Positions 1 through 62,227 of a stretch of DNA of 62,227 nucleotides are shown here, one piece after another. Both the position numbers and the translations under genes were made by a program. This DNA is from Candidatus Poseidoniaceae archaeon (GTDB lineage Archaea; Thermoplasmatota; Poseidoniia; Poseidoniales; Poseidoniaceae). The stretch is from assembly GCA_964228815.1 (NCBI GenBank), contig CAXRAL010000046.1, positions 1-62,227 on the forward strand, in the 5' to 3' direction. The notes under the pieces are model-generated. The model was not told where the DNA came from and searched no databases. It saw only the letters and a list, made by a program, of their open reading frames with translations. Positions within the stretch are counted from its first letter, which is position 1. The number at the start of each line of letters is the position of its first letter.

Positions 1-87
1 GAATTCGGGGCGCTGCACGGGTGTTTCTGAACGGGTCATCGTCCAGAAGGTCCGCACGTGCGTCCCGTTTCCCCATGCTAAGTCCAT
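1..87 (-). CDS. Probable 5' end of a gene truncated by the window edge
   Basis: ATG at 87 reads open (MDLAWGNGTHVRTFWTMTRSETPVQRPEF) off the left edge, divergent from 158..862; start and product uncertain. Confidence 0.3.
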   Translation of the reverse strand, partial: MDLAWGNGTHVRTFWTMTRSETPVQRPEF

Positions 88-157
88 GGACGGGTTCACT
101 TTGAATGCTCGTGTCCAAGGATTCATGACCCTGAGGCCCATGCCAAAGTGAACGCTC

Positions 158-862
158 ATGTCCATGCCTCGCAAAGCCATGCAGGAACTCGGGTTCCAGG
201 CATGTTGTTTGCGATGCGATGCGCCGGACGAAGCAGGCACCTCACGTTGTTCGCCGTGCATCCAACATCACCGTTCAATTCGCGAGGTCATCGCCGCAGC
301 TCCTGCAGACGATCCCCTCTACCAGCTGGCCAAGGAATTGATGGCCATGGCGGCCGAACCGCACCGGTACGACCACGACGAGGTGCACGGCGCTTCACTC
401 CTCCAGCAGCAACGCTTGGCAGCAGCACTCGTTGATGCCCCAGCCAAACCGGACGGTTTGTCGGTCGCTGAACTCTTTGACCAACAACGGTCAAGTTCCA
501 AAGTCAACGCGCTACGCGACATCGGAAATCAGAATCCTTGGAAAGACGCACCAATGGAAGCGAAACAAGCACAAGAAATGGCAAAAACCACATGGGCAAT
601 TGAAGAACAGGAGGCAGTCCACTACGGTGCAAGAACCATCCCCAGTCAACCGATTCAGCGGGTGGACCGTAGTGAGCGAATTGGAGAGGATACCACCCTC
701 ACTGACCGAGTTCACGCCGCCGCCTCACAGACCAGTTTAGACGAAGACACTGCGAAAATTTTCGAAGACATCGAATTCAATCAACGCCAAGCCGAACGAA
801 AGGCGTTGAAGTCGGCGATGGACGATGTCAAAACGCTCGTGGACGATGATTTGGAATTCTGA
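158..862 (+). CDS. Hypothetical protein with N-terminal Cys4 zinc-binding motif
   Basis: 234-aa ORF; CCLRC-x10-CSPC near the N-terminus; helical charged remainder. Confidence 0.7.
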   Translation: MSMPRKAMQELGFQACCLRCDAPDEAGTSRCSPCIQHHRSIREVIAAAPADDPLYQLAKELMAMAAEPHRYDHDEVHGASLLQQQRLAAALVDAPAKPDGLSVAELFDQQRSSSKVNALRDIGNQNPWKDAPMEAKQAQEMAKTTWAIEEQEAVHYGARTIPSQPIQRVDRSERIGEDTTLTDRVHAAASQTSLDEDTAKIFEDIEFNQRQAERKALKSAMDDVKTLVDDDLEF

Positions 863-1624
863 TCACATCACGATGTTGGAATGGGTTCGTGGTTGAGTGG
901 GTGCTTCAAGTGTGTAACTGAACCGTTGGGTGCCTTTGCCTTTGGACTTCTTTCCAAGGAACTCAACGTGGCCCAATTCACCGATGTTGCTCACGTGCGT
1001 TCCAGCACAAGGGCACATGTCCACCCGGTTGCCAATCTGTACGATGCGGAGCGACGAAACGCTGGCAGGAAGCAAGTCCATGTTGGTACGGTCAGCGGGC
1101 ATGATGGCGTTGATCTCGTCTCGGGTCATCACAGCGTCCGTAACTTCCAGGCACTGATCGATACGGTCGTTTGCAGCAGCGACCAAGTCGCTGAGCATGG
1201 TTTCATCAAATGAAATGGGATTGAAGTCGATTCGAGAGCGGTCGGCATGGATTTGATTGCCAACCGTTCGAACACCGTCGAACATTTCGTAGGCCAGTCC
1301 GCTCATGAGGTGTTGAGCTGTGTGCATCCGCATGTGTTCGTATCGAGTCGTCCAGTCGATGGTCCCACGAACCTCATCCCCAACCTGCAATTGATGGTCG
1401 TCTGCAACGGTGTGCGATACATCCCCACGGCCACGAACTTCGGAAACATGCACGTCACCGTTGGGACCTGAAAGCACGCCAGTGTCCCAATGTTGGCCAC
1501 CACCAAGTGGATAGAAGAGGGTGCGGTCAAGAATAACGGTGTTGCCGTCAACCGCCGTAATTCGTGCATCAAACTGCCGTGCGTAAGCAGCTTCGATGCT
1601 CTCAAGGTAGAGTTTGACTGTCAT
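863..1624 (-). CDS. alaX: Alanyl-tRNA editing protein (AlaX family)
   Basis: TLFYPLGGGQ, HTAQH (HxxxH) and CAGTH (CxGxH) zinc-binding editing motifs. Confidence 0.9.
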   Translation of the reverse strand: MTVKLYLESIEAAYARQFDARITAVDGNTVILDRTLFYPLGGGQHWDTGVLSGPNGDVHVSEVRGRGDVSHTVADDHQLQVGDEVRGTIDWTTRYEHMRMHTAQHLMSGLAYEMFDGVRTVGNQIHADRSRIDFNPISFDETMLSDLVAAANDRIDQCLEVTDAVMTRDEINAIMPADRTNMDLLPASVSSLRIVQIGNRVDMCPCAGTHVSNIGELGHVEFLGKKSKGKGTQRFSYTLEAPTQPRTHSNIVM

Positions 1625-1674
1625 GGTTGTGGGACGGTTGGGATGTTGATGAGATTAACCATCAAGGAGGTTGT

Positions 1675-2745
1675 TCACGAGACGGCGGGCTTCGCTTCAC
1701 GAAGCGCCAACTGTTTCTTCAGTTCACGGAAGCTGATCATGCGACCGTTGACCTCGTCCCAAAGTCGAAGTTGGATGGATTTGAGACTGTTGAAGAATCG
1801 GAGTTCTGGGGCATCCTGGAAGAAAGGATGTGAGTGGTGGCAGTGCTCGAGGTTGTAGTTGGGAATTCGGGGGTTCAGGTGGTGAATGTGGTGGTAGCCG
1901 ATGTTCCCAGAAAACCACTGAAGAATCTTGGGGAGGTTGTAGTAACTGCTTCCGGCCATGGCAGCGGTCGTGTAGTCCCAATCCTCGCTGGTGGCCCAAT
2001 ACGTGTCCTCAAACTGGTGTTGGACGTAAAAGAGCCAGAGACCAAAGAGTGAAGCGATGGACATCATGGTCAACTGAATGACAAGCCACGGAAGGAAGCC
2101 AAAAATCATGCTCATGCCGACGCACCATCCAATCAAGGCGGCGTTCATGACATACACAGACTGCCGCTCTCGACCCTTTGATTTGGAGTGAGAAAAGCGC
2201 TGCAGGATGATGAACAACACCAGAGGACCGAACACAAAGAGAATGATGGGGTTTCGAATGAATCGATAACTGAGCTGAAGTCGGCGAGAACCTGATACAT
2301 ATTCTTCGACGGTAAGGGTCCAGATGTCGCCAATCCCGCGACGGTCAAGGTCGCCGTTGGTAGCGTGATGTCGAGCGTGCTCCCAACTCCACATTCGGTA
2401 AGGCGTAAACGTCAGCAGACCGGTAATGAACCCAACAACGCTGTTCGCACGCTTGGATTTGAAGAATGAGCCGTGTCCGCAGTCGTGGAAGATGATGAAT
2501 GTACGAACGAGGAACAAGCCGCCGAGCAAAGCAAGCGGAATGCAGTACAGCAAGGAGATGTCTTTGAGGAAGTAGCAGGCCACCCAAATGACTGCAATGG
2601 GAACCAACGTGTTGATGATTTGCCAAACCGCTTTGCCCACGTGCGGCTGTTGGAAATCAGCGATCAGTTTCTTCCACTCTTTGTTGGCGGAGGCCGTACT
2701 CTTTTGAGACGGTGCTTGCGATTCATGTGTGAGGTTGATGCCCAT
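1675..2745 (-). CDS. Membrane fatty-acid desaturase (Des/delta-12-like)
   Basis: His boxes HDCGH, HARHH, HHIHH plus YVQHQF; TM segments; start taken at ATG 2745 after GGTGA (ORF open to 2784). Confidence 0.9.
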   Translation of the reverse strand: MGINLTHESQAPSQKSTASANKEWKKLIADFQQPHVGKAVWQIINTLVPIAVIWVACYFLKDISLLYCIPLALLGGLFLVRTFIIFHDCGHGSFFKSKRANSVVGFITGLLTFTPYRMWSWEHARHHATNGDLDRRGIGDIWTLTVEEYVSGSRRLQLSYRFIRNPIILFVFGPLVLFIILQRFSHSKSKGRERQSVYVMNAALIGWCVGMSMIFGFLPWLVIQLTMMSIASLFGLWLFYVQHQFEDTYWATSEDWDYTTAAMAGSSYYNLPKILQWFSGNIGYHHIHHLNPRIPNYNLEHCHHSHPFFQDAPELRFFNSLKSIQLRLWDEVNGRMISFRELKKQLALREAKPAVS

Positions 2746-2834
2746 CTTCATCACCAACGCCGAGGCGTTCTTATCATTGGCCAAGGCGTTGAGCCTAAGA
2801 AAGTGGTGTTTTAATCCACACCAAATGTCCGAAT

Positions 2835-3554
2835 TTAAACGAATTCGGTGAGGAAGTCACGCACCCGTGACATCACGCTATCAAGCGAAAGTTCTGATTT
2901 CTTGGAAGGAAGGTGAACGCGGCATTGTTCCAGGTACCCGCGTTGGGGCACCCACGAACTTGATGTTGACCACCACAATTCCGTCATCCCGTCCCCACGG
3001 GCAAGCATGATGTCAGCTCCTGTTACTGCATCAGCATCCACAGACAACACCGTTCCACCGAACCATTCAGTTGTCTCAGGTGATGGAAATTCTGATGGGG
3101 GAGACGGAGATAGATGATGTGATCGACCTCCTGGTGCGCCGGTTTGGCCGGGCATGAGAACAACCCGATCGGCAACCATGTGAGTGGGTGTCGTTCGCTC
3201 GGATGACGTCAGTTCGAGAATGTATGTTTCGTCGTGCTCCGTGCACGATTGAATTCGAGTGCGAGTGAAGAACGACACATGTTGACGAGCGGCAACGGCA
3301 GCGAAATGTTTCATCACCCAGTCCCATCGACAACCCCAACCGTCTTCGTTTTCTTTCAGTTCAAGAAATGAAATTTGGTCAGTGGTGAGGTAATGTTGGA
3401 GTTCTGAAGGATTGATGATTCGGCCTGGATGCTGAACGGGGAGGCCTATTTCAGCTTCGAGTTCAATGATTGTGACGTCGTGTTGAGAAGTCAATTCGAT
3501 GGATAGAAGCAAGGCTTCAATCGAGCCACCTATCAATACAACACGCACAATCAT
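2835..3554 (-). CDS. Degenerate FAD-binding protein, geranylgeranyl-reductase-like N-terminus
   Basis: VVLIGGSIEAL...VTIIELEAEIGLPVQHPG resembles the Rossmann + EIGxPV motif of GGR-family flavoproteins, but GxGxxG is degenerate and the protein is only 239 aa. Confidence 0.5.
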   Translation of the reverse strand: MIVRVVLIGGSIEALLLSIELTSQHDVTIIELEAEIGLPVQHPGRIINPSELQHYLTTDQISFLELKENEDGWGCRWDWVMKHFAAVAARQHVSFFTRTRIQSCTEHDETYILELTSSERTTPTHMVADRVVLMPGQTGAPGGRSHHLSPSPPSEFPSPETTEWFGGTVLSVDADAVTGADIMLARGDGMTELWWSTSSSWVPQRGYLEQCRVHLPSKKSELSLDSVMSRVRDFLTEFV

Positions 3555-3754
3555 CCCTCAATCGGTGAAATGTCCAATGCAAAAACAGGACACGATGGAA
3601 GACAGAGACGACAGTGGGTACAATTTGGCTCATCAACGTAAATCATACGGTTGGTCAAGGTGAGCACTTGCACTGGACATAAGGCAATGCATGCTCCACA
3701 ACCAAAACAACGATCTTCGTCGATGACGAATTCGTGCGATGGAATTCGTCCCAT
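3551..3754 (-). CDS. 2x[4Fe-4S] ferredoxin
   Basis: CFGCGACIALCP and CTHCRLCLPSCP; likely start ATG 3754; 4-nt overlap with the downstream gene. Confidence 0.9.
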   Translation of the reverse strand: MGRIPSHEFVIDEDRCFGCGACIALCPVQVLTLTNRMIYVDEPNCTHCRLCLPSCPVFALDISPIEG

Positions 3755-3792
3755 GACCGGTGGAAGGATTCGTGGTTCATGGCCTCTTCGTT

Positions 3793-4034
3793 CTCCTTTG
3801 GAAACAAAATAGGAAATTTTTTGGAGAAGAGAAGCAGACAATGATGGACCCCCTCATTTCCACTGGAATATAATCGTCGTATCACCAGCGTGATCGAAAA
3901 ATCGGGAATGGTAATGTGAATCGAAAAAAACCCGTGGAGTATGCTCGCGAGTAGTTAATCAATATTGGGAATTTAATGCATGAAGATTTCAGATCAACTA
4001 CACGGAGAATGACCTCCAGTGGAAATCAAGGGGT
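3793..4034. other. Candidate archaeal replication origin (ORB elements plus AT-rich spacer)
   Basis: TTCCAGTGGAAATGAGGGGGT (- strand, 3848-3868) and CTCCAGTGGAAATCAAGGGGT (+ strand, 4014-4034) match at 18/21 and fit the archaeal ORB pattern with G-string; weaker copy at 3793-3813; AT-rich DNA between. Confidence 0.75.
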
Positions 4035-4075
4035 GAGACCCACATCTTCATGCAGAAGCAATGTTTGGTTCGTGC

Positions 4076-5389
4076 ATGGTCCTCTATTCACCTGGGCGAA
4101 CTTCAACCTACCCAATTGAACCTCCAGTCTCAGGTCTTCGTTTCCACTATCTAGGTGGTGGAGATGAAGTTGGCAACGTTGGTATTGTCCTTGAGGATGC
4201 ACAAGGCACTCGCTTACTTCTCGACTACGGTATAGCACCTACATCACCCCCTCGCTACCCAAAAGAAGCGCCTGTAGTTCACGATGCTGTGATCACGCAT
4301 TCGCACATTGACCATCTCGGTATGGCGCCCTGGTTATGCGCTCATCACCGAACTCGACTTCACGGCACCATCATCACGTCAGAACTGTCTGATATGATGT
4401 GGCGTGACTGTTACAAAGTGAGCTCCATTGAACGTTACCCGTTGGCTTGGGATAAGCGCGACATTGACACGGCGCTGGACTCATGGTACGTTCATGATTT
4501 TGGTGTACCATGGACCCATCACAACTGGGAACTTACCTTGCACCCAGCTGGCCACATTCCTGGTGCTGCCATGCTTCACATCACCACCCCAGAAACCAGC
4601 GTTTTGCTGACCGGCGATTTTGACACTCGAGATTCTTCGTTGGTCAGCGGTGCTCAACCCGTTCAAGCGGATATTTTGTTCGTCGAAGGAACATATGGGG
4701 GTCGAGATCATCCACCAAAACAGGAGGAAATTAACCGATTCATCTCGTCCGTTGAAGCGGTTGTGAAACGAGGCGGAACCGTTCTCATTCCAGCGTTTGC
4801 CAATGGAAGAACCCAGGATGTGGTCATGATGCTCCATGAGCATTTACCACGGCTCAACGTTCACGTAGATGGGATGGGGAAGCGCGTCGCAAAAACCCAC
4901 CTCAATCACCCTCAGCTTCTCAGGGATGCATCAGCGCTCGAACGTGCTTGGCGATGGGCAAAACAAGTCTCGAGTAAATCTGATCGAAAGAAAGCACTTG
5001 CTGCTGATGTCATCGTAACAACGTCTGGTATGCTGGAAGGTGGGCCGGCTCTTTGGTACCTGAATCGTCTTCGACACGATCAGAAAAATGCCATCTTCTT
5101 CACGGGCTATCAAGCACGTGATACCGGTGGACGAAACCTCTTGGAAACCGGTACCATCAGCATTTACGGACAGCAAGCCCATGTTTCTCTTGACATGGAA
5201 CAGTTTTCCTTCTCAACGCATGCAGGTCATCAAGAAATTCTTGACTTCGCGAAAGCCTGCCAAGCAAAGCATGTCGTCGTGTACCATACCGACCCCACCC
5301 ACGCTCGACCACCTTTGGTTGAAGCGCTTGTTGAACAAGGTCACACCGTTCACGAACCAAAAAACGGTGAGTCGTACGTGATCGATTAA
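4076..5389 (+). CDS. Metallo-beta-lactamase/beta-CASP ribonuclease (aCPSF2-like, no KH domains)
   Basis: LGGGDEVG, HSHIDH, AGHIPG, TGDF, EGTYG, FSTHAGH motifs; start 4076 or 4061. Confidence 0.88.
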   Translation: MVLYSPGRTSTYPIEPPVSGLRFHYLGGGDEVGNVGIVLEDAQGTRLLLDYGIAPTSPPRYPKEAPVVHDAVITHSHIDHLGMAPWLCAHHRTRLHGTIITSELSDMMWRDCYKVSSIERYPLAWDKRDIDTALDSWYVHDFGVPWTHHNWELTLHPAGHIPGAAMLHITTPETSVLLTGDFDTRDSSLVSGAQPVQADILFVEGTYGGRDHPPKQEEINRFISSVEAVVKRGGTVLIPAFANGRTQDVVMMLHEHLPRLNVHVDGMGKRVAKTHLNHPQLLRDASALERAWRWAKQVSSKSDRKKALAADVIVTTSGMLEGGPALWYLNRLRHDQKNAIFFTGYQARDTGGRNLLETGTISIYGQQAHVSLDMEQFSFSTHAGHQEILDFAKACQAKHVVVYHTDPTHARPPLVEALVEQGHTVHEPKNGESYVID

Positions 5390-5477
5390 CACGCGAATCT
5401 ACGGTTTCATTCCATGAACAATGCCCGGCGAAGCGAAGTCATTGAATACATCAACACCTAGCGAAGCCTTGAGTCCC

Positions 5478-5768
5478 ATGGCTGCAAAGACCCCCGGTAA
5501 GAAAAAAGGCAAGCGCAAGCGAAAGATGCGACTGTCCTTGAAGCAGTCAAAAATGAACACCGCCTCGGACAAGTACTCCGATTCGCTCGGATGGTCGACC
5601 GATGTTGGACGAACCTTGGGTGATGCACCCAAACCAACCGGCCCACAAACCATCAAGGTGCAATGCGAAATGTGCGGTTCAATGTTGAAGATTCCAAAAC
5701 CAAAACGATCTCGTTATTCCGTGTCGTGCACGTATCCTGAATGTGGCCACGTCATGCAGTTTGATTGA
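5478..5768 (+). CDS. Small basic zinc-ribbon protein
   Basis: Lys-rich N-terminus; CEMC...CTYPEC; likely start ATG 5478. Confidence 0.7.
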   Translation: MAAKTPGKKKGKRKRKMRLSLKQSKMNTASDKYSDSLGWSTDVGRTLGDAPKPTGPQTIKVQCEMCGSMLKIPKPKRSRYSVSCTYPECGHVMQFD

Positions 5769-5769
5769 G

Positions 5770-6576
5770 ATGCGCCTGGCCTTGGTCGTCTTGACGACCC
5801 TTCTCGTACCGCTTGCTGGGTGCGTTGATTCGCCAGCAGAGGCAGACTCTTTTCGTCTTGGTACCACCACCTCCATGCGCGATTCAGGGTTGCTCGATGT
5901 TCTGATTGAGGACTTTGAACGTCTTCATGACATCGACGTGGAATACGTGGCGGTGGGTACAGGCGCCGCCCTTGAGTTGGGTCGAAACGGTGATGTGGAT
6001 GCGCTGATCGTCCACGCACCGGATCAAGAAGCGGAATTCATCGAAGAGGGGTTCGCCGATGAACGGGTCCCCATCGCTCGCAATGCGTTCGTTCTTCTCG
6101 GTCCGAGCACATGGAACGCCTCAATTTTTGAAGCCTTTACGTCCATTCTCGAGGACGAGACATGCTTCATTTCTCGCGGCGACAATTCAGGAACACATGC
6201 AAAAGAGCAGGCTATCTGGCGACATATCAACCAAACTCAAGGCGTTGAGATGGTTGAGGACTCAAACGGATACCATCCTTCCGGTGACTGGTATTTCTCC
6301 ATCGGCCAAGGCATGGGAGCGGCCATCAACATGGCCGATGAGAAGAACTGTGCAACGTTTTCAGACCGTGGAACGGCCCTCCAGTTTCAATCAAACATTG
6401 ACCTCGTGCGGACAGAATTTTCCGATTCGATCGCTGACAATCCGTACGCTTACTTGGTGATTCAACCGGGGAATGCCACGGCCGGCCATACGTTTGAATC
6501 CTATCTGCTCAACGAAGGGCGACTTCTCATTGCAAACTACACCATCAACGGCGAACATCCGTTTTTTGTGGATTAG
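5770..6576 (+). CDS. tupA: Tungstate ABC transporter substrate-binding protein
   Basis: TTTSMRDSGLL, AVGTGAAL, VHAP, FISRGDNSGTHAKE motifs; lipobox-like LAGC. Confidence 0.88.
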   Translation: MRLALVVLTTLLVPLAGCVDSPAEADSFRLGTTTSMRDSGLLDVLIEDFERLHDIDVEYVAVGTGAALELGRNGDVDALIVHAPDQEAEFIEEGFADERVPIARNAFVLLGPSTWNASIFEAFTSILEDETCFISRGDNSGTHAKEQAIWRHINQTQGVEMVEDSNGYHPSGDWYFSIGQGMGAAINMADEKNCATFSDRGTALQFQSNIDLVRTEFSDSIADNPYAYLVIQPGNATAGHTFESYLLNEGRLLIANYTINGEHPFFVD

Positions 6577-7904
6577 GGAGTGTACCACTCACCCTTCAAC
6601 AGGGATCTTGCGAACGGATCATCCTCATCCAATCTCCGTCCTTCATGGAGCACCATGGTTCTGTCAGCCATGCGTTGAGCTTGCGGAATGTTGTGCGTCA
6701 CCATCACAATGCAGGCGCCACCATCACGCAGACGCATCAACTCTTTTTCGATGGTTTGAATGTGGAGCCAGCCGAGGTTCGAGGTACATTCATCGAGGAG
6801 CAAAAGCGACGGCGCGAAGGAGAGTTGTCGAGCGAGCACCAAACGTTGCCGTTCACCGCCCGACAAATCCAACGTGGACTGTCCAGCCATCTCGCCCAGT
6901 TGGAACACATCACCGTAGCCTTGACCACTCGGAGATAACGTTGGGAACAATCGATGGGGGAGCATCAGCTCGGAAGCCACTGACGCCGTCAGTGCCACCG
7001 GTTCTTGTTGGACGTAGATGCAGGCTTGAGGCCCACACGCGACGTCATCGCCTTCCAGGCCGGCCAAGGCTCGAAGCAAGGTGGTTTTTCCAGCCCCTGA
7101 TTCACCGACGATGGCGGTGATGGTTCCCGGTTTGAGTTCGACTTCCACATCATCCACCACCGCTCGTCCCGATTTGACAACCGAAATCGTTCGAATCTTC
7201 GGCCCCTTGAAAGGGGTTGGTGCAGGCAACGTTTCCCCTTGCAATTCCTCTGTGGTTCGTTTTTGGCGCGTTCGTACCATGGACGCCAACCCCACCAACG
7301 CCAGCGAAAGAAGCAGCAACAGCAAACCAAGAACAGCCGCTTGCTCCATGTTGCCTTTGGACGTTTCAAGGACGATGCTCGTGGTCATCACGCGTGTTTT
7401 TCCAGCGATGTTCCCACCGACCATGATGACCGCGCCAACCTCGGCAATGGCTCGGCCAAAGGCAATGACGACGGCATGATACACGCCGTTACTCGCCAGT
7501 CGGATTTCCATTACCAGCCGCTGCCGTTGACCAATACCGAGCGTTGCCAACGTATCGCTGTAGGCTTTGCCAACCCCTTCGAACGCCGTCCACGATCCAC
7601 CCCACACCAACGGCAGAATCAAACACGTCTGGGCGAAGATCATCGCTTCAACGGTGAACAGTAAATCCAGCGAACCCAACGCTCCAGATTTTGAAAACAA
7701 AGAATACACGAAGACACCCACCACCACCGGCGGCAGGCCATACAGTGCTGTGATCAACGTCTTCAGCCGATGGAACGACGTTCTCTGCTGTCTCGCACAC
7801 CATGCGCCTAAGGGTACGCCGATAAGCATGGCCAGCACGGTCGCCGTTCCACTGGTAAGAAAGGTGGTTTGAACGGCCTGAGAAAGCGACGACCCGTCAA
7901 CCAT
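6573..7904 (-). CDS. Fused tungstate ABC permease (TupB-like) and ATPase (TupC-like)
   Basis: N-half: GLPPVVVG, FGRAIAEVGAVIMVGGNI, TRVMTTSIVLET; C-half: GESGAGKTT, LSGGERQR, LLLDE, VTH in one ORF. Confidence 0.85.
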   Translation of the reverse strand: MVDGSSLSQAVQTTFLTSGTATVLAMLIGVPLGAWCARQQRTSFHRLKTLITALYGLPPVVVGVFVYSLFSKSGALGSLDLLFTVEAMIFAQTCLILPLVWGGSWTAFEGVGKAYSDTLATLGIGQRQRLVMEIRLASNGVYHAVVIAFGRAIAEVGAVIMVGGNIAGKTRVMTTSIVLETSKGNMEQAAVLGLLLLLLSLALVGLASMVRTRQKRTTEELQGETLPAPTPFKGPKIRTISVVKSGRAVVDDVEVELKPGTITAIVGESGAGKTTLLRALAGLEGDDVACGPQACIYVQQEPVALTASVASELMLPHRLFPTLSPSGQGYGDVFQLGEMAGQSTLDLSGGERQRLVLARQLSFAPSLLLLDECTSNLGWLHIQTIEKELMRLRDGGACIVMVTHNIPQAQRMADRTMVLHEGRRLDEDDPFARSLLKGEWYTP

Positions 7905-7980
7905 GAAGGTGCATCGAACCCCCCACCATCATTCTACCGTTGACCCACAATCTCAAGCACAAGCCCCACTTGGAAGGGCC

Positions 7981-9186
7981 ATGGATGGGCGCCCATACTT
8001 CATCACGGTCGAAGAAGCGCAGACCATCACCTTCCAGACACCGCCTTCACTGAGCGTAGACACCATTCCCATTGATACCGGCTCCAACAGAGTACTGGCT
8101 GAGGACTTGCCCAGCCAAGTCAACGACCCGCCGTTCGACAACTCGGCCATGGACGGTTTTGCGTGTCGATTTGATCCCGAAGCCACGTACCCGTTGACCC
8201 TCGAAATCGTCGGGCTTCAAGCCGCTTCAGGCGTCAACGACGCCATCGATGTCAAGGCCGGCCAAGCAGTCCGTATCATGACCGGAGCGCCGATGTCTCC
8301 TGGCACCGATGCCATCCTTCCTATTGAGCGCTGCAATGTTGAAGGGAACCGCGTCACCTTCATGGAAGCGCCCAAACCACACTTCGTGCGAAAGATGGGT
8401 GAGAATCTCAAGAAAGGTGCCGTGGCGCTGACCAAAGGCATGCAACTGACTCCGTCCCGCATTGGGTTGTGTGCGACGATGGGCTACGCCACCGTTCCTG
8501 TGTATCGGCGTCTTCGCATCGGCATTGTTTCGACAGGAGACGAACTCAAGTCACCTGGCGAGTCGCTGAAGCACGGAGAAATCTACGAATCCAATTCGTT
8601 CGGTCTCGCAGGCCTTGTTGAGTGGTCCGGCCATGAACCCGTTCGCTTTCCCGCCGTCGCCGATTCCATGGAAGCCCTGCGCACGACCCTCAATGAGGCC
8701 AAAGCAACGTGCGATCTCATTCTCACCTCTGGCGGTGTCTCGATGGGTGAATTCGATTACGTCCGACGCTTGATGGAAGAAGAGGGCGATGTTCACTTCT
8801 GGCGGATGAAAATTCGACCGGGATCGCCCCCCCTGTTTGGCTTGTGGGGCGGCACCCCCCTGTTTGGCCTTCCAGGCAATCCCGTGTCGAGTCACGTTGT
8901 GTTTCGGATGCTCGTGGCTCCTTACCTTCGCCATGCCCTTGGGAGCGACGGCCCGAAAGAGTGGACGGTTCGCGCGAAATTGTGCGACCCAGTCAAGTCA
9001 ACCAACGATTGTGTCACCCTCCGGCGCGTTACGTTAACATCGACCGAAGAAGGCATGATGGCTCACCAACCTCGACATCAAGGTTCGGGAAATCTAGAGA
9101 GTCTTGCCAGTGCGAGCGGCTTAACCCTGCTTCAGCCCGGCCAATCGGGTGAGGCAGGCGAATGGATCGACGTGTTGGTCTTGTAG
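7981..9186 (+). CDS. moeA: Molybdopterin molybdo/tungsto-transferase
   Basis: PPFDNSAMDGFA, RIMTGAP, STGDEL, TSGGVSMG, GLPGNPVSS; start ATG 7981. Confidence 0.93.
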   Translation: MDGRPYFITVEEAQTITFQTPPSLSVDTIPIDTGSNRVLAEDLPSQVNDPPFDNSAMDGFACRFDPEATYPLTLEIVGLQAASGVNDAIDVKAGQAVRIMTGAPMSPGTDAILPIERCNVEGNRVTFMEAPKPHFVRKMGENLKKGAVALTKGMQLTPSRIGLCATMGYATVPVYRRLRIGIVSTGDELKSPGESLKHGEIYESNSFGLAGLVEWSGHEPVRFPAVADSMEALRTTLNEAKATCDLILTSGGVSMGEFDYVRRLMEEEGDVHFWRMKIRPGSPPLFGLWGGTPLFGLPGNPVSSHVVFRMLVAPYLRHALGSDGPKEWTVRAKLCDPVKSTNDCVTLRRVTLTSTEEGMMAHQPRHQGSGNLESLASASGLTLLQPGQSGEAGEWIDVLVL

Positions 9187-9196
9187 GTGATGCAAA

Positions 9197-10075
9197 GTGA
9201 AACAAACTGCATCGACGGACAGCGATCTTCTGGCGGTGCTTCGCTTCATGTTTCCTCAGTCGAGCTCGACCACTCTCCGAAAAATGCTCACGCAGGGACG
9301 GGTTGTTGTCAACGGCGATGTCGTTCATCGAGCAAAAGCCACCGTGCACGTGGGCGATACGGTGGAAGTGCTTGAGCGCCAACGCGCAGAAGAAAGAACA
9401 CCACCCCCAAGCACCGAACCAACCGTTGACCTCGATGTTCTGTACGAAGACGACGCTCTTCTGGTGGTGAACAAACCCCATCGCTTGCTTTCGGTAGCGA
9501 CGGATCGACTTGAAATTGACACCCTTCACAGCCGTTGCGTCGACTATCTGAAGCATCGGAACAAGGACGCTTGGTGTTACATCGTTCATCGTCTTGACAA
9601 GGACACGTCCGGTGTCATGGTGTTGGCAAAACATCCTACAGCGAAGCGTGAACTGCAACAACAATTCCACGACAGAGAGGTGCACCGAACCTACCTCGCC
9701 GTGGTTGAAACTGCACCTCACCCTCCATCGGGTACCATCCGAACCTGGTTGATGGAAGACAAACACCTGAACGTCAAAGCCGTGAACAAAAATCACCCCC
9801 AGGGGAAAGAAGCGATATCTCACTACCATGTGGTGCAGTCAAACGATGCATCCAGTCTCGTTGAGGTGTCGATTGAGACCGGTCGCCGACATCAAATTCG
9901 CATGGCCATGCAACATTTGGGGACGCCGGTCGTCGGTGACGAACGTCATGGGGCCTCCACCAACCCCCACCAACGCATCATGCTTCACGCCTCATCGCTG
10001 GAGTTTCTTCATCCGGACAACGATGATCCGGTGCGATTTGAGGCGCCGCCACCAAAAATCTTCGGCGTGGTTTGA
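9197..10075 (+). CDS. RluA/RluD-family pseudouridine synthase with S4-like N-terminus
   Basis: VVNKP, HRLDKDTSG (catalytic Asp), TGRRHQIR, VVGDERHG, LHA. Confidence 0.9.
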   Translation: MKQTASTDSDLLAVLRFMFPQSSSTTLRKMLTQGRVVVNGDVVHRAKATVHVGDTVEVLERQRAEERTPPPSTEPTVDLDVLYEDDALLVVNKPHRLLSVATDRLEIDTLHSRCVDYLKHRNKDAWCYIVHRLDKDTSGVMVLAKHPTAKRELQQQFHDREVHRTYLAVVETAPHPPSGTIRTWLMEDKHLNVKAVNKNHPQGKEAISHYHVVQSNDASSLVEVSIETGRRHQIRMAMQHLGTPVVGDERHGASTNPHQRIMLHASSLEFLHPDNDDPVRFEAPPPKIFGVV

Positions 10076-10083
10076 GAGGTTCC

Positions 10084-10218
10084 TCAATCAATGTTGAAGG
10101 CCATGGCCTCACAATCTGCACAACGATCGACATGCTCCGTGCCGATGTTATCGACGCGACCGCACCGCAAACAACATCGCTGAGCGACAAAAACTGGGTT
10201 CAACTTTGGAGATTCCAC
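10084..10218 (-). CDS. Putative 44-aa zinc-finger micro-protein
   Basis: From GTG 10218: MESPKLNPVFVAQRCCLRCGRVDNIGTEHVDRCADCEAMAFNID; TATA-like TTCATAAT 23-30 nt upstream (10241-10248, - strand). Confidence 0.55.
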   Translation of the reverse strand: MESPKLNPVFVAQRCCLRCGRVDNIGTEHVDRCADCEAMAFNID

Positions 10219-10397
10219 GGGCGGCAAGTATGGGGTTTGTATTATGAAGGCTTGTTCTTGAGTATGGTCTCGCAGTATCACGATTTTGATACATTTAATC
10301 CTATGTTACTTTCATCCTAACACCCAACACCAACACTCGCAAGCAAAAGCACGACTTGAAGAACTGTTGACCGGTCGTTGCCTTTGGAGCGTTTGCC

Positions 10398-13334
10398 ATG
10401 ACGACAGGTCAGGACGGTTGGATTGAGGTCAAGGGGGCGCGAACCCACAACCTCAAGGACATCTCCGTCAACCTTCCAAAAGGTAAATTCGTCGTGATAT
10501 CGGGCGTTTCTGGCTCGGGAAAATCCAGTCTCGCCTTTGACACGCTGTACGCCGAGGGCCAGCGAAGGTACGTTGAGAGCCTGTCCTCGTATGCACGCCA
10601 GTTCATTGGTCAAATGAAAAAAGCAGATTGTGATTCCATCGAGGGCCTTTCCCCTGCGATTTCCATCGACCAAAAACAAGGCAGTCACAACCCCCGTTCA
10701 ACCGTGGCAACGGTCACTGAAATCCAAGACTATCTTCGTCTGCTTTGGGCCAGGATCGGGAAACCACACTGCCCATCGTGCGGGAAAGAGGTGGCTCGAC
10801 GCACCGTTCAGGAGATCGTGGATGACATCTTTTGGCGCATGGAAGCGCACGGCGTTGCCGTATGGTCGCCCGTCGTGCGCGCCAGGAAAGGAACCCACAT
10901 GGAACTCTTCCGGCAACTGGTCGAGCAGGGCTACCTCAACGGGCGCGTCAACGGGCACGAAACATCGTTCGAGGAACCGCCTACCCTCGACAAGAATTTC
11001 CGCCATGACATCGATGTCCGCATCGATCGTCTACGATGCACCCGTGATCGTAGACAACGCCTCACTGAGGCGGTTGAGTCGGCTCTCCGATTGGGCGGCG
11101 GCACCTTAGCCGTCGAGAGCCTTGAAGCTCCCAAACCCGATGCTAAACTCAGTGCCAACTCCAACGCTCATGCGACTGAACAGGGGCAAACCATCGCCTG
11201 GTCCGAGGATTTTGCGTGTCCCGACCACGGTGCGTTCATGCCCGAACTTTCTCCCCGCGTCTTTTCATTCAACTCACCCCTGGGGGCGTGCGGGACGTGC
11301 CAAGGGTTGGGCGTTCAGCGCCAATTCAACATCGAACTCGTTGTTGACGGAACACTGAGCGTCTCCAACGGCTGCGTCATCCCCTGGCGACAGTCGATGT
11401 CTCCTTCCTGGTACCGTAAATTGTTGGAATGCACGTGCGAACACTACAACATCTCCACCACACTCCCCTTTGAGATGCTGGATGAGGATGAGAAGGACAT
11501 CTTGCTGTACGGCTCGGGCTCCACCGTCATTCACTACGAATTCACCTCCGAAAACGGCTCGCAATACAAGTACAGCAAACCGTGGGAAGGCATCATCCCT
11601 CGCCTCGAGAAGACCTACGCCGAAACCACCAGCGAGCGAACGCGAAATCGGTTGATTGCGTGCATGACGGACCTGGACTGTTCCACCTGTTCAGGAGAGA
11701 AACTGAATCAGGCTGCTCGCTATGTGACGGTGGGTGGTATTCGTCTGCCCGAGGTCAGCCAGTGTTCGGTCCATGACGCGCTGGGCTTGGTTCGTGCATG
11801 GAATCCCGAAGGTGACGGTCCACCGGAAGCGTTTCAGGACCTTCTCGAAACCCTTGATGAACGAAGCATGTTCATTGGCTCTGAAATCATCAAGGAAATC
11901 GAAGGGAGGCTCGGGTTCCTCGATAGCGTTGGATTGGACTACCTCACCTTGGACCGGAAGGCGAACACCCTTTCGGGCGGTGAAAGCCAACGAATTCGTC
12001 TGGCCACGCAAATTGGAAGCCGCTTGACCGGCGTCATGTACGTGCTCGACGAACCTTCCATCGGTCTGCACCAACGCGACAACGACCGCCTCCTCACCAC
12101 GTTGAGAGAACTCAGTGATTTGGGCAACACCTTGCTTGTGGTCGAGCACGACGAAGATACCCTGCGCCAAGCGGATTGGTTGTGCGATCTCGGCCCAGGA
12201 GCTGGTCTTGAGGGCGGCGTGGTGGTGGCGAACGGCACGCCAGAAGAGGTCATGGCCAGTGAAGCATCCGTCACGGGCGCTTACCTCAGCGGACGAAAAT
12301 CCATCCCATGGCCCGAGAAGCGAGTCAAGCCTGGCAAGCACCATCTCAAGGTCAACGGAGCCCGTCACAACAACCTCCAGAACATCAACGTCGCCTTTCC
12401 AATCGGCTGCATGACGGCGGTCACTGGCGTGTCAGGCTCAGGAAAATCCTCGTTGGTATCGGGTATTTTAGCGCCCGCTCTTCAACGGGATGTTCACCGA
12501 GCGGAAACCCTGCCTGGACGACACACCTCACTCGAAGGGGTGGAGCACGTGGACAAGGTGATCACCATCGACCAATCACCCATTGGTCGAACTCCCCGGT
12601 CCAACCCTGCAACGTACACGAAGGTGTTCGATGAAATCCGTTCGCTGTTTGCCAACACAAAGCTGTCCAAGGAGCGAGGTTACAAACCCGGCCACTTTAG
12701 TTTCAATGTCAAGGGTGGTCGGTGCGAGGCTTGCAGAGGCGGGGGATCGATCAAACTGGAAATGAACTTCCTTCCCGACGTGTGGATCACTTGCGATATT
12801 TGCAACGGGAAGCGGTACACTCGAGAATGCCTTGAGGTGGAATGGCGCGGTCGAACCATCCACGACGTTCTGGAGATGCCGGTGGCGGAAGCGGTTGAAT
12901 TCTTCAAGAATCACCGGAAAATCCACCGGACGCTCGAAACCCTCGATGCGGTCGGCTTGGGCTACATCCGTCTGGGCCAACCAGCCACCACACTTTCAGG
13001 CGGTGAAGCACAACGGGTCAAACTCGCCAGTGAACTGCGACGGATGCCCAACAAGCACACGGTCTACATTCTCGACGAGCCAACCACGGGACTGTCGTTC
13101 AGTGATGTTGCAAAACTCATCAATGTCCTTCACCAACTTCGCGACAAGGGCCACACGATGATCATCATTGAACACCACCTTGACGTGGTCAAATCGTGCG
13201 ATTGGGTGGTCGACCTTGGCCCGGAAGGCGGCGAACGTGGCGGGCAGGTGATTGCGAAGGGGACGCCGGAAGCCGTAGCAAAGGTGGGCGAGAGCCCAAC
13301 TGGACAATTCCTGTCAAAGATGCTGAACCGTTGA
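10398..13334 (+). CDS. uvrA: Excinuclease ABC subunit A
   Basis: Two GVSGSGKSS Walker A motifs, two LSGGE signatures, zinc fingers, 978 aa. Confidence 0.97.
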
Positions 13335-13397
13335 AGGCGCAGACTACAAAGAGCGCATGCAACAACCTCCGCTTGCCCAACGGGCACGGTGCAGAAC

Positions 13398-16300
13398 ATG
13401 CCAGTTACACGTGTGGAAGTTACCCCTCGCCAAGGAGAGGGAATGCGTGATGTTCGCGGGGATGTCGTTCGACGCCAACTCAAGGCTGACCACGGGATTG
13501 ACGTCGCTCAAGTTCGATCGATTTGCGGTTACCTCATCAACGGCGAAACAACCCAAGAACGCATCGCTGAGCGCGTGGACGACCTGTTTGCCGACCCGAT
13601 CATTGAACAGGGCGCAACCAACACCATCCTGTTGACGACCGAGTTGTTTGACAACGCTCCTGACGCTGTCATCACGGTCGGGTTCAAACCCGGTGTCACC
13701 GACAATCCAGGAAAAGCGGCTACCGACGGCTTCCAGACCCTGTTTCCCACGGACAGTGGCGCCAAGATCGCGACCTACCTCACCTATGCATTCTACGGCC
13801 TTCCACCCGAATGCGACGAAGGCTGGCTGGCCGGCACACTTCACAACAACCTCATCGAGCGAGCCCTCATCGCCAATCGAGAGGATTGTCAGGCGAAAGC
13901 ATGGCCTGAAATCGACTTCCCGACGCCTCCTGAACAAATCTTCATCGCACCTCAATCAATCAACCTTGAAGTCGACGATGACGCGCTTGAAACCATTTCA
14001 AACGAAGGGTTGCTGGCACTGAACCTCAACGAAATGCACGCCATCCAAGCCCACTATCGCGACGATACCATTCGTCAGCAGCGCACGTCCATGGACATCT
14101 CGCCCGATGCTCCGACCGATGTGGAATTGGAGTGCCTGGCGCAGACATGGAGTGAACATTGCAAACACAAAATCTTCGCTTCAAAAATTCATCACGTCGA
14201 CCATGAAACGGGGGAGGACACGGTAGTGGATTCCCTGTTCAAAACGCACATCATGAAACCCACCCATGACATGCAAGAAGACGTCGACTGGCTGCTCTCG
14301 GTGTTCCATGACAACTCTGGCGTCATCGCTTGGGACGACACGTGGAGCGTGTGCATGAAGGCAGAAACACACAATTCACCTTCAGCCCTTGACCCGTACG
14401 GCGGGGCCATGACCGGCATCGTGGGTGTTAACCGTGACATTCTCGGCACGGGCTTGGGAGCCCGACCCATCGCCAACACCGACGTGTTTTGCTTTGGTCC
14501 ACCTGATTGGGAAGGCAACCTTCCTGAGAACCTCTTCCACCCGTCCCGAGTGCTCCGCGGCGTCCACGCAGGTGTTCGTGTTGGAGGCAACGAATCCGGC
14601 ATCCCCACCGTCAACGGCGCCATTGTGTTTGACGACCGCTACATCGGAAAACCGCTTGTGTATTGCGGAACGGTCGGCATCATGCCTCGTGTTCTCAACG
14701 ACGGACGCCCCTCACACGTCAAAACCCCCGTGGCGGGCGACATTGTCTACATGGTCGGCGGTCGAGTGGGCTACGATGGCATCCACGGCGCCACCTTCTC
14801 CTCGCTCGAGCTGACCGAAGAATCTCCGTCCAGCGCCGTTCAGATTGGCGACCCCATTACGCAGAAGAAGATGCTCGACATGGTGTTGGAGGCGAGGGAT
14901 GCCGGCCTCATCACCTGCATCACCGACAACGGAGCCGGCGGACTGTCTTCATCGATTGGTGAGATGGCTGAGTACACCAACGGCTGCGAAATCGACCTCG
15001 CTAAGGTGCCCCTGAAGCAAGCGGGCCTCTCCCCCTGGGAGATTCTGGTGTCTGAGAGCCAAGAACGCATGACCATCGCCGTTCGACCCGAAGATCAAGC
15101 GGCCTTCGAAGCCATGGCCGCGCTGCACGAGGTCGAGGCAACGGCGGTGGCGACCTTCACGTCCACCGGCATGTTCCACGTGCGATACGACGAAGCCACC
15201 GTGGCCTACCTTCCCATCGAATTCCTTCATGACGGCGTCCCTCAACTCGAACTCGAATCCGAATGGCGCCCACCACAATTGACACCGTTCAAACCACCGA
15301 CATCGGCAGACCATGACTCGCTTCTGGAAGGCATGCTCAAGCGCCCCAACATTGCGAGTAAGGAAACATGGGTCCGTCAGTACGACCATGAAGTCATTGC
15401 TCAGACGGCGATCAAACCCTTCGTTGGCGTGGAACGTGACGGCCCAGGTGATGCTGGCGTGATTGCACCGATTCACGGTGACCCTCATGGGTTGGTCATT
15501 TCGTGCGGTATTGCACCGAGGTATTCTGACATCGATGCGGGCGCCATGGCCGCGGCTTCCATCGACGAAGCCGTTCGAAACGCCGTGTGTGTTGGGTTGG
15601 ACGTTGACAAAATGGCTGGCTTGGACAACTTCTGTTGGCCCGATCCCATTGAATCTGCGAAAACACCCGACGGGCGTTTCAAATTGGCCCAACTCGTGCG
15701 TGCCAATCGAGAACTTGAACGGGTCTGCCGGGCTTACCGGTTGCCGTGCGTGAGCGGCAAAGATTCGATGAAGAACGATTACGGCTCCGGTCCGGAGAAA
15801 ATTTCGATTCCGCCAACGTTGCTGTTTTCCCTGTTTGGTGACCACCCTGACGTTCGCCAAACGGCCACGAGTGACTTCAAATTCAGCGGCGATCGAATCT
15901 ACCTGGTCGGCACGTCGAATCAGGAATTGGGAGCCTCCGAACTCGCGTTCATGATGACCGAGTCCGGCCAAACCGACGGCATTGGCGGTCGCGTGCCTCA
16001 ACTCCCTCATCCCGAGCAAAACTTAGCCATGTACCGGTCCCTTTCTACCGCCATCCGTGCGGGCATTGTCCGCACCGCTCATGATTGCAGTGAGGGAGGG
16101 TTAGCCGTTGCGCTTGCAGAAATGTGCATTGGAGGACGCCTGGGCGCATCGGTGGACATCGACGGCACGGGAGACGGCGATGTTTGGGGCCGCCTTTGGG
16201 GCGAATCGCTCGGACGGTTTGTCGTGGCGGTGTCCCCAGACAACGAGACGGCGTTCCTCGCTGCCATGAAGGGTCACCCGACCACCGTGCTCGGAACCGT

Positions 16301-16418
16301 GGACAATACGGCACATCTCTCGATCATGGACGGCGACGACCCACTCGTGCACATGCATGTTGATGCCATGACAACGGCGTGGAAAGGCACGCTCGATTTG
16401 ACGGGAGGGATGTCATGA
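13398..16418 (+). CDS. purL: FGAM synthase synthetase subunit with PurS-like N-terminal extension
   Basis: QTWSEHCKHKIF, KAETHNSPS, GGRVGYDGIHGATFSS, SESQERM, VSGKDSM, HDCSEGG. Confidence 0.93.
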   Translation: MPVTRVEVTPRQGEGMRDVRGDVVRRQLKADHGIDVAQVRSICGYLINGETTQERIAERVDDLFADPIIEQGATNTILLTTELFDNAPDAVITVGFKPGVTDNPGKAATDGFQTLFPTDSGAKIATYLTYAFYGLPPECDEGWLAGTLHNNLIERALIANREDCQAKAWPEIDFPTPPEQIFIAPQSINLEVDDDALETISNEGLLALNLNEMHAIQAHYRDDTIRQQRTSMDISPDAPTDVELECLAQTWSEHCKHKIFASKIHHVDHETGEDTVVDSLFKTHIMKPTHDMQEDVDWLLSVFHDNSGVIAWDDTWSVCMKAETHNSPSALDPYGGAMTGIVGVNRDILGTGLGARPIANTDVFCFGPPDWEGNLPENLFHPSRVLRGVHAGVRVGGNESGIPTVNGAIVFDDRYIGKPLVYCGTVGIMPRVLNDGRPSHVKTPVAGDIVYMVGGRVGYDGIHGATFSSLELTEESPSSAVQIGDPITQKKMLDMVLEARDAGLITCITDNGAGGLSSSIGEMAEYTNGCEIDLAKVPLKQAGLSPWEILVSESQERMTIAVRPEDQAAFEAMAALHEVEATAVATFTSTGMFHVRYDEATVAYLPIEFLHDGVPQLELESEWRPPQLTPFKPPTSADHDSLLEGMLKRPNIASKETWVRQYDHEVIAQTAIKPFVGVERDGPGDAGVIAPIHGDPHGLVISCGIAPRYSDIDAGAMAAASIDEAVRNAVCVGLDVDKMAGLDNFCWPDPIESAKTPDGRFKLAQLVRANRELERVCRAYRLPCVSGKDSMKNDYGSGPEKISIPPTLLFSLFGDHPDVRQTATSDFKFSGDRIYLVGTSNQELGASELAFMMTESGQTDGIGGRVPQLPHPEQNLAMYRSLSTAIRAGIVRTAHDCSEGGLAVALAEMCIGGRLGASVDIDGTGDGDVWGRLWGESLGRFVVAVSPDNETAFLAAMKGHPTTVLGTVDNTAHLSIMDGDDPLVHMHVDAMTTAWKGTLDLTGGMS

Positions 16419-17260
16419 TGACGCCCCGTGTCGCTGTTCTGTTTGGTTTTGGTATCAATTGCGACCATGAGACCAAGGCCGTGTTTGAGTTGGTTGGAGC
16501 TGAGGCCGACCGCGTCCACGTGAATCGCTTTGTCTCAGGCGATGCCAACCTCGAATCGTACGATATTTTGGCGGTTCCCGGCGGATTTTCGTTTGGCGAC
16601 CACCTCGGTAGCGGCCGGTTGATGGGCAATCGTATGCGATTTGCCATGCGAGATGCGCTCATGGCCTTCGTCGATGCGGGCAAACCCATCATCGGTATTT
16701 GCAACGGTTTCCAAGTGCTGGTCAAGACCGGTCTCCTTCCTGGGCCTGAGGCGGGACGTTCTCCAGATTTCGTCCAGCGAGGAAGTCTGACGCTGAACGA
16801 CAGCGGACGGTATGAGGACCGATGGGTCACGTTGGAATTTGACCCCGAGAGCCCCTGCATCTGGACGAAGGGCATGACGCGAATGGAATGCCCTGTTCGC
16901 CACGGCGAAGGAAAATACGTGATGCCAACGTCAGCAGACCTCGATCGACTGGCTTCCCATCATCAGTTGACGGTGCGCTATGTTGACCCGACGACGACCG
17001 TAGGAGAAGGGTTGACGGACGAACCTCTGCCTTACCCCGTGAGTCCCAACGGAAGCATGCGGAACATTGCTGGAATTTGTGACTCAACTGGCTTGGTCTT
17101 TGGACTCATGCCGCACCCCGAAGCGATCTACGCTCGATGGCTTCATCCAACACACACTCGCCACAACGCAGATCACGCAGGCGGGGCGCTTGATGGATGG
17201 GAAGGTGAAGGCCTTCAGATGTTCAGAAACGCCGTCGAGTACGTCAAACAACGAGCTTGA
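16415..17260 (+). CDS. purQ: FGAM synthase glutaminase subunit
   Basis: GINCD, PGGFSFGD, GICNGFQ, HGEG, GLMPHPE; ATGA overlap with purL stop. Confidence 0.95.
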   Translation: MMTPRVAVLFGFGINCDHETKAVFELVGAEADRVHVNRFVSGDANLESYDILAVPGGFSFGDHLGSGRLMGNRMRFAMRDALMAFVDAGKPIIGICNGFQVLVKTGLLPGPEAGRSPDFVQRGSLTLNDSGRYEDRWVTLEFDPESPCIWTKGMTRMECPVRHGEGKYVMPTSADLDRLASHHQLTVRYVDPTTTVGEGLTDEPLPYPVSPNGSMRNIAGICDSTGLVFGLMPHPEAIYARWLHPTHTRHNADHAGGALDGWEGEGLQMFRNAVEYVKQRA

Positions 17261-18298
17261 GTGAACCTCATGACCGCATCACAACGGTTGGTGCACATTG
17301 ACGCACTTCGTGGGCTGGCCGTTCTTCTGATGGTGCTCGTCCACGCCGCAGCGACGTGGGAACCTTCCCTTTCAGGTGAATTGCTCATCCTCGGCGTGAT
17401 CGTATCCGCTGGAGGCGGACTCGCAGCACCGCTCTTCGTGGCACTCCTTGGTTGGGGACTCGCTCAGCGAACGCTCACACCTCGACAACGCTGGTGGAGA
17501 GCAGGCTGGCTCTTTGCGTGTCAGGTTGCCGTCAACGTGAGTGCACCACACTTGTTCGATCCGTTCACGCCAGGCGTCCTATCGATGCTGGGGCTACTGA
17601 TTCTAACAGAGCCCTTGTGGGCCCGGCCATTTCACAGTACCGCCCAGACCATTCGTCCCTTTTCAGGTGTGTTTGTTTTGGTGCTGATGTTGAGCATCCT
17701 CACCGAACCCTGGCAAGGGCCATCCGACTGGACGTCTCGAGTTGAAACACCGTCGCTCACCACGTGGATGAGCCACCTGATCACAACGGGGCTCTACCCG
17801 TTCTTCCCTTGGGTCCTGTTTGCGTGCTTCGGCTTGACCGTAGCTCGTCTCTCAGCAGAACGTCGTCAGATGTTCTTTCGAAACGTGGTTGTTGCAGGCC
17901 TCGTGGCCTCAACAATCGTTCTCGTTCAGAGTCAACGATCAGGACAAGTTTGGGCGCTTCCAACAGGCAACGCAGCGCTGACGTTCTTCCCGGCCAACGC
18001 GCCATTCCTCATCGCAGCCATGACCGGTGTGGTCATGCTGTGGTGGATCGTGGAGCGTCTGGGGACATCCTTCACCGCTTTGTCGCATGCGGGGCGAGTC
18101 TCGCTCACCGTTTACGTGTTACACTTCGTACCGTTCGCCTTGTTTCATCAAGCCGAAACCGTCTATAGGTGGTCAGCACTTTCGACCGCAGGGGTCGTCG
18201 TGGCCTACACTGCAGGATGGTTCGTCCTGGGAACTTGGCTTGCTCGGCGTCCCCACCTAACGATCGAATCGTGGATGAGGTGGCGTGAACCGTCTTGA
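17261..18298 (+). CDS. Multi-pass membrane protein, HGSNAT/DUF1624-DUF418-like acyltransferase family
   Basis: IDALRGLAVLLMVLVH, AAPLF, YPFFPW, GRVSLTVYVLH. Confidence 0.7.
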   Translation: MNLMTASQRLVHIDALRGLAVLLMVLVHAAATWEPSLSGELLILGVIVSAGGGLAAPLFVALLGWGLAQRTLTPRQRWWRAGWLFACQVAVNVSAPHLFDPFTPGVLSMLGLLILTEPLWARPFHSTAQTIRPFSGVFVLVLMLSILTEPWQGPSDWTSRVETPSLTTWMSHLITTGLYPFFPWVLFACFGLTVARLSAERRQMFFRNVVVAGLVASTIVLVQSQRSGQVWALPTGNAALTFFPANAPFLIAAMTGVVMLWWIVERLGTSFTALSHAGRVSLTVYVLHFVPFALFHQAETVYRWSALSTAGVVVAYTAGWFVLGTWLARRPHLTIESWMRWREPS

Positions 18299-18394
18299 CG
18301 TCGGTGGGTGCATCCCACCGCTTCAATCGACACCTACGTGAAGGGGTTCACGTGCGTGCAAACGCATCGTAGCGGGCGGTCCAACCAAGAGAAA

Positions 18395-18416
18395 CGGGGT
18401 GGCCGAAGCCACCCCG
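18395..18416 (-). terminator. Hairpin downstream of rhodopsin (putative terminator or stabiliser)
   Basis: Minus strand CGGGGTGGC-TTCG-GCCACCCCG: perfect 9-bp stem with C(UUCG)G loop, followed by TTTCTCTT. Confidence 0.6.
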
Positions 18417-18447
18417 CTTCAGGGGGGTTGGAGAACCTGGTTTGGTT

Positions 18448-19293
18448 TCACTCAGCAGCTGCGATGGCTTCGGTAGCCTTCTTAGCACCCATCCAAGCAA
18501 CGACACCGAAACCGATCTTGTTGATCATGTCAGCGATGTTGTAGAGGATGGCCATGACTTCTTCGGAAACAGCGTCGGAGACGCCAGCTTCTGGGTTGAA
18601 GAGGTAGCCGATGGGGTAGATGACCCAGCCGACGCAGATGAACCAGCGCAGGGCGTTGGTGCTCCAGAGGAGCTCAGGTGCAATCTTGCTGTTGTCGACA
18701 CCCTTACCGGAGGACCAGGGGGTACCGGTAGCCACGATGATCATGGCCCAGCCGACACCACCGAGGATGAGGCCGAGCATGCCGTCGATGGCACCGGACT
18801 CACCGAGGTAGCCGAATCCAATCATGATGAGGGCACCGGTGAAACAGATACCGGTGAAGCCGAGACCGAGGAACTTGTCGTCGGTGATGGCTTCCTTACC
18901 CACGAGGGAAGGGAACTTGAGGGCCATCAACGGAACGGTGATGATCCAGTCCATGTATCGGTACTCGATGGACACGGCGTCGAGGTCGGTGTAGACACCG
19001 CGCATGTAGTAGTAGTGGAAGGCAGCAATACCGACGATCAGGGCCGAGATGGTCATGGTCGTTCGGTATTGAGGTGCCACGGAGTTGCGCTCTGCCATGA
19101 AGAAGACAAAGGCAGCACCCATGGAGATGTAGCCGACGAAGAAGAGGAAGAACGTGATGAGACCGAGGGTGTCATCGGCGTACTTCGCCGACGGGTCGAC
19201 GATTTCCGCTGCGCTGACCGTTCCGGCCATTGCAAGGGCAAGTGTGGCAATCAAAAGCAGGCTCGTTGGTTTCGAGAATTTTTCAGTTTTCAT
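18448..19293 (-). CDS. Proteorhodopsin-like microbial rhodopsin (DTK motif) with signal peptide
   Basis: Helix C RYMDWIITVPLMALKF, helix B His (AFHYYYMR), helix G YNIADMINKIGFG with the retinal-binding Lys; start ATG 19293. Confidence 0.95.
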   Translation of the reverse strand: MKTEKFSKPTSLLLIATLALAMAGTVSAAEIVDPSAKYADDTLGLITFFLFFVGYISMGAAFVFFMAERNSVAPQYRTTMTISALIVGIAAFHYYYMRGVYTDLDAVSIEYRYMDWIITVPLMALKFPSLVGKEAITDDKFLGLGFTGICFTGALIMIGFGYLGESGAIDGMLGLILGGVGWAMIIVATGTPWSSGKGVDNSKIAPELLWSTNALRWFICVGWVIYPIGYLFNPEAGVSDAVSEEVMAILYNIADMINKIGFGVVAWMGAKKATEAIAAAE

Positions 19294-19297
19294 GGTT

Positions 19298-19331
19298 CTC
19301 AAGGTGCGCTTTCTAACCTTGAGTATATAAA
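19298..19331 (-). promoter_or_regulatory. Rhodopsin promoter: TATA box plus adjacent 8-bp inverted repeat
   Basis: TTTATATA (- strand, 19324-19331) about 31 nt before ATG; CTCAAGGT-N10-ACCTTGAG at 19298-19323. Confidence 0.65.
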
Positions 19332-19372
19332 CAGGTGTATTTTTGCTAAGTTTCGCGCGTGGATTCTAACGA

Positions 19373-21145
19373 TTAACGACCTTCACCGGTTTGCACCGAC
19401 CACAACCGAGCATAGATTCCTCCGAGGCTCACCAGGTCGTCGTGCCGCCCGTCTTCCATCACTTCACCTTCTTCGAGGACGACGATGCGATCGGCGTTTC
19501 GAACAGTCGAAAGGCGGTGTGCGATGACAATGGTTGTTCGGCCTCTCGAAATTCGCTCGATGGAACGTTGGAGTGCCGCTTCTGTTTCGTTGTCCACTGC
19601 CGACGTGGCCTCGTCGAGGATGAGCAACGGGGCATCTTTGAGTACGGCCCTGGCGATGGCCACCCGTTGCCGCTGTCCGCCCGAGAGGCGGTGGCCACCT
19701 TCTCCGACCAGTGTCTCCCACCCGCTGGGTAAGCTTGCGACAAAAGCGGCGGCTTCAGCGATTTCCGCCGCTTCAATCACTTCTTCATCCGTGGCGTCGG
19801 GTCGCCCGTAGCGAATGTTTTCGAGGATGGTGGTTGGAAAGAGCGTGATGTGTTGGTCAACGAGGGCAATGGAAGATCGGAGTGAATGAAGCTTCCACGA
19901 TTCAATGGGTTGGTCGCACCATGTTACATGTCCTTGCTGAGGTTCTGCAAATCGGAGCAAAAGACGAACAAGCGAGGTTTTCCCGGCACCCGTTGAACCC
20001 ACCACGCCGGTGGTTTTCCCGTGTTCAAAGGTCAATGAAAGGTGGTTGAAGAGCGGTTCTCGGTCGGGATAGCCAAACGAAACATCTTCCAGAGCGATGG
20101 ACGAGGTTTTCCTTGTTTCGAGATCAGGTGAGTATTCTCCTTGCTGAAGTTCAATGGGCGAAGCCAACACGTCCAGCACACGGGTGGACGAGGCCATGGC
20201 GCGCTGGTAGAGATCAAAGGTCTCTCCAAGCCTCGTGAGGGGCCACAGCAAGCGCTGCGTCATGAACACCAACACCGAGTAAGCACCCACGGCCATTGTA
20301 CCTTCAAGGGTGAACCAACCTCCTAGCAGCAGGGTCGCTGTGAAGCCAACAAGAATCGCCATGCGGATGAGTGGCGTGAACGCTGCAGAGAGCCGAATCG
20401 CTTCTCGGTTGGCTTCTCGGTAAGCATCGCTGAGCACTTCTACTCGTCGCAACTCGTTGGCTTCAGCCGTGAACGATTGTACGGTTGACATGCCGGAGAG
20501 GTCGTTTTCCAGAAGCGCGTTCATCTGCCCTGCAGCCTGACGGACTTTGGCGTAGCGCGGTTCGAGGCTCCGCTGGTAGCGGAACGAGCCCCACACAATG
20601 AGCGGGATGGGCAACACGGCAAACAAGGCGACTTGCCAGGAGATGAGCAGGAACACCGCCCCGACAACGACGACGGTGGTGCTGACCTGAAGCAAATCGT
20701 TGGCGCCTTTGTCCAAGAAACGCTCGAGTTGATTGATGTCATCGTTGAGAATGGCCAGAATGTCTCCTTTCTGACGCTCGTCAAACCATGTCATTCCCTG
20801 CTGTTGCACGTGGTCAAACGTGTCCAAGCGCAACTCGTGCTGAACGGTTTGAGCAAGGTTTCGCCAAAGGACACCGTAGAAGTATTCGAACAGCGATTCT
20901 AGGCCCCAAATCAGGAACGTAAGGACCGACAGAGCCACCAGTTGATGCCAGGGATCAACCAGTCCGATGTTGGCGAGCGTCGAATCCTCGCGCAAGACGA
21001 CCACGTCGACGGCCAAACCGATGAGTAACGGTGGTGCGAGGTCCCAGAATTTGTTGAACACCGAACAGAAGGCAGCCAAGCGCACCGTCCCGCGATGCGG
21101 CTTCATGTAATTGAGCAAACGACGGAACGGTCCACCTTCGCCCAT
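19373..21145 (-). CDS. ABC exporter, fused TMD-NBD (MsbA/MdlB-like)
   Basis: TM N-half; [34 protein letters not shown]; start ATG 21145. Confidence 0.92.
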
Positions 21146-21241
21146 GGACGGCCCAAGATGCGGGCCTTTGAGAAGGCTCCCGTTCGCCTTGTGTCGGCGC
21201 AAGCCCTATGCCCTTTCCTCGCTGACCAGCCACCGAGGACC

Positions 21242-22054
21242 ATGAACGTCGGCGAATCCACGGTTTTGGAGAAGGTCTGCCGTCGAACGGACGGCGCTCG
21301 TCACGTCACACTCATTGACCCCGCGAAGCAATCGGCGGAGGTCGCCGCTCAACGGGCCATGGTGGCGGTGGAATGCGGCTCATCGATGATTTTCGTCGGG
21401 GGCTCCACCGACACTCCTGATGACGTTGTTCACGCCACCTGCACCGCCATCCAAGAAGCGTTTGAGTTGCGTATGTTTGCCGCCAGTCAAGACCCGACGA
21501 GTGAGGAATCGATGTGGGACATTCCGGTGGTTCTCTTCCCGGGTGGCGCCCACGCTCTTTCTCCGGCCGCCGATGCCATCACGTTCATGATGCTCATGAA
21601 TTCCACCAAGCGGGCGTTCTTGGTTGGTGAACAGGTTCGTGGAGCGCCGTACCTTGACCGATTTGGCGTCGAAGCGTTGCCCACCGGCTATGTCGTGTGC
21701 GCGCCAGGCGGGCGCGTTGGTGAGGTTGGTGGTGCTGAATTGATTCAATCCACGGACGTGGACCTCGTTCATGCCTATGCGCTGTGCGCCAAGATGTTTG
21801 GATTTTCACTGCTCTACTTGGAAGCGGGCAGTGGCGCCGATGCACCGGTTCATCCTGACCTGATCACCAAAGCCGCATCTGTTGAGGGACTCACCCTCCT
21901 TGTGGGTGGCGGCATGCGGACGGCCGAGGATGTCGCTCGAGCGGTGGAGGCCGGTGCTCAGTGGATTGTCACTGGTACGGTAACCGAAGACGCTTCTTCA
22001 TTGGATGAACTTCGTACTCGCCTTGAAGCACTTGTCGGTGCCTGCACGCCGTGA
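21242..22054 (+). CDS. Geranylgeranylglyceryl phosphate synthase (group II)
   Basis: HVTLIDPAK, VGGST, VVLFPG, YLEAGSGA, VGGGMR, IVTGT; start ATG 21242. Confidence 0.92.
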   Translation: MNVGESTVLEKVCRRTDGARHVTLIDPAKQSAEVAAQRAMVAVECGSSMIFVGGSTDTPDDVVHATCTAIQEAFELRMFAASQDPTSEESMWDIPVVLFPGGAHALSPAADAITFMMLMNSTKRAFLVGEQVRGAPYLDRFGVEALPTGYVVCAPGGRVGEVGGAELIQSTDVDLVHAYALCAKMFGFSLLYLEAGSGADAPVHPDLITKAASVEGLTLLVGGGMRTAEDVARAVEAGAQWIVTGTVTEDASSLDELRTRLEALVGACTP

Positions 22055-22113
22055 ATTGGATGTCGTCGTGTTGACCAGGAGCCACATGGGTGGCTAGGCG
22101 GTTTGTTGCGTGC

Positions 22114-23385
22114 TCAAGCACCGTCTTCGTCGTCGAAGACCACAGGGTCGCCTGTACCGCCTGGGGAGGGTGGGCGAGGACCGTCCACATCCATACCGGG
22201 TTCGAGTTCGGTTTCTTCGGTCTCGAGCGCCACTTCTTCACCGTCGGCCAGTTTGGCCATGTCGTCGGCGGTTGGGGCTTTGATGGTCCGCTCCATGTCT
22301 GGAGCGTTGGCGTAGAGTTCTCGCTTCAGCTCACGGCTTTCGTGGCTTCGTACGAGTGAAAGGGAATCGGCAAAGACGCGACCCACCACTTCTCGGGTCC
22401 GCTCGCTGCGTCGGGCGGAATGGAGCTCGTGTTCCATGGAACTGCGCTGGTCTTCGAGTTCTCGAAGTTCAGCGGTGCGGTCTTGCAGTGCCGCTTCGAG
22501 GTCCGTCATGGTGAGCGTCATCTGCTGGAGTCGCTCGTCTCGCTCGAACACGTCGTTGTGGAGGCGACGCTCGCGACGTCGCAGCGATTCGTATTCTCGG
22601 TTGCGCTCCAGAAGCCGTCGCTTCAATTCCTCGATTTGTTCGACGAGGTAGTCGTGCTCGGCTGAAACAGACCGTGGCCCTTGCATCACACGTTCGAGTT
22701 GTTCTTCGAGTTCTGCTAGGCGGCGGTCCCGAGCATCGAGCAGACCACGCAGGCGGTCGGCAATGTCTCGAAGACGTTGACGCTCCTCTTCAAGGGCCTC
22801 TGCGGCTGCCTTTTCGACATCGAGTTGGCGCTGGCGTTCATCGACTTGTTGCTTGAGCACACGGACCTCTTCAGCGGTGACTGAGGTGAGTCCTGCATCC
22901 GCAGCCTTCTCAAGTGCCTCAACCATTTGACCGATGCGACCTTCCATCTCACCGATCACTTCGTCCTGTTCAGTGGTCAGCGTTCGAAGTTGGCTGAGTT
23001 CGGTTTCCATGGATGACCGCTCTTGTTGTGAGAGCGAGGACTGTTGTGCGGCCAATTCGTCCCTGCTGTCGGACAGGAGCCGCTCGAGATGGATGATTTG
23101 GGCTTCGTTTTCCTTGAGCGTTTGCTCAGCCTCTGCGAGTCGAGCCACCTCAGGAGCGATGGTGTCTTGGCGCTCCGCAAGATCAAGTTCAACCACGCGC
23201 AGCCGTTGCTTCACAGCGACGAGTTCGTCGTTTCGCTTCCCTAATTCGTCCCAAGCCACGAGGACCTCTTCCACGAGTTGTTCAATGGGGTAGCCTTTGA
23301 GCATCCCCTCAAGGGCCGCACGCTCGTCGTTGGACGACGAACCCACGCGACGGATTCCACCGGGTGACGAACTCTCTACGGCCAT
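22114..23385 (-). CDS. Long coiled-coil protein
   Basis: About 340 aa of E/R/L/Q-rich heptad-like sequence and an acidic Pro-containing tail; start ATG 23385 or 23397. Confidence 0.8.
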   Translation of the reverse strand: MAVESSSPGGIRRVGSSSNDERAALEGMLKGYPIEQLVEEVLVAWDELGKRNDELVAVKQRLRVVELDLAERQDTIAPEVARLAEAEQTLKENEAQIIHLERLLSDSRDELAAQQSSLSQQERSSMETELSQLRTLTTEQDEVIGEMEGRIGQMVEALEKAADAGLTSVTAEEVRVLKQQVDERQRQLDVEKAAAEALEEERQRLRDIADRLRGLLDARDRRLAELEEQLERVMQGPRSVSAEHDYLVEQIEELKRRLLERNREYESLRRRERRLHNDVFERDERLQQMTLTMTDLEAALQDRTAELRELEDQRSSMEHELHSARRSERTREVVGRVFADSLSLVRSHESRELKRELYANAPDMERTIKAPTADDMAKLADGEEVALETEETELEPGMDVDGPRPPSPGGTGDPVVFDDEDGA

Positions 23386-23477
23386 ACGGCAACGCATCGC
23401 AGATTTACCACACTTGAACCTTCCCAAACCTTCGCTGTTGGAAAGGGGGTATTTGCTACCCCCGGACGATAGCCGTC

Positions 23478-24482
23478 TCAGTTGATGGACGTGTACATGT
23501 CATCGGGCATTTCGCTGGCGAGTTTGAGGGCGCCGGCTGCGACCGAGTTGATGGGGTCTTCAACGCACCAAACACGGACATCACCAATGTCAGCGATTTC
23601 GCTAGCAATGCGGTCAGCAACGCCGTCGATGAGCGAACCGCCACCGGACAGGATGATGTTGTTACGGAGGATTTGCTGGTATTCGGGGTCAGCACCGGCG
23701 ACGTTGCGCTTGATGGCGTTGCCGATCTTCGGGATGATGAGCTCACACGCTTCCAAGATGAGGTCGCCGATGTCGACCACCTGGCGCTTTCCGTCAACGG
23801 ACAGCTCCACAGTGACTTCTCGTGCTTCGCCGCCCACGTAGGAGGAGGCTTCCTTCCACTTGCGGACCATGTCCTTGGTCACTTGAGCACCGGTGTACTT
23901 CTTCCTGATGAGTTCCATCAACTGAAGGTCGAGCCAGTCGCCAGCTTCCGTGATGGTGACTTGGTCTTCATCGGTCGGGAAGGTCCCGTAGACACGAGCG
24001 ATGTCGGTGGTACCGGCGCCAATGTCAACGACGATGGAACCTGCAATCTCGTCAATGCCGTAAGCGGTAGCGAAGGGTTCGGTGACCACCATGATGGCGT
24101 TCACTTGGCCTCGGAGGGTGGCCACGAGGTTGGACTTGTCCGTGAAGGAGACGTGGCTTGGTGAGCAGATGACGCCGAGCACCTCGTCGTATTCTTCGGG
24201 GTCCACGGTTTCAAGGAGGTGGGACACGAACGCCTTGGCAGCGGCCAGGTTGGCTTCGTCGTCTTGGGTGACACCGGCGGCCATGGGGCGGTAGAGGTTG
24301 CAGGCGAGCTTGTTCTTGAGGGCGTCTTCGCCGAACAAGACATCTCGACCGAGGAAGTTTCGGGCCACGGGGTCCTTTGGTCGACCGACAACGGTCTCAA
24401 TCGTGTGCAGTTTTCCAGCGCTCGAAGCGATGGTTGATTGGTAGGTTCCTAGGTCAATTCCAACATACAGGCGGTCGCTCAT
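23478..24482 (-). CDS. Actin-family ATPase, MamK-like
   Basis: GIDLGT, VVGRPKD, VVTEPF, VVDIGAGTTDI, EDQVT, PEYQ, LSGGGS, GALKLASEMP; SD GAAGGTGA upstream; strong codon bias. Confidence 0.9.
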   Translation of the reverse strand: MSDRLYVGIDLGTYQSTIASSAGKLHTIETVVGRPKDPVARNFLGRDVLFGEDALKNKLACNLYRPMAAGVTQDDEANLAAAKAFVSHLLETVDPEEYDEVLGVICSPSHVSFTDKSNLVATLRGQVNAIMVVTEPFATAYGIDEIAGSIVVDIGAGTTDIARVYGTFPTDEDQVTITEAGDWLDLQLMELIRKKYTGAQVTKDMVRKWKEASSYVGGEAREVTVELSVDGKRQVVDIGDLILEACELIIPKIGNAIKRNVAGADPEYQQILRNNIILSGGGSLIDGVADRIASEIADIGDVRVWCVEDPINSVAAGALKLASEMPDDMYTSIN

Positions 24483-24486
24483 TTTT

Positions 24487-24548
24487 GTTCACCTTCCCAC
24501 GTGGGATGGTTAACCGAGCATGGCACTGAACTTCAAGGTTCACCTTCC
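24487..24548. promoter_or_regulatory. Repeats upstream of the actin gene
   Basis: Perfect palindrome TCCCACGTGGGA (24495-24506); 11-bp direct repeat GTTCACCTTCC (24487-24497 and 24538-24548), the first copy overlapping the SD. Confidence 0.4.
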
Positions 24549-24588
24549 GATTTTGTCGCACTTTCTTCGTTTATCCGCGCCAATTGGC

Positions 24589-27500
24589 TTAACGTTCGTC
24601 GTTTTGGTTCGAATCGTGCAAGGAAGCGTTCTGCTGATTTCCTGTGCTAGAAAACGGGGGCGGTTCATTCGATGTGTTTCTCGGATGATTTCGCTGACGA
24701 GTCCAGCGGGCCACCCCTGCTCCTGCGAGCACGCCGAGCAGACCTAACCACACCACTGCCGATGCAGCGTTGGAAGCAGCGTCTTCTGATGCCGCTGGCA
24801 TCTCCTGGCTTGGCACGCTCAACCCCTCTGCAAGCATGAAGTTCAACGGCGTTCGATCCCCAGCAGGTGATGCATTGGTCGACGAAAGGGTCATCTGAAG
24901 GCGATACTGTTCTTCCGTCCGATAGAAAGGTGGCAATTCGTCAGGGAAGGTCCACGAACATGCACCTGGCCCGGGTGCCGGTGCAGTTTTGGTGCAGGTC
25001 AGCAACACGATGGAAGGAGCCGTTTCGGCGACGATCTCAATCAGGATCTGGTGACCATCGCCGTCCATATCACTGACCTCCCAAGACACGTGTACTTCTC
25101 CATCGAGACTGCTCCCGTTTTCGGGCGATGCGGTGATAACGGCGCTGATAGGGCGGTCAAGGGGGTAACACCCTTCCCCCGTTACGGGCCACGAATTGTC
25201 CGGCGTATCACAGCGGTCGGCATCATCGGTAACGCCGTCACTGTCCGTGTCGTCGAGGCAACCATCTGCGTCGTTGTCCGCTGCGCTGGCATTCGTGTCC
25301 GGGCACGCATCCATCGAGTCGAGCACACCGTCTTCGTCCGCATCGTCCAGGCATCCATCTCCGTCTTCGTCCTCCGCACTGCTGTTTTCTGTGGGACAAG
25401 CATCCTCGATGTTTGCGACGCCGTCGCCATCGTCGTCACGGTGGTCGGCGGAATCCCTGTCAACGCCCTTTACGACCAAAGCAAAACCCACAGCATCACC
25501 GTCGAGACCCACCGTACCTGATTCACCGCCGGGTTGAACATAGCGCGCCACCACATCAACGTCGATGAAGGACGATCCGTTGATCAAAGCCCAGGGCAGG
25601 TTGATTCCAAGGGTGGTTTCGTTGGTCGCCGGGAAAGCGGTGGTATCGTTGGTGTCCACCGCATCAGGATAGTAGGAGGTCGGCGTCCCGTCTGCTTGGA
25701 GCTGGTCGGCCAGTAAGACCGTTCCATCCTCAAGGCGAACCCGCAGTTGAAGGTCATCGACGATGGCGGGTTCAGGCTGGGCTGGAAACGCCATTCGGAT
25801 GCGAACGCTTTCGCCCTCAATCGGCGTGAGGCGTTGCGTGAACACTTCGCCGGTTTGAAGGAACGGGCCTGCTGCTCCCTCTCCCGTCCAGCCCTGCCCG
25901 AGCCCTGTCAGGTTGTTCGCCTCGCCACGGTTCGCCTCAAACCATGCACCAACGCTTGATGATGTGAGCCGATAACTGTCGTGAATCCAAACATCGGCCG
26001 AAGGTGATGTGTTGTTGGCTATGCTCGACGGGTCAACCAATTGACTCAGGTTGAACACGCCCCAGCCGTCGTAGGGATTGTGAAGGTCCATGCCCCCCTC
26101 ACCTCCGTTTCGCTGGCCTTCGGAAAGGGGCGATGCTGCCATGGCCAGTGATGCCCTGAGCAGCGGGCCCGAGGGGGTGAACCCGTCGCCCAACAACACG
26201 GTCATGTTGGACGGGTCATCCTTCCAGGCAGGGCGCAGATCATCCAGTGAAACTTGGACCATCGGTGCATGGGCGGACATCAACCAACCGTCTTCGTAGA
26301 GTTGCTGAACGATGGCGGCTCCGCCTGCGGCGTGAGGTGTCGCCATGCTGGTGCCTGACGATGAGCGAAGGTTGTCGTTGTTGGTGTTCCAGAATCCATC
26401 GGCTGCTGCTGATTGAATGCTCGCTCCCGGGGCGAGCATGAAAATCCCGTCCGTTCCGATGTTCGTCGGGCCGTAGGCTGTCCCTCCCCACCGCTCAGTT
26501 TCAACGGATTTTCCCGTGGCGCTGATGGCGATGACGTTTCGCCCGTTGGCCGGCTCGAGGACACCCTCTCCACCGTTTCCTGGGGCGATGAAGGCCGCCG
26601 ACCACGGCATGGCCCTGGCGTAGGCATCAAACCGCCCGGTTCGTTCGGTGTAGGCCGTGGTGTCGTCGCCCCATGAATTTGAATGAATCATGGCGCCTTG
26701 AGCACTGGCTTCCCAGAGCAGTTCGTCAACAGGCGGCGGCGTCCAACCCTCTTGGGAAACAATGTCCTGAACGACGAGGAAGGCGCCGTGGGCCAGGCTT
26801 GACCCGTTGGTCGGTTGGAGCCCAACCCGCTCGCTGTACACGTCATGGCACGCCAATGAACCGACGACATGCGTCCCGTGGCGGTAATCGCTGTGTCCTG
26901 GTGTATCGTTGCCGTCAATGCTGGTGTTGAGCAGACGGATTTTTCGATGGTCAGGGCCGAAGACGCCAACGGCTGGATGCGTTGCGTTTGCCTCGGCATG
27001 CTCAGCGGAAGGGGACGTTGCGTTTCGAAAACAGGCATGGTCGGCATCAATGCCGCTATCAGCCACCCCCACCACCACGCCTGCGCCGTTGAGCCCGACG
27101 TCCCAAAACGGGTGCCCGGACAAGGTGCCGTGTTCAATGAGGGATGAGGCCTGACCGTTGCGTGCGTAGGTTGGAAGCACAGGCTCAACCCACAGCAGAC
27201 CGGGGATGTGCAGTGTCTGTACTGGAAGCGCCGGCAACGTGGTTTTGACGGTGAGCGACGCTGGAACGTTCCCTCTGACATCCAGTGCGGCGTGATTCAA
27301 CGTGAGACCAACCTCATCGAGACTCAGTATGATGTCACGGATGGCATGAGCGGGAAGCCGTGGCTCCAGCAAGACGCGATAGGCCTCACTTCCTCCTTCC
27401 CAACCCTCAGGTGCTCGTAGCACAGCGTGTTCTGCGGACTCCACTGACCAGCCTTGCTGCACGACAATCTCCTCGTTGGACCACACCAAAAGCTGCGTTG

Positions 27501-27699
27501 GAGAAAGGGATCGCAAGGGTTGAGTGCCTTGCTCGATGAACGTATTCCAATCGTCTGAACTCCACACACCTGTGTCCCGGGTGAGAACGAACTCGGATTC
27601 CTCTGGGGTGATGAAATCCGGTGAAAGGTTCAGCGGCGAGAGCATCCCAGACGAAAGCGGGGCGAGGAGCAACAACACCAACCAGATGGCACCTCGCAT
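24589..27699 (-). CDS. Secreted, membrane-anchored S8 subtilisin-like protease with TSP3-like Ca-binding repeats
   Basis: Signal peptide; VADSGID, HGTHV, PGN, GTSMATP catalytic motifs; DxDxDG/DACP repeats; C-terminal TM followed by basic residues. Confidence 0.9.
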   Translation of the reverse strand: MRGAIWLVLLLLAPLSSGMLSPLNLSPDFITPEESEFVLTRDTGVWSSDDWNTFIEQGTQPLRSLSPTQLLVWSNEEIVVQQGWSVESAEHAVLRAPEGWEGGSEAYRVLLEPRLPAHAIRDIILSLDEVGLTLNHAALDVRGNVPASLTVKTTLPALPVQTLHIPGLLWVEPVLPTYARNGQASSLIEHGTLSGHPFWDVGLNGAGVVVGVADSGIDADHACFRNATSPSAEHAEANATHPAVGVFGPDHRKIRLLNTSIDGNDTPGHSDYRHGTHVVGSLACHDVYSERVGLQPTNGSSLAHGAFLVVQDIVSQEGWTPPPVDELLWEASAQGAMIHSNSWGDDTTAYTERTGRFDAYARAMPWSAAFIAPGNGGEGVLEPANGRNVIAISATGKSVETERWGGTAYGPTNIGTDGIFMLAPGASIQSAAADGFWNTNNDNLRSSSGTSMATPHAAGGAAIVQQLYEDGWLMSAHAPMVQVSLDDLRPAWKDDPSNMTVLLGDGFTPSGPLLRASLAMAASPLSEGQRNGGEGGMDLHNPYDGWGVFNLSQLVDPSSIANNTSPSADVWIHDSYRLTSSSVGAWFEANRGEANNLTGLGQGWTGEGAAGPFLQTGEVFTQRLTPIEGESVRIRMAFPAQPEPAIVDDLQLRVRLEDGTVLLADQLQADGTPTSYYPDAVDTNDTTAFPATNETTLGINLPWALINGSSFIDVDVVARYVQPGGESGTVGLDGDAVGFALVVKGVDRDSADHRDDDGDGVANIEDACPTENSSAEDEDGDGCLDDADEDGVLDSMDACPDTNASAADNDADGCLDDTDSDGVTDDADRCDTPDNSWPVTGEGCYPLDRPISAVITASPENGSSLDGEVHVSWEVSDMDGDGHQILIEIVAETAPSIVLLTCTKTAPAPGPGACSWTFPDELPPFYRTEEQYRLQMTLSSTNASPAGDRTPLNFMLAEGLSVPSQEMPAASEDAASNAASAVVWLGLLGVLAGAGVARWTRQRNHPRNTSNEPPPFSSTGNQQNASLHDSNQNDER
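25205..25437 (-). repeat. Thrombospondin type-3-like repeats within the protease
   Basis: DDDGDGV..DACP / DEDGDGCLD / DADEDGV..DACP / DNDADGCLD / DTDSDGV..DRC. Confidence 0.7.
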
Positions 27700-27819
27700 G
27701 GACGGACCACATGCAGGTTTTGCCTCAATCTATCGGTCCCTTGCCCATCTCCCACCTGTTTCCGGCGCTGCGTCTGCGCGCCAGCGCGTTTAAGGATGGA
27801 TGGCAGGTCGGAGGCCCCG

Positions 27820-28092
27820 ATGAAGGCCTATCGAGTCTCAGGAACCGCCCCGTTTGGCAGCCAGCGCCAGCACTTCTCCTACGACCTCCCAGCAGCCGAC
27901 GCCGACGCTGCCACCCACAAGGTGTACTCCACCCTCGGGTCCCGCCACCGCATCATGCGCCGGGCCATCAAGATCGAAAACGTGAGTGAGATTGACCCAC
28001 GCATTTCGACCGAGCCAGCTGTACTTCACCACTTTCGCGACGAGATTGCTGCTCAAGGCGGCCCCATCACCGTGGCTGCGGAAGAAGAGTAA
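27820..28092 (+). CDS. 50S ribosomal protein L18Ae/LX
   Basis: MKAYRVSG...VYSTLGSRHRIMRRAIKIENVSEI; lies upstream of pfdA-ftsY as is usual in archaea. Confidence 0.9.
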   Translation: MKAYRVSGTAPFGSQRQHFSYDLPAADADAATHKVYSTLGSRHRIMRRAIKIENVSEIDPRISTEPAVLHHFRDEIAAQGGPITVAAEEE

Positions 28093-28125
28093 ATCCCCTG
28101 ATAACGCCACGCCAGCAGGGCGCGG

Positions 28126-28452
28126 TCAAGACGGAATCGCCCAGTTTTCTGCCCAATCATAGAGCGACTGCATGACGGGACTCAGGAGTTCTCCGTCGGG
28201 CGAAAGTGAGTAAAGGTTTGATTGCGGCATCGCTGGATTCATCGAACGCACGACCAATCCGTGAGCTTCCAACTCCTTGATGCGGCGTGAGACGGTCGTT
28301 GATGAGGCGCTGACCAATTCCTTCAACTGCGTGAATCGAAGCGGACCGCTCGCTCGGTCCAGCACCATGAGAATGTGAAGGGATTTTGATTTGGTCAACA
28401 TCTCAAGGACATCGTCCACTTTACCGTACGTTGGACTGCAATGGTCGTTCAT
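28126..28452 (-). CDS. HxlR-family winged-helix transcription regulator
   Basis: PLRFTQLK, STTVSRRIKELEAHGLVVR, YSLSPDG..L.PV..L..WA. Confidence 0.85.
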   Translation of the reverse strand: MNDHCSPTYGKVDDVLEMLTKSKSLHILMVLDRASGPLRFTQLKELVSASSTTVSRRIKELEAHGLVVRSMNPAMPQSNLYSLSPDGELLSPVMQSLYDWAENWAIPS

Positions 28453-28586
28453 GAGAGGCCACCTTGGGCTGACGACGTTTTCAACGCACATAAAATCAAG
28501 TCACGGCAGCGTTACCGGCTTGGTTGGCTACACACTCCCTCATCGCGGGCTTCTTCAACCCCAAGCAACTCCGAGGGTTGAGCGAC

Positions 28587-29159
28587 ATGGTTGACCGAGC
28601 CCAACTCCAACGCTTGGCCGGGGAGGTTGAAACCCTCCGGAAGCGATTGGATGAGATCAACCTTCGAATTGAACAGGTCGATGCTGTTCTGGCCGAGCAT
28701 GCCATCACCGATGCAGTGCTTGACACCCTGCTGTCCCACGAAGACGGTCGCACCATCTCGACCCACCTCCCCATTGGCTCGGGCGTTAGTCTCCCCTACC
28801 GGCACGATGGTGAACAGGAAGGGACGGCGCTGGTTGACTTGGGCACCGGCGTGTTTGGAGAACGACCGTGGAGCGATGTTCGCACCATCACTCAGCAGCG
28901 GCAAGCCGACATCCAACACCTCCGCAATGAACTGAAAGAGCAATCGGACCAAACCGAGACTTCGCTGGCCAAAGCCGCTCAGACGTTCAATCAACTGGCT
29001 GAACAACTCAAGCAGCCAGCCCCATCCGCCGCCCCAGCGGCTGCTCCGCCTTCACAGGAGGAATCCACACCGGAACCAGCGTCGTCTTCGGATGAACCCA
29101 CGCCACGCCGTGGTCGCCGTCGCGGTATGTTTGGCGGCGATTTGACACTTGACGACTGA
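28587..29159 (+). CDS. pfdA: Prefoldin subunit alpha
   Basis: Coiled coil, LPIGSGV, LVDLGTGVFGE, coiled coil; lies directly before ftsY. Confidence 0.8.
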   Translation: MVDRAQLQRLAGEVETLRKRLDEINLRIEQVDAVLAEHAITDAVLDTLLSHEDGRTISTHLPIGSGVSLPYRHDGEQEGTALVDLGTGVFGERPWSDVRTITQQRQADIQHLRNELKEQSDQTETSLAKAAQTFNQLAEQLKQPAPSAAPAAAPPSQEESTPEPASSSDEPTPRRGRRRGMFGGDLTLDD

Positions 29160-29168
29160 GGAATCGCC

Positions 29169-30584
29169 ATGGGATTGTTTGACCGTTTCCGAAAGCGTGT
29201 TCACGAGGTGGCCGAGGAGACGGACGGCGATGCTCTCTCCGTTGAGGCCACATCGGAAGAGGCCCAGGCGCTGCTTCAGCAACCGGATGATGCACCTATC
29301 GAAGCGCCAACACAACCCTTAGCTCAAGCCGCACCCGAGGACGACGATGATTGGGATGACGTGGACGAGGAGCCCACGCAAACCGCACCTCAAGATGACG
29401 ACGATGATTGGGACACATGGGATGACGATGAACCCGTGGCCCCAGTCCACCTCACCAAGAAGGAACGGAAATTCCTCGAACGCCAGCAAAAAGAACGCAA
29501 GAAGCGAGAGGCCAAGGCCAAGAAGGCGATGAAGAAACGCGGCGCCGTCGACGTGGCTCGCCCGCAAGGCTCCAAAGTGGACCTCTCCATGATGCGAACC
29601 ACCACCGGTCGTCAGCTGGTTCAGGTGGCGCAAGCCCCCAAAGGATCCAGTCAAAGGGCGGCCATTCAGATGGAAGACGGGCAGTCCGTTGACATCGATC
29701 TCGGGGGCGGCGTTGTGTCCGAGGGCGGACGGGTCATCAAGCCCGGTGAGGCACTTGACAACCTGCTTGAAGAATTGGAATGGGTGCTGCTCGAATCCGA
29801 CATCTCATCTCAGGCTTCAAGCGCCATCATCGACAGCCTTCGCAACGCGTTGGTCGGGGCTCGTCTGCGCCGAGGCGCAGAACTTTCCAAAGTTCTGGAA
29901 GCCGCTCTCAAGCGTGCCCTCCATGCGTTGCTTCAAGCAGGGTACTGGGACTTTGACGCCACGGTGGACGGCTTCATTGAAGCCGGCGACCTTCCCGTGG
30001 TCATCATGCTCGTGGGCGTGAACGGAACGGGGAAAACCACCACGGCGGCCAAGATTGCACAACGCCTGCTCAACAACGGCCGCAGCGTGATTGCAGCGGC
30101 CGGTGACACCTTCCGTGCGGGAGCCATTCAGCAGTTGGAATCGCATTGTGAGCGATTGGGCATCCGGTGCATTTCCAGTCAGCGGGGTGGCGATTCCGCT
30201 GCCATCGCTCGGGACGCCATCGATTCTGCCAAAGCCAAGGGCATTGACGTTGTCTTGGTCGATACAGCAGGCCGGATGCAGAACAAGACCAACCTCATGA
30301 ACGAACTCAACAAGGTCCGAAAGGTCACGAATCCGCACCTGACGTTGTTTGTCGGCGACTCGCTCGCTGGCAACGACGCCGTGGAGCAGGCCAAGATGTT
30401 CCAGGACATCATGCGCTTTGACGGAGCGGTCTTGACGAAAATGGACACCGACGCCAAGGGCGGCGCCGGGCTTTCCATCGCTTACGCCACCGGACGCCCG
30501 ATCGTGTTTGCCGGTGTTGGCCAAGGCTACGATGATTTGATGCAATTCAATCCCGACTGGTTGCTCGACCAGTTGTTTGAATGA
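29169..30584 (+). CDS. ftsY: SRP receptor FtsY
   Basis: GVNGTGKTT, DTFRAGA, DTAGR, TKMD, GVGQ; acidic N-terminal extension. Confidence 0.96.
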   Translation: MGLFDRFRKRVHEVAEETDGDALSVEATSEEAQALLQQPDDAPIEAPTQPLAQAAPEDDDDWDDVDEEPTQTAPQDDDDDWDTWDDDEPVAPVHLTKKERKFLERQQKERKKREAKAKKAMKKRGAVDVARPQGSKVDLSMMRTTTGRQLVQVAQAPKGSSQRAAIQMEDGQSVDIDLGGGVVSEGGRVIKPGEALDNLLEELEWVLLESDISSQASSAIIDSLRNALVGARLRRGAELSKVLEAALKRALHALLQAGYWDFDATVDGFIEAGDLPVVIMLVGVNGTGKTTTAAKIAQRLLNNGRSVIAAAGDTFRAGAIQQLESHCERLGIRCISSQRGGDSAAIARDAIDSAKAKGIDVVLVDTAGRMQNKTNLMNELNKVRKVTNPHLTLFVGDSLAGNDAVEQAKMFQDIMRFDGAVLTKMDTDAKGGAGLSIAYATGRPIVFAGVGQGYDDLMQFNPDWLLDQLFE

Positions 30585-30624
30585 GGGCGTAGGGAAGAAA
30601 AACCTCCTCTTCTGATGGTTCACC

Positions 30625-31005
30625 ATGACGGAGATGTTTGCTGACGAGGACGCCGCTCGGTTTTTCCAAATGGTTCAGATGCTTCAACGCTCAACCTTGC
30701 TGCAGATGGGCTATTTGCCCGACCAGTCCGGCACCTACCATTACAACATGGGTGAGGCGCGTGAGGGCATTGAGGTGCTTCGCATGTTTCAGCGAAAAAC
30801 CGAAGGAAACCTAAGTTCGCAAGAAACGCAGATGCTTCGTGCCGTCATCAGCGAACTTCAGATGCAGTTCACGCAGGCGCCGCAACGCAAGCGAGCGCGC
30901 GACGAAGAGGAAGCGCAAAGCGACGTGATTCGTGAAACCTTCTCCCAGCCCCAAGACGGCCCTGTCGAGGACCTGTCAACTCCAGTCAAAGGAGAAGAAG
31001 AATAG
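30625..31005 (+). CDS. DUF1844-like protein
   Basis: MGYLPD..G...EAREGIEVL....KTEGNLS..E...L...ISELQMQF pattern. Confidence 0.7.
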   Translation: MTEMFADEDAARFFQMVQMLQRSTLLQMGYLPDQSGTYHYNMGEAREGIEVLRMFQRKTEGNLSSQETQMLRAVISELQMQFTQAPQRKRARDEEEAQSDVIRETFSQPQDGPVEDLSTPVKGEEE

Positions 31006-31049
31006 CGGTTGTTTGATGAGTCGGCGCCTGTTGCATCGGAACGATAGGC

Positions 31050-31727
31050 ATGGGATTGGTCACCGAAGTTGACGATGCAGCAGCGCCAACGGTGCTCATT
31101 GTCGACAACAATCCCATGTCCTCGTTGCGGCTGTCGAATTTGTTCAAAACGCGCAATTTCAACGTTGAGTTGTGCGAAGACGGCGATCAAGCCGTGGACG
31201 AGTACATCCGCCTCGACCCCGAATTGGTCGTGCTCTCGCTGGACATCCCGTCCCTTGACGGCCATCTGGCCGCCCTGGAGATGCGTGAGCACGGTGGTGA
31301 GAGCCGCATCGTCTTCGTCGCCCCGGCTCGCATGGCCGACACTGCTCGAAACGCCGCCTACTCAGCTGGCGCCGTCGCATGGTTGCAAAAGCCGATTTCC
31401 GGAGAAAGTTTGGAAGCCGCTTGGTCCACCATTCTGGGCACGATTCCCGAGGCTCCAGGTCTTGACGACCTCGACGAACTTTATCCTGACCGGGTGAGCG
31501 TCGAGGAAGACACAGGTCCCATGGTGGCCCCGCTTCCACTGCCCTTGCCCGGGCAACTCCCCCCACTCGCTGAATTGCCTGCCTTGGATGCCCTTCCGAT
31601 GGTGGCCGTGGAACCAGCACCAAGCAAGCCGAAGAAAAGCAAGAAGCGACTTGTTGGTTTGCTGATCATCGCAGCGGTGGCCGGCGGGATTGGCTACGCC
31701 TACCAGCAAGGCATGCTGCCTGTTTGA
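31050..31727 (+). CDS. Receiver-like domain protein (atypical) with C-terminal TM anchor
   Basis: VLIVDNN, DGDQAV, PELVVLSLDIPSLDG, GAVAWLQKP; Pro-rich linker; Lys patch plus hydrophobic tail. Confidence 0.8.
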   Translation: MGLVTEVDDAAAPTVLIVDNNPMSSLRLSNLFKTRNFNVELCEDGDQAVDEYIRLDPELVVLSLDIPSLDGHLAALEMREHGGESRIVFVAPARMADTARNAAYSAGAVAWLQKPISGESLEAAWSTILGTIPEAPGLDDLDELYPDRVSVEEDTGPMVAPLPLPLPGQLPPLAELPALDALPMVAVEPAPSKPKKSKKRLVGLLIIAAVAGGIGYAYQQGMLPV

Positions 31728-31780
31728 GCGTCAAACCATTTTACCAAGGCAGTGATAATTCACCGCACCATCCCCTGTCC

Positions 31781-32617
31781 ATGAGAGGGGTCTGGTTCGT
31801 TCGGTTTCTCGTCCTCGTTCTCTTTTCTCTCTCTGTCTACGGCGCCTCGACCTACGATGGGGCAGAACCGTCAACGGAGTCTTCAGAACCAGTTCCTCAA
31901 GATGAAACAAGGGAGGGTGCCGAACCCGAGAGTGCCGATGCTGCACCTGATGACGCTGCTCAACCGTTGGAATGGTCAGAGGCAGACGGTACGCCAACGC
32001 AAGGCCCTGACAGCGTGGCCTACCTGCTCGGAGGGCTTGGCGGCCTCCTTCTGCTGCTGGTTTCGGCCATCTTTGTCGAATTCATCGGCGTTATCGTGCT
32101 GGTAGCGTTGGTTGTTCCGATGGTATCGCAGCGCAAAAAACACAAGGAAGACCAACTGAACAAAGGTCGTATCCTCGGCTACATCGAGGCCAATGCAGGC
32201 ATTCACTTCTCAGCCCTTCGAGACGGTTTGGGGCTTGCCAATGGGGTGACGGCCTACCACACAAACGCCCTTGAACGAGAAGGTGAAATTTTCTCATGGA
32301 AAAGCGGCAAACATCGACGGTATGCCTCTTCCATTCTCGACAAAAACCAACGCACAACCATTCGAAATCCGTTGTCAGGCACACGCCTCGCCATCTTGGA
32401 GGTGCTCGCAGCATCTGGCCAGTTGGGGCTCGAAAGCAAAGAACTTCGGAACCGTCTGCAAATCTCCCGCCAATTGCTCAGCCATCATATCAAAGAACTC
32501 CATACGACGGCGATGATTGAACCTGCAGAACGTTCGAAAAGAGCGTGGCGAGCATCACCCCAGGGCCGTGAACAACTCCAGCAGAGCCGTGCACTGCATG
32601 ATGTTCCCTCTGTGTAA
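31781..32617 (+). CDS. Membrane-anchored double winged-helix transcription regulator
   Basis: Signal/TM segment, acidic linker, TM, then ILGYIEANAGIHFSALRDGLGLANGVTAYH and a second HTH (ISRQLLSHHIKEL). Confidence 0.75.
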   Translation: MRGVWFVRFLVLVLFSLSVYGASTYDGAEPSTESSEPVPQDETREGAEPESADAAPDDAAQPLEWSEADGTPTQGPDSVAYLLGGLGGLLLLLVSAIFVEFIGVIVLVALVVPMVSQRKKHKEDQLNKGRILGYIEANAGIHFSALRDGLGLANGVTAYHTNALEREGEIFSWKSGKHRRYASSILDKNQRTTIRNPLSGTRLAILEVLAASGQLGLESKELRNRLQISRQLLSHHIKELHTTAMIEPAERSKRAWRASPQGREQLQQSRALHDVPSV

Positions 32618-32665
32618 AACCAATTTACCAATCGCTTAATACCAAACGGTGGTCTTGAAAATACC

Positions 32666-35059
32666 ATGGAACGGACCCCCCTCATTGCGATTGGCCTTTG
32701 CCTGACGATGCTCTTGGCCGGCTGCTTGAACGTTGATCCGGAGGTTGAAGTGCCTGATGTACTGCTTCCTGACGACTGGTCCAGCATCACCGCTCGAACC
32801 GTGGCGAGCCCCCAATTGTTCGCATACGACGATTGCGACGACCTTGAAGCGTCCCTCAAGCGATCCATTGAGGAACAGTACCGTGTTGAACTTCTCCAAG
32901 CGGTCGCTGAACAGTATTACTACAACGATTTCATGTGGGCTGAGGACGCTGAAATGGCCATGGATGATGGCGCAGTGGCCGACAGCAGTACATCCGCTCA
33001 GCCACGCACGACACCAACCCGTGTAGAGGGGGAGGATTTCTCAGGCACCAACAACCAGGAAGCCGGCGTTGACGAAGCCGACTTCGTCAAGACCGACGGC
33101 TACCACATCTACTACCTCCAAGGGAAGAACCTCCACATCTTTGGCGTCCCAGAATTCGGCGCCATTGAGGCTGCATCAACCATGACCTTCTCCGACAGCA
33201 CGCCCGTGGCCATGATGCTGGACGGCGACCAACTCGTGGTCATCTCCACCATGTACCCGTGGGCCATTTCGAACAACCATCCAGTAGCGGACGCCATGGG
33301 GTGGGACGACGAATACAACATGTGGCGAAGCAACACCCTCACCAAATTCACCGTCATTGACATCACCAATCGCAGTCAGCCAGAGGTTGACCGAGAACTC
33401 TTCATCGAAGGCTCTTACATCACGGCCAGAGAGGTCAACGGTACCGTCCGAACCGTGACGCACGCATGGATGAACGTGCCGGGGGTGTCATCTTGGCTGA
33501 ATTTCCCATCCGGTTATTGGAACCTCGAATACGACGACCCCCTTCGTTTGGAAATCCGAGAGAAGCTCGCTTTCCAGCAGATGCAGCGCAACAGCGAAGT
33601 CCTGGACCGCCTGTCCCTCGAAGATTTAATTCCACAGGTCTACGAATACAGCAACGGCGAGGTGGAACTTCACACCATGAGCGACAACGCCTGCCGTGAA
33701 TTCGTGGCGCCGGAGGACAGCATCGACCGGGGCATTTCCAGCATCTTCTCCCTTGACCTGGCATCCTCTTCCTTTGATTACGAGGTGGACCACATCGTCG
33801 GCACCTATCCGCAAGTCTACGCTTCAGCCGATGTCTTGGTGTTGGCAGAATCTTCCTTCTCCGGCTGGTGGTTTTGGGGCAATGACGACATGGACGAGAT
33901 GACCAACCTTCACACCTTTGACATCAGTGCGCCGGATGCCACGCTGTACACTGGCTCGGGGCGCATTGACGGGACGGTTCTGAATCAATTTTCCATCTCC
34001 GAACACGAAGGCGTACTTCGGGTCGCTACCACGGTCGGTCAGTGGGCGCGCTGGTGGATGGAAGACCCCGAACCCATGTCATCCCAGTTGGTGACGCTCG
34101 TTCGCTCGATGGACGTGGACACCGGCCAACAGGTGCTGGTCGAAGCCGGAAAGGTGGACGGCATCGCTCCAGGTGAACGTATTTGGAGCGCTCGGTTTGA
34201 CGGCGACCGAGCCTACATCGTGACTTTCGAACAAATCGACCCGTTGTGGGTGATCGATGTCGCTGATGAAACCAACCCCACGATTCTGGGTGAACTCACG
34301 GTGCCCGGCGTTTCCACGTACATCCACCCTCTCTCCCGAGACCACTTGTTGACCATCGGGTTTGGTCCGGCCAACGAGGACGGCACCGGGCTCGATTGGG
34401 CAGGCACCCAATTGTCATTGTTTGACATCAGCGATGCCACCGACCCGCAGCAGGCGGACGTGCTTCGACTCTCCCCGGTGAGCATGGAGAACGAATACAT
34501 GTGGACGTGGTCGTGGTCAGAAGCCACGTACGAACACAAAGCCTTCCAGTACTGGGCGCCCAAATCCCTGCTCGCCGTGCCGGTCTCGACCTACCGCTGG
34601 GTGAACACCAACGAGGACGGCCGCTACGGCTACGGCCAATACGAATACATCTCGAAACTGATGCTCGTGGAGGTCAACGAGACCGACGGCGAACTCAAGA
34701 TCTACGGTGAGGTAAACCACTCTTCGCTGTTCGATACTGACGGGGAGTCGCGCTGGTGGGACGACCGCAACATTCGCCGATCGATTTTCATGGGCGATTT
34801 CGTTTACGCCATTTCTTCTGCCGGCGTCACCGCAACCAACCTCTCCACCATGGAAGAATCTGACAGCCTTACCATCCCTCACTCATCGCCTTACGATTAT
34901 TACTACGAGGACGTGGCCGTTGCCGAAACAGACGATACGGATGATGGCGAGGAGCGAGAGCAAGAAGACTCGACCTCCTCGGGTGAAGCCGGCGATGAGG
35001 ACCGGGCCGATGACGGCGCCGATGAAGGCGACGCCTCCTCTGGTTCGGACGGTCGCTGA
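32666..35059 (+). CDS. Secreted beta-propeller domain protein (Beta_propel family), lipoprotein-like
   Basis: LLAGC; FSGTNNQEAGVDEADFVKTDG, LNQFSISE, GERIWSARF, VTFEQIDPL, PGVSTYIHP; acidic tail. Confidence 0.85.
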   Translation: MERTPLIAIGLCLTMLLAGCLNVDPEVEVPDVLLPDDWSSITARTVASPQLFAYDDCDDLEASLKRSIEEQYRVELLQAVAEQYYYNDFMWAEDAEMAMDDGAVADSSTSAQPRTTPTRVEGEDFSGTNNQEAGVDEADFVKTDGYHIYYLQGKNLHIFGVPEFGAIEAASTMTFSDSTPVAMMLDGDQLVVISTMYPWAISNNHPVADAMGWDDEYNMWRSNTLTKFTVIDITNRSQPEVDRELFIEGSYITAREVNGTVRTVTHAWMNVPGVSSWLNFPSGYWNLEYDDPLRLEIREKLAFQQMQRNSEVLDRLSLEDLIPQVYEYSNGEVELHTMSDNACREFVAPEDSIDRGISSIFSLDLASSSFDYEVDHIVGTYPQVYASADVLVLAESSFSGWWFWGNDDMDEMTNLHTFDISAPDATLYTGSGRIDGTVLNQFSISEHEGVLRVATTVGQWARWWMEDPEPMSSQLVTLVRSMDVDTGQQVLVEAGKVDGIAPGERIWSARFDGDRAYIVTFEQIDPLWVIDVADETNPTILGELTVPGVSTYIHPLSRDHLLTIGFGPANEDGTGLDWAGTQLSLFDISDATDPQQADVLRLSPVSMENEYMWTWSWSEATYEHKAFQYWAPKSLLAVPVSTYRWVNTNEDGRYGYGQYEYISKLMLVEVNETDGELKIYGEVNHSSLFDTDGESRWWDDRNIRRSIFMGDFVYAISSAGVTATNLSTMEESDSLTIPHSSPYDYYYEDVAVAETDDTDDGEEREQEDSTSSGEAGDEDRADDGADEGDASSGSDGR

Positions 35060-35122
35060 AACCAAAGCGGTCTTGCTATCCCATTACCACCCTTCTTGAG
35101 GAACGGCGAATTCAACTGATTC

Positions 35123-36040
35123 ATGCGCACGACGATCGGCCTTGTGGGGTGCGGTCGTTGGGGCGCCGTTCACCATTCCACCCTGACGTCGCTGAAACAG
35201 CGAGGCCATCTTGACCGCCTGGTAGTGTGCGATATCGACGGTCAGGCGCTCGAGGGCGTTGAGGCGGACGAACATTACCGGTCCATCGAAGACATGCTGG
35301 CCGAGGAAGACCTCACCGGCGTGGCCATCGTCACCCCTCCGGAAACGCACCTACCGTTGGCCCGCCAAGTGGTGGCTGTCGACCTCCCAGTTTTCATTGA
35401 GAAACCGTTGGCCTCCTCCACCGAAGACGAAGCGGATTTTCTCTCAATGCTCCCCGAAAACGCCACCGTGATGGTCGGCTATTTGCTTCGCCATCATGCT
35501 GGTTTGAATCGAATCAAGTCAGCCATTGACGATCATGCCATGAACATCGAAACCATCAGTTATCGACGCAGAACAACCCGCCCAAAGCCCGAAGGCGCCG
35601 ACCCGTTGAACACGCTGGCGGTGCACGGCCTTGATACGGCCCGCTACCTCACGGGGCATCCGCTGGTTGACATGGACATCAAAAAATTGGAGACGACCGA
35701 ATCCTCTGCCAACATTTGGCTTGGGACGCAGTCATCCATCATCACCATCGATGTCGCATGGGAAGCTGAAGAAGAACAGCGAACCCTTGCGGTTCAGGGA
35801 ACGACGAGTGGGGCGGTGCTTGATTTTGGAACAGGCGATGTCGCTTGGTATGCAGGGGCCGGGTTGGATGAGTCGCCTTTGGTCGAGTATTTCCCTTCTC
35901 AGCCGCTTGAAGAACAATGGCTGAGCTTCCTTCAACGTGTAGCAGATGGGGTGCCTGGTGTTGTTCCTGAACCTGAATCACTGTTGGACCTGAGTGCGTG
36001 GCTATCCCAACACCGTCCAACTGAATCGGCCCCACGCTAA
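35123..36040 (+). CDS. Gfo/Idh/MocA-family oxidoreductase
   Basis: GCGRWG, IVTPPETH, FIEKPL, MVGY. Confidence 0.85.
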   Translation: MRTTIGLVGCGRWGAVHHSTLTSLKQRGHLDRLVVCDIDGQALEGVEADEHYRSIEDMLAEEDLTGVAIVTPPETHLPLARQVVAVDLPVFIEKPLASSTEDEADFLSMLPENATVMVGYLLRHHAGLNRIKSAIDDHAMNIETISYRRRTTRPKPEGADPLNTLAVHGLDTARYLTGHPLVDMDIKKLETTESSANIWLGTQSSIITIDVAWEAEEEQRTLAVQGTTSGAVLDFGTGDVAWYAGAGLDESPLVEYFPSQPLEEQWLSFLQRVADGVPGVVPEPESLLDLSAWLSQHRPTESAPR

Positions 36041-36086
36041 CCCTCCTTTGCGAGAATTGAAGAACGCCGTGCGCTTGGCGGAAACC

Positions 36087-36440
36087 ATGGGCCTCTCAAT
36101 GAACACCGTCCAACGCATGCTCGGTGCAAGTTTGGTGGCCAGTTTGGGCGTGTGGTTCCTGCAAGGCACCGTGATGGACGCCGTGCTGACCCTCATTGCG
36201 CTCAGCGCCTTGACCGGCGTGGTTTGGGCCCTTTCGGAGCGAGAATCCACGTTCGCTTACCTGAATCTCAACGGCAGTGGCCCATGGAACATGTTGGCCG
36301 TGCTGGCCACCATCGTGGTTTTTGCACAGGTCTCGATTTCCATCTGGGCGTTCCCCACGGTGGGCGCCTACATCCTCTCCCTGTCGTTCATCGGCTCCTT
36401 CTGGGTGACGGGCTATATGATGCAGCCCAATGGCGCTTGA
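36087..36440 (+). CDS. Small four-TM hypothetical protein
   Basis: Four hydrophobic segments; start ATG 36087. Confidence 0.65.
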   Translation: MGLSMNTVQRMLGASLVASLGVWFLQGTVMDAVLTLIALSALTGVVWALSERESTFAYLNLNGSGPWNMLAVLATIVVFAQVSISIWAFPTVGAYILSLSFIGSFWVTGYMMQPNGA

Positions 36441-36505
36441 TGCACATCAAAACCCCCCTTGCTCGTGCGAAGTGTCAAAGGCCTGCGCTGACGACCTGTT
36501 AACCG

Positions 36506-37849
36506 ATGGCAACCCACGGTGACCACCCATCGCTTCCGGACCACCTTGAGTCGCTGCTGATGGAGGACGTTCACACGGTGTTCCTGAAAGCCGACTGCCC
36601 GCCGAGAGTCAAGCGAGGTGCCATCGGTTCACTCAAACTTGTTGAAGCAGAATCCTCCGTCGCCAATTGGGACACCCTCACGCTTGAACAGCTCGAGGAA
36701 GACCTCGTTGCCCTGGTGGAAGAGCACCGTCACCGCAGCGATTGCTTTCTTGAAATCGACCGGAAAGGTTGCCGCGTGATTCAACTCGGTGACCTTCGCA
36801 TCACCTCGGCATGGCCTCCGTTTTCCGATGCCCGTGAAATCACCGTTGTACGACCGGTGGCCAAACTCAGCCTGGGCGATTACGACCTCGATCAGCGTTT
36901 GGTGGACCGGCTGCGTAACCACCATCGTGGCGTGTTCATCTGTGGTCGCCCTGGTTCGGGCAAAACCACCCTCGCCCAAGCCATTGCCGAGTACCTTGAC
37001 ACCGAGGTGGGGGCGTTGGTCAAGACGATGGAGGCGCCAAGAGACTTGCAGCTTGCTGACCGCATCACGCAATACGCGCCGCTCGAGGGCGACCTCGAAA
37101 AGACGGCTGAGATCATCTTCCTCGTTCGTCCCGACTTCGTCATCTTTGATGAGGTCCGGCGCGCCAGGGATTTCGAGATCTTTGCTGACGTTCGCCTCGC
37201 CGGTGTTGGGCTGCTTGGGGTGACGCACGCCAACTCCGCCCTCGAGGCCATCCAGCGCCTCATTGGCAAAGTCGAGTTGGGCTTAGTCAGCCAGGTCTTG
37301 GACACCATCCTTCACGTTGAGTCTGGAAAAATTCAGCAAGTGTTGGAGTTGCGAATGACGGTCAAACCACCCACCGGCATGCAGGAAGAACTGGCCCGAC
37401 CGGTCATTGAAGTGGTTGAATTCCCGAGCGGCAAACTCACCCACGAAATGTTTGCTTTTGGCTCCGAAATCGCCGTTGTCCCGCTCGAAGGTCGTGCGAC
37501 AACCAACGATTTGTCTCCCGTAAGGGCGATGGCAAAGGACCGCATTGTCGAGACGGTTCGACAGTGGGTTGGGGTTGAATGTCAGGTCCGGTTTTCAAGC
37601 GATACCTCAGCCGTCATCTACGCTCCCTCAAACATGATTTCCACGTTGGTGGGGCGCGGAGGCGAGAACGTCAAACAACTGCAAAACGAGCTCGGCGGCA
37701 TGAGGCTGAGCATTGAGTCGTTTGACGACATGCCGGAGGGCATGGATCAACCCAACAAGTTCTGGCAGGACAACCGGAAGAAAGGAAACGCTTGGGAAAA
37801 CCCACGTCGGAAAGGAAAATCCGCTCGTAGGCAACAACGAAAGCGTTGA
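36506..37849 (+). CDS. PINA/MJ1533-like ATPase with KH domain, lacking the PIN domain
   Basis: PPFSDAREITVVRP, GRPGSGKTT, KTMEAPRDL, DEVR, GVTHA, ARPVIEV; KH loop VGRGGENV. Confidence 0.85.
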   Translation: MATHGDHPSLPDHLESLLMEDVHTVFLKADCPPRVKRGAIGSLKLVEAESSVANWDTLTLEQLEEDLVALVEEHRHRSDCFLEIDRKGCRVIQLGDLRITSAWPPFSDAREITVVRPVAKLSLGDYDLDQRLVDRLRNHHRGVFICGRPGSGKTTLAQAIAEYLDTEVGALVKTMEAPRDLQLADRITQYAPLEGDLEKTAEIIFLVRPDFVIFDEVRRARDFEIFADVRLAGVGLLGVTHANSALEAIQRLIGKVELGLVSQVLDTILHVESGKIQQVLELRMTVKPPTGMQEELARPVIEVVEFPSGKLTHEMFAFGSEIAVVPLEGRATTNDLSPVRAMAKDRIVETVRQWVGVECQVRFSSDTSAVIYAPSNMISTLVGRGGENVKQLQNELGGMRLSIESFDDMPEGMDQPNKFWQDNRKKGNAWENPRRKGKSARRQQRKR

Positions 37850-37891
37850 CTTGACGGGCGCTGGATATCTTCGCTTCGAGGTTGATAATGG

Positions 37892-37908
37892 GACATCCTT
37901 TAAATGTC
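37892..37908 (+). promoter_or_regulatory. TATA box embedded in a short inverted repeat
   Basis: GACAT-CCTTTAA-ATGTC; TTTAAAT at 37899-37905, about 37 nt before ATG 37942. Confidence 0.5.
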
Positions 37909-37941
37909 AAACACAGGAGGTCGGAGCAGTGAGGTCTCACT

Positions 37942-38559
37942 ATGTCCGATGAAGGAACCCCCGCTGCGACCGGCTTGGCCGGGTTTGTGCTTGAAAACCG
38001 ATCGTGGATGCAACCTGCGTCCCTGATCATGATTCTCTACGCCGTGTGGGCCGTCATTGAAGTGCTATCGAACACCTGGTTCCACGGCCTCCAGCCTCTG
38101 ACCATCTTCGAGACGGGCACGGAAACCAACATTGACCCGGATGACCTTCAGCGCAACAACAGCGGGCTCATCATCGCATCCGGCGCTGTCTTGGGCCTGT
38201 TCGGCCTTTTCGCTCAGTACGTCTACCGTGGTGCACCCATGGTTGACTCGTCCATGGCCGCTGCCGCTGCCATGATCCTCGACCAGGCCACTGCCGACCG
38301 AGTTTCCGAGGAAGACATCATCTCCAAGGCTGAAGAAGCCGCCACTGCCGCCGCCGCTGAAGTGGCCAAGGAAACGGCAGAGGACACCGTCATCGAGATG
38401 CTCGACCCCGATGCAGATGCTGAGGATGACGACGATGACGACGATGACGACGACGACGATGATGATGACGAATCCACCGAGGAGGACGCCGAAGAGGAAG
38501 AATCCGAGGATGAGGAAGAAGAGGAGGAAGCTCCTCCTGAAGAAAAGAAGAAATTTTGA
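37942..38559 (+). CDS. Two-TM membrane protein with highly acidic C-terminus
   Basis: Two TM segments; run of 15 Asp followed by a Glu-rich tail. Confidence 0.8.
   Translation: MSDEGTPAATGLAGFVLENRSWMQPASLIMILYAVWAVIEVLSNTWFHGLQPLTIFETGTETNIDPDDLQRNNSGLIIASGAVLGLFGLFAQYVYRGAPMVDSSMAAAAAMILDQATADRVSEEDIISKAEEAATAAAAEVAKETAEDTVIEMLDPDADAEDDDDDDDDDDDDDDDESTEEDAEEEESEDEEEEEEAPPEEKKKF
38425..38469 (+). repeat. (GAY)15 poly-Asp tract
   Basis: 15 consecutive GAT/GAC codons. Confidence 0.85.
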
Positions 38560-38570
38560 GGTGAAGAAAA

Positions 38571-40649
38571 ATGTGGGAACATCGCAGTGTATCAGACAAA
38601 TCATTCGTGGAAACCGGGCGGATTTTGCCCAACGAGACCTACGTCAAGTTGATGGACGAAGTGGAAGCCGTGGTCGCACGGGCACAGGACGACAAGTTCG
38701 ACGCCGAGACCTTCATGACCTACATTCCTCGCAAGGGACCGTGGGAAGAAATTCCAGCTTCAGACCATTCCAAGGCTGACGCTCGAACCCGTTACATCGG
38801 TCCGGCGAGCGCCAAACTCCTCAACACCAACTTGGTGCTCGGATCGTCGTGGATCGACTCGGACCGATTCAAGTACGAGCGAAGGATCACCAACATCGCT
38901 GACTATCTGAAGCAGAAGACCATCATCAACGCCAACATGTGGACGCCCAAGCAGTTGTTCACCACGCAGACGTTCTTCTTCTGTTCAACCGGCGACGAAG
39001 AGCGCATGGGTGGTGCCATCCTTGAGGGCGACACCCGCAACGACGACCACCTGTTCCTTGGAACGGAAGACAAGGAATTCCCCGAGTGGGAAGTCATTCT
39101 CTGGGGCCTCGGCCACCGCGGCGTTGTCCCCGACTCCGACCCGCTTGACCGCGTCTATTACCCGTCGTTGATGCACCGCAACGTGTCCTTCAACAACCGA
39201 TTGGGATGGACCCGCTACTCTCCTGCTGGTTTCGGCAAGGACGCTTCAGGCTACTTGATGACTCGCCCCAACACCTGGATCTGGCCTGCTGTCAACGGCA
39301 ACCGAGAAACGGCCACGGCCTTCAACCTCCTCGTGAACCTCCCCGACCGCAGCTCCTCGTTCGGTGAAGAAGGCATTTCGGACGTCTTCCTGACCACCGG
39401 CAAGACCTCGCTTTACACCATGATGGGCATGATGCAATCCTCAACCGTCCGCCAAGCCTTTGGTGCCGGTTCGGAAATGGTTCCTCTGGAATTCCACTGC
39501 ATTGAACCCGGTCTTGACGAATGGATTGGTAATTCCAGCGACGAGGACAAGTACAGCCGTCTGTTCGAAGTGTGCGCCACGCTCGGCTACATCCTGACCG
39601 ACCCACACATCGGCACCCTTGGCGGTGCTGCCAAGCGACGTCGCCTCATCATGTACCCCTCAGACCAAGGCAACCTCCTGACCTGTGCCAACGCCAGCCA
39701 GGTGGCCGACCACGCCCTCAAGTCCAACTACGATGCAACGGTGTTCACCAAGCTCGACCAGGCCGACTTCATGAACCGTGTCACCCGCCGATTCAAGGCC
39801 TACGCCGATTTGGTCGCCGCCTCCGATGTCGCTCGTGGCGCACGATGGATCAGCCAAGCCGATGTTGACGGCGAGAAGATGATTGGACCTAACGTCCACT
39901 CCATCCTTTCCGTTCGCGGCTATGACATCCTGAACATGCAGGAGTACCTGAACACGTTCAACGACGTGTCAGCAGCTCCCGAGCGTTTGATGCGCCGCAT
40001 CATCCAGACCGTGGCCACCAACGCCCTGAAGACCGTCTACCCCGTTGACATGTTGGGTGAATCCTCCGGGCCTGCACCGTTTGAACACATCTTCAATTCG
40101 CCTGATGACAACCCGCTTGTGTACTACACCGACGTACGATTCCTCGTGCCGACCTCAATTGACAAGCTGCGCTTCCAGACCGCCGCCCGCGGTGCTGACC
40201 GTGGTCGCATGCGTGAGGCCTATGCTTCGCTGACCGCCGCCGACCCCATGACCAGCCTGTCCATTCAGGACCTGTGTCTGCCGTTCCTGGCCGACCTGGG
40301 CGAGGATACCTGGCAGACCGGTACGGGCATCACGGAGAACGAGATCGTGGTGGAAGTCACCATGGCCGTGAACCCAGCCCGTGTTTGGCGCTCCTACCTT
40401 GAGCCCACCATCAAGGAAGTCTTCGACATGCCCAAGGGCGACAAGGGCACGGCTGCTCAACTCTGGGGCGATGTGTTCATGACCAACGAAGTCCTTCACG
40501 ACAAGATGTGCAAGGACGGCAACGAGCACTACCTCAACCTGCTCAAGATGGCCTACCACTGGTCCAACAATGAGGCTCAGAAGGAGCACAAGTTGGGCAA
40601 GCACGCCAAGAAGCCGGCGGCGAAGAAATCCACGACCAAGAAGAAGTGA
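38571..40649 (+). CDS. 692-aa hypothetical protein, possibly a remote PEP-carboxykinase-like fold; Lys-rich tail
   Basis: SD GAGGTGA; strong C-ending codon bias; TTGKTSL; C-terminal KKPAAKKSTTKKK. The ORF is secure, the function is speculative. Confidence 0.75.
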   Translation: MWEHRSVSDKSFVETGRILPNETYVKLMDEVEAVVARAQDDKFDAETFMTYIPRKGPWEEIPASDHSKADARTRYIGPASAKLLNTNLVLGSSWIDSDRFKYERRITNIADYLKQKTIINANMWTPKQLFTTQTFFFCSTGDEERMGGAILEGDTRNDDHLFLGTEDKEFPEWEVILWGLGHRGVVPDSDPLDRVYYPSLMHRNVSFNNRLGWTRYSPAGFGKDASGYLMTRPNTWIWPAVNGNRETATAFNLLVNLPDRSSSFGEEGISDVFLTTGKTSLYTMMGMMQSSTVRQAFGAGSEMVPLEFHCIEPGLDEWIGNSSDEDKYSRLFEVCATLGYILTDPHIGTLGGAAKRRRLIMYPSDQGNLLTCANASQVADHALKSNYDATVFTKLDQADFMNRVTRRFKAYADLVAASDVARGARWISQADVDGEKMIGPNVHSILSVRGYDILNMQEYLNTFNDVSAAPERLMRRIIQTVATNALKTVYPVDMLGESSGPAPFEHIFNSPDDNPLVYYTDVRFLVPTSIDKLRFQTAARGADRGRMREAYASLTAADPMTSLSIQDLCLPFLADLGEDTWQTGTGITENEIVVEVTMAVNPARVWRSYLEPTIKEVFDMPKGDKGTAAQLWGDVFMTNEVLHDKMCKDGNEHYLNLLKMAYHWSNNEAQKEHKLGKHAKKPAAKKSTTKKK

Positions 40650-40697
40650 TTTCTTCCCAAAGAGGGTTGAAGAACAAGAGGCCCCGCCTCTCGCATC

Positions 40698-42281
40698 ATG
40701 GCGAACGGTAACGACGGCAGTGGGCGCGCCCCTGTTGCGATTGTTCGCCCCACCACCACGGTCACGAGCGGCGTGGGCGTCACGCAGAAACTCGTCACGG
40801 CCGCCACTGCATTCGGCGACCTGATGCAAGGCACCTTTGGTCCGCAAGGCCTTGACAAGATGCTCTACAAAACCAACGGGGAGACGGCGGTCACCAACGA
40901 CGGCGCGAAAATTGTCGCCGAACTGCTCGTGAAGCACCCTGCGGCCAAGGCCTTCGTTCAACTTGCAGATGCACAAGAACAGGCGTGCGGTGATGGTGTC
41001 ACCGGTTGCTTGTTGTTCGCCAGCGAATTGATGCGAGAAGCCGGCCGCCTGCTTGAGCGAGGTCTTCATCCGCTCGTGTGCATCCAAGGGTTTCAACTGG
41101 CCCTCGACGTGGCGCTCCAGCACCTTGAGCATCGTACTGAGACCATGGATGCCGACCGCAAACGCCTCGTGTCCGTTGCCCGCACGTCCATGACCGGGAC
41201 CTCAGCCGATACGGGCGATGATGCCCTGGCGAACCTCATCGTGGAAGCCCTCAACACCGTGGCGTCCAGCGATGGCGTTGACCACGAAGACGTCCGCATG
41301 GCAAAACGAACCCAGGGTAATCTCCACGATACGCGTCTCGTTGACGGCCTGGTGCTTGATGCAGCGTTGACGCTCGACCGACTTCCTCGTCGTCTTGAAT
41401 CCGGTGCCGTGCTGACCCTCACCTGTCCTCTTGATGTGGAGGAAACCGTCAGGGAAGCCGAAATCGAGGTCGAGCGTGCCGACCAATGGATGGCGTTCAT
41501 CGAAGCCAACGATGCGCTTCTGAAGGGCAAAATTGAGGCCGTGTTGGCCACAGGTGCCACCGCCATTTTCAGCGCCGAGACCATTGAGCCAACCATCGTC
41601 CACGCCTTGACCGACGCTGGCTGTTTCGTTTTGGGTGGCTTGGAACGCTCCGGCATTGAAGACCTCGCCCGTGCCTCTGGAGCGACCATGTGCGATCATT
41701 TAGACGACGCTGACGCCTCGGTGTTGGGGCGGTTTTCAAGCCTTGAAATCGAAACGGGAGAAGGGCTTGACGGACGCCGAGAACGCCTGTGTCTTCGGTT
41801 TGGTGAACAGGCCGGTCTCGTCACCCTTGACGTGGGAGGCGGCGACGGAGCGGCGGTCGAGGAAACGATTCGCGGCTTGTACGATGCGCTTCGCTCCACG
41901 TCCCTTGCGATGAAATCCGGTGCAGTTGTTCGTGGCGGTGGAAGCTTCCACATGGGGGCTTCCCTGATGGTGAAAGAAGCTGCCGAAGGCCAAGCAGGCC
42001 GGGAGCGTTTGGCGATGGAAGCCTTTGCCAGAGCGCTGGAGAACATTCCTTCAACGCTGGCCCAGAACGCCGGGGTTTACCGCTTGGACACCTTGCTTAC
42101 ACTGCGGGCTGCGCACCGTTCAGGGCAACAACACGCCGGCATCGCTGCAGACGGCACGGTCGCTCCCATTGAAGGGACGTGGCTACCCACTGACACCCTC
42201 CATCATGCGCTTGAAGCCGCTACCGAAACGGCCTGTGGCTTGCTGAGAGTGGACCAAGTCATCTCTGCTCGAGGCGACTGA
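40698..42281 (+). CDS. Divergent group II chaperonin (thermosome-like) subunit
   Basis: GPQGLDKML, VTNDGAKI, HPAAK, GDGVTG, FARALENIP..LAQNAG, LLRVDQVI. Confidence 0.85.
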   Translation: MANGNDGSGRAPVAIVRPTTTVTSGVGVTQKLVTAATAFGDLMQGTFGPQGLDKMLYKTNGETAVTNDGAKIVAELLVKHPAAKAFVQLADAQEQACGDGVTGCLLFASELMREAGRLLERGLHPLVCIQGFQLALDVALQHLEHRTETMDADRKRLVSVARTSMTGTSADTGDDALANLIVEALNTVASSDGVDHEDVRMAKRTQGNLHDTRLVDGLVLDAALTLDRLPRRLESGAVLTLTCPLDVEETVREAEIEVERADQWMAFIEANDALLKGKIEAVLATGATAIFSAETIEPTIVHALTDAGCFVLGGLERSGIEDLARASGATMCDHLDDADASVLGRFSSLEIETGEGLDGRRERLCLRFGEQAGLVTLDVGGGDGAAVEETIRGLYDALRSTSLAMKSGAVVRGGGSFHMGASLMVKEAAEGQAGRERLAMEAFARALENIPSTLAQNAGVYRLDTLLTLRAAHRSGQQHAGIAADGTVAPIEGTWLPTDTLHHALEAATETACGLLRVDQVISARGD

Positions 42282-42355
42282 ACAAGCGGCCATCACGACC
42301 CTGTCGCTATGTTCAAATGCATCGGACGGGGCAACTGCGATAACGGGTTCAGTCC

Positions 42356-43996
42356 ATGTCCACCGTTTCCTCGCCGCCTCGGGCGCTTCTCAGCGTGTAC
42401 GACAAAACCGGCATCGTTGAGTTCGCCACCGCCTTGGACGCGCTCGGCTTTGAGCTCCTCTCAACGGGTGGCACCGCTCGAACGCTGAAGGAAGCAGGCC
42501 TGAAGGTCACCCTCGTCTCGGACGTAACGCAGCATCCAGAAATCTTCGATGGGCGCGTGAAATCGCTCCACCCGGCGATTCACGGGCCCCTTCTTGCTCG
42601 ACTCCACCAAGCGGCCGATGCGACAGAACTGGCTCGACTCGGCTATGCACCCATTCGCGTGGTGGCCTGCAACCTCTATCCGTTTGGCGACGCAGCTGCA
42701 ACGGTGCCCCCCTTGAGCGACGATGCGTTGCTGGAAATGATCGACATAGGAGGCCCAACCATGGTTCGAGCCTCGGCCAAAAACCACCGACACGTGCTCA
42801 TCACCACGAATCCAGCACGGTACGGTGACGTGATCGAAGCGCTACAGTCGGTTGACGACCCCGCATCCGTGGCCATGGCTCTTCGTCAGTCGTTGGCCCT
42901 CGAGGCCTTCGAACACACGGCGGCCTACGACGTGGCCATCGCGCAGGAATTGCATCGACGTGTGGTCGGCGACCCAGCCGACGGGGCATCGATGGAGGAC
43001 CAACGGAATCGACTTCCTCAGAGCGTATTGGAAGCGAGCCATCTCGTCGACACCCTTCGTTATGGCGAAAACGGACATCAAGCCGCTGCGCTCTACGTCG
43101 CACACGATGCTCCCGAAGGCCACACCACCCTGGTCACTGCACACGTTGAAGGTGGTAAAGCCATGTCCTACAACAACTACAGCGACGCCGATGCCACGCT
43201 TCGTTTGTGCCGTTCGCTGTCCACCGATGAATGGCCCTCAACCCCGCATGCTTGTGTCATCGTGAAGCACAACAACCCGTGCGGTGCTGCCCTTGGAGCC
43301 ACTCAACTCGAGGCGTTTGAAATGGCCCTGGCGAGCGATCCTGAATCTGCCTTCGGCTCCATCATTTGTTTCAACGAAGTTGTGGACGAAACCACGGCCG
43401 AAGCTGTCGGTGATTTGTTCGTCGAGGTCATGATGGCACCGGGTTATACCGATCAAGCGAAGACGGTGCTCATGGCCAAGAAAAACCGACGACTGCTCAC
43501 CATTGATTCACCGGGCGACCGCCTCGAACCGCTCGAACGGCAGGTCGTCCGCAAACCCATCGAAGGTGGTGTGCTGGTCCAAACCGAAGAACCCCCCATC
43601 ATCGATTGGAGCAAAGCCACCACGGTCACCAAGGTTGAGCCAACGCTCGACCAACTCGACAGCATGAAATTTGCCGTTCGCGTTTGCGAGCAGGTCAAGT
43701 CCAACGCCATCGTCATGGTTCAAGGAACGGCGACGGTCGGTATCGGGCCGGGCCAAACCAGTCGCGTTGAGGCCGTGAAAATCGCCGCACGACGCGCGGG
43801 TGAGCGAGCGAAGAATTGCGTTCTCGCATCGGATGCGTTTTTCCCGTTTAAGGACGGTCTTGAGCAGGCCGCCGAAGCAGGGGCTTCTGCCATCGTTCAG
43901 CCCGGCGGCTCTATTCGTGATCAAGAGGTCATTGACGAAGCCGACGCCCGTGGCGTGGCCATGCTGTTCACCGGTCACCGACTCTTCCGACATTGA
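42356..43996 (+). CDS. purH: Bifunctional AICAR transformylase/IMP cyclohydrolase
   Basis: ALLSVYDKTG, GRVKSLHP, IDIGGP, LRYGEN, VKHNNPCG, KSNAI, ASDAFFPF, HRLFRH. Confidence 0.96.
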   Translation: MSTVSSPPRALLSVYDKTGIVEFATALDALGFELLSTGGTARTLKEAGLKVTLVSDVTQHPEIFDGRVKSLHPAIHGPLLARLHQAADATELARLGYAPIRVVACNLYPFGDAAATVPPLSDDALLEMIDIGGPTMVRASAKNHRHVLITTNPARYGDVIEALQSVDDPASVAMALRQSLALEAFEHTAAYDVAIAQELHRRVVGDPADGASMEDQRNRLPQSVLEASHLVDTLRYGENGHQAAALYVAHDAPEGHTTLVTAHVEGGKAMSYNNYSDADATLRLCRSLSTDEWPSTPHACVIVKHNNPCGAALGATQLEAFEMALASDPESAFGSIICFNEVVDETTAEAVGDLFVEVMMAPGYTDQAKTVLMAKKNRRLLTIDSPGDRLEPLERQVVRKPIEGGVLVQTEEPPIIDWSKATTVTKVEPTLDQLDSMKFAVRVCEQVKSNAIVMVQGTATVGIGPGQTSRVEAVKIAARRAGERAKNCVLASDAFFPFKDGLEQAAEAGASAIVQPGGSIRDQEVIDEADARGVAMLFTGHRLFRH

Positions 43997-44066
43997 AGTC
44001 GAGGCGGGGACTCCTCACGTCCTTCGTATGCCTCAGATGCAGTAGCGGGAAAACCCCGCCGTCGTT

Positions 44067-44579
44067 TCAAGCCGTGCTGGGGACGCGCCATCCTACCCAC
44101 CAAATACCGATGACGGCAATGATGGCAATGGTGGTTTGACCGAACCCCGGGTCGCCGAGGATGGTGATGTACCAAATGGAGGCGGCAGAGACAATGCCAA
44201 TCAATCCACAAATGGCGATTTTTGAATGAAACGGCAAGGCTCTCCCGGATCGATAGTAATTCAACAACAGCGAGCCAAAGACACGGTTGGTGACCAACCA
44301 TCGGAAGAGGTTCTGAGAAGACCGGCCATAACAGTACGCAGCGGCCACCAACCACGAGGTCGTGGGCCAACCTGGGAGAAAGACACCGACGGCAGCGAAC
44401 ACCACGAAAATGCTGCCAAAGACGATCCAAACGATTCGCACGACGGGGTTGGCGCTTGGCTTGTGATTCGCCAAGACCTGGTGAACAACCTCATCGTCGG
44501 AAAGAGACGCGTAGGTTTCAGCCAGTGCGAGCGAGGCCTCTTTTCGCCTCGCCGCTGAGGACCTCGCATGTTCTGACAT
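44067..44579 (-). CDS. YbaN/DUF454-family membrane protein
   Basis: GVFLPGWPTT..L..AAYCYGRSS...WL...FG. Confidence 0.8.
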   Translation of the reverse strand: MSEHARSSAARRKEASLALAETYASLSDDEVVHQVLANHKPSANPVVRIVWIVFGSIFVVFAAVGVFLPGWPTTSWLVAAAYCYGRSSQNLFRWLVTNRVFGSLLLNYYRSGRALPFHSKIAICGLIGIVSAASIWYITILGDPGFGQTTIAIIAVIGIWWVGWRVPSTA

Positions 44580-44667
44580 AGGTCCTCGCTTACGGTGGTG
44601 GGAGCCTTGCTAAAACCTCTTCCTAATGCATGGGAAGGGTTGAAACCCGTTGCTTCTTGCGCAATTC

Positions 44668-45348
44668 ATGGATTTCATCCACATTGGCGGGCGTCTCGCT
44701 TCGTCCGATGAACCGCTGCGTTGTGCGGTCTTCCTCTCCGGTTCTGGAAGTGGAATGGAAGCGCTGGTGTTGGCTCAACGAACCCATCATCCGCTCCACC
44801 AAACCGCGGTTGTGGTGTCGAATCGGGCCGAAGTGGAAGGTGTGGCACGAGCCACACGGCTAGGCGTGCCTGTCGAGGTGGTTGAGCAGGTGCATGACGG
44901 TCATCGACGGTCCAGAGCGGAGCACGAGGAGGAGGTTCTGCACCGATTGGAACAGTACGATGTGGAACTCATCGTGCTTTCGGGCTACATGCGGTTGCTT
45001 TCGCCGACGTTCCTCGCTGCTTGGCAGGGTCGTGTGATCAACATCCATCCCTCGCTTCTCCCTCATTTCCCCGGCGCTCACGCACACCGTGATGTGCTGG
45101 CATCTGGAACGGCCGTGAGCGGCTGCACCGTCCATTTGGTTGACGAAGGCATGGACACCGGGGCCATCATCGCCCAACGCATCGTGCCTGTCTTCGCTGA
45201 AGATGATGAAGTCAGATTGAGCGACCGCGTCAAGGTTGAGGAACACCGATTGTATCCTGAGGTCCTCACGATGATCGCTGAAGGCCGTGTTGTCCTCAAG
45301 GGAACCGAAGTTGAAGTTCGGGATGGGCAAGGTCTTCGGGTTCATTGA
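44668..45348 (+). CDS. purN: Phosphoribosylglycinamide formyltransferase
   Basis: SGSGSGM, LSGYMRLL, INIHPSLLP, GCTVHLVDEGMDTG, EHRLYP. Confidence 0.95.
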   Translation: MDFIHIGGRLASSDEPLRCAVFLSGSGSGMEALVLAQRTHHPLHQTAVVVSNRAEVEGVARATRLGVPVEVVEQVHDGHRRSRAEHEEEVLHRLEQYDVELIVLSGYMRLLSPTFLAAWQGRVINIHPSLLPHFPGAHAHRDVLASGTAVSGCTVHLVDEGMDTGAIIAQRIVPVFAEDDEVRLSDRVKVEEHRLYPEVLTMIAEGRVVLKGTEVEVRDGQGLRVH

Positions 45349-45826
45349 AGTTCGAAAATGCCGAGCGGTACTCCTCCAAATCAACCGTCGGGAGGTGGGC
45401 GAGCAACCTCTCAACCTGGTGAGCGTTCTCGTCGAGAATCACCCCTCTTGGAAGGTGGGCGAAGAGCGGTTGACGTCGACCGGATTCGTCCACTGGAACG
45501 CCCCCCTCTGGTGAACCATGGATGAGTGCATCCACGGCTTCGGCGGTCAGGAGAAACGCATCACAAGGAATCAACACCACATCGTCTTCCAAGGCGTTCA
45601 TCGCCCACGGGATGATGCGGTGAAGCCCCTGAAGGTGCGGAGGGTCAGCCATGACGTCGCCCTTGAAACGAGACCGGCGATGTTCCGGCCCACAGAGCAC
45701 AACGGTTCGGTCAATGCATGACTCGGCGAGGCAGGCTTGGAGTCGTTCAACGCCACCGAACATGGCGGCTTTGTCTTCGCCCATGCGGCGGCTTTTCCCT
45801 CCGGCAAGGATGACGGCAACGGTCAT
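45296..45826 (-). CDS. mobA: Molybdenum cofactor guanylyltransferase-like protein
   Basis: ILAGGKSRRMGEDKA, IPCD, QPL, NFNEPEDL. Confidence 0.75.
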   Translation of the reverse strand: MTVAVILAGGKSRRMGEDKAAMFGGVERLQACLAESCIDRTVVLCGPEHRRSRFKGDVMADPPHLQGLHRIIPWAMNALEDDVVLIPCDAFLLTAEAVDALIHGSPEGGVPVDESGRRQPLFAHLPRGVILDENAHQVERLLAHLPTVDLEEYRSAFSNFNEPEDLAHPELQLRFP

Positions 45827-45837
45827 GATGGCATTCC

Positions 45838-46047
45838 TCAGTGCATGTTGTCGAGCTCATCAAGCGCCGCTTCCAACTCCGTGAGCAGCCCGCGAACCCG
45901 CTGAAGCAACGCCTTTCGCTCTCGACTTGACCGGGCCTCTGGGAGCCATTCAAGCAGGCGGCGGACGTCCTTGGCATCCCGCTCAACGGTCCACTTCAAC
46001 ACGCTCTCAAGAACGGGGTCTTCTGCAGGGAGGAGGCGTTCCACCAT
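45838..46047 (-). CDS. Small helical hypothetical protein
   Basis: 69 aa from ATG 46047 in an operon-like minus-strand run. Confidence 0.6.
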   Translation of the reverse strand: MVERLLPAEDPVLESVLKWTVERDAKDVRRLLEWLPEARSSRERKALLQRVRGLLTELEAALDELDNMH

Positions 46048-46072
46048 GGGCAGAAATGATGGGCCGGCTCCT

Positions 46073-46693
46073 TCAACTCTCCGATTCAAGCAGGCGTTGG
46101 CGAATACGCTCGAACATTTCACCGCCCTTCGGTGCCCGTTCGACCAACGGCCTGCACGCCCCTAACTCACGCCGCAGGGAAAGGAAGAGCACGCAGTATT
46201 GATGCCAATGGCCGCTTTGTTCCGCTGCTGCCGACAACCACGCGTCGTCTGGAACAGCGTGCCCTGCTCTCACCAGTTCTTCAGCGACCTCAAGCACCAC
46301 CAAGAGCGGTTCTTGACGTTGGAGCAAATGAATGAACGCCATCCAAGGCTCCTGGCCAAGCACGGCGGGCTCGAGGTTGGCCAGCAGCATTCCTGCGACA
46401 CTGACGTCTTCTCGACCGTGCCGTTTCCAAAGGGCTGGAATGATGCGGGCGAGCACCCGTTGGTTGGGTGCGTGGGTGATCATCCACGAGGTGATTTGAC
46501 GGAGATCGGGCAACGGCGTGCCAGCGTGGAAGCGAAACCCACCGTCTGTCATGGTAACATCGGTTCGAACTTTGTTGGCAAAATCGCTCACGCACCGGTT
46601 GTAAGCTTCTCGCAGAAATCGAAGACACCGTCGTTTTGATTTGAGGACCTTGATGGGCTGCCCTTCAAGCCAATCATCGAGAAACGGGTTCAC
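46073..46693 (-). CDS. Hypothetical helical-repeat protein (weakly AlkD/HEAT-like)
   Basis: 206-aa ORF; GTPLPDLRQI and LWKRHGRED resemble the AlkD-like N-terminus; 4-nt overlap with the upstream gene. Confidence 0.55.
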   Translation of the reverse strand: MNPFLDDWLEGQPIKVLKSKRRCLRFLREAYNRCVSDFANKVRTDVTMTDGGFRFHAGTPLPDLRQITSWMITHAPNQRVLARIIPALWKRHGREDVSVAGMLLANLEPAVLGQEPWMAFIHLLQRQEPLLVVLEVAEELVRAGHAVPDDAWLSAAAEQSGHWHQYCVLFLSLRRELGACRPLVERAPKGGEMFERIRQRLLESES

Positions 46694-47178
46694 CGCTCGT
46701 CACCTTCAGGGCTTTTCTTCCGGAAGGTGTCAAAGAGGTCACCGACCAGGCCCACTGAATCTTTGAGCGTGTCCATCAAGGTGTCAATCATCGCCTTATC
46801 CCCGTACTTTTCCTTCATCGTCTCACGAAGTTCGTGCTCAATTTCTTCATGGAGCTGGTCTTCAATGTTGAACTGGTCCCGAAGATTGGCGAGTACCCTG
46901 AATTCGTCCCTCGACAGCGAAGCGTTCACGATGGCGACTTCGAACACTTTGGTGTAGATGACGCGCATGTCGTCGTGTGAAACCGGCTCGCCGCTCTCTG
47001 AGGGCTCGCTTGCTTGGATGCACCGATAGATGTAAGCTGGCTCCTCAGGTTTGAGGTTGAGCGCACTGGCGAGTTTGATGATGAGTCGCTTCTCTTCACG
47101 CGTCAGGACACCGTCCGTCAACATCACCTCGACCGTTGAACGAAACACGTCCAAGGCTCCCAGTTGTTGCGACGACAC
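46690..47178 (-). CDS. TerB-like protein (duplicated motif)
   Basis: DGVLTREEKRLIIKLASALNL and NASLSRDEFRVLANLRDQFNI. Confidence 0.65.
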   Translation of the reverse strand: MSSQQLGALDVFRSTVEVMLTDGVLTREEKRLIIKLASALNLKPEEPAYIYRCIQASEPSESGEPVSHDDMRVIYTKVFEVAIVNASLSRDEFRVLANLRDQFNIEDQLHEEIEHELRETMKEKYGDKAMIDTLMDTLKDSVGLVGDLFDTFRKKSPEGDER

Positions 47179-47388
47179 ACGCTACCGAGTGCCTCCGACC
47201 TTTTGAAGAAACCGTCAGTTGAAAAAATAGCCAAATCCCTGCTCAATTTCTGCACAGGATTCAAAAGGCATCGGCCGGTGGAGGCACTTGTTCACATTCA
47301 CTCCCCCGTTCTTCGGGTGGTAGCTTCGGACGCCGACACTTCGTCGGCCCCTTGGTCGTGGCTGTGTGCAAACAAGGAGAGAATCCAC

Positions 47389-48642
47389 ATGGGAAGAAAC
47401 AACTCAAACCGCTCCGGCGGCAACTCAAACCGCGGTGGCGGTGGAAAAGGCAAGGCCATGAAGTACGAAATTCGGGCTGATATCAAGGTGAACGGAACCG
47501 TCCAGCGAAAGGACATCATCGGGGCCATCATGGGCCAAACCGAGGGCCTCCTCGGCGATGAATTGGAACTTCGAAAGCTGCAACGAACGGCACGCGTCGG
47601 GCACGTCGACGTCGAAATGGAAACCAAGAACGGCAAGGTGCACGGGACGATCATCATCCCCAGCAGCATGGACAACGTTGAGACGGCCATCATCGCCAGC
47701 TCATTGGAAACCATCGACCGCATCGGCCCCTGCAACGCCATCATCAAGGTGCTTCAAATCAGCGACATTCGTGCAACGAAGCGCACGGCTGTGGTCGATC
47801 GCGCCAAGGAATTGTTGCTTACCATGGTAAACTCCGGTGAAGCCGCATCGAAGACCGTCATCGAGGAAGTTCGCTCGGTGTTAACTGTGGGAACGGCCAA
47901 GTCCTTCCACGGATTGACCTGCGGCCCCAACGTCGAATCTTCGTCTTCGCTCCTCATCGTCGAAGGTCGGAACGACGTTCGAACCTTGCTCCACTGCGGC
48001 GTGAAGAACGCCATCAGCGCCGACGGCTCTGGGAACATCAAGCAGGAACTCATCGACCTTGCCAACGGGAAGGAGAGTGTCACGGTCGCCATTGACGGTG
48101 ATCGCGGCGGTGAGATGCTGTTCATGCAGCTGTATGACATGATGAAGGTCGACCATGTCGCCCAAGCACCTGTCGGCCAGGAATGGGAACTTCTCCCTCA
48201 GAAGACGGTCACCATGTGCCTGCAGAAGAAGGTCGAAGCGGCCAAGTTCAAGCACCAACTCGACAAGAAGATCGCCGAAGACGACCAAAAGTACGGCGGC
48301 GACAAAGACTGGGACAAGGACATGGACGAAGCCTACGAGCAGGAATCGGCCCCCGCCGACATTCAGGAACTCTTCGACAAAGTTGACGAGATGGGCAAGA
48401 ACAAAGCCGTCATCCGTTTTGCTGACGGGACGTTCTCTGAGGAAATCGGCCCCTCCAAACTCGCTGACGCACTCAACGAGGCTGAGGAAGCTGAAGCTGT
48501 TCTGTTCAACGGTTCTGTCACCGAAAAGGTGCTGAGTTATGTCAACCAATCCTCCGCCAACACCCTCGTGGGTACCAAGGAAGGCAAGGGCTTCGAAGCA
48601 TCGGATGACTTGACCGTCTGGTTTGCTGAAGTCCATCGTTGA
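47389..48642 (+). CDS. dnaG: Archaeal DnaG (TOPRIM protein, exosome-associated)
   Basis: KYEIRA...DIIGAIMGQTEGLLG, ETIDRIGPC, IVEGRNDV, DGDRGG; start ATG 47389 after AGGAGA. Confidence 0.93.
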   Translation: MGRNNSNRSGGNSNRGGGGKGKAMKYEIRADIKVNGTVQRKDIIGAIMGQTEGLLGDELELRKLQRTARVGHVDVEMETKNGKVHGTIIIPSSMDNVETAIIASSLETIDRIGPCNAIIKVLQISDIRATKRTAVVDRAKELLLTMVNSGEAASKTVIEEVRSVLTVGTAKSFHGLTCGPNVESSSSLLIVEGRNDVRTLLHCGVKNAISADGSGNIKQELIDLANGKESVTVAIDGDRGGEMLFMQLYDMMKVDHVAQAPVGQEWELLPQKTVTMCLQKKVEAAKFKHQLDKKIAEDDQKYGGDKDWDKDMDEAYEQESAPADIQELFDKVDEMGKNKAVIRFADGTFSEEIGPSKLADALNEAEEAEAVLFNGSVTEKVLSYVNQSSANTLVGTKEGKGFEASDDLTVWFAEVHR

Positions 48643-48687
48643 AACCTCACGGCTCACTTTATGTGGTTGTGAAGGGAAGCGCCCTTC

Positions 48688-49944
48688 ATGGACGATGAAC
48701 AGTCCGAGGAGTGGCCCGCCACCGATTGGGACGAATCCGCCTCCGACGACGCGGCAGCGAAGGCTAACGGTCCGGACGAAAAGGCTCAGGCATCGTCCGA
48801 AGACACTCCCACGGAGGACAACGACTCGGCGAGCGAAGTTGAGAACGACGGCGCAGCCGACGGCGATGACACGCCAGCCGACGCAGAACCGGATGAAGCA
48901 GAGGCGCAGGGCGACTCGGAGACAGCAGCCCCACCTTCTGCCACCTCGTCAGCCATTGAGGCTTGGACGTTGCCGATTCGGGCTGCGCCAATCCTTGCCC
49001 TTCAGGGTGAAGACGTGACTGAATTTCCGCTCAGTCAGCACCGCAGCGGGCTGGAATCAACATCGCTGATCATGGACGATGAATTGATGCGAATCGTTGA
49101 AGCGCGGTACGACCCCGATGGTGTTCGCCGGCTGAACGTCCGTATGGCACTGGTTAAAGAGCACATTTCCGGATATTCCCATACCCATCTCGACCTGTTT
49201 CAGAAGTTGCAGGCCGTGTGGTGGGGCGCCATTGGATTCGGCCTCGTGATGGCGACCGGCTTTGCTCAAAGCATCCTCGCTCTCGGTGGCGGGGCGTTTG
49301 TGCTGACGGGTGTAGCAGGTCTGTTGATGGCTCAATTGGACCTCCACCGCCTTTCGTTTTCCGACCACGGCGGACGCCACGATTTCTACCTCTCCGGTTG
49401 GCGACAGGAGCCGTACTTGATTCACAACAGCACAGCTTTGCTGGGTCCCGCATTCGTTGAATTCTTGCGCACGTCGTCCCTTGACACGCAACACATCGAT
49501 GCGGTCATCAAAGCGATGGGCGCACCCGCTCAACCCGCTCCTGAACTGACCTCGTCTTCCGAAAAAGCAGCACCAGCGGCCCTTCCTGTAGCGGCGGAGC
49601 ACGACAACGCCTTGGTTCCCATGAGCGTGGTTCAGCCTCAGGCATCCATGCCCTCCATGGTACCCGCAGGGCCGGCCATCAGTGGCCCTCCAACCTCGAT
49701 GGTGGTATCCACGCCAACGTCGGCTGCCATGCCGCCCTTGCCCCCACCACCGGCGGTCACAACGCCTTCGCCACCCAAACCACTTCCGGCACCACCCGCA
49801 CCGACAACACTCCCGGCGGCCCCGCTCCCACCGCCACCTGCGCCAGCGGTTCTTCCACCTGCACCGCTCCCGCCCGCTCCGTTGCCCCCTCCCCCATCCA
49901 AGGCGGCCGTTGACGAGGATGCGCTGTGGGACGATCTCAGCTGA
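48688..49944 (+). CDS. Membrane protein with acidic N-terminus and poly-proline C-terminus
   Basis: Acidic low-complexity N-terminus, two TMs, PPPP-rich tail ending VDEDALWDDLS. Confidence 0.75.
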   Translation: MDDEQSEEWPATDWDESASDDAAAKANGPDEKAQASSEDTPTEDNDSASEVENDGAADGDDTPADAEPDEAEAQGDSETAAPPSATSSAIEAWTLPIRAAPILALQGEDVTEFPLSQHRSGLESTSLIMDDELMRIVEARYDPDGVRRLNVRMALVKEHISGYSHTHLDLFQKLQAVWWGAIGFGLVMATGFAQSILALGGGAFVLTGVAGLLMAQLDLHRLSFSDHGGRHDFYLSGWRQEPYLIHNSTALLGPAFVEFLRTSSLDTQHIDAVIKAMGAPAQPAPELTSSSEKAAPAALPVAAEHDNALVPMSVVQPQASMPSMVPAGPAISGPPTSMVVSTPTSAAMPPLPPPPAVTTPSPPKPLPAPPAPTTLPAAPLPPPPAPAVLPPAPLPPAPLPPPPSKAAVDEDALWDDLS

Positions 49945-52722
49945 TCACGCCTTGACGCCACCAGCCGAAGGAAGGTGGACGCTGCGGGCCAGTTTGGCCA
50001 CCTCTTCGCTCAGTTCGTTGATGTCCGATGGAAGGGGCCAGTCGTCAAGGTCCAATGGAAGGTGATGGCCCAGCCCGGGGATGCGCTCGAGCGCGACACC
50101 CAATTCCGCGGCGTCCGTGAGAAATTCACCACCCGCTCCCGAATGCCGTGCTTCAAGCCGGCGCCGCATCCAGCGCTTGAGCGGCGCAACGAGTTCACAA
50201 AGGGTGCTGAGCATCTTAGCCCGTGAGGCATCGTCTCCATCTCCCTGAGGCAACAGCCGGAGGGTCAACCGAAGCAGCCGTCCAACGCGAACGTCCCTTG
50301 GCGAGATGTTCACCTCGGCTGCCAATCGCCGCCGAAGGTCAGGGATGGCCTCCATCTCGCGTTGCTCAATGGCCAACGCTTCATCCGGCAGGCCCAGCAA
50401 CGCCACCAATTCCGTTAGCGCGGTCAGCGCTTTGGCCGTACCCTTTCCGGAGGGGACGACCTCAACTTCGCGAACCTCTTCTGCAGGTGCATCCTCTACC
50501 ATTGCCTCCCCTTCAGGTACATCCTCTTCAAGCGCTACCGGGGTTGCAACGGGTTGTTCTTCCTCAGCCTCAACCGGTTCTGTTGGCGATGGCGAATCGG
50601 AGAGCGAGGTTGTCGCCTCGCGCTCCGGCGAAACCTCCACCTTTTCGGACAATGCTTCGCCGGGCTGTTCCTCGTTGCTGCGCAGGGGTTTGTCCTCTTC
50701 AGTGTCCGTTGTTGACTTGTCGTCCATGGCCTCAAGCATGGCTTCATGGGCGTCATCGAGGGTTGTTGCAGGCTGGAGCACCTTTCGGTCTTGGTCTTCA
50801 GAAACCGGAATGAGCGTGGGGTGTTTTTCCACTGGCATCCAAAGGCTGAGCGTGTAGCTTTCGTCTTCCACCGGGCGAGCGGATAACAGGGTGGTGTAGA
50901 CTGGAATTTGTTGACTGAGGTAGGCCAAACGGTGAGGTTGCTGACACATGGCTTCAACGCTCAAACCCAAGTCGACATGACGGTTCCACGGCAGGGTCGC
51001 AAGCCTTCGGCGGAGGACATCGTGGCGAAGTAAATGGGGACGCGCCTCGCTGAGTTCCCTGGCGACCCTCACCAATTCACCCTTGACAGCTGTTCGCCAT
51101 TCATCAACGTGCCAACCTTGTTCGTGAAGCGCATCGAGTTCTTGTTCAACGGACGTTCGCATTCGTTCCAACATGACGCCGTTGTGGGTTGTAGCGTTGG
51201 CAGCTCCGTTTGAACGCGTGAGATCTGCCACGTGAGCCTCGAGTTCTCGGAGGTTCATCTGGTCGGTGGAGATTTCTCGTTCCAGCACGCCGGCGCGACG
51301 AAGGGCCGCCAATTCCTCGTTGAGCATGACACGGTGCCGCTCAGATCGTCGTTGTGCACGCTGAAGATGACCTTGCATTTCTTCGATAACCTCAGCATCA
51401 ACGTCTTCGCTGGCGAGAAGTTGGAGTCGCAGGAACGTGTCTTCTTGACCAGAGAATGACGTGTCGAGGGCATTGAGTTCGTTCATCAGCGACACCCGAG
51501 AGTCCCATTGACCCCGTTCAACGGTCATGCGTTCCATCGCGTTCATGGGATCGTCGAACACCCGTTGTCGCCAAGCACTCACGTCCAAACCAGCATGCTC
51601 GTACGATTCCAACAACGCTAAACCGTCCAGTTCGAGTTGCTTCCACAACCCATCCATTTCGTCAACGATGTCTTGGAGTTCCTCCGTTCTGTCAAGGTGA
51701 CCCAGCAGCGTTTCCGAGGCCGCCGTTTGAGCAGGCCAGTGCCGAGCAAACCGGTTCCAGCGTTCCACGAGCGCAAGGTGGCGCTCAACCGAGGTTGCCA
51801 CCGTGTCATGATTGGCTTCCCATGCCATCAAATCGTTGGGGTGCAAATCACCTTCATGCGGGAAAACAATGCCTTCTGCTCGCCATGCATGAATCGCATC
51901 AGAAAGCACTTGCCGGCGCTGCTCCAATGCCTGGGCTAAGGCTTGGATTTCATCGGTCAATGCGTCGAGTTCAGACGCTTCTTCCACGTTCTGCATCCCG
52001 TTGCAACGTTGTTCGAATTCGGTCGCCAAATCTGGATCAAACGGTTGAATCAATTGAACGGCAGCCAGTCGGACATGTTCCCGCTTGGCGTGGAACGTCT
52101 GCCATCGCTCAAGATCCTGCAGTCCTTCAAGCAGTGGACGCACACCCAAGTCGCCAACAGGATAGCCGTGCCCCCTGAGTCGTTCAGCACCAGCCTCAAT
52201 CAGTTGACGTTGGCGGGTTTCATCCGCTTCGATGGTTCGCAGGTGGCGAACGATTTCATCCAACCGTTCGGGGGATTCAAAGAGGCGATGAAGGGGCACG
52301 ACGGCCGGGAGGCTCGAAACGTCCAAGTTCATCAAACGAGTGAAGAGGTTGTCCCAATCGTTGCCGTTGCCCGCTTCAAACCAAACTGATTTGCTCCTGC
52401 TCAACGGCGGTTCCCACGAAAGGACGCCTCGTAGATGTCGTTCAAATTCAACGACGCTCGCCTCAACCGTGAACGGGTTGTTCAATGCCGAGTGAAGGGC
52501 GCGCAAGCCTTCATCGGCCCGCCCCCCCAGCTCGATGGCTCGGAATCGCTCATCAAGTTCAGCGGCCGTTTCACGACGCTGTTCAAGCCATGCGAGGCGT
52601 TCTTGGGTGCCACCTTCGTGTTCAGAAAGAAACGTCACCATCTCATCGTGGGGGAATCCGAACTGGGCCAGCGATGCGAGGCGAGCCTCAATATCGTCGC
52701 TCCCCGGATGCGCCTCGCTCAT
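49945..52722 (-). CDS. 925-aa helical-repeat hypothetical protein
   Basis: Recurrent LxxxG[FYWLI]xVxx[LW]-like turns between charged helices; acidic linker before a C-terminal domain. Confidence 0.75.
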   Translation of the reverse strand: MSEAHPGSDDIEARLASLAQFGFPHDEMVTFLSEHEGGTQERLAWLEQRRETAAELDERFRAIELGGRADEGLRALHSALNNPFTVEASVVEFERHLRGVLSWEPPLSRSKSVWFEAGNGNDWDNLFTRLMNLDVSSLPAVVPLHRLFESPERLDEIVRHLRTIEADETRQRQLIEAGAERLRGHGYPVGDLGVRPLLEGLQDLERWQTFHAKREHVRLAAVQLIQPFDPDLATEFEQRCNGMQNVEEASELDALTDEIQALAQALEQRRQVLSDAIHAWRAEGIVFPHEGDLHPNDLMAWEANHDTVATSVERHLALVERWNRFARHWPAQTAASETLLGHLDRTEELQDIVDEMDGLWKQLELDGLALLESYEHAGLDVSAWRQRVFDDPMNAMERMTVERGQWDSRVSLMNELNALDTSFSGQEDTFLRLQLLASEDVDAEVIEEMQGHLQRAQRRSERHRVMLNEELAALRRAGVLEREISTDQMNLRELEAHVADLTRSNGAANATTHNGVMLERMRTSVEQELDALHEQGWHVDEWRTAVKGELVRVARELSEARPHLLRHDVLRRRLATLPWNRHVDLGLSVEAMCQQPHRLAYLSQQIPVYTTLLSARPVEDESYTLSLWMPVEKHPTLIPVSEDQDRKVLQPATTLDDAHEAMLEAMDDKSTTDTEEDKPLRSNEEQPGEALSEKVEVSPEREATTSLSDSPSPTEPVEAEEEQPVATPVALEEDVPEGEAMVEDAPAEEVREVEVVPSGKGTAKALTALTELVALLGLPDEALAIEQREMEAIPDLRRRLAAEVNISPRDVRVGRLLRLTLRLLPQGDGDDASRAKMLSTLCELVAPLKRWMRRRLEARHSGAGGEFLTDAAELGVALERIPGLGHHLPLDLDDWPLPSDINELSEEVAKLARSVHLPSAGGVKA

Positions 52723-52902
52723 GACCGCTCAATTCACCCACGGGTCACGGGGGCTTTCAATATGAGCGGTTGAAAAGGGAGGTTGAGGACGCTCTTTACC
52801 GATTCTGGCATCATTCGGCCTTGTTTGAGAGGGCTGCAAACGACCTTCTCAACCATCAATTCTTCCGCAGACCATAAAGGCGCGGTGGACCGCTCGGGTT
52901 CA

Positions 52903-55191
52903 ATGAGTCTGTTCGCCATCGGTCTTGGCTTGCTTTCCGTTGGTGCTGCGGGAGCCTTCGGATATTCCCTGTATCAAGGTCATCAGAAGATGACACGTCT
53001 GCTGGACATGCAAACCCTCTTGCGGGAATCTCAGGCCACGCACTTCCACCACCTCAATCTCGCAACCGAAAGCGTCCTGTCCGATGTGCGCACGCTTCAA
53101 TCGACGCTGGAAGCCTTGCGGACGATCCACCCTGACGTCGATGCATCGCTCACCGTTCACAGTTTCCTGGTTCAGCACGAAGGAAGCGATGCATTGGAAA
53201 TGGACATGCAGGAAGCTTGCGATGTGCTTCGGTCGGTCGTTCAACATCAGCCTGTAGAGGCTGGTTCAGAGACCGGCCTTTCCGTCAACCATGCGGGGTT
53301 GCTTCGCCGTTTGTTGAAGGTCTTTGATCGCCACCAATTGACGATGGCTTCCCTCCACATCGACCCCGACACGGCCCACCGGCTCGGCTTGGCCGCCGCC
53401 CATCTCCAACTGTATGAATGGGCCGAGGGCGCCCTTGGCGTAGCGTATCAATTGTCACCCGGGCATGCCAGCGTTCTCGAGGGTCTGGAGCACATTGCCC
53501 GACTTCGTGGCGATGATGCCTTGCTCCGCCATTGGATGGAAGCTCGAATGAAACTCACACCTGACGACCCTGCATTGCTACGCGCCCACGCTCACCTGTT
53601 GGCATCCATGGGCGACGAGGAAGCCGAACGCGCCGTTCGTCGATTGGAAGCCTTGGGGGTTGACACGGCTGCCGACCGTTCGCTCTTGTCCGGACTTCGA
53701 GCACGAGCAGGCGCTCGTTCCGAGGCCATTGAGGCCATTTTGCAAGCGCTTGAAGAGGACCCCAGCCGTTCAGGCGATTGGCTCCACTACGCCCACTTGT
53801 TGGAGGCTGAAGGCGAACATGAGTTGGCCTTGGAAGCCAACGAGCGCTGCCTTACCCTTGACCGCCAATCCGGCGAAGCATGGGCGCTCAAAGCTCGGCT
53901 TCTTGCTGAGAAACAGGGTCACCAGCGTGATGCACTGAAAGCAGCCACCCACGCCGTGGCGCTGGATGCCGGCGGCGTGGATACCGTGTTCCTCAAAGCT
54001 GAATTGCTCGAGATTGAAGGCTCGGTGGTGGCGGCTGAGGAAACCCTTCTCAAAGCGCTTAACGCTCAACCGTACAACGGCGAATTGCGCGCTCGCATTG
54101 CAGGCCGCTACCTCATTCAGCATCGTGTTGAGGACGCCTCCGCTCTTCTCTCGGCAACACCGGACGGCATCGACCATGCTTTGCTTCATACGGTCGAGGG
54201 CCGCTTGCATCTGGCCCACGCCGACCGCTTACGAGACGGCACCGGAGAAACGGACCGAACGCTGTTGAACGACGCCCTTCATGCCTTCAACGGCGCCCTC
54301 TCGTTGAACCGAGAGTTGGGCGTTGCATGGCTGGGTCTCGCTCGTACACAGCGGATGATGGGCGACCTCGAAACGGCTAACGAATCCCTGAGCAGAGCCC
54401 AGCGCCTCAGACCCGAGAAGGACCCGTCCATTGCATGTGAAGCCGCTCTTCTCGCCCTCGACCAGGGCGACGCGCAAACTTCGCTTCTTCACGTGGACGC
54501 TGCTGAGGTTCACGGACAAAACGCCACGACGGCGTACATCCGGGGCAACATTTCAGCCGTCAAGGGGCAACTCAAGCAGGCGCTGTACCACTACAGCGAC
54601 TGCCTGACCTTGGACTCATCTCACATTCGAGCCCGCTTGAACCGAAGTTCGGTTTACATGGGATTGGACGACGCTCAGAAGGCCCTTGACGACGCAGAGA
54701 CCCTGCTGGATTTCGCTCCTCAACTGGCCGTGGCCAGAATTCGAAAGGGGGACGCTCACATGCATCTGGGCCAGTGGGATTTGGGTGCGAAGGAGTTCAA
54801 GCACGTGCTTGAACAAGCACCCCACCACACCCATGCCTTGACACAGCTGGCGGCATGCTACATTGGGATGGACCGAGCAGAACGAGCTGAAGCACCGCTC
54901 AACGAAGCCTTGCGTCAATCACCCGACCATGCTCCAGCCTGGCATCAGCGTGGTCTGTATTACATGCACTTCAACATGATTGACAACGCACTCTCGGACT
55001 TTGAAGCCGCCGTCCGATGCGATGGCCATCACCTCGCTGCCCGCCTTCAGATCGCTGCCCATCACCACGGCCTTGGCAACATGGACGCCGCAGCCACGGC
55101 TTGGAAAGCCATTCTCAGCATTGATGCCGAGCATCAATTGGCCAAGACGCGGTTGCAGGAGTGCGAGAAAAACTTGATGAAAAGCGCTTGA
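52903..55191 (+). CDS. N-terminally anchored TPR protein
   Basis: N-terminal TM, then many TPR-like units (e.g. AWHQRGLYY..FEAAV); start ATG 52903. Confidence 0.85.
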   Translation: MSLFAIGLGLLSVGAAGAFGYSLYQGHQKMTRLLDMQTLLRESQATHFHHLNLATESVLSDVRTLQSTLEALRTIHPDVDASLTVHSFLVQHEGSDALEMDMQEACDVLRSVVQHQPVEAGSETGLSVNHAGLLRRLLKVFDRHQLTMASLHIDPDTAHRLGLAAAHLQLYEWAEGALGVAYQLSPGHASVLEGLEHIARLRGDDALLRHWMEARMKLTPDDPALLRAHAHLLASMGDEEAERAVRRLEALGVDTAADRSLLSGLRARAGARSEAIEAILQALEEDPSRSGDWLHYAHLLEAEGEHELALEANERCLTLDRQSGEAWALKARLLAEKQGHQRDALKAATHAVALDAGGVDTVFLKAELLEIEGSVVAAEETLLKALNAQPYNGELRARIAGRYLIQHRVEDASALLSATPDGIDHALLHTVEGRLHLAHADRLRDGTGETDRTLLNDALHAFNGALSLNRELGVAWLGLARTQRMMGDLETANESLSRAQRLRPEKDPSIACEAALLALDQGDAQTSLLHVDAAEVHGQNATTAYIRGNISAVKGQLKQALYHYSDCLTLDSSHIRARLNRSSVYMGLDDAQKALDDAETLLDFAPQLAVARIRKGDAHMHLGQWDLGAKEFKHVLEQAPHHTHALTQLAACYIGMDRAERAEAPLNEALRQSPDHAPAWHQRGLYYMHFNMIDNALSDFEAAVRCDGHHLAARLQIAAHHHGLGNMDAAATAWKAILSIDAEHQLAKTRLQECEKNLMKSA

Positions 55192-55218
55192 CCACGTCTG
55201 TAGGTAGGCGGCGGTCCC

Positions 55219-56280
55219 ATGGTTGAGGTCAAAGAACTGAATTTGACAGAAATCCTGACGGCGCTGCAGGATTTCATGACCTCTGACGGGGCCATCTCGC
55301 CGGAACAGCGTGAATTCTACACCGTGTTCCGTCAACACCTCAACGAGCACGAGGGTGAGTTCAAGGTCGAAGACATCGAACGGCTCTTGATGAAGGCCAA
55401 AGAGGAAGTTCCGAATCTGTTGGAAGAGGAATTCATCAAGATGGGAGAGGCCATTTTGACTCGTTACCGCAGCAAAAACGAGGACGCCATCAACGAACGT
55501 ATTCGTGCCTTGGCAGCCGAAGAAGCTCGCAAGCGGGCGTTGGCTGAGGAAGAGCGAAAGAAGCGAGAGGAAGAAGAGCGACTCGCCGAAGAGGCCCGCC
55601 TCGCCGAAGAAGCCCGTTTGGCCGAGGAAGAGCGTCTCCGCCAAGAGGAAGAAGAACGCATTCGCCAAGAGGAGGAGGCCGCACGGCTTGCCGAAGAGGC
55701 TCGCCTCGCCGAGGAAGCCCGCTTGGCTGAAGAGGCACGTCTTGCCGAGGAAGCACGTCTGGCTGAAGAGGCCCGCCTTGCAGAGGAAGCACGTCTGGCT
55801 GAAGAGGCCCGCCTTGCAGAGGAAGCCCGCCTGGCCGAAGAGGCCCGACTCGCCGAGGAAGCACGTTTGGCCGAAGAGGCCCGACTCACCGAAGAAGCCC
55901 GTGTTGCCGAGGAGGCACGTTTGGCCGAAGAAGCACGTTTGGCCGAAGAAGCCCGACTGGCGGAGGAAGCCCGACTGGCGGAGGAAGCCCGTTTGGCCGA
56001 GGAGGCCCGCCTTGCCGAAGAGGCACGACTGGCAGAGGAAGCACGTCTGGCCGAAGAGGCGCGAATACAAGCTGAACTTGAAGCCGGGGAAAGTGCAAAG
56101 CAAGCCTACTGGGACGGGCAGGAACTTCCAGGAGACGAGGCAAAAATTGTCCCCGATCTTCCGACCGATGCAACTCCTGCTCTTGAGGCTGAAAGCGGTG
56201 GAGGCCGAGGAAAACTCCTCCTGGTGGTGGTCGCAGGTTTGGCCGTGGCCGGTGCTGCTGCAGCCATGTTTGTTTTGTGA
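55219..56280 (+). CDS. Tail-anchored protein with AEEARL hexapeptide repeats
   Basis: Small N-domain, E/R/A-rich repeat rod, C-terminal TM. Confidence 0.85.
   Translation: MVEVKELNLTEILTALQDFMTSDGAISPEQREFYTVFRQHLNEHEGEFKVEDIERLLMKAKEEVPNLLEEEFIKMGEAILTRYRSKNEDAINERIRALAAEEARKRALAEEERKKREEEERLAEEARLAEEARLAEEERLRQEEEERIRQEEEAARLAEEARLAEEARLAEEARLAEEARLAEEARLAEEARLAEEARLAEEARLAEEARLAEEARLAEEARLTEEARVAEEARLAEEARLAEEARLAEEARLAEEARLAEEARLAEEARLAEEARLAEEARIQAELEAGESAKQAYWDGQELPGDEAKIVPDLPTDATPALEAESGGGRGKLLLVVVAGLAVAGAAAAMFVL
55690..56067 (+). repeat. 21 x 18-bp tandem repeat encoding AEEARL
   Basis: 21 contiguous units with synonymous variation; three more units at 55585-55638. Confidence 0.92.
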
Positions 56281-56328
56281 GCCGCTTGAAAGCAAGCCAT
56301 TTTGACCCATGAGCCTCAAGCGAAGGCC

Positions 56329-56871
56329 ATGACCCTTCAGACCGGAGACGCAGCCCCCGATTTCAACCTCCCCAATGCCAACGCTTCTGTCGGCGGAGAA
56401 CACGTTTCCCTGGCTGACGCTGCAGGCGCCAACGGCACCGTGGTGCTGTTCGAATGCAACCACTGCCCCTACGTTGTGGCCAGCGTGGGGCGAATCAACG
56501 CCATGGCCGAATCCTGCAAGAGCAAGGGCATCGGTTTCGTTGGCATCAATTCCAACGACCCCGTGGTGTACGAGAACGACTCCTTTGAGCACATGGTCAA
56601 GCGAGCGGACGGCGGCATGCCTTACGCCTACCTTCACGACGCCTCTCAAGCCATCGCCCACGCTTACGGCGCCAAGCGAACGCCAGAATTTTTCCTGTTC
56701 AATGCCGCTCATCAGCTGGTGTATCAAGGCCGAATGGACGACAACCCTCGAAACCCCAACGATGTCTCCACCCACGACCTCGCCCAGGCCATTGAGGCCA
56801 TGCTCAGTGGGGAACAACCCGCTGTGGATTACACGGAATCCATCGGATGTTCCGTCAAGTGGAAGGCCTGA
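56329..56871 (+). CDS. Thioredoxin-fold (AhpC/TSA-like) protein
   Basis: APDFNL, CNHCPYV, INSND, YGAKRTPEFF, YQGRMDD, SIGCSVKW. Confidence 0.9.
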   Translation: MTLQTGDAAPDFNLPNANASVGGEHVSLADAAGANGTVVLFECNHCPYVVASVGRINAMAESCKSKGIGFVGINSNDPVVYENDSFEHMVKRADGGMPYAYLHDASQAIAHAYGAKRTPEFFLFNAAHQLVYQGRMDDNPRNPNDVSTHDLAQAIEAMLSGEQPAVDYTESIGCSVKWKA

Positions 56872-56969
56872 TGTCCATGACTGGATGCCGCCGTCAGTGC
56901 GACTGGGACGACAAGATGGTGTGTCGGTCCTGCGGCATTGACTATTCTCCGCCGTCCGAGGAAGAGTAG
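56871..56969 (+). CDS. Putative 32-aa Cys4 micro-protein (absent from the ORF track)
   Basis: ATG overlaps the upstream stop (TGATG); MSMTGCRRQCDWDDKMVCRSCGIDYSPPSEEE*. Confidence 0.6.
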   Translation: MSMTGCRRQCDWDDKMVCRSCGIDYSPPSEEE

Positions 56970-56972
56970 AAC

Positions 56973-57395
56973 TCAGTACTGTTCCAGAACCAGTTCCGTG
57001 GTGGTGCTGGCGATATCGTTCGGCGCTGCGAGCCACATCTTGTCGAGGAGGGCGCGCAGTGCCATGGTATCGTCAACGTGAACGAGAGCGACGAGGTCGG
57101 CTTCTCCAGAAACTTCGTACACGATTTCCACGCCTTCCCATCCGGTGACTTCTGAGGCAAACGAACCGATTTCCGAACCTGGGGAGACTTTGATGCGAAC
57201 CAAGGCGGTCAAACCAACACCGCCCTCACGGATGGTGTAGCCCCGGATTGTGCCGTTTTCTTCCATGTTTCGAATGTGAGTGCGAACCGTGCGCTCGCTG
57301 GCCTCAACCCTCGAGGCGAGATCAACGTAGGACATGCGTCCGTTCTTTCGAAGTTGGGCAAGGATGGCTCGGTCGATTTCTGCAATGCGTGGCAT
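56973..57395 (-). CDS. Lrp/AsnC-family transcription regulator
   Basis: IDRAILAQLRKNGRMSY..LA....SERTVRTHIRNMEENGTI, YEVSGEAD; start ATG 57395 with CTTAAAAT 23-30 nt upstream. Confidence 0.9.
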   Translation of the reverse strand: MPRIAEIDRAILAQLRKNGRMSYVDLASRVEASERTVRTHIRNMEENGTIRGYTIREGGVGLTALVRIKVSPGSEIGSFASEVTGWEGVEIVYEVSGEADLVALVHVDDTMALRALLDKMWLAAPNDIASTTTELVLEQY

Positions 57396-57603
57396 GCACA
57401 TCGCATATTCGGCCCCTATTTTAAGAAATTCCCTCCGCCTTCCGCCCATATATGGTTGATTGATTATCAATATCTGCAAATTTTTCTCTATAAACAGCCC
57501 TTTTCGGGAAATCCAGCCGTTATGATATGAGTTGACTTCCGGCGGAGGACACACCCCGTTTGATTGAAGGAGCGCGCCCACCTCGCCAAAACGAGGGAAC
57601 TTC

Positions 57604-58857
57604 ATGGCGGGTCACATCACCGGTCTTGACGCACGCATGGTACTGGACAGCCGGGGGCAACCCACGGTTGAGGTGGACTGTTTTGTCGACGGCGGTTTGC
57701 TCGGTCGCGCCATCGTTCCTTCCGGGGCTTCCACAGGCGCATACGAGGCGTTGGAACTTCGCGATGGCAACGCAAATGTCTACCTCGGCAAAGGCGTCTC
57801 GAACGCCGTGAACAACGTCAAGGATCACCTCGAAGAGGCGTTGGTCGGTTTGCCGGTTGACGAACAACGCGTGATTGACGAGGTCATGATTGAACTCGAC
57901 GGGACGTCCAACAAATCCAACCTCGGTGCCAACGCTATGCTCGGTGCTTCGATGGCGTGCCTCCATGCTGGTGCTGCGTTCCACGAACTTCCGCTGTGGA
58001 AGTATGTCGGTGGCGTTGCTGGCGGCTTGATGCCTGTTCCCATGCTGAACATTCTCAACGGCGGGGCTCATGCTGCCTCGAACGTCGATGTCCAGGAATT
58101 CATGGTCATGCCCCATGGATTCGATACCTTCCCAGAAGGCCTCCGTGCGGGAGTCGAAACCTATCACGCCCTCAAAGCCGAACTCAAGAAGGACGGTTTG
58201 CTTGGCGGCATCGGGGACGAAGGGGGCTTTGCTCCTAACCTGCCCGCAAATGAGGAGGGTCTGAAGTACATGGTTCGCGCCATCGAAGGCGCTGGCTACT
58301 CCACGGACGAAATCGGTATTGCACTTGATGTGGCATCCACAGAATTCCTGAAGGATGACGGGTATCACATGGACGGCAAGGTGCTGTCATCGGACGACCT
58401 GGTTGAGATGTATGGCGGATGGCTTGACGAGTACCCCATCCTGTCCATTGAAGACGGGTTTGGCGAAGACGATTGGCGAGGATGGGCAGCCTTCACCAAA
58501 GCGTACGGTCACCGCGTCCAAACGGTGGGCGATGACCTCTTTGTGACGCAATCCGAACGCCTCTCTCAAGGCATTGAACTCGGGGCCGCCAACGCCATGC
58601 TCGTAAAGGTCAATCAAGTTGGAACGGTAACCGAGACCCTCGAGGCCATGGACTTGGCCTCAACCAACGGCATGAACAACGTCGTTTCCCACCGAAGCGG
58701 CGAATCCGAAGACGTCACCATCGCTGATTTTGCCGTGGGGACGAGGGCGGGTCAAATCAAGACCGGTGCACCCGCACGTTCGGATCGCGTGGCGAAGTAC
58801 AACCAATTGCTCCGTATCGCAGAAGACGTCCACGAATACCGCTCACCCTTCAACTGA
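57604..58857 (+). CDS. eno: Enolase
   Basis: DSRGQPTVEV, PSGASTG, GDEGGFAP, VGDDL, SHRSGE, GQIKTG, KYNQLLRI. Confidence 0.97.
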   Translation: MAGHITGLDARMVLDSRGQPTVEVDCFVDGGLLGRAIVPSGASTGAYEALELRDGNANVYLGKGVSNAVNNVKDHLEEALVGLPVDEQRVIDEVMIELDGTSNKSNLGANAMLGASMACLHAGAAFHELPLWKYVGGVAGGLMPVPMLNILNGGAHAASNVDVQEFMVMPHGFDTFPEGLRAGVETYHALKAELKKDGLLGGIGDEGGFAPNLPANEEGLKYMVRAIEGAGYSTDEIGIALDVASTEFLKDDGYHMDGKVLSSDDLVEMYGGWLDEYPILSIEDGFGEDDWRGWAAFTKAYGHRVQTVGDDLFVTQSERLSQGIELGAANAMLVKVNQVGTVTETLEAMDLASTNGMNNVVSHRSGESEDVTIADFAVGTRAGQIKTGAPARSDRVAKYNQLLRIAEDVHEYRSPFN

Positions 58858-58919
58858 AGTTAGCATTCATCGTTGGAAAAATACCGCCACTTAAGTATGG
58901 CACGAATGGCGTTTGGAGC

Positions 58920-60284
58920 ATGAACCGCGCGCTAACGCTCCTCATGATTGCCTGCCTCAGCCTCTCCACCGTCACCTTTGGGGTCTCGGCTGATGAAACC
59001 GAAGACATCCCCGCCAACGCTGCTGCAACCGGTGTTCACGAAGCACTTGTTGCCGCATTGGGCCATGCTGGCTTGGTGGAGACCCTCCAAGGCGACGGTC
59101 CGTTCACGGTCTTTGCCCCCACCGATGCTGCGTTTGAAGCCGCTGGCATTGACCTCTCCACGTTTGACAACGACGAGGCCAACGCCACGCTTGTTGACAT
59201 CCTCACCTACCACGTCTTGAGCGGTGCTGTAGACGCCGCCAATGTCACTGACGGATTGGTTGCCACCATGGTCAACGGGGACAACGCTACCTTCACTGTC
59301 GACAACGGAACCGTGATGATCAACGACGCAACCGTGACCACCGCCGATGTTGCTGCCAGCAACGGTATCATTCACGTCATCGACAAGGTGCTCATGCCAC
59401 CTGCCGACGAACCCGTGCTTGACGACATTGCCACCGTGGCCACCAACACCGGCGTTCACGACTCCCTCGTTGCCGCACTGGCTCACGCCGGTTTGGTCGC
59501 TACCCTCCAGGGCGAAGGTCCGTTCACGGTCTTCGCCCCGACCGACGAGGCGTTCGCCGCAGCTGGCATCGACCTCTCGACCTTTGACACCGACGAGGCC
59601 AACGCCACCCTCACAGACATTCTCACCTACCATGTCTACGCCGGCTCTGTTGCTGCAGCTGATGTCACCGACGGTATGGTGGCGACCATGGTGAACGGCG
59701 ACGACGCCACGTTCACCGTCGTGAACGGCACCGTCATGGTCGGCGATGCGACCGTCACCACTGCCGATGTCGCCGCCTCCAACGGCGTGATTCACGTGAT
59801 TGACAAGGTCCTAACGCCACCAGCAGACGAACCCGTGGTCGTCGATCCCTTCGAGGGCGTCGACTGCGCCGCAACCATCGGCATCGACGCGTCAGGATTT
59901 GCCTACAGCCCAACTGTGGTGAACATCGCCGTCGGCGAGACCGCCTGTTGGTTCTGGGAGGATTCCTCCATGCCCCACAACGTCAAGCAGGTTGACGGCT
60001 TCAAGTCGACCACCTACGTCGAGAACGGTATCACGTCCGGCGAGGCTTCGAGCGATGTCGCTTTCCACCACACCTTCACGGAAGACACCACGTTCTACTA
60101 TGCTTGTCAGCCCCACATCGCCATGGACATGTTCGGCGAAATCGTGGTCGGTGACGGTGGCTCGGAACCTGTGGCAGAACCTGCCGATGAAAGCGAGGAC
60201 ACTCCCGGCTTCATGGCCGCTGGAGCCCTCGTCGCCGTCATTGGTGCACTGGCCCTCATGGGTCGCACCCGAGACGACAACTGA
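58920..60284 (+). CDS. Surface protein: two fasciclin (FAS1) domains, a cupredoxin domain and a PGF-CTERM-like anchor
   Basis: Signal peptide; two GPFTVFAPTD...NGxIHVIDKVL domains; PHNV...YACQPH..MDM copper ligands; TPGF-TM-RTR tail. Confidence 0.9.
   Translation: MNRALTLLMIACLSLSTVTFGVSADETEDIPANAAATGVHEALVAALGHAGLVETLQGDGPFTVFAPTDAAFEAAGIDLSTFDNDEANATLVDILTYHVLSGAVDAANVTDGLVATMVNGDNATFTVDNGTVMINDATVTTADVAASNGIIHVIDKVLMPPADEPVLDDIATVATNTGVHDSLVAALAHAGLVATLQGEGPFTVFAPTDEAFAAAGIDLSTFDTDEANATLTDILTYHVYAGSVAAADVTDGMVATMVNGDDATFTVVNGTVMVGDATVTTADVAASNGVIHVIDKVLTPPADEPVVVDPFEGVDCAATIGIDASGFAYSPTVVNIAVGETACWFWEDSSMPHNVKQVDGFKSTTYVENGITSGEASSDVAFHHTFTEDTTFYYACQPHIAMDMFGEIVVGDGGSEPVAEPADESEDTPGFMAAGALVAVIGALALMGRTRDDN
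59004..59834 (+). repeat. Tandem duplication of the FAS1 domain (420-bp period)
   Basis: 59004-59414 and 59424-59834 encode highly similar 137-aa units. Confidence 0.85.
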
Positions 60285-60393
60285 GGCTTCTTCGCACACC
60301 CACTGCCCCCACCCGCTCCGTGAGCGGTGGTGTACCACCCGCTGTGGTGCTCACCCAAATCGTTGAAAATCAAACAACGGAGCGGATGAACAG

Positions 60394-61458
60394 ATGCGAC
60401 GGCACGTGCTACCTGTGGTTGCGCTTCTTGTGGCGCTGCTCATGGCCAGGCAAATCTACCCCTACGCTTCGGGTACGGAACCGACGGTGGTTGACGGCTA
60501 CGAGGTCAAGCGTGTGGCTGCCAATTTGGGCGGCCCCACCTGCTTGGTTTGGGCCAACGACACCCACCTGCTCATCTGCGACAGGGACGGCGGGGCCATC
60601 ACGGAACTGAACATCCAAACCGATGAACGGCGGACGCTTCTCAACGGGCTCGACCGACCTCACGGACTGGTCGTGCTGGACGGTGCAGCCGTGGTGTCGG
60701 AGGCCGGCAAGCTGACGTCATACACCATCGCTGAAAGCGGCCTCTACGTGGAACCTCGCGTGCTTGTTGAAGGCATTCCCGTTGGGAACCATCAAACCAA
60801 CACGGTGGATGTTATGCCCAACGGTACGTTGCTGTGGCACAGCGGCTCTACGTGCAACGTCTGCGATGAAGCAGACGAACGAAATGCGGCGCTTCTCTGG
60901 GTCAATGCCACCACCGGTGAACACGGCGTCCTTGCCAGCGGGGTTCGCAACTCGTTCGATGGCGTATGGGTGGACGGCCACGGGTACTTCTTCACCGATA
61001 ACGGGCGTGATTGGGAAGGCGATCACCCCGACGAAGAATTGAATTTCATGATTCCCGGTGCCGCTTATGGTTGGCCAAACGATGCGCCTGAAACACCGAT
61101 TCCATCCGGCACCGAGGCGCCTGTGGGCCGCTGGACGCCTCACACGTCCATGAACGGCGTGGATCTTCGTCCCGTTCACTCCTCGCTTCCCGGATTATCG
61201 CCCTCTGAAGGGTTCACCCTCTACGCTACGGTGTACGGTTCGTGGAACACCTTGTTCCCCGTCGGCCAGGAAATTCTCCGTATCGACGTCATGCCCGACG
61301 ACGAAGCCAACGCCTACACCACGGAGATCACCCGCTTTGCTTGGGATGCGGGCACGCCCTTGCCGTTGGTGTTCCACCCCGATGGCACGCTGTACTACGC
61401 CATCTTTGGTGGCGGCGGGCAACTCTTCACCATCGATGCAGTAGCAGATTTGACTTGA
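60394..61458 (+). CDS. Glucose/sorbosone dehydrogenase-like beta-propeller, N-terminally anchored
   Basis: GLDRPHGL, GSTCNVC, ASGVRNS, TDNGRD, EELN, YGWP, HTS, YGSWN. Confidence 0.78.
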   Translation: MRRHVLPVVALLVALLMARQIYPYASGTEPTVVDGYEVKRVAANLGGPTCLVWANDTHLLICDRDGGAITELNIQTDERRTLLNGLDRPHGLVVLDGAAVVSEAGKLTSYTIAESGLYVEPRVLVEGIPVGNHQTNTVDVMPNGTLLWHSGSTCNVCDEADERNAALLWVNATTGEHGVLASGVRNSFDGVWVDGHGYFFTDNGRDWEGDHPDEELNFMIPGAAYGWPNDAPETPIPSGTEAPVGRWTPHTSMNGVDLRPVHSSLPGLSPSEGFTLYATVYGSWNTLFPVGQEILRIDVMPDDEANAYTTEITRFAWDAGTPLPLVFHPDGTLYYAIFGGGGQLFTIDAVADLT

Positions 61459-61482
61459 TGTTCTTTTGCAGCCGGCCCATGT

Positions 61483-62148
61483 TCAGGCCAGGCGAACGGC
61501 GAGATCGGCGACCGATTCACCGGGTTGCGCCAAGGAACGAATGTACCGAGCCACGGTGTGCTGAGAGTGCTCCAAATCCCATGCATCGCCGCACCATTCG
61601 AGTGATGTCTTGGGAGCGGCTTGCGTGCTCGCGTTGGACTCAATGGACCACACCGAGCAACCGCTCTCGTCGCTGGCTTGCACTTGGAGGTACCATGGTT
61701 CTGGTGCATGTTCGTGCTCACTGACAAGATGATGACGCTGAACAAATCGTACGATGCAATCGTCCACGATGTGGAGGATGCCCGCTTCGTTGAGCATTTC
61801 CAGCACGTCTTCGTGTTCCGAACCGGGTTGGAACCACAGCAACGGCATGCCTTCTCGTCCATGGCGAACCATGAGTTCCATGACCGCCTGCTTGGATCGT
61901 TCAGGCGCAAGGAAAAACACCACGACTTCGGGTTGGAGACCCTCTTCAATGGCGGGCCGAACGGGGCGGCCGAGGATGGCCCCGCCTGCATCGCGAGGAT
62001 GAATCGGAACCAAACGCCACCCCTTTCCGTCAAGGTCGTGAATGGCTCGATGGGCTGGTTTCTCGGGGTTCAAACCGGCCCCAAGGACGTGGATGGAGGC
62101 GGCCCCACAAACCGTACCAACAATGGCAGGGTGGGCATCCCGAAGCAT
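61483..62148 (-). CDS. CoA-binding domain protein (YccU-like) with C-terminal extension
   Basis: VLGAGLNPEKPAH, LVPIHP, VVFF, WFQPGS, DDCI. Confidence 0.8.
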   Translation of the reverse strand: MLRDAHPAIVGTVCGAASIHVLGAGLNPEKPAHRAIHDLDGKGWRLVPIHPRDAGGAILGRPVRPAIEEGLQPEVVVFFLAPERSKQAVMELMVRHGREGMPLLWFQPGSEHEDVLEMLNEAGILHIVDDCIVRFVQRHHLVSEHEHAPEPWYLQVQASDESGCSVWSIESNASTQAAPKTSLEWCGDAWDLEHSQHTVARYIRSLAQPGESVADLAVRLA

Positions 62149-62204
62149 GGTTATGTTTTACCGGTTTTCTTTTTCAATCACTGTTCAAGCCCCCAAAACA
62201 GCAG

Positions 62205-62212
62205 TATAAAAG
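62205..62212 (+). promoter_or_regulatory. TATA box for a gene beyond the window end
   Basis: TATAAAAG ending 15 nt before the right edge, in AT-rich intergenic DNA. Confidence 0.35.
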
Positions 62213-62227
62213 CAACCCGAAGTGTAA

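Follow-up and report, generated by a model that had tools for sequence, protein, structure and literature searches.

The window analyzed here is a contig of 62,227 nucleotides (C46), taken whole from a 92-contig, 1.99-Mb assembly (G000) with an estimated completeness of 84% and a genome GC content of 58%. Close to its left end, an intergenic region (3758-4060) separates two diverging genes. The minus-strand gene (3551..3757) encodes a 68-aa ferredoxin with two 4Fe-4S motifs (Pfam Fer4_7, E = 4.3e-16), and the plus-strand gene (4061..5389) encodes a beta-CASP/metallo-beta-lactamase protein of 442 aa when read from the ATG at 4061 (Pfam Beta-Casp, 9.5e-16, together with RMMBL). These family matches agree with a preliminary description of the DNA, which had named a ferredoxin and a beta-CASP nuclease as the neighbors of a candidate replication origin, and both genes are transcribed away from that candidate. 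Judged from the alignment, the start codon of the beta-CASP gene that is kept in relatives is the ATG at 4076; the protein scored 215 bits against the NCBIfam aCPSF1 model, under the cut-off of 580 bits. For the 239-aa neighbor on the left-hand side (2835-3554), no Pfam or NCBIfam match was obtained. Its look-alikes are hypothetical proteins of Thermoplasmatota, some with NAD/FAD-binding families, and neither the family searches nor the look-alikes gave any sign of a role in replication.

The intergenic region holds two origin recognition boxes (ORBs) in inverted orientation. The left box, ORB-L (3847..3868), reads TTCCAGTGGAAATGAGGGGGTC on the minus strand, and the right box, ORB-R (4014..4035), reads CTCCAGTGGAAATCAAGGGGTG on the plus strand. 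The two inverted 21-mers first noted here are present as described, TTCCAGTGGAAATGAGGGGGT at 3848-3868 (-) and CTCCAGTGGAAATCAAGGGGT at 4014-4034 (+), with identity at 18 of 21 positions. Each box is made up of TCCAGTGGAAA and GGGG(G)T with four variable bases in between, and both boxes show the dyad TTCCAGTGGAA followed by a G-string that defines the ORB consensus. ORB-L has its dyad half toward the spacer between the boxes and its G-string away from it. A search for inverted repeats returned arms of 20 nt at 3848-3867 and 4015-4034, 90% complementary and 147 nt apart. When up to two mismatches to TCCAGTGGAAANNNNGGGG were allowed, two matches were found in the window against 0.10 expected, and two were reached in 0 of 100 shuffles; thus, chance does not account for the pair. 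The bare 11-mer with up to one mismatch is non-significant on its own (three window matches against 1.5 expected).

We scored the region with an ORB matrix built from 95 unique box instances in relatives. ORB-L scored 35.0 bits and ORB-R 34.0 bits, and both boxes are found at the orthologous place in relatives. An ORB scan had been suggested as a check on the origin assignment, and both boxes fit the consensus printed in Table 2 of PMC4153887 for archaea (CTTCCAGTGGAAACGAAAGGGGT) and for Methanomassiliicoccales (GTTCCAGTGGAAATGG-AGGGGTA). Two further copies suggested in the preliminary description did not hold up. The "weaker copy" at 3793-3813 (+) scored -1.7 bits and is without the G-string, and the "partial copy" near 4138-4150 scored -12.8 bits and lies within the beta-CASP coding region, so that neither is an ORB; the sequence at 3793..3813 (+) is partly conserved inside the genus, at 50-80% in the alignment consensus. 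Only two sites above 14 bits are present in 3700-4200, the third-best site there scoring -1.7 bits, which is fewer than the three or more ORBs that Ori-Finder-Arch calls for in origins without an adjoining initiator gene. The boxes do form an inverted ORB(-)...ORB(+) pair around a spacer, if the motif orientation used in Ori-Finder-Arch is taken to be the same as ours, and the Ori-Finder-Arch preprint describes ORB(-)/DUE/ORB(+) as the minimal functional archaeal oriC.

The spacer itself (3869..4013) is a candidate region for duplex unwinding and helicase loading. Its GC content is 39.5%, compared to 58% for the genome, and it is the lowest-GC 147-bp stretch of the 62-kb contig: the minimum for 147-bp windows is 38.1%, starting at 3854, and only 0.03% of such windows are as low. 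The kilobases around the locus (2001-6000) have a GC fraction of 0.47-0.51, compared to mostly 0.55-0.62 elsewhere on the contig. Both the approximately 145 bp of AT-rich DNA between the boxes and the AT-richness of the flanking genes relative to the rest of the window had been pointed out beforehand, and both are borne out by these values. The mean GC content of the spacer in 61 related loci, counted without deduplication, is 36.7%, whereas the initial 150 bp of the beta-CASP gene average 49.0%. At the level of sequence, an AT-rich candidate unwinding region therefore lies between the boxes, and the ORB/DUE layout of archaeal oriC originally proposed for the locus is confirmed as ORB(-)/AT-rich/ORB(+), a minimal layout of the oriC1 type. 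An Rfam scan of 3000-5000 with E up to 1 gave no match, and scans for sigma-70 promoters and terminators, models inapplicable to archaea, stayed at chance level. Folding of 3840-4045 as single-stranded DNA gave z = -1.79, with a structure that is simply the inverted repeat itself. In four RNA-labeled public runs, assembled contigs contain fragments of relatives that end at or diverge in the spacer.

Roughly midway between the boxes, the spacer contains a conserved central element of 41 bp (3926..3966, + strand) with a CGCG core at 3945-3948. Conservation across 65 unique origin sequences reaches 90% or more in the CGCG columns, on a par with the ORB cores, compared to 30-50% for the remaining spacer. 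The element, which is kept throughout the family, is single in the assembly, where it scored 52.7 bits with no other site above 12 bits (reversed-sequence control, 12.7 bits). It is weak in one of the Poseidoniales families, f3, scoring 12.7 bits in the genome G039, under the control of 16.5 bits. The element may be a site for an accessory factor or the promoter of the beta-CASP gene.

We examined the conservation of the locus in 89 loci fetched by means of the beta-CASP protein, comprising 30 from a draw of relatives, 34 from species-representative genomes, and 25 from a class-wide draw, three sets that overlap in genomes. A pair was scored as present when a (-) box was followed by a (+) box at a distance of 120-160 bp, with both boxes scoring above 15 bits. 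By this measure, 84 of the 89 loci, from three Poseidoniales families (f1, f2, and f3), carry the pair; among the five misses, three are without upstream DNA and two (L116 and L183) keep one box only. Counted as distinct genomes, the pair was found in 30 of 30 in the draw of relatives and in 24 of 25 in the class-wide draw. The pairs reduce to 65 unique sequences, next to beta-CASP proteins with identity down to 52-59%. The spacing of the box cores, measured at 61 loci without deduplication, ranges over 126-147 bp, with 146 bp in 28 and 145 bp in 17. The neighbors are kept as well: a ferredoxin motif is on the expected side in 84 of the 84 loci with a pair, and ferredoxin and metallo-beta-lactamase motifs that both read away from the pair were found in 80, the other four failing only the simple HxHxDH pattern. 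Pair, spacing, and both neighbors are thus conserved across Poseidoniales (Marine Group II, MGII), as would be expected of the origin first suggested here. In MGIII, none of six loci had a site above 8 bits within ~2 kb of the beta-CASP homolog, which is 38-44% identical and may not be the ortholog; an older association of the pair with this gene found no support in these six loci.

Archaeal origins normally adjoin an initiator gene (PMC4010727). The preliminary description had remarked that no cdc6/orc1 adjoins the pair or occurs in the window; this is correct, as contig C46 encodes no Orc1/Cdc6 and the locus is intergenic but away from the orc1 genes, both of which are on other contigs of the assembly. 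The canonical Orc1-1 is encoded at C90:15950-17044 (TIGR02928 at 415.6 bits; Cdc6_C, lid, and AAA domains), and a second paralog, Orc1-2, at C7:76031-77125. The best solved relatives of the C90 protein are Cdc6-1 of S. solfataricus (2qby_A, 7e-94) and ORC1 of A. pernix (2v1u_A, 6.4e-91), both from ORB-bound structures, and the genome thus encodes a cognate initiator of the Orc1-1 type. We could measure the distance between pair and orc1-1 in four relatives where the two share a contig. The pair is at 186.2 kb and orc1-1 at 523.5 kb in G039:C1, a distance of 337 kb. Taking the pair, box, or neighbor gene as the reference, the positions are 682.7 kb and 372.1-373.2 kb in G037:C1 (310 kb apart), 7.1 kb and 455.2 kb in G080:C1 (448 kb apart), and 88.6 kb and 555.5 kb in G088:C3 (467 kb apart). 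In G039 and G037, the second paralog is a further 100 kb away. Since orc1-1 is 310-467 kb from the pair in these four relatives, the absence of an adjoining cdc6/orc1 holds for the order and not for this contig alone.

Strand and skew asymmetries were assayed in the genome G039, a single contig of 1,598,520 bp with 91% estimated completeness in which the pair is at 186,238 / 186,371. Gene calling was crude, taking the longest ORFs with a minimum of 100 aa (n = 1222), and orientation-corrected curves were obtained by removing the coding-strand mean and then multiplying by gene strand. The global minimum of cumulative gene orientation falls at 185,988-186,441; out of 234 divergent junctions, this is the one containing the pair. 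The curve is highest at 941,667. Raw cumulative GC3 skew reaches its top at 186,446; given a coding-strand GC3 skew of -0.13, the raw GC and GC3 skews are not independent of gene orientation. After correction for orientation, the GC3 maximum is at 192,066, where it stays (192 kb) when two genes longer than 9 kb are left out, and the corrected GC3 curve has a second, unexplained turn at 453 kb. Corrected AT3 drops sharply to its lowest value at 988,301, 2.7 kb from the antipode of the pair at 985,560 if the contig is taken as circular. Its maximum is a plateau over 80-400 kb with a small dip near 200 kb, and so brackets the locus and does not pinpoint it; a bipartition scan placed the best AT3 split at 222 kb, broad over 160-260 kb. 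The strand-corrected GC3 bipartition was dominated by a jump at ~1.05-1.08 Mb and was set aside.

Both of the asymmetries in G039 are real. The range of the strand curve is 175.7 kb, compared to 97.7 +/- 20 kb for shuffled gene runs (P = 0.001), and the range of corrected AT3 is 3656, compared to 1167 +/- 262 upon shuffling (0 of 2000). The strand trough is broad, with a curve nearly flat over 50-250 kb and 687 of the 1222 crude gene calls (56%) co-oriented, and several junctions at 67-177 kb do equally well by gene count. Gene orientation is outward from the locus, as expected for an origin but not for a terminus.

Similar turns were observed in the window's own genus, where 400 of the 408 kb of G007:C1 were read and the pair is at 169,009-169,192. 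The highest values are reached at 170,298 for raw cumulative GC skew and at 169,875 for corrected GC3, and the corrected AT3 curve has the shape of an inverted V that peaks at 155,259. To the left of the pair, 89 genes are on the minus and 42 on the plus strand, and to the right, 104 are on the plus and 89 on the minus strand. Two of the extremes, the minimum of the strand curve (196,890) and the maximum of raw GC3 (197,979), are displaced from the pair by 28-29 kb to the right. In the window itself, all five cumulative curves are extreme at 3.7-4.0 kb, which is consistent but weak, as only 3.8 kb are available to the left of the locus. A skew inflection had been named in advance as a check, and orientation or skew curves do turn at the orthologous locus in both G039 and G007:C1.

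Taken together, the architecture, the conservation, the presence of an Orc1-1 gene at another site of the genome, and the orientation and skew turns in relatives lead us to conclude that the locus is very probably the main chromosomal origin of replication (oriC) in Poseidonia and in Poseidoniales at large, with an oriC1-type ORB(-)/DUE/ORB(+) layout that is unlinked from the initiator gene.

We also searched the assembly for other ORBs. The exact 19-nt pattern occurs four times in 1.99 Mb, and two of these are the boxes of the pair. A third is upstream of mcm (C8:~14036), 83 nt before the start codon, and scored 34.1 bits, while the fourth is inside an 836-aa gene without a family match (C90:10621) and scored 25.4 bits. 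A site with one mismatch lies between the genes for dUTPase and the ribonucleotide reductase small subunit (C84:1901; 20 bits). Only three sites in the assembly beat the reversed-sequence control of 26.2 bits, with ORB-L ranking first (35.0 bits), the mcm box second at 34.1 bits, and ORB-R third (34.0 bits), a ranking that is partly built in because the matrix was trained on these very sites; the counts of the exact pattern are unaffected. The mcm box is a full-strength ORB of the same type as the pair but unlike it is single, with a weak second copy 38 nt upstream in G000 and without an AT-rich partner region. An mcm-type ORB is also present in G039 (307,179; 28.4 bits), upstream of a frame of 733 aa that was recognized by eye as MCM. 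No strand or skew turn is associated with the mcm box, and the cumulative strand curve of G039 rises straight through 300-325 kb. The ORB upstream of mcm is probably a promoter operator, and since single ORBs also occur in promoters, an ORB alone does not make an origin.

These sites raise the question of whether ORB-L and ORB-R could likewise be only operators, through which an Orc1/Cdc6 paralog acts as a transcription factor for the ferredoxin and beta-CASP genes while replication starts elsewhere. The single promoter ORBs ahead of mcm on C8 of G000 and at 307,179 in G039 and the 20-bit site between the dUTPase and ribonucleotide reductase genes are in line with such a role, as are the position of ORB-R, ~40-60 nt upstream of the conserved beta-CASP start codon, and the description of Orc1-2 as a regulator in Sulfolobus in PMC9738581. 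Operators would leave unexplained, however, why the boxes form an inverted pair that keeps a spacing of ~145 bp and encloses the lowest-GC stretch of the contig and why orientation and skew turn at the locus in two families, when the mcm site is single, without an AT-rich partner region, and without a turn. We therefore consider it unlikely that the boxes are operators only. The same boxes may affect transcription of the two diverging genes besides serving the origin, an additional role that the origin assignment does not need.

A different possibility is that replication starts mainly at the ORB-bearing winged-helix gene cluster ~5 kb from orc1-1 (G000:C90:9,960-10,640), with the pair serving as a second or dormant origin. 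In favor of this cluster are its proximity to orc1-1, a palindromic mini-ORB (TTCCACTGGAA) that lacks the G-string and is located in intergenic DNA of 43-45% GC, and the further ORB of 25.4 bits ~490 bp away, inside the 836-aa gene. Both motifs recur in relatives, and archaea can have several origins (PMC5333045). Yet the cluster offers no full ORBs in inverted arrangement with AT-rich DNA between them, and its one full ORB is in coding DNA and falls below the reversed-sequence control of 26.2 bits. Nor does the corresponding locus show a turn: corrected AT3 falls monotonically through it in G007:C8 (256 kb), where gene orientation does not switch (72 minus and 74 plus to the left, 26 minus and 22 plus to the right), and the orientation and skew curves of G039 have no bend at 519 kb. 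It thus appears very unlikely that the main origin is next to orc1-1. As skews represent a long-term average, a weak second origin may exist there. We read both this locus and the mcm box as putative initiator-controlled promoters. Finally, an inverted repeat that arose by chance or as the remnant ends of a mobile element, whose termini can likewise be inverted repeats around an AT-rich core, is hardly credible given that 0 of 100 shuffles gave two matches, that the locus is orthologous with the same two neighbors in 80 of 84 loci with a pair, and that there is no transposase and the motif is the ORB consensus.

The assignment of the pair as the main origin can be set against known archaeal origins. 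By GTDB, Methanomassiliicoccales are in the same phylum as Poseidoniales. Table 2 of PMC4153887 lists for them a nearly identical box, including the 4-nt gap before GGGGT, and inverted pairs as well. The Methanomassiliicoccales pairs are directly upstream or downstream of orc1/cdc6.1 with a spacing of 39-256 bp (PMC4153887), whereas in the four relatives examined here, 310-467 kb separate orc1-1 from the pair. In the account of Sulfolobus oriC1 given in PMC12141716, ORB2 and ORB3 each bind one Orc1-1 monomer with defined polarity, and both are required and direct MCM to the DUE between them. As at the Poseidoniales locus, two inverted ORBs flank an AT-rich region, spanning 130 bp including the boxes in Sulfolobus and ~189 bp here, and a conserved motif, in Sulfolobus the ucm bound by UBP, is midway between the boxes (PMC12141716). 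In contrast to the locus described here, Sulfolobus oriC1 adjoins orc1-1 and has a third ORB (PMC12141716). The central motifs also differ. The 11-bp ucm, taken from printed oligonucleotides, is absent from the spacer, its only two window matches with up to two mismatches being at 10,235 and 19,322, and it is described as a dispersed motif with several hundred genomic sites and 329 ChIP peaks (PMC12141716), whereas the central element is single and of unrelated sequence. Origins that are not beside cdc6/orc1 have been described for Aeropyrum pernix (PMC5333045) and Hyperthermus butylicus (Ori-Finder-Arch preprint). Both are Crenarchaeota, and two origins are present in A. pernix. The arrangement described here differs in that an entire order of Thermoplasmatota has it fixed, with the ferredoxin and beta-CASP genes on either side.

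By analogy to Sulfolobus oriC1, one ATP-bound Orc1-1 monomer would occupy each of the two inverted ORBs with fixed polarity, and the two bound initiators would direct MCM helicase hexamers onto the ~145-bp AT-rich spacer, from which forks would leave in both directions. The initiator would be the protein encoded at C90:15950-17044 and would find the pair in trans. Orc1 binding, helicase loading, and firing at the pair are all predicted from the Sulfolobus model. More tentatively, the two Orc1-1 boxes and the 41-bp CGCG-core element at the dyad center could together constitute a three-part Poseidoniales origin, in which the element might be bound by an origin factor specific to the lineage, comparable in function to Sulfolobus ucm/UBP but without relationship to it, while the initiator would act purely in trans and would also control mcm, the dUTPase/ribonucleotide reductase pair, and the winged-helix genes beside orc1-1 through single ORBs. 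This combined proposal is possible but rather doubtful; if it were true, one protein would be common to the origin and a replication regulon.

Marine Group II consists of uncultured archaea that reach high abundance and are the commonest archaea of the surface ocean. We did not find a published placement of their origin in the literature, although the Ori-Finder-Arch supplement (17,472 predicted oriCs, including Thermoplasmatota) or the original MGII genome paper may list one. The passages of PMC3914693 and PMC4153887 that mention Marine Group II do so without locating its origin, and the MGII genomics papers among the matches listed had 0 occurrences of oriC, Cdc6, or GC skew. What is new is the placement of a classical origin module for an uncultured order, in the rarer unlinked arrangement and with an unexplained central element. 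The pair, with only two boxes and without an adjoining initiator, is also a warning about automatic origin predictors: those that favor initiator-adjoining intergenic regions or three boxes would probably miss it or choose the orc1-proximal locus instead. For the biology of Poseidoniales, a located origin would allow in situ growth rates to be estimated from peak-to-trough coverage, would give closed genomes a natural zero point, and would provide a substrate of 250 bp for biochemical work on Orc1-1 and MCM.

The right-hand box of the candidate origin, ORB-R (window 4014-4035, + strand), is directly adjoined by a conserved run (window 4035-4050), so that GGGGTGAGACCCACATCTTCAT comprises the ORB-R G-string and then the complement of the G-string plus this run. 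ACCCACATCTTCAT is conserved genus-wide and TTCAT across families, and the run may be part of the promoter or leader of the neighboring beta-CASP gene. Relatives share a conserved start codon for this gene (CATGGT...), equivalent to the window ATG at 4076; the first in-frame ATG, at 4061, lies five codons upstream of it (window 4061-4078). In G007, a relative of the same genus, the origin-adjacent beta-CASP gene (G007:C1:167,657-168,978) reads as two pieces with one in-frame TGA, which is due either to an assembly frameshift or stop or to a genuine disruption. Further to the right in the window, 6 kb from the origin, lies a gene for a bacterial-type UvrA (10371-13334, 987 aa), followed by purine-synthesis genes (FGAM synthase parts).

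For G039, the single-contig relative from another family, the orientation-corrected GC3 curve (G039:C1) turns sharply a second time near 453 kb and, at 1.05-1.08 Mb, makes a large jump that coincides with a 9.7-kb gene. A single-origin picture accounts for neither irregularity.

ORB-related sequences were also found on other contigs of the window's own assembly, G000. About 5 kb from the initiator gene orc1-1, a mini-ORB region (G000:C90:9960-10640, locus L216) contains the palindromic mini-ORB TTCCACTGGAA and, directly after it, a TATA-like run, both of them intergenic and in front of an 836-aa gene without a family match. A further ORB is located ~400 nt inside this gene, and the opposite side of the mini-ORB carries the gene for a 112-aa DUF3860 protein. 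The mini-ORB is conserved in G007 and present in a degenerate form in G039. Another ORB-like site, TTCCAGTGGAAAAGAAGGTGAT, was detected between the diverging genes for dUTPase and the ribonucleotide-reductase small subunit (G000:C84:1880-1925, locus L215); it has one mismatch, and its score of 20.0 bits falls short of the 26.2-bit control level (the best match in reversed sequence). Two same-genus genomes contain similar sequences (G007:C4:170059 and G059:C2:382541).

The mcm start codon is preceded, at a distance of 83 nt, by a full-strength ORB (34.1 bits with the ORB matrix; G000:C8:13990-14120, locus L214), and another 38 nt upstream of this box lies a weak second copy, GAAGCGTGGAAAACAAGGGGTG. 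The counterpart in G039 (G039:C1:307,100-307,230) carries a 28.4-bit box in the same place, ahead of a 733-aa frame that we read by eye as MCM. The position of the ORB upstream of mcm suggests that helicase expression is under initiator control.

Follow-up and report, generated by a model that had tools for sequence, protein, structure and literature searches.

A candidate two-part cytoskeletal module of a MamK-like actin and a coiled-coil protein in Poseidoniales

Described relatives and the locus

The described system closest to the locus reported here is that of the actin-like ATPase MamK from the magnetosomes of magnetotactic bacteria (PDB 5jyg, 5ljv and 5ljw), whose partners, in the portions of the literature available to us, are MamJ, McaA/McaB and the coiled-coil Mad proteins. 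Relatives of MamK also work outside magnetotaxis: the available sections of the report on BeeR, a three-stranded tubular actin of Verrucomicrobiota, give a disordered N-terminal extension of 30–50 residues as its hallmark (PMC11929497). For archaea, the accessible part of the salactin paper names MamK as the nearest subfamily of salactin and describes actin homologs that take part in DNA segregation.

We analyzed a window of 62,227 nucleotides, contig CAXRAL010000046.1 of assembly GCA_964228815.1, from a Candidatus Poseidoniaceae archaeon. An earlier reading of this DNA (the original prediction) had proposed a MamK-like actin with a long coiled-coil neighbor as a cytoskeletal pair. Poseidoniales, or Marine Group II, are uncultured archaea that rank among the most abundant in the surface ocean, and to our knowledge no aspect of their cell biology has been described. 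The main comparative-genomics papers, as far as their main text was available and supplements aside, mention no actin, MreB or cytoskeleton, and a literature search returned, within the parts of papers that it covers, none that connects MreB, or actin in this sense, with the order. We lean, if only somewhat, toward reading the locus as a two-part Poseidoniales cytoskeletal module composed of an actin of the MamK/BeeR branch (actin A) and a coiled-coil protein (CC).

Both open reading frames were found on the minus strand where they had been placed, CC downstream of actin A at a spacing of 92 nt (Table 1). The CC frame as found spans 22114–23427 and encodes 437 aa from a TTG. Comparison of 16 orthologous loci moved its start to a conserved ATG at 23385, since the reading frame further upstream is interrupted by stop codons in relatives; public gene calls give 421–427 aa. 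The Shine-Dalgarno sequence claimed for the actin fits GAAGGTGA. Surrounding genes include those for the S8 protease, CC, PcrB, an ABC transporter, a rhodopsin and LX; the real start of PcrB probably lies near 21242. In agreement with the original prediction, Pfam scans of 51 long open reading frames of the window detected no MreC, MreD or magnetosome-type gene.

Table 1. Coordinates of features at the actin A–CC locus (positions in the window).
Feature	Position	Strand	Basis
Actin A, 334-aa MamK/BeeR-superfamily actin-like ATPase	23478..24482	-	ATG start; profile scores, PDB match, invariant motifs
Shine-Dalgarno-like GAAGGTGA, 6 nt 5' of actin ATG	24489..24496	-	Sequence reading; putative ribosome-binding role
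CC, 423-aa Poseidoniales-specific coiled-coil protein, stop codon included	22114..23385	-	Start by ortholog comparison
CC N-terminal module, residues 1-163 (head motif AAL.GML.GY..QLV.EVL.AW.EL and helix 1)	22897..23385	-	Retained in actin-less genomes
CC putative actin-linked part, residues 164-423	22117..22896	-	Link to actin suggested by co-occurrence
CC near-invariant core, residues 236-285 (GPRS.SAEHDYLVEQIEELKRRLLERNREYE.LRRRERRLH.DVFERDE)	22531..22680	-	Alignment A1
CC invariant PGG, residues 408-410, heading acidic C-terminal motif	22156..22164	-	Alignment A1
Conserved intergenic motif GAAGGTTCAAG, ~30-35 nt 5' of CC start	23413..23423	-	17 loci compared
S8 subtilase, 1036 aa, upstream neighbor, same strand as actin A	24589..27699	-	Pfam Peptidase_S8, 91.4 bits
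PcrB/GGGP synthase, convergent downstream flank	21095..22054	+	Pfam PcrB, 131.4 bits
Ribosomal protein L18Ae/LX, upstream flank marker	27796..28092	+	Pfam Ribosomal_L18A, 51.1 bits

Family placement of actin A

Among NCBIfam models, MamK (NF040964) was the top family for actin A with 339.9 bits, below its cut-off of 400, followed by BeeR (212.5 bits, cut-off 530), MreB (84.2 bits) and salactin (31.6 bits, cut-off 400). Searched genome-wide, the MamK model returned 340.1 bits for actin A and 361.1 bits for a second paralog, B. Among solved structures, MamK 5jyg matched residues 3–330 with 216.9 bits (E 3.9e-63), compared with ~54 bits (E about 1e-13) for MreB. The phosphate-1, phosphate-2 and adenosine motifs are intact and align with those of MamK; in alignment A2, DLGT (D10, G12), DIGAGTTD (D153, G155) and GGGS (G280, G281) show no or almost no variation, with D10, G12, D153, G155 and G280 invariant. 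The motifs from which kinship with MamK had been proposed (VVGxPKD, VVxEPF, DIGAGTTDI, EDQVT, PEYQ, NI..GGGS and GALxLAxExP) are all colinear with 5jyg.

Trees were rooted on E. coli MreB and contained no named salactin, volactin, crenactin, Ta0583 or Magnetospirillum MamK sequences. Actin A fell inside the MamK/BeeR radiation as a clade of its own, PoseA (support 100/100), and together with paralog B formed one clade (100/98). The three highest-scoring MamK representatives (446–508 bits) grouped in a separate clade (99/92), and the nodes between them and the actin A clade were weak (53/78, 25/8, 76/86 and 44/69).

Public annotation names proteins of the actin A kind 'rod shape-determining protein MreB', and an ordinary MreB rod-shape system would also fit the Pfam MreB_Mbl match, which passes the broad cut-off of 27 with 83.3 bits. 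We regard this as very improbable, being already contradicted by profile scores, PDB matches and the tree: both NCBIfam MreB cut-offs are missed (84.2 versus 293 bits for PRK13927, 71.7 versus 365.75 for TIGR00904), the MamK score is four times higher, actin A branches inside the MamK/BeeR radiation, and the open reading frames scanned in the window include neither MreC nor MreD. Canonical MreB is likewise absent from the genome, where PF06723 matched only A, B and one 640-aa frame that is probably DnaK. Judged by sequence, actin A is thus MamK-like and not MreB. The claim that it fits MamK better than MreB stands on scores and tree, but the protein stays below the MamK cut-off and apart from the top MamK clade. 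For the same reasons, and with no magnetosome-type gene among 51 long open reading frames of the window, a true magnetosome MamK is next to inconceivable, even though the best-matching family and the closest solved structure are both MamK. Actin A further differs from MamK in its candidate partners, which are related to no known family, and in its archaeal host.

Actin A also differs from BeeR, the second-best family match: BeeR forms a clade of its own (support 100/100), and actin A scores far below the BeeR cut-off and lacks the N-terminal extension, with just 5 residues ahead of its first phosphate motif. PDB entry 8r2n is, judging from its title, presumably BeeR. The haloarchaeal proteins salactin, linked to DNA partitioning according to the original prediction, and volactin are like actin A archaeal actin homologs. 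The suggested relation to salactin gains from the place of MamK as its nearest subfamily but loses on direct comparison, with 31.6 bits on the NCBIfam model and 27.0 bits against a cut-off of 27.1 on Pfam Salactin; volactin appeared only among precomputed weak domain matches of relatives. Overall, actin A would belong to the MamK/BeeR branch as a non-magnetosome protein and, by homology to MamK, may form ATP-dependent filaments. This placement would widen the range of the branch beyond bacteria and magnetosomes.

The coiled-coil neighbor and its linkage to actin A

The original prediction of a coiled coil of ~420 aa with an acidic tail was borne out. AlphaFold2 predicts helices at CC residues 34–163, 171–235 and 240–360, followed by a disordered tail (361–423) with 19 D+E versus 4 K+R. 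Heptad periodicity scored at least 0.6 in 0.44 of the 28-residue windows, above all 200 shuffled sequences (mean 0.046, maximum 0.167). In alignment A1 (20 sequences, both families) the core at residues 236–285 is near-invariant, although actin A itself is only 64–75% identical. The linker before the PGG is variable and ~26 residues shorter in family f3.

CC was found in Poseidoniales only within a 301-genome sample of the phylum. It had no Pfam match at E <= 0.01 and no known relative in an NCBIfam scan, and neither scan showed a DNA-binding domain in it; a PDB profile search with alignment A1 gave nothing below E 0.4, and a fold search with the predicted model gave nothing at E <= 0.001. The suggestion that CC is an adaptor or an intermediate-filament-like protein found no support in these searches, which detected no relation to MamJ, known adaptor or intermediate-filament families; for MamJ, this refers to Pfam and NCBIfam libraries that may lack a MamJ model. 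CC does share with crescentin and intermediate-filament-like rods the character of a heptad coiled-coil rod, and a language-model feature search paired it with crescentin rod clusters at 0.92 (146–147 of 256 features shared), a lead that counts as weak by the guide of the tool. There was no match to the crescentin rod family PF19220 at E <= 0.01, and apart from this lead the feature-space look-ups returned only the queries' own clusters. The JGI name 'chromosome segregation ATPase' (SMC) was rejected, with matches limited to the coiled-coil part and not extending to an ABC-type ATPase head (29 bits versus 567). Homology to the N-terminal extension of sister-clade proteins, or to the charged downstream neighbor of actins in other Thermoplasmatota, was likewise dismissed (hhalign probability 0.3 in each case).

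In architecture and logic CC resembles Mad20/23/25/26, McaB and crescentin, for which the literature available in part likewise describes a long coiled coil that is encoded next to an actin-like filament gene or cooperates with the filament; CC differs from these in having no sequence or profile similarity to them and in its unique invariant core and PGG tail. In crenactin/arcadins and ParM/ParR, the partner uses a short peptide at one terminus to bind the actin-like filament, and by analogy the conserved tethered tail of CC suggests such a logic here. Complex prediction of actin A (A2) with CC residues 384–423 (A1) scored 0.00 in two runs, which, with the tail only and without controls, speaks neither for nor against binding.

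Linkage was determined in 151 Poseidoniales genomes. Actin A was present in 97, counting one in which it is cut by the contig end (G105), and a full-type CC match was present in the same 97, though in G001, where the contig ends, only over its first ~60 residues; the remaining 54 genomes had neither. CC lay downstream on the same strand in 124 of 125 loci with actin A (not all independent), with at most 120 nt between the two matches in 119 of these 124. The expected linkage of the coiled-coil gene to the actin is therefore real in this order.

The two genes could nevertheless be neighbors by conserved gene order only, with actin A forming filaments and CC acting elsewhere, for example in chromosome organization or division, and with its C-terminal loss a matter of streamlining; we consider this unlikely, though far from negligible. 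Synteny of the whole LX–S8–A–CC–PcrB stretch extends across the order, which makes the adjacency of actin A and CC weak evidence by itself. In some genomes 0.7–8 kb, including large surface-protein genes, separates actin from CC, with insertions in G108, G102, G001 and genus g18. The intergenic motif GAAGGTTCAAG, single-copy in the window and conserved in 17 loci from all families, stays with CC at such insertions; having its own conserved upstream motif, CC need not share one transcript with actin A. No consensus RNA pairs or fold were found in the spacer. RNA-library contigs from four libraries of four studies span both genes and the spacer, which is weak evidence of transcription because DNA carry-over is possible; strand, ends and level are not readable from them. 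Against mere gene order stand the exact coincidence of full-type CC and actin A in the same 97 of 151 genomes and a CC core more conserved than actin A.

The actin-less genera bear on both readings. These have small genomes (1.3–1.6 Mb) and carry neither A, B, full CC, the S8 protease nor a zinc-ribbon protein associated with B. At the LX–PcrB site, three of four actin-less genomes examined hold a 162–164-aa open reading frame only, which matches CC residues 4–156 (hhalign probability 97.9, E 3.5e-13); PcrB is the flank in actin-bearing and actin-less genomes alike, and in G027 the LX gene abuts the short CC gene. The CC profile found such short matches (model ~9–160, frames of 144–179 aa) in 10 actin-less genomes from genera g12, g14, g15 and g17. 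CC residues 164–423 were matched only in genomes that also have actin A. Evidently the N-terminal third of CC serves a role that does not involve actin, and its persistence without any actin suits the gene-order explanation, as does the fact that one deletion removes adjacent genes together regardless of what they do. Should the actin-less genera form a single clade, which is possible, the co-loss would count for only one lineage, whose genome shrank by about a quarter. On the other hand, with the order S8, A, CC-N, CC-C, losing S8 and A as well as CC-C yet keeping CC-N takes two separate events, and the C-terminal two thirds of CC thus went separately from S8 and A but coincident with them. 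Since the short CC lacks core and tail, the invariant core and the acidic PGG tail track actin. We rejected a link to motility, because the actin-bearing genera g10, g11 and g19 lack archaellin (PF01917), whereas the actin-less genera g17 and g22 have it.

Under the two-part module that we favor, CC residues 1–163 would form a module able to stand alone, as the short protein survives in relatives that lost actin. Residues 164–423 would form the actin-dependent part, made up of an Arg/Glu-rich core around a GPRS break and the tethered acidic PGG tail. The rod of three long predicted coiled-coil helices may act as scaffold, anchor or regulator alongside the filament.

A second actin module, the S8 protease and possible roles

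The original prediction did not include the paralog B and the zinc-ribbon protein that accompanies it, the S8 protease conserved along with actin A, or the short CC of actin-less relatives. Actin B, the sister paralog of A, is 48% identical to it and encoded elsewhere in the genome, apart in the tree from the highest-scoring MamK representatives. A zinc-ribbon protein with N- and C-terminal zinc ribbons (four CxxC pairs) is encoded directly upstream of B in 13 of 13 loci. This module occurs in 95 of 151 genomes and follows the genus pattern of A, though unlinked. No relatives of the zinc-ribbon protein are known, and its fold search returned only phage and flagellar chains at TM ~0.2, taken as noise.

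Zinc ribbons at both termini would suit a DNA partition machine of the salactin or ParM type, in which A and B filaments move DNA and CC and the zinc-ribbon protein serve as adaptors, the CxxC pairs binding DNA. The segregation role of actin homologs and the MamK–salactin kinship given in the accessible part of the salactin paper lean the same way, and in another Thermoplasmatota genome, G285, one actin is followed by a protein with a DnaA ATPase domain. We find this quite improbable all the same: CC has no DNA-binding domain in the Pfam and NCBIfam scans, the zinc-ribbon fold search came back empty, the salactin model gives 31.6 bits only, and whole genera do without both modules yet must still segregate DNA.

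Because the small-genome genera lack all components, we regard the system as accessory and not as part of the core machinery of the cell cycle. The actin A–CC module, sitting with the surface-anchored S8 protease and co-occurring with the unlinked B/zinc-ribbon module, would most likely function in cell shape or size, or in positioning something inside larger cells. Overall, the comparisons point to an archaeal cytoskeleton that is undescribed but not unprecedented. They also provide a gene set open to expression and testing, which comprises both MamK-like actins, the zinc-ribbon protein and a coiled-coil rod whose actin-linked part is separable, and a natural comparison of genera with and without the system that might be related to how large the cells are and what shape they have at sea.

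A broader picture would be a Poseidoniales cytoskeleton of two MamK-like filaments with lineage-only partners, in which A is coupled through the actin-dependent part of CC to the envelope and to S8 and large surface proteins, organizing surface, shape and a particle-feeding apparatus, and which streamlined open-ocean genera discarded; we offer it as a long shot. The S8 subtilase has a signal peptide, D-rich repeats, a C-terminal membrane anchor and a short cytoplasmic tail. Orthologs (E <= 1e-40) occur in 98 of 151 genomes with a genus pattern like that of actin, adjoining actin A in the coordinate pairs compared. A conserved cytoplasmic tail as docking site was rejected, the tails of 10 orthologs being 7–40 residues long and unrelated; the C-terminal hydrophobic segment was present in 10 of 10.

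The actin and its coiled-coil neighbour

Both minus-strand genes of the original prediction, an actin-fold protein (A) and its coiled-coil neighbour (CC), were present as open reading frames in the window, separated by a 92 nt spacer. Comparison of 16 orthologous loci placed the CC start at an ATG upstream of which stop codons break the frame in relatives, and CC orthologs measure 421-427 aa in public gene calls.

Coordinates of the A/CC locus in the window and of the actin B module
Feature	Position	Strand	Basis or remark
Actin A, 334-aa actin-fold protein	23478-24482	minus	ORF call
CC ORF, coiled-coil	22114-23427	minus	ORF call
CC start ATG	23385	minus	16 orthologous loci compared; product 423 aa
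Actin B (341 aa, 48% identical to A) and 338-aa zinc-ribbon protein	G000:C67:15805-17951 (contig C67 of the genome with the window)	minus (L151)	locus L151: 6785-7810 and 7936-8952

Against NCBIfam, A scored 339.9 bits with MamK (cut-off 400), 212.5 with BeeR, 84.2 with MreB and 31.6 with salactin. Among solved structures it matched MamK (5jyg, 5ljv, 5ljw) at 216-217 bits over residues 3-330, entry 8r2n (titled 'Actin/actin family protein') at 142 bits and MreB at about 54 bits. The motifs that the prediction had listed all aligned with solved MamK, and its preference for MamK over MreB holds: judged by sequence, A is MamK-like and not MreB. A also exceeds the broad Pfam MreB_Mbl model (83 bits), which accounts for the name 'rod shape-determining protein MreB' in public records. 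In the genome carrying the window (1.99 Mb, 92 contigs), PF06723 matched only A, its paralog B and one 640-aa frame that is probably DnaK; no canonical MreB was found among these matches in the 84% complete assembly.

CC is indeed a coiled coil, with heptad periodicity above that of all 200 shuffles and long helices predicted by AF2 (residues 34-163, 171-235 and 240-360, then a disordered tail; pLDDT 80). Pfam, NCBIfam and PDB searches returned no relatives beyond generic coiled-coil noise, and of 301 genomes sampled from the phylum the CC profile matched 59, all of them Poseidoniales (0/237 outside the order). When 20 sequences from across Poseidoniales were aligned, conservation was seen in a head motif (AAL.GML.GY..QLV.EVL.AW.EL), in AGLTS.TA.EVR where the first helix breaks, in an almost invariant core surrounding the GPRS break (residues 236-285), in RTREVV..F.DSL and, after a variable linker, in a C-terminal acidic motif headed by an invariant PGG. 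These conserved features show, at the level of the alignment, that CC is not a generic coil.

The sequence GAAGGTGA lies 6 nt ahead of the ATG of A. A second element, GAAGGTTCAAG (window 23413-23423, minus strand), is single copy within the window and is kept about 30-35 nt ahead of the CC start in all families, staying with CC at loci where other genes are inserted; a search for a consensus RNA fold in it found none. Four RNA libraries, from four studies, contain contigs that match the A and CC genes at 90-99% identity and cover the spacer (one spans 23375-23876, another 23074-23498). This is weak evidence that both genes are expressed, because the contigs reveal neither strand nor transcript ends and could stem from DNA carry-over.

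Co-occurrence and gene order across Poseidoniales

Out of 151 Poseidoniales genomes, 98 carried an actin match, 94 of them at least two. Matches were found in 74/74 genomes of family f1 (taken to be Poseidoniaceae), 2/2 of f2 and 21/74 of f3 (which we assume to be Thalassarchaeaceae), and none in this sample in genera g12, g13, g14, g15, g17 and g22 (1.3-1.6 Mb). Excluding G017, which has B-type matches only, A is present in 97 genomes (including G105, where it is interrupted by a contig end), and full-type CC matched in the same 97. In G001, some 8.3 kb of inserted membrane and surface genes precede CC, and its match, at the end of a contig, comprises the first ~60 residues only. In G135, from the otherwise actin-less genus g21, A and a CC piece lie on small contig C52 (84% identity to Poseidonia) and a short CC lies elsewhere, on contig C2; C52 may be, and probably is, binning contamination.

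The predicted linkage was recovered: CC lies downstream of A on the same strand in 124 of 125 A loci, with at most 120 nt between matches in 119, these loci being non-independent (the window itself accounts for three, and there is overlap between two collections). Exceptions to the close spacing are a split CC or insertions of 0.7, 1.5, 3.9 and 8.3 kb, one of which is a 1229-aa surface protein, and this site resembles a hot spot for genes encoding surface proteins. At L128:7255-10944 (G108) and L127:4110-12366 (G001), large surface/membrane protein genes lie between A and CC, a second S8 protease among them. The order ribosomal protein L18Ae/LX (LX), S8 protease, A, CC, PcrB/GGGP synthase (PcrB) is conserved in both families. 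An S8 ortholog (E <= 1e-40) occurs in 98/151 genomes with the same genus pattern as A, and adjoins A in the coordinate pairs compared.

The most informative result on the pairing came from actin-less genomes. In G027, G023 and G013 the LX-PcrB site holds only a 162-164-aa ORF, which aligns with CC profile residues 4-156 (hhalign probability 97.9, E 3.5e-13); no such ORF was seen at this site in actin-less G009. Weak short-ORF matches to the window CC occurred in 28/54 actin-less genomes, and 10 actin-less genomes matched the CC profile at model positions ~9-160 only. Given the strand order S8, A, N-terminal CC, remainder of CC, the absence of S8 and A and that of the CC remainder, with the N-terminal part kept, amount to two separate events. 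Retention of the N-terminal part without actin points to residues ~164-423, also the most conserved part of CC, as the portion that goes with actin.

Directly upstream of B, on the same strand, 13/13 loci encode a protein of 338 aa that has CxxC zinc ribbons at both termini. This protein occurs in 95/151 genomes of the sample and is absent there from the actin-less genera; searches gave no family beyond a weak zinc-ribbon match and no fold relative. The A and B modules share a genus pattern although they are far apart (~1 Mb in the one-contig genome G003). MamK-like A and lineage-specific CC are co-conserved and co-lost, together with the S8 protease and the unlinked actin B and its zinc-ribbon partner. 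In G003 the match to B (L149:5436-6457) is split into two pieces that abut (residues 1-152 and 154-341), owing to a stop codon, a frameshift or an error in sequencing.

Phylogeny of the actins

Trees were built from 105 and then 66 rows, comprising A and B from Poseidoniales, seven sequences from other Thermoplasmatota and representatives from a search of 1.84 billion proteins labelled by NCBIfam scores, with E. coli MreB as outgroup and without named MamK, salactin or crenactin sequences. The 66-row tree left out near-duplicate A and B rows, 10/19 long-N-terminal rows, 8/13 BeeR rows and 11 rows that were divergent and scored low. Support in the careful tree was 100/100 for A, 100/100 for B and 100/98 for A+B. 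The sister clade of A+B (98/90) consists of 523-1232-aa proteins (P0122-P0136; L152:8001-10364) with low-complexity or coiled N-terminal extensions of 190-900 residues fused to the actin domain; one of its contigs encodes UvrC, an M23 peptidase and a PEP-CTERM-type glycosyltransferase and is therefore probably bacterial. The three highest-scoring MamK representatives group separately from A+B (own clade, 99/92), BeeR forms a clade at 100/100, and deeper nodes are weakly supported. Relatives at E <= 1e-20 occurred in only 7/237 sampled Thermoplasmatota genomes outside Poseidoniales. One representative, P0168, is a 768-aa FtsZ-MamK fusion.

Possible function and other actin loci

MamK relatives outside magnetotaxis are already described, with BeeR as the example (PMC11929497), and so are archaeal actins, with salactin as the example; MamK itself works with coiled-coil and other partners. 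Compared with MamK/BeeR and salactin, what is new is this archaeal lineage, the paralogous actins A and B, and two families of partner proteins that have no relatives. A would form ATP-dependent filaments, on or with which the C-terminal two thirds of CC may act. Since whole genera lack it, the system would be accessory, with cell shape or size, or positioning within the cell, as its probable purpose; a role in DNA partition is conceivable but has no support. A link to archaella was considered and rejected.

Two genomes of another Thermoplasmatota family (L135:3365-9160, G291; L137:4607-11595, G256) have a MamK-like actin within a chemotaxis cluster (CheY, CheA, CheD, the actin, an uncharacterised protein of 318-341 aa, CheC-like, CheB), a setting that hints at a role in chemosensory arrays for some archaeal relatives of MamK. 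Three further Thermoplasmatota genomes (L131:4746-6035, L132:161-1831, L133:7423-9279) encode, downstream of the actin and on its strand, a highly charged protein of 429-618 aa that matches no Pfam family, has no detectable relationship with CC and may be an analogous partner. Within the window, three ORFs had no Pfam family at E <= 1e-5: 48688-49944 (+, 418 aa), 49945-52722 (-, 925 aa) and 38571-40649 (+, 692 aa), the last adjoining a T2SSE-type ATPase at 36506-37849.
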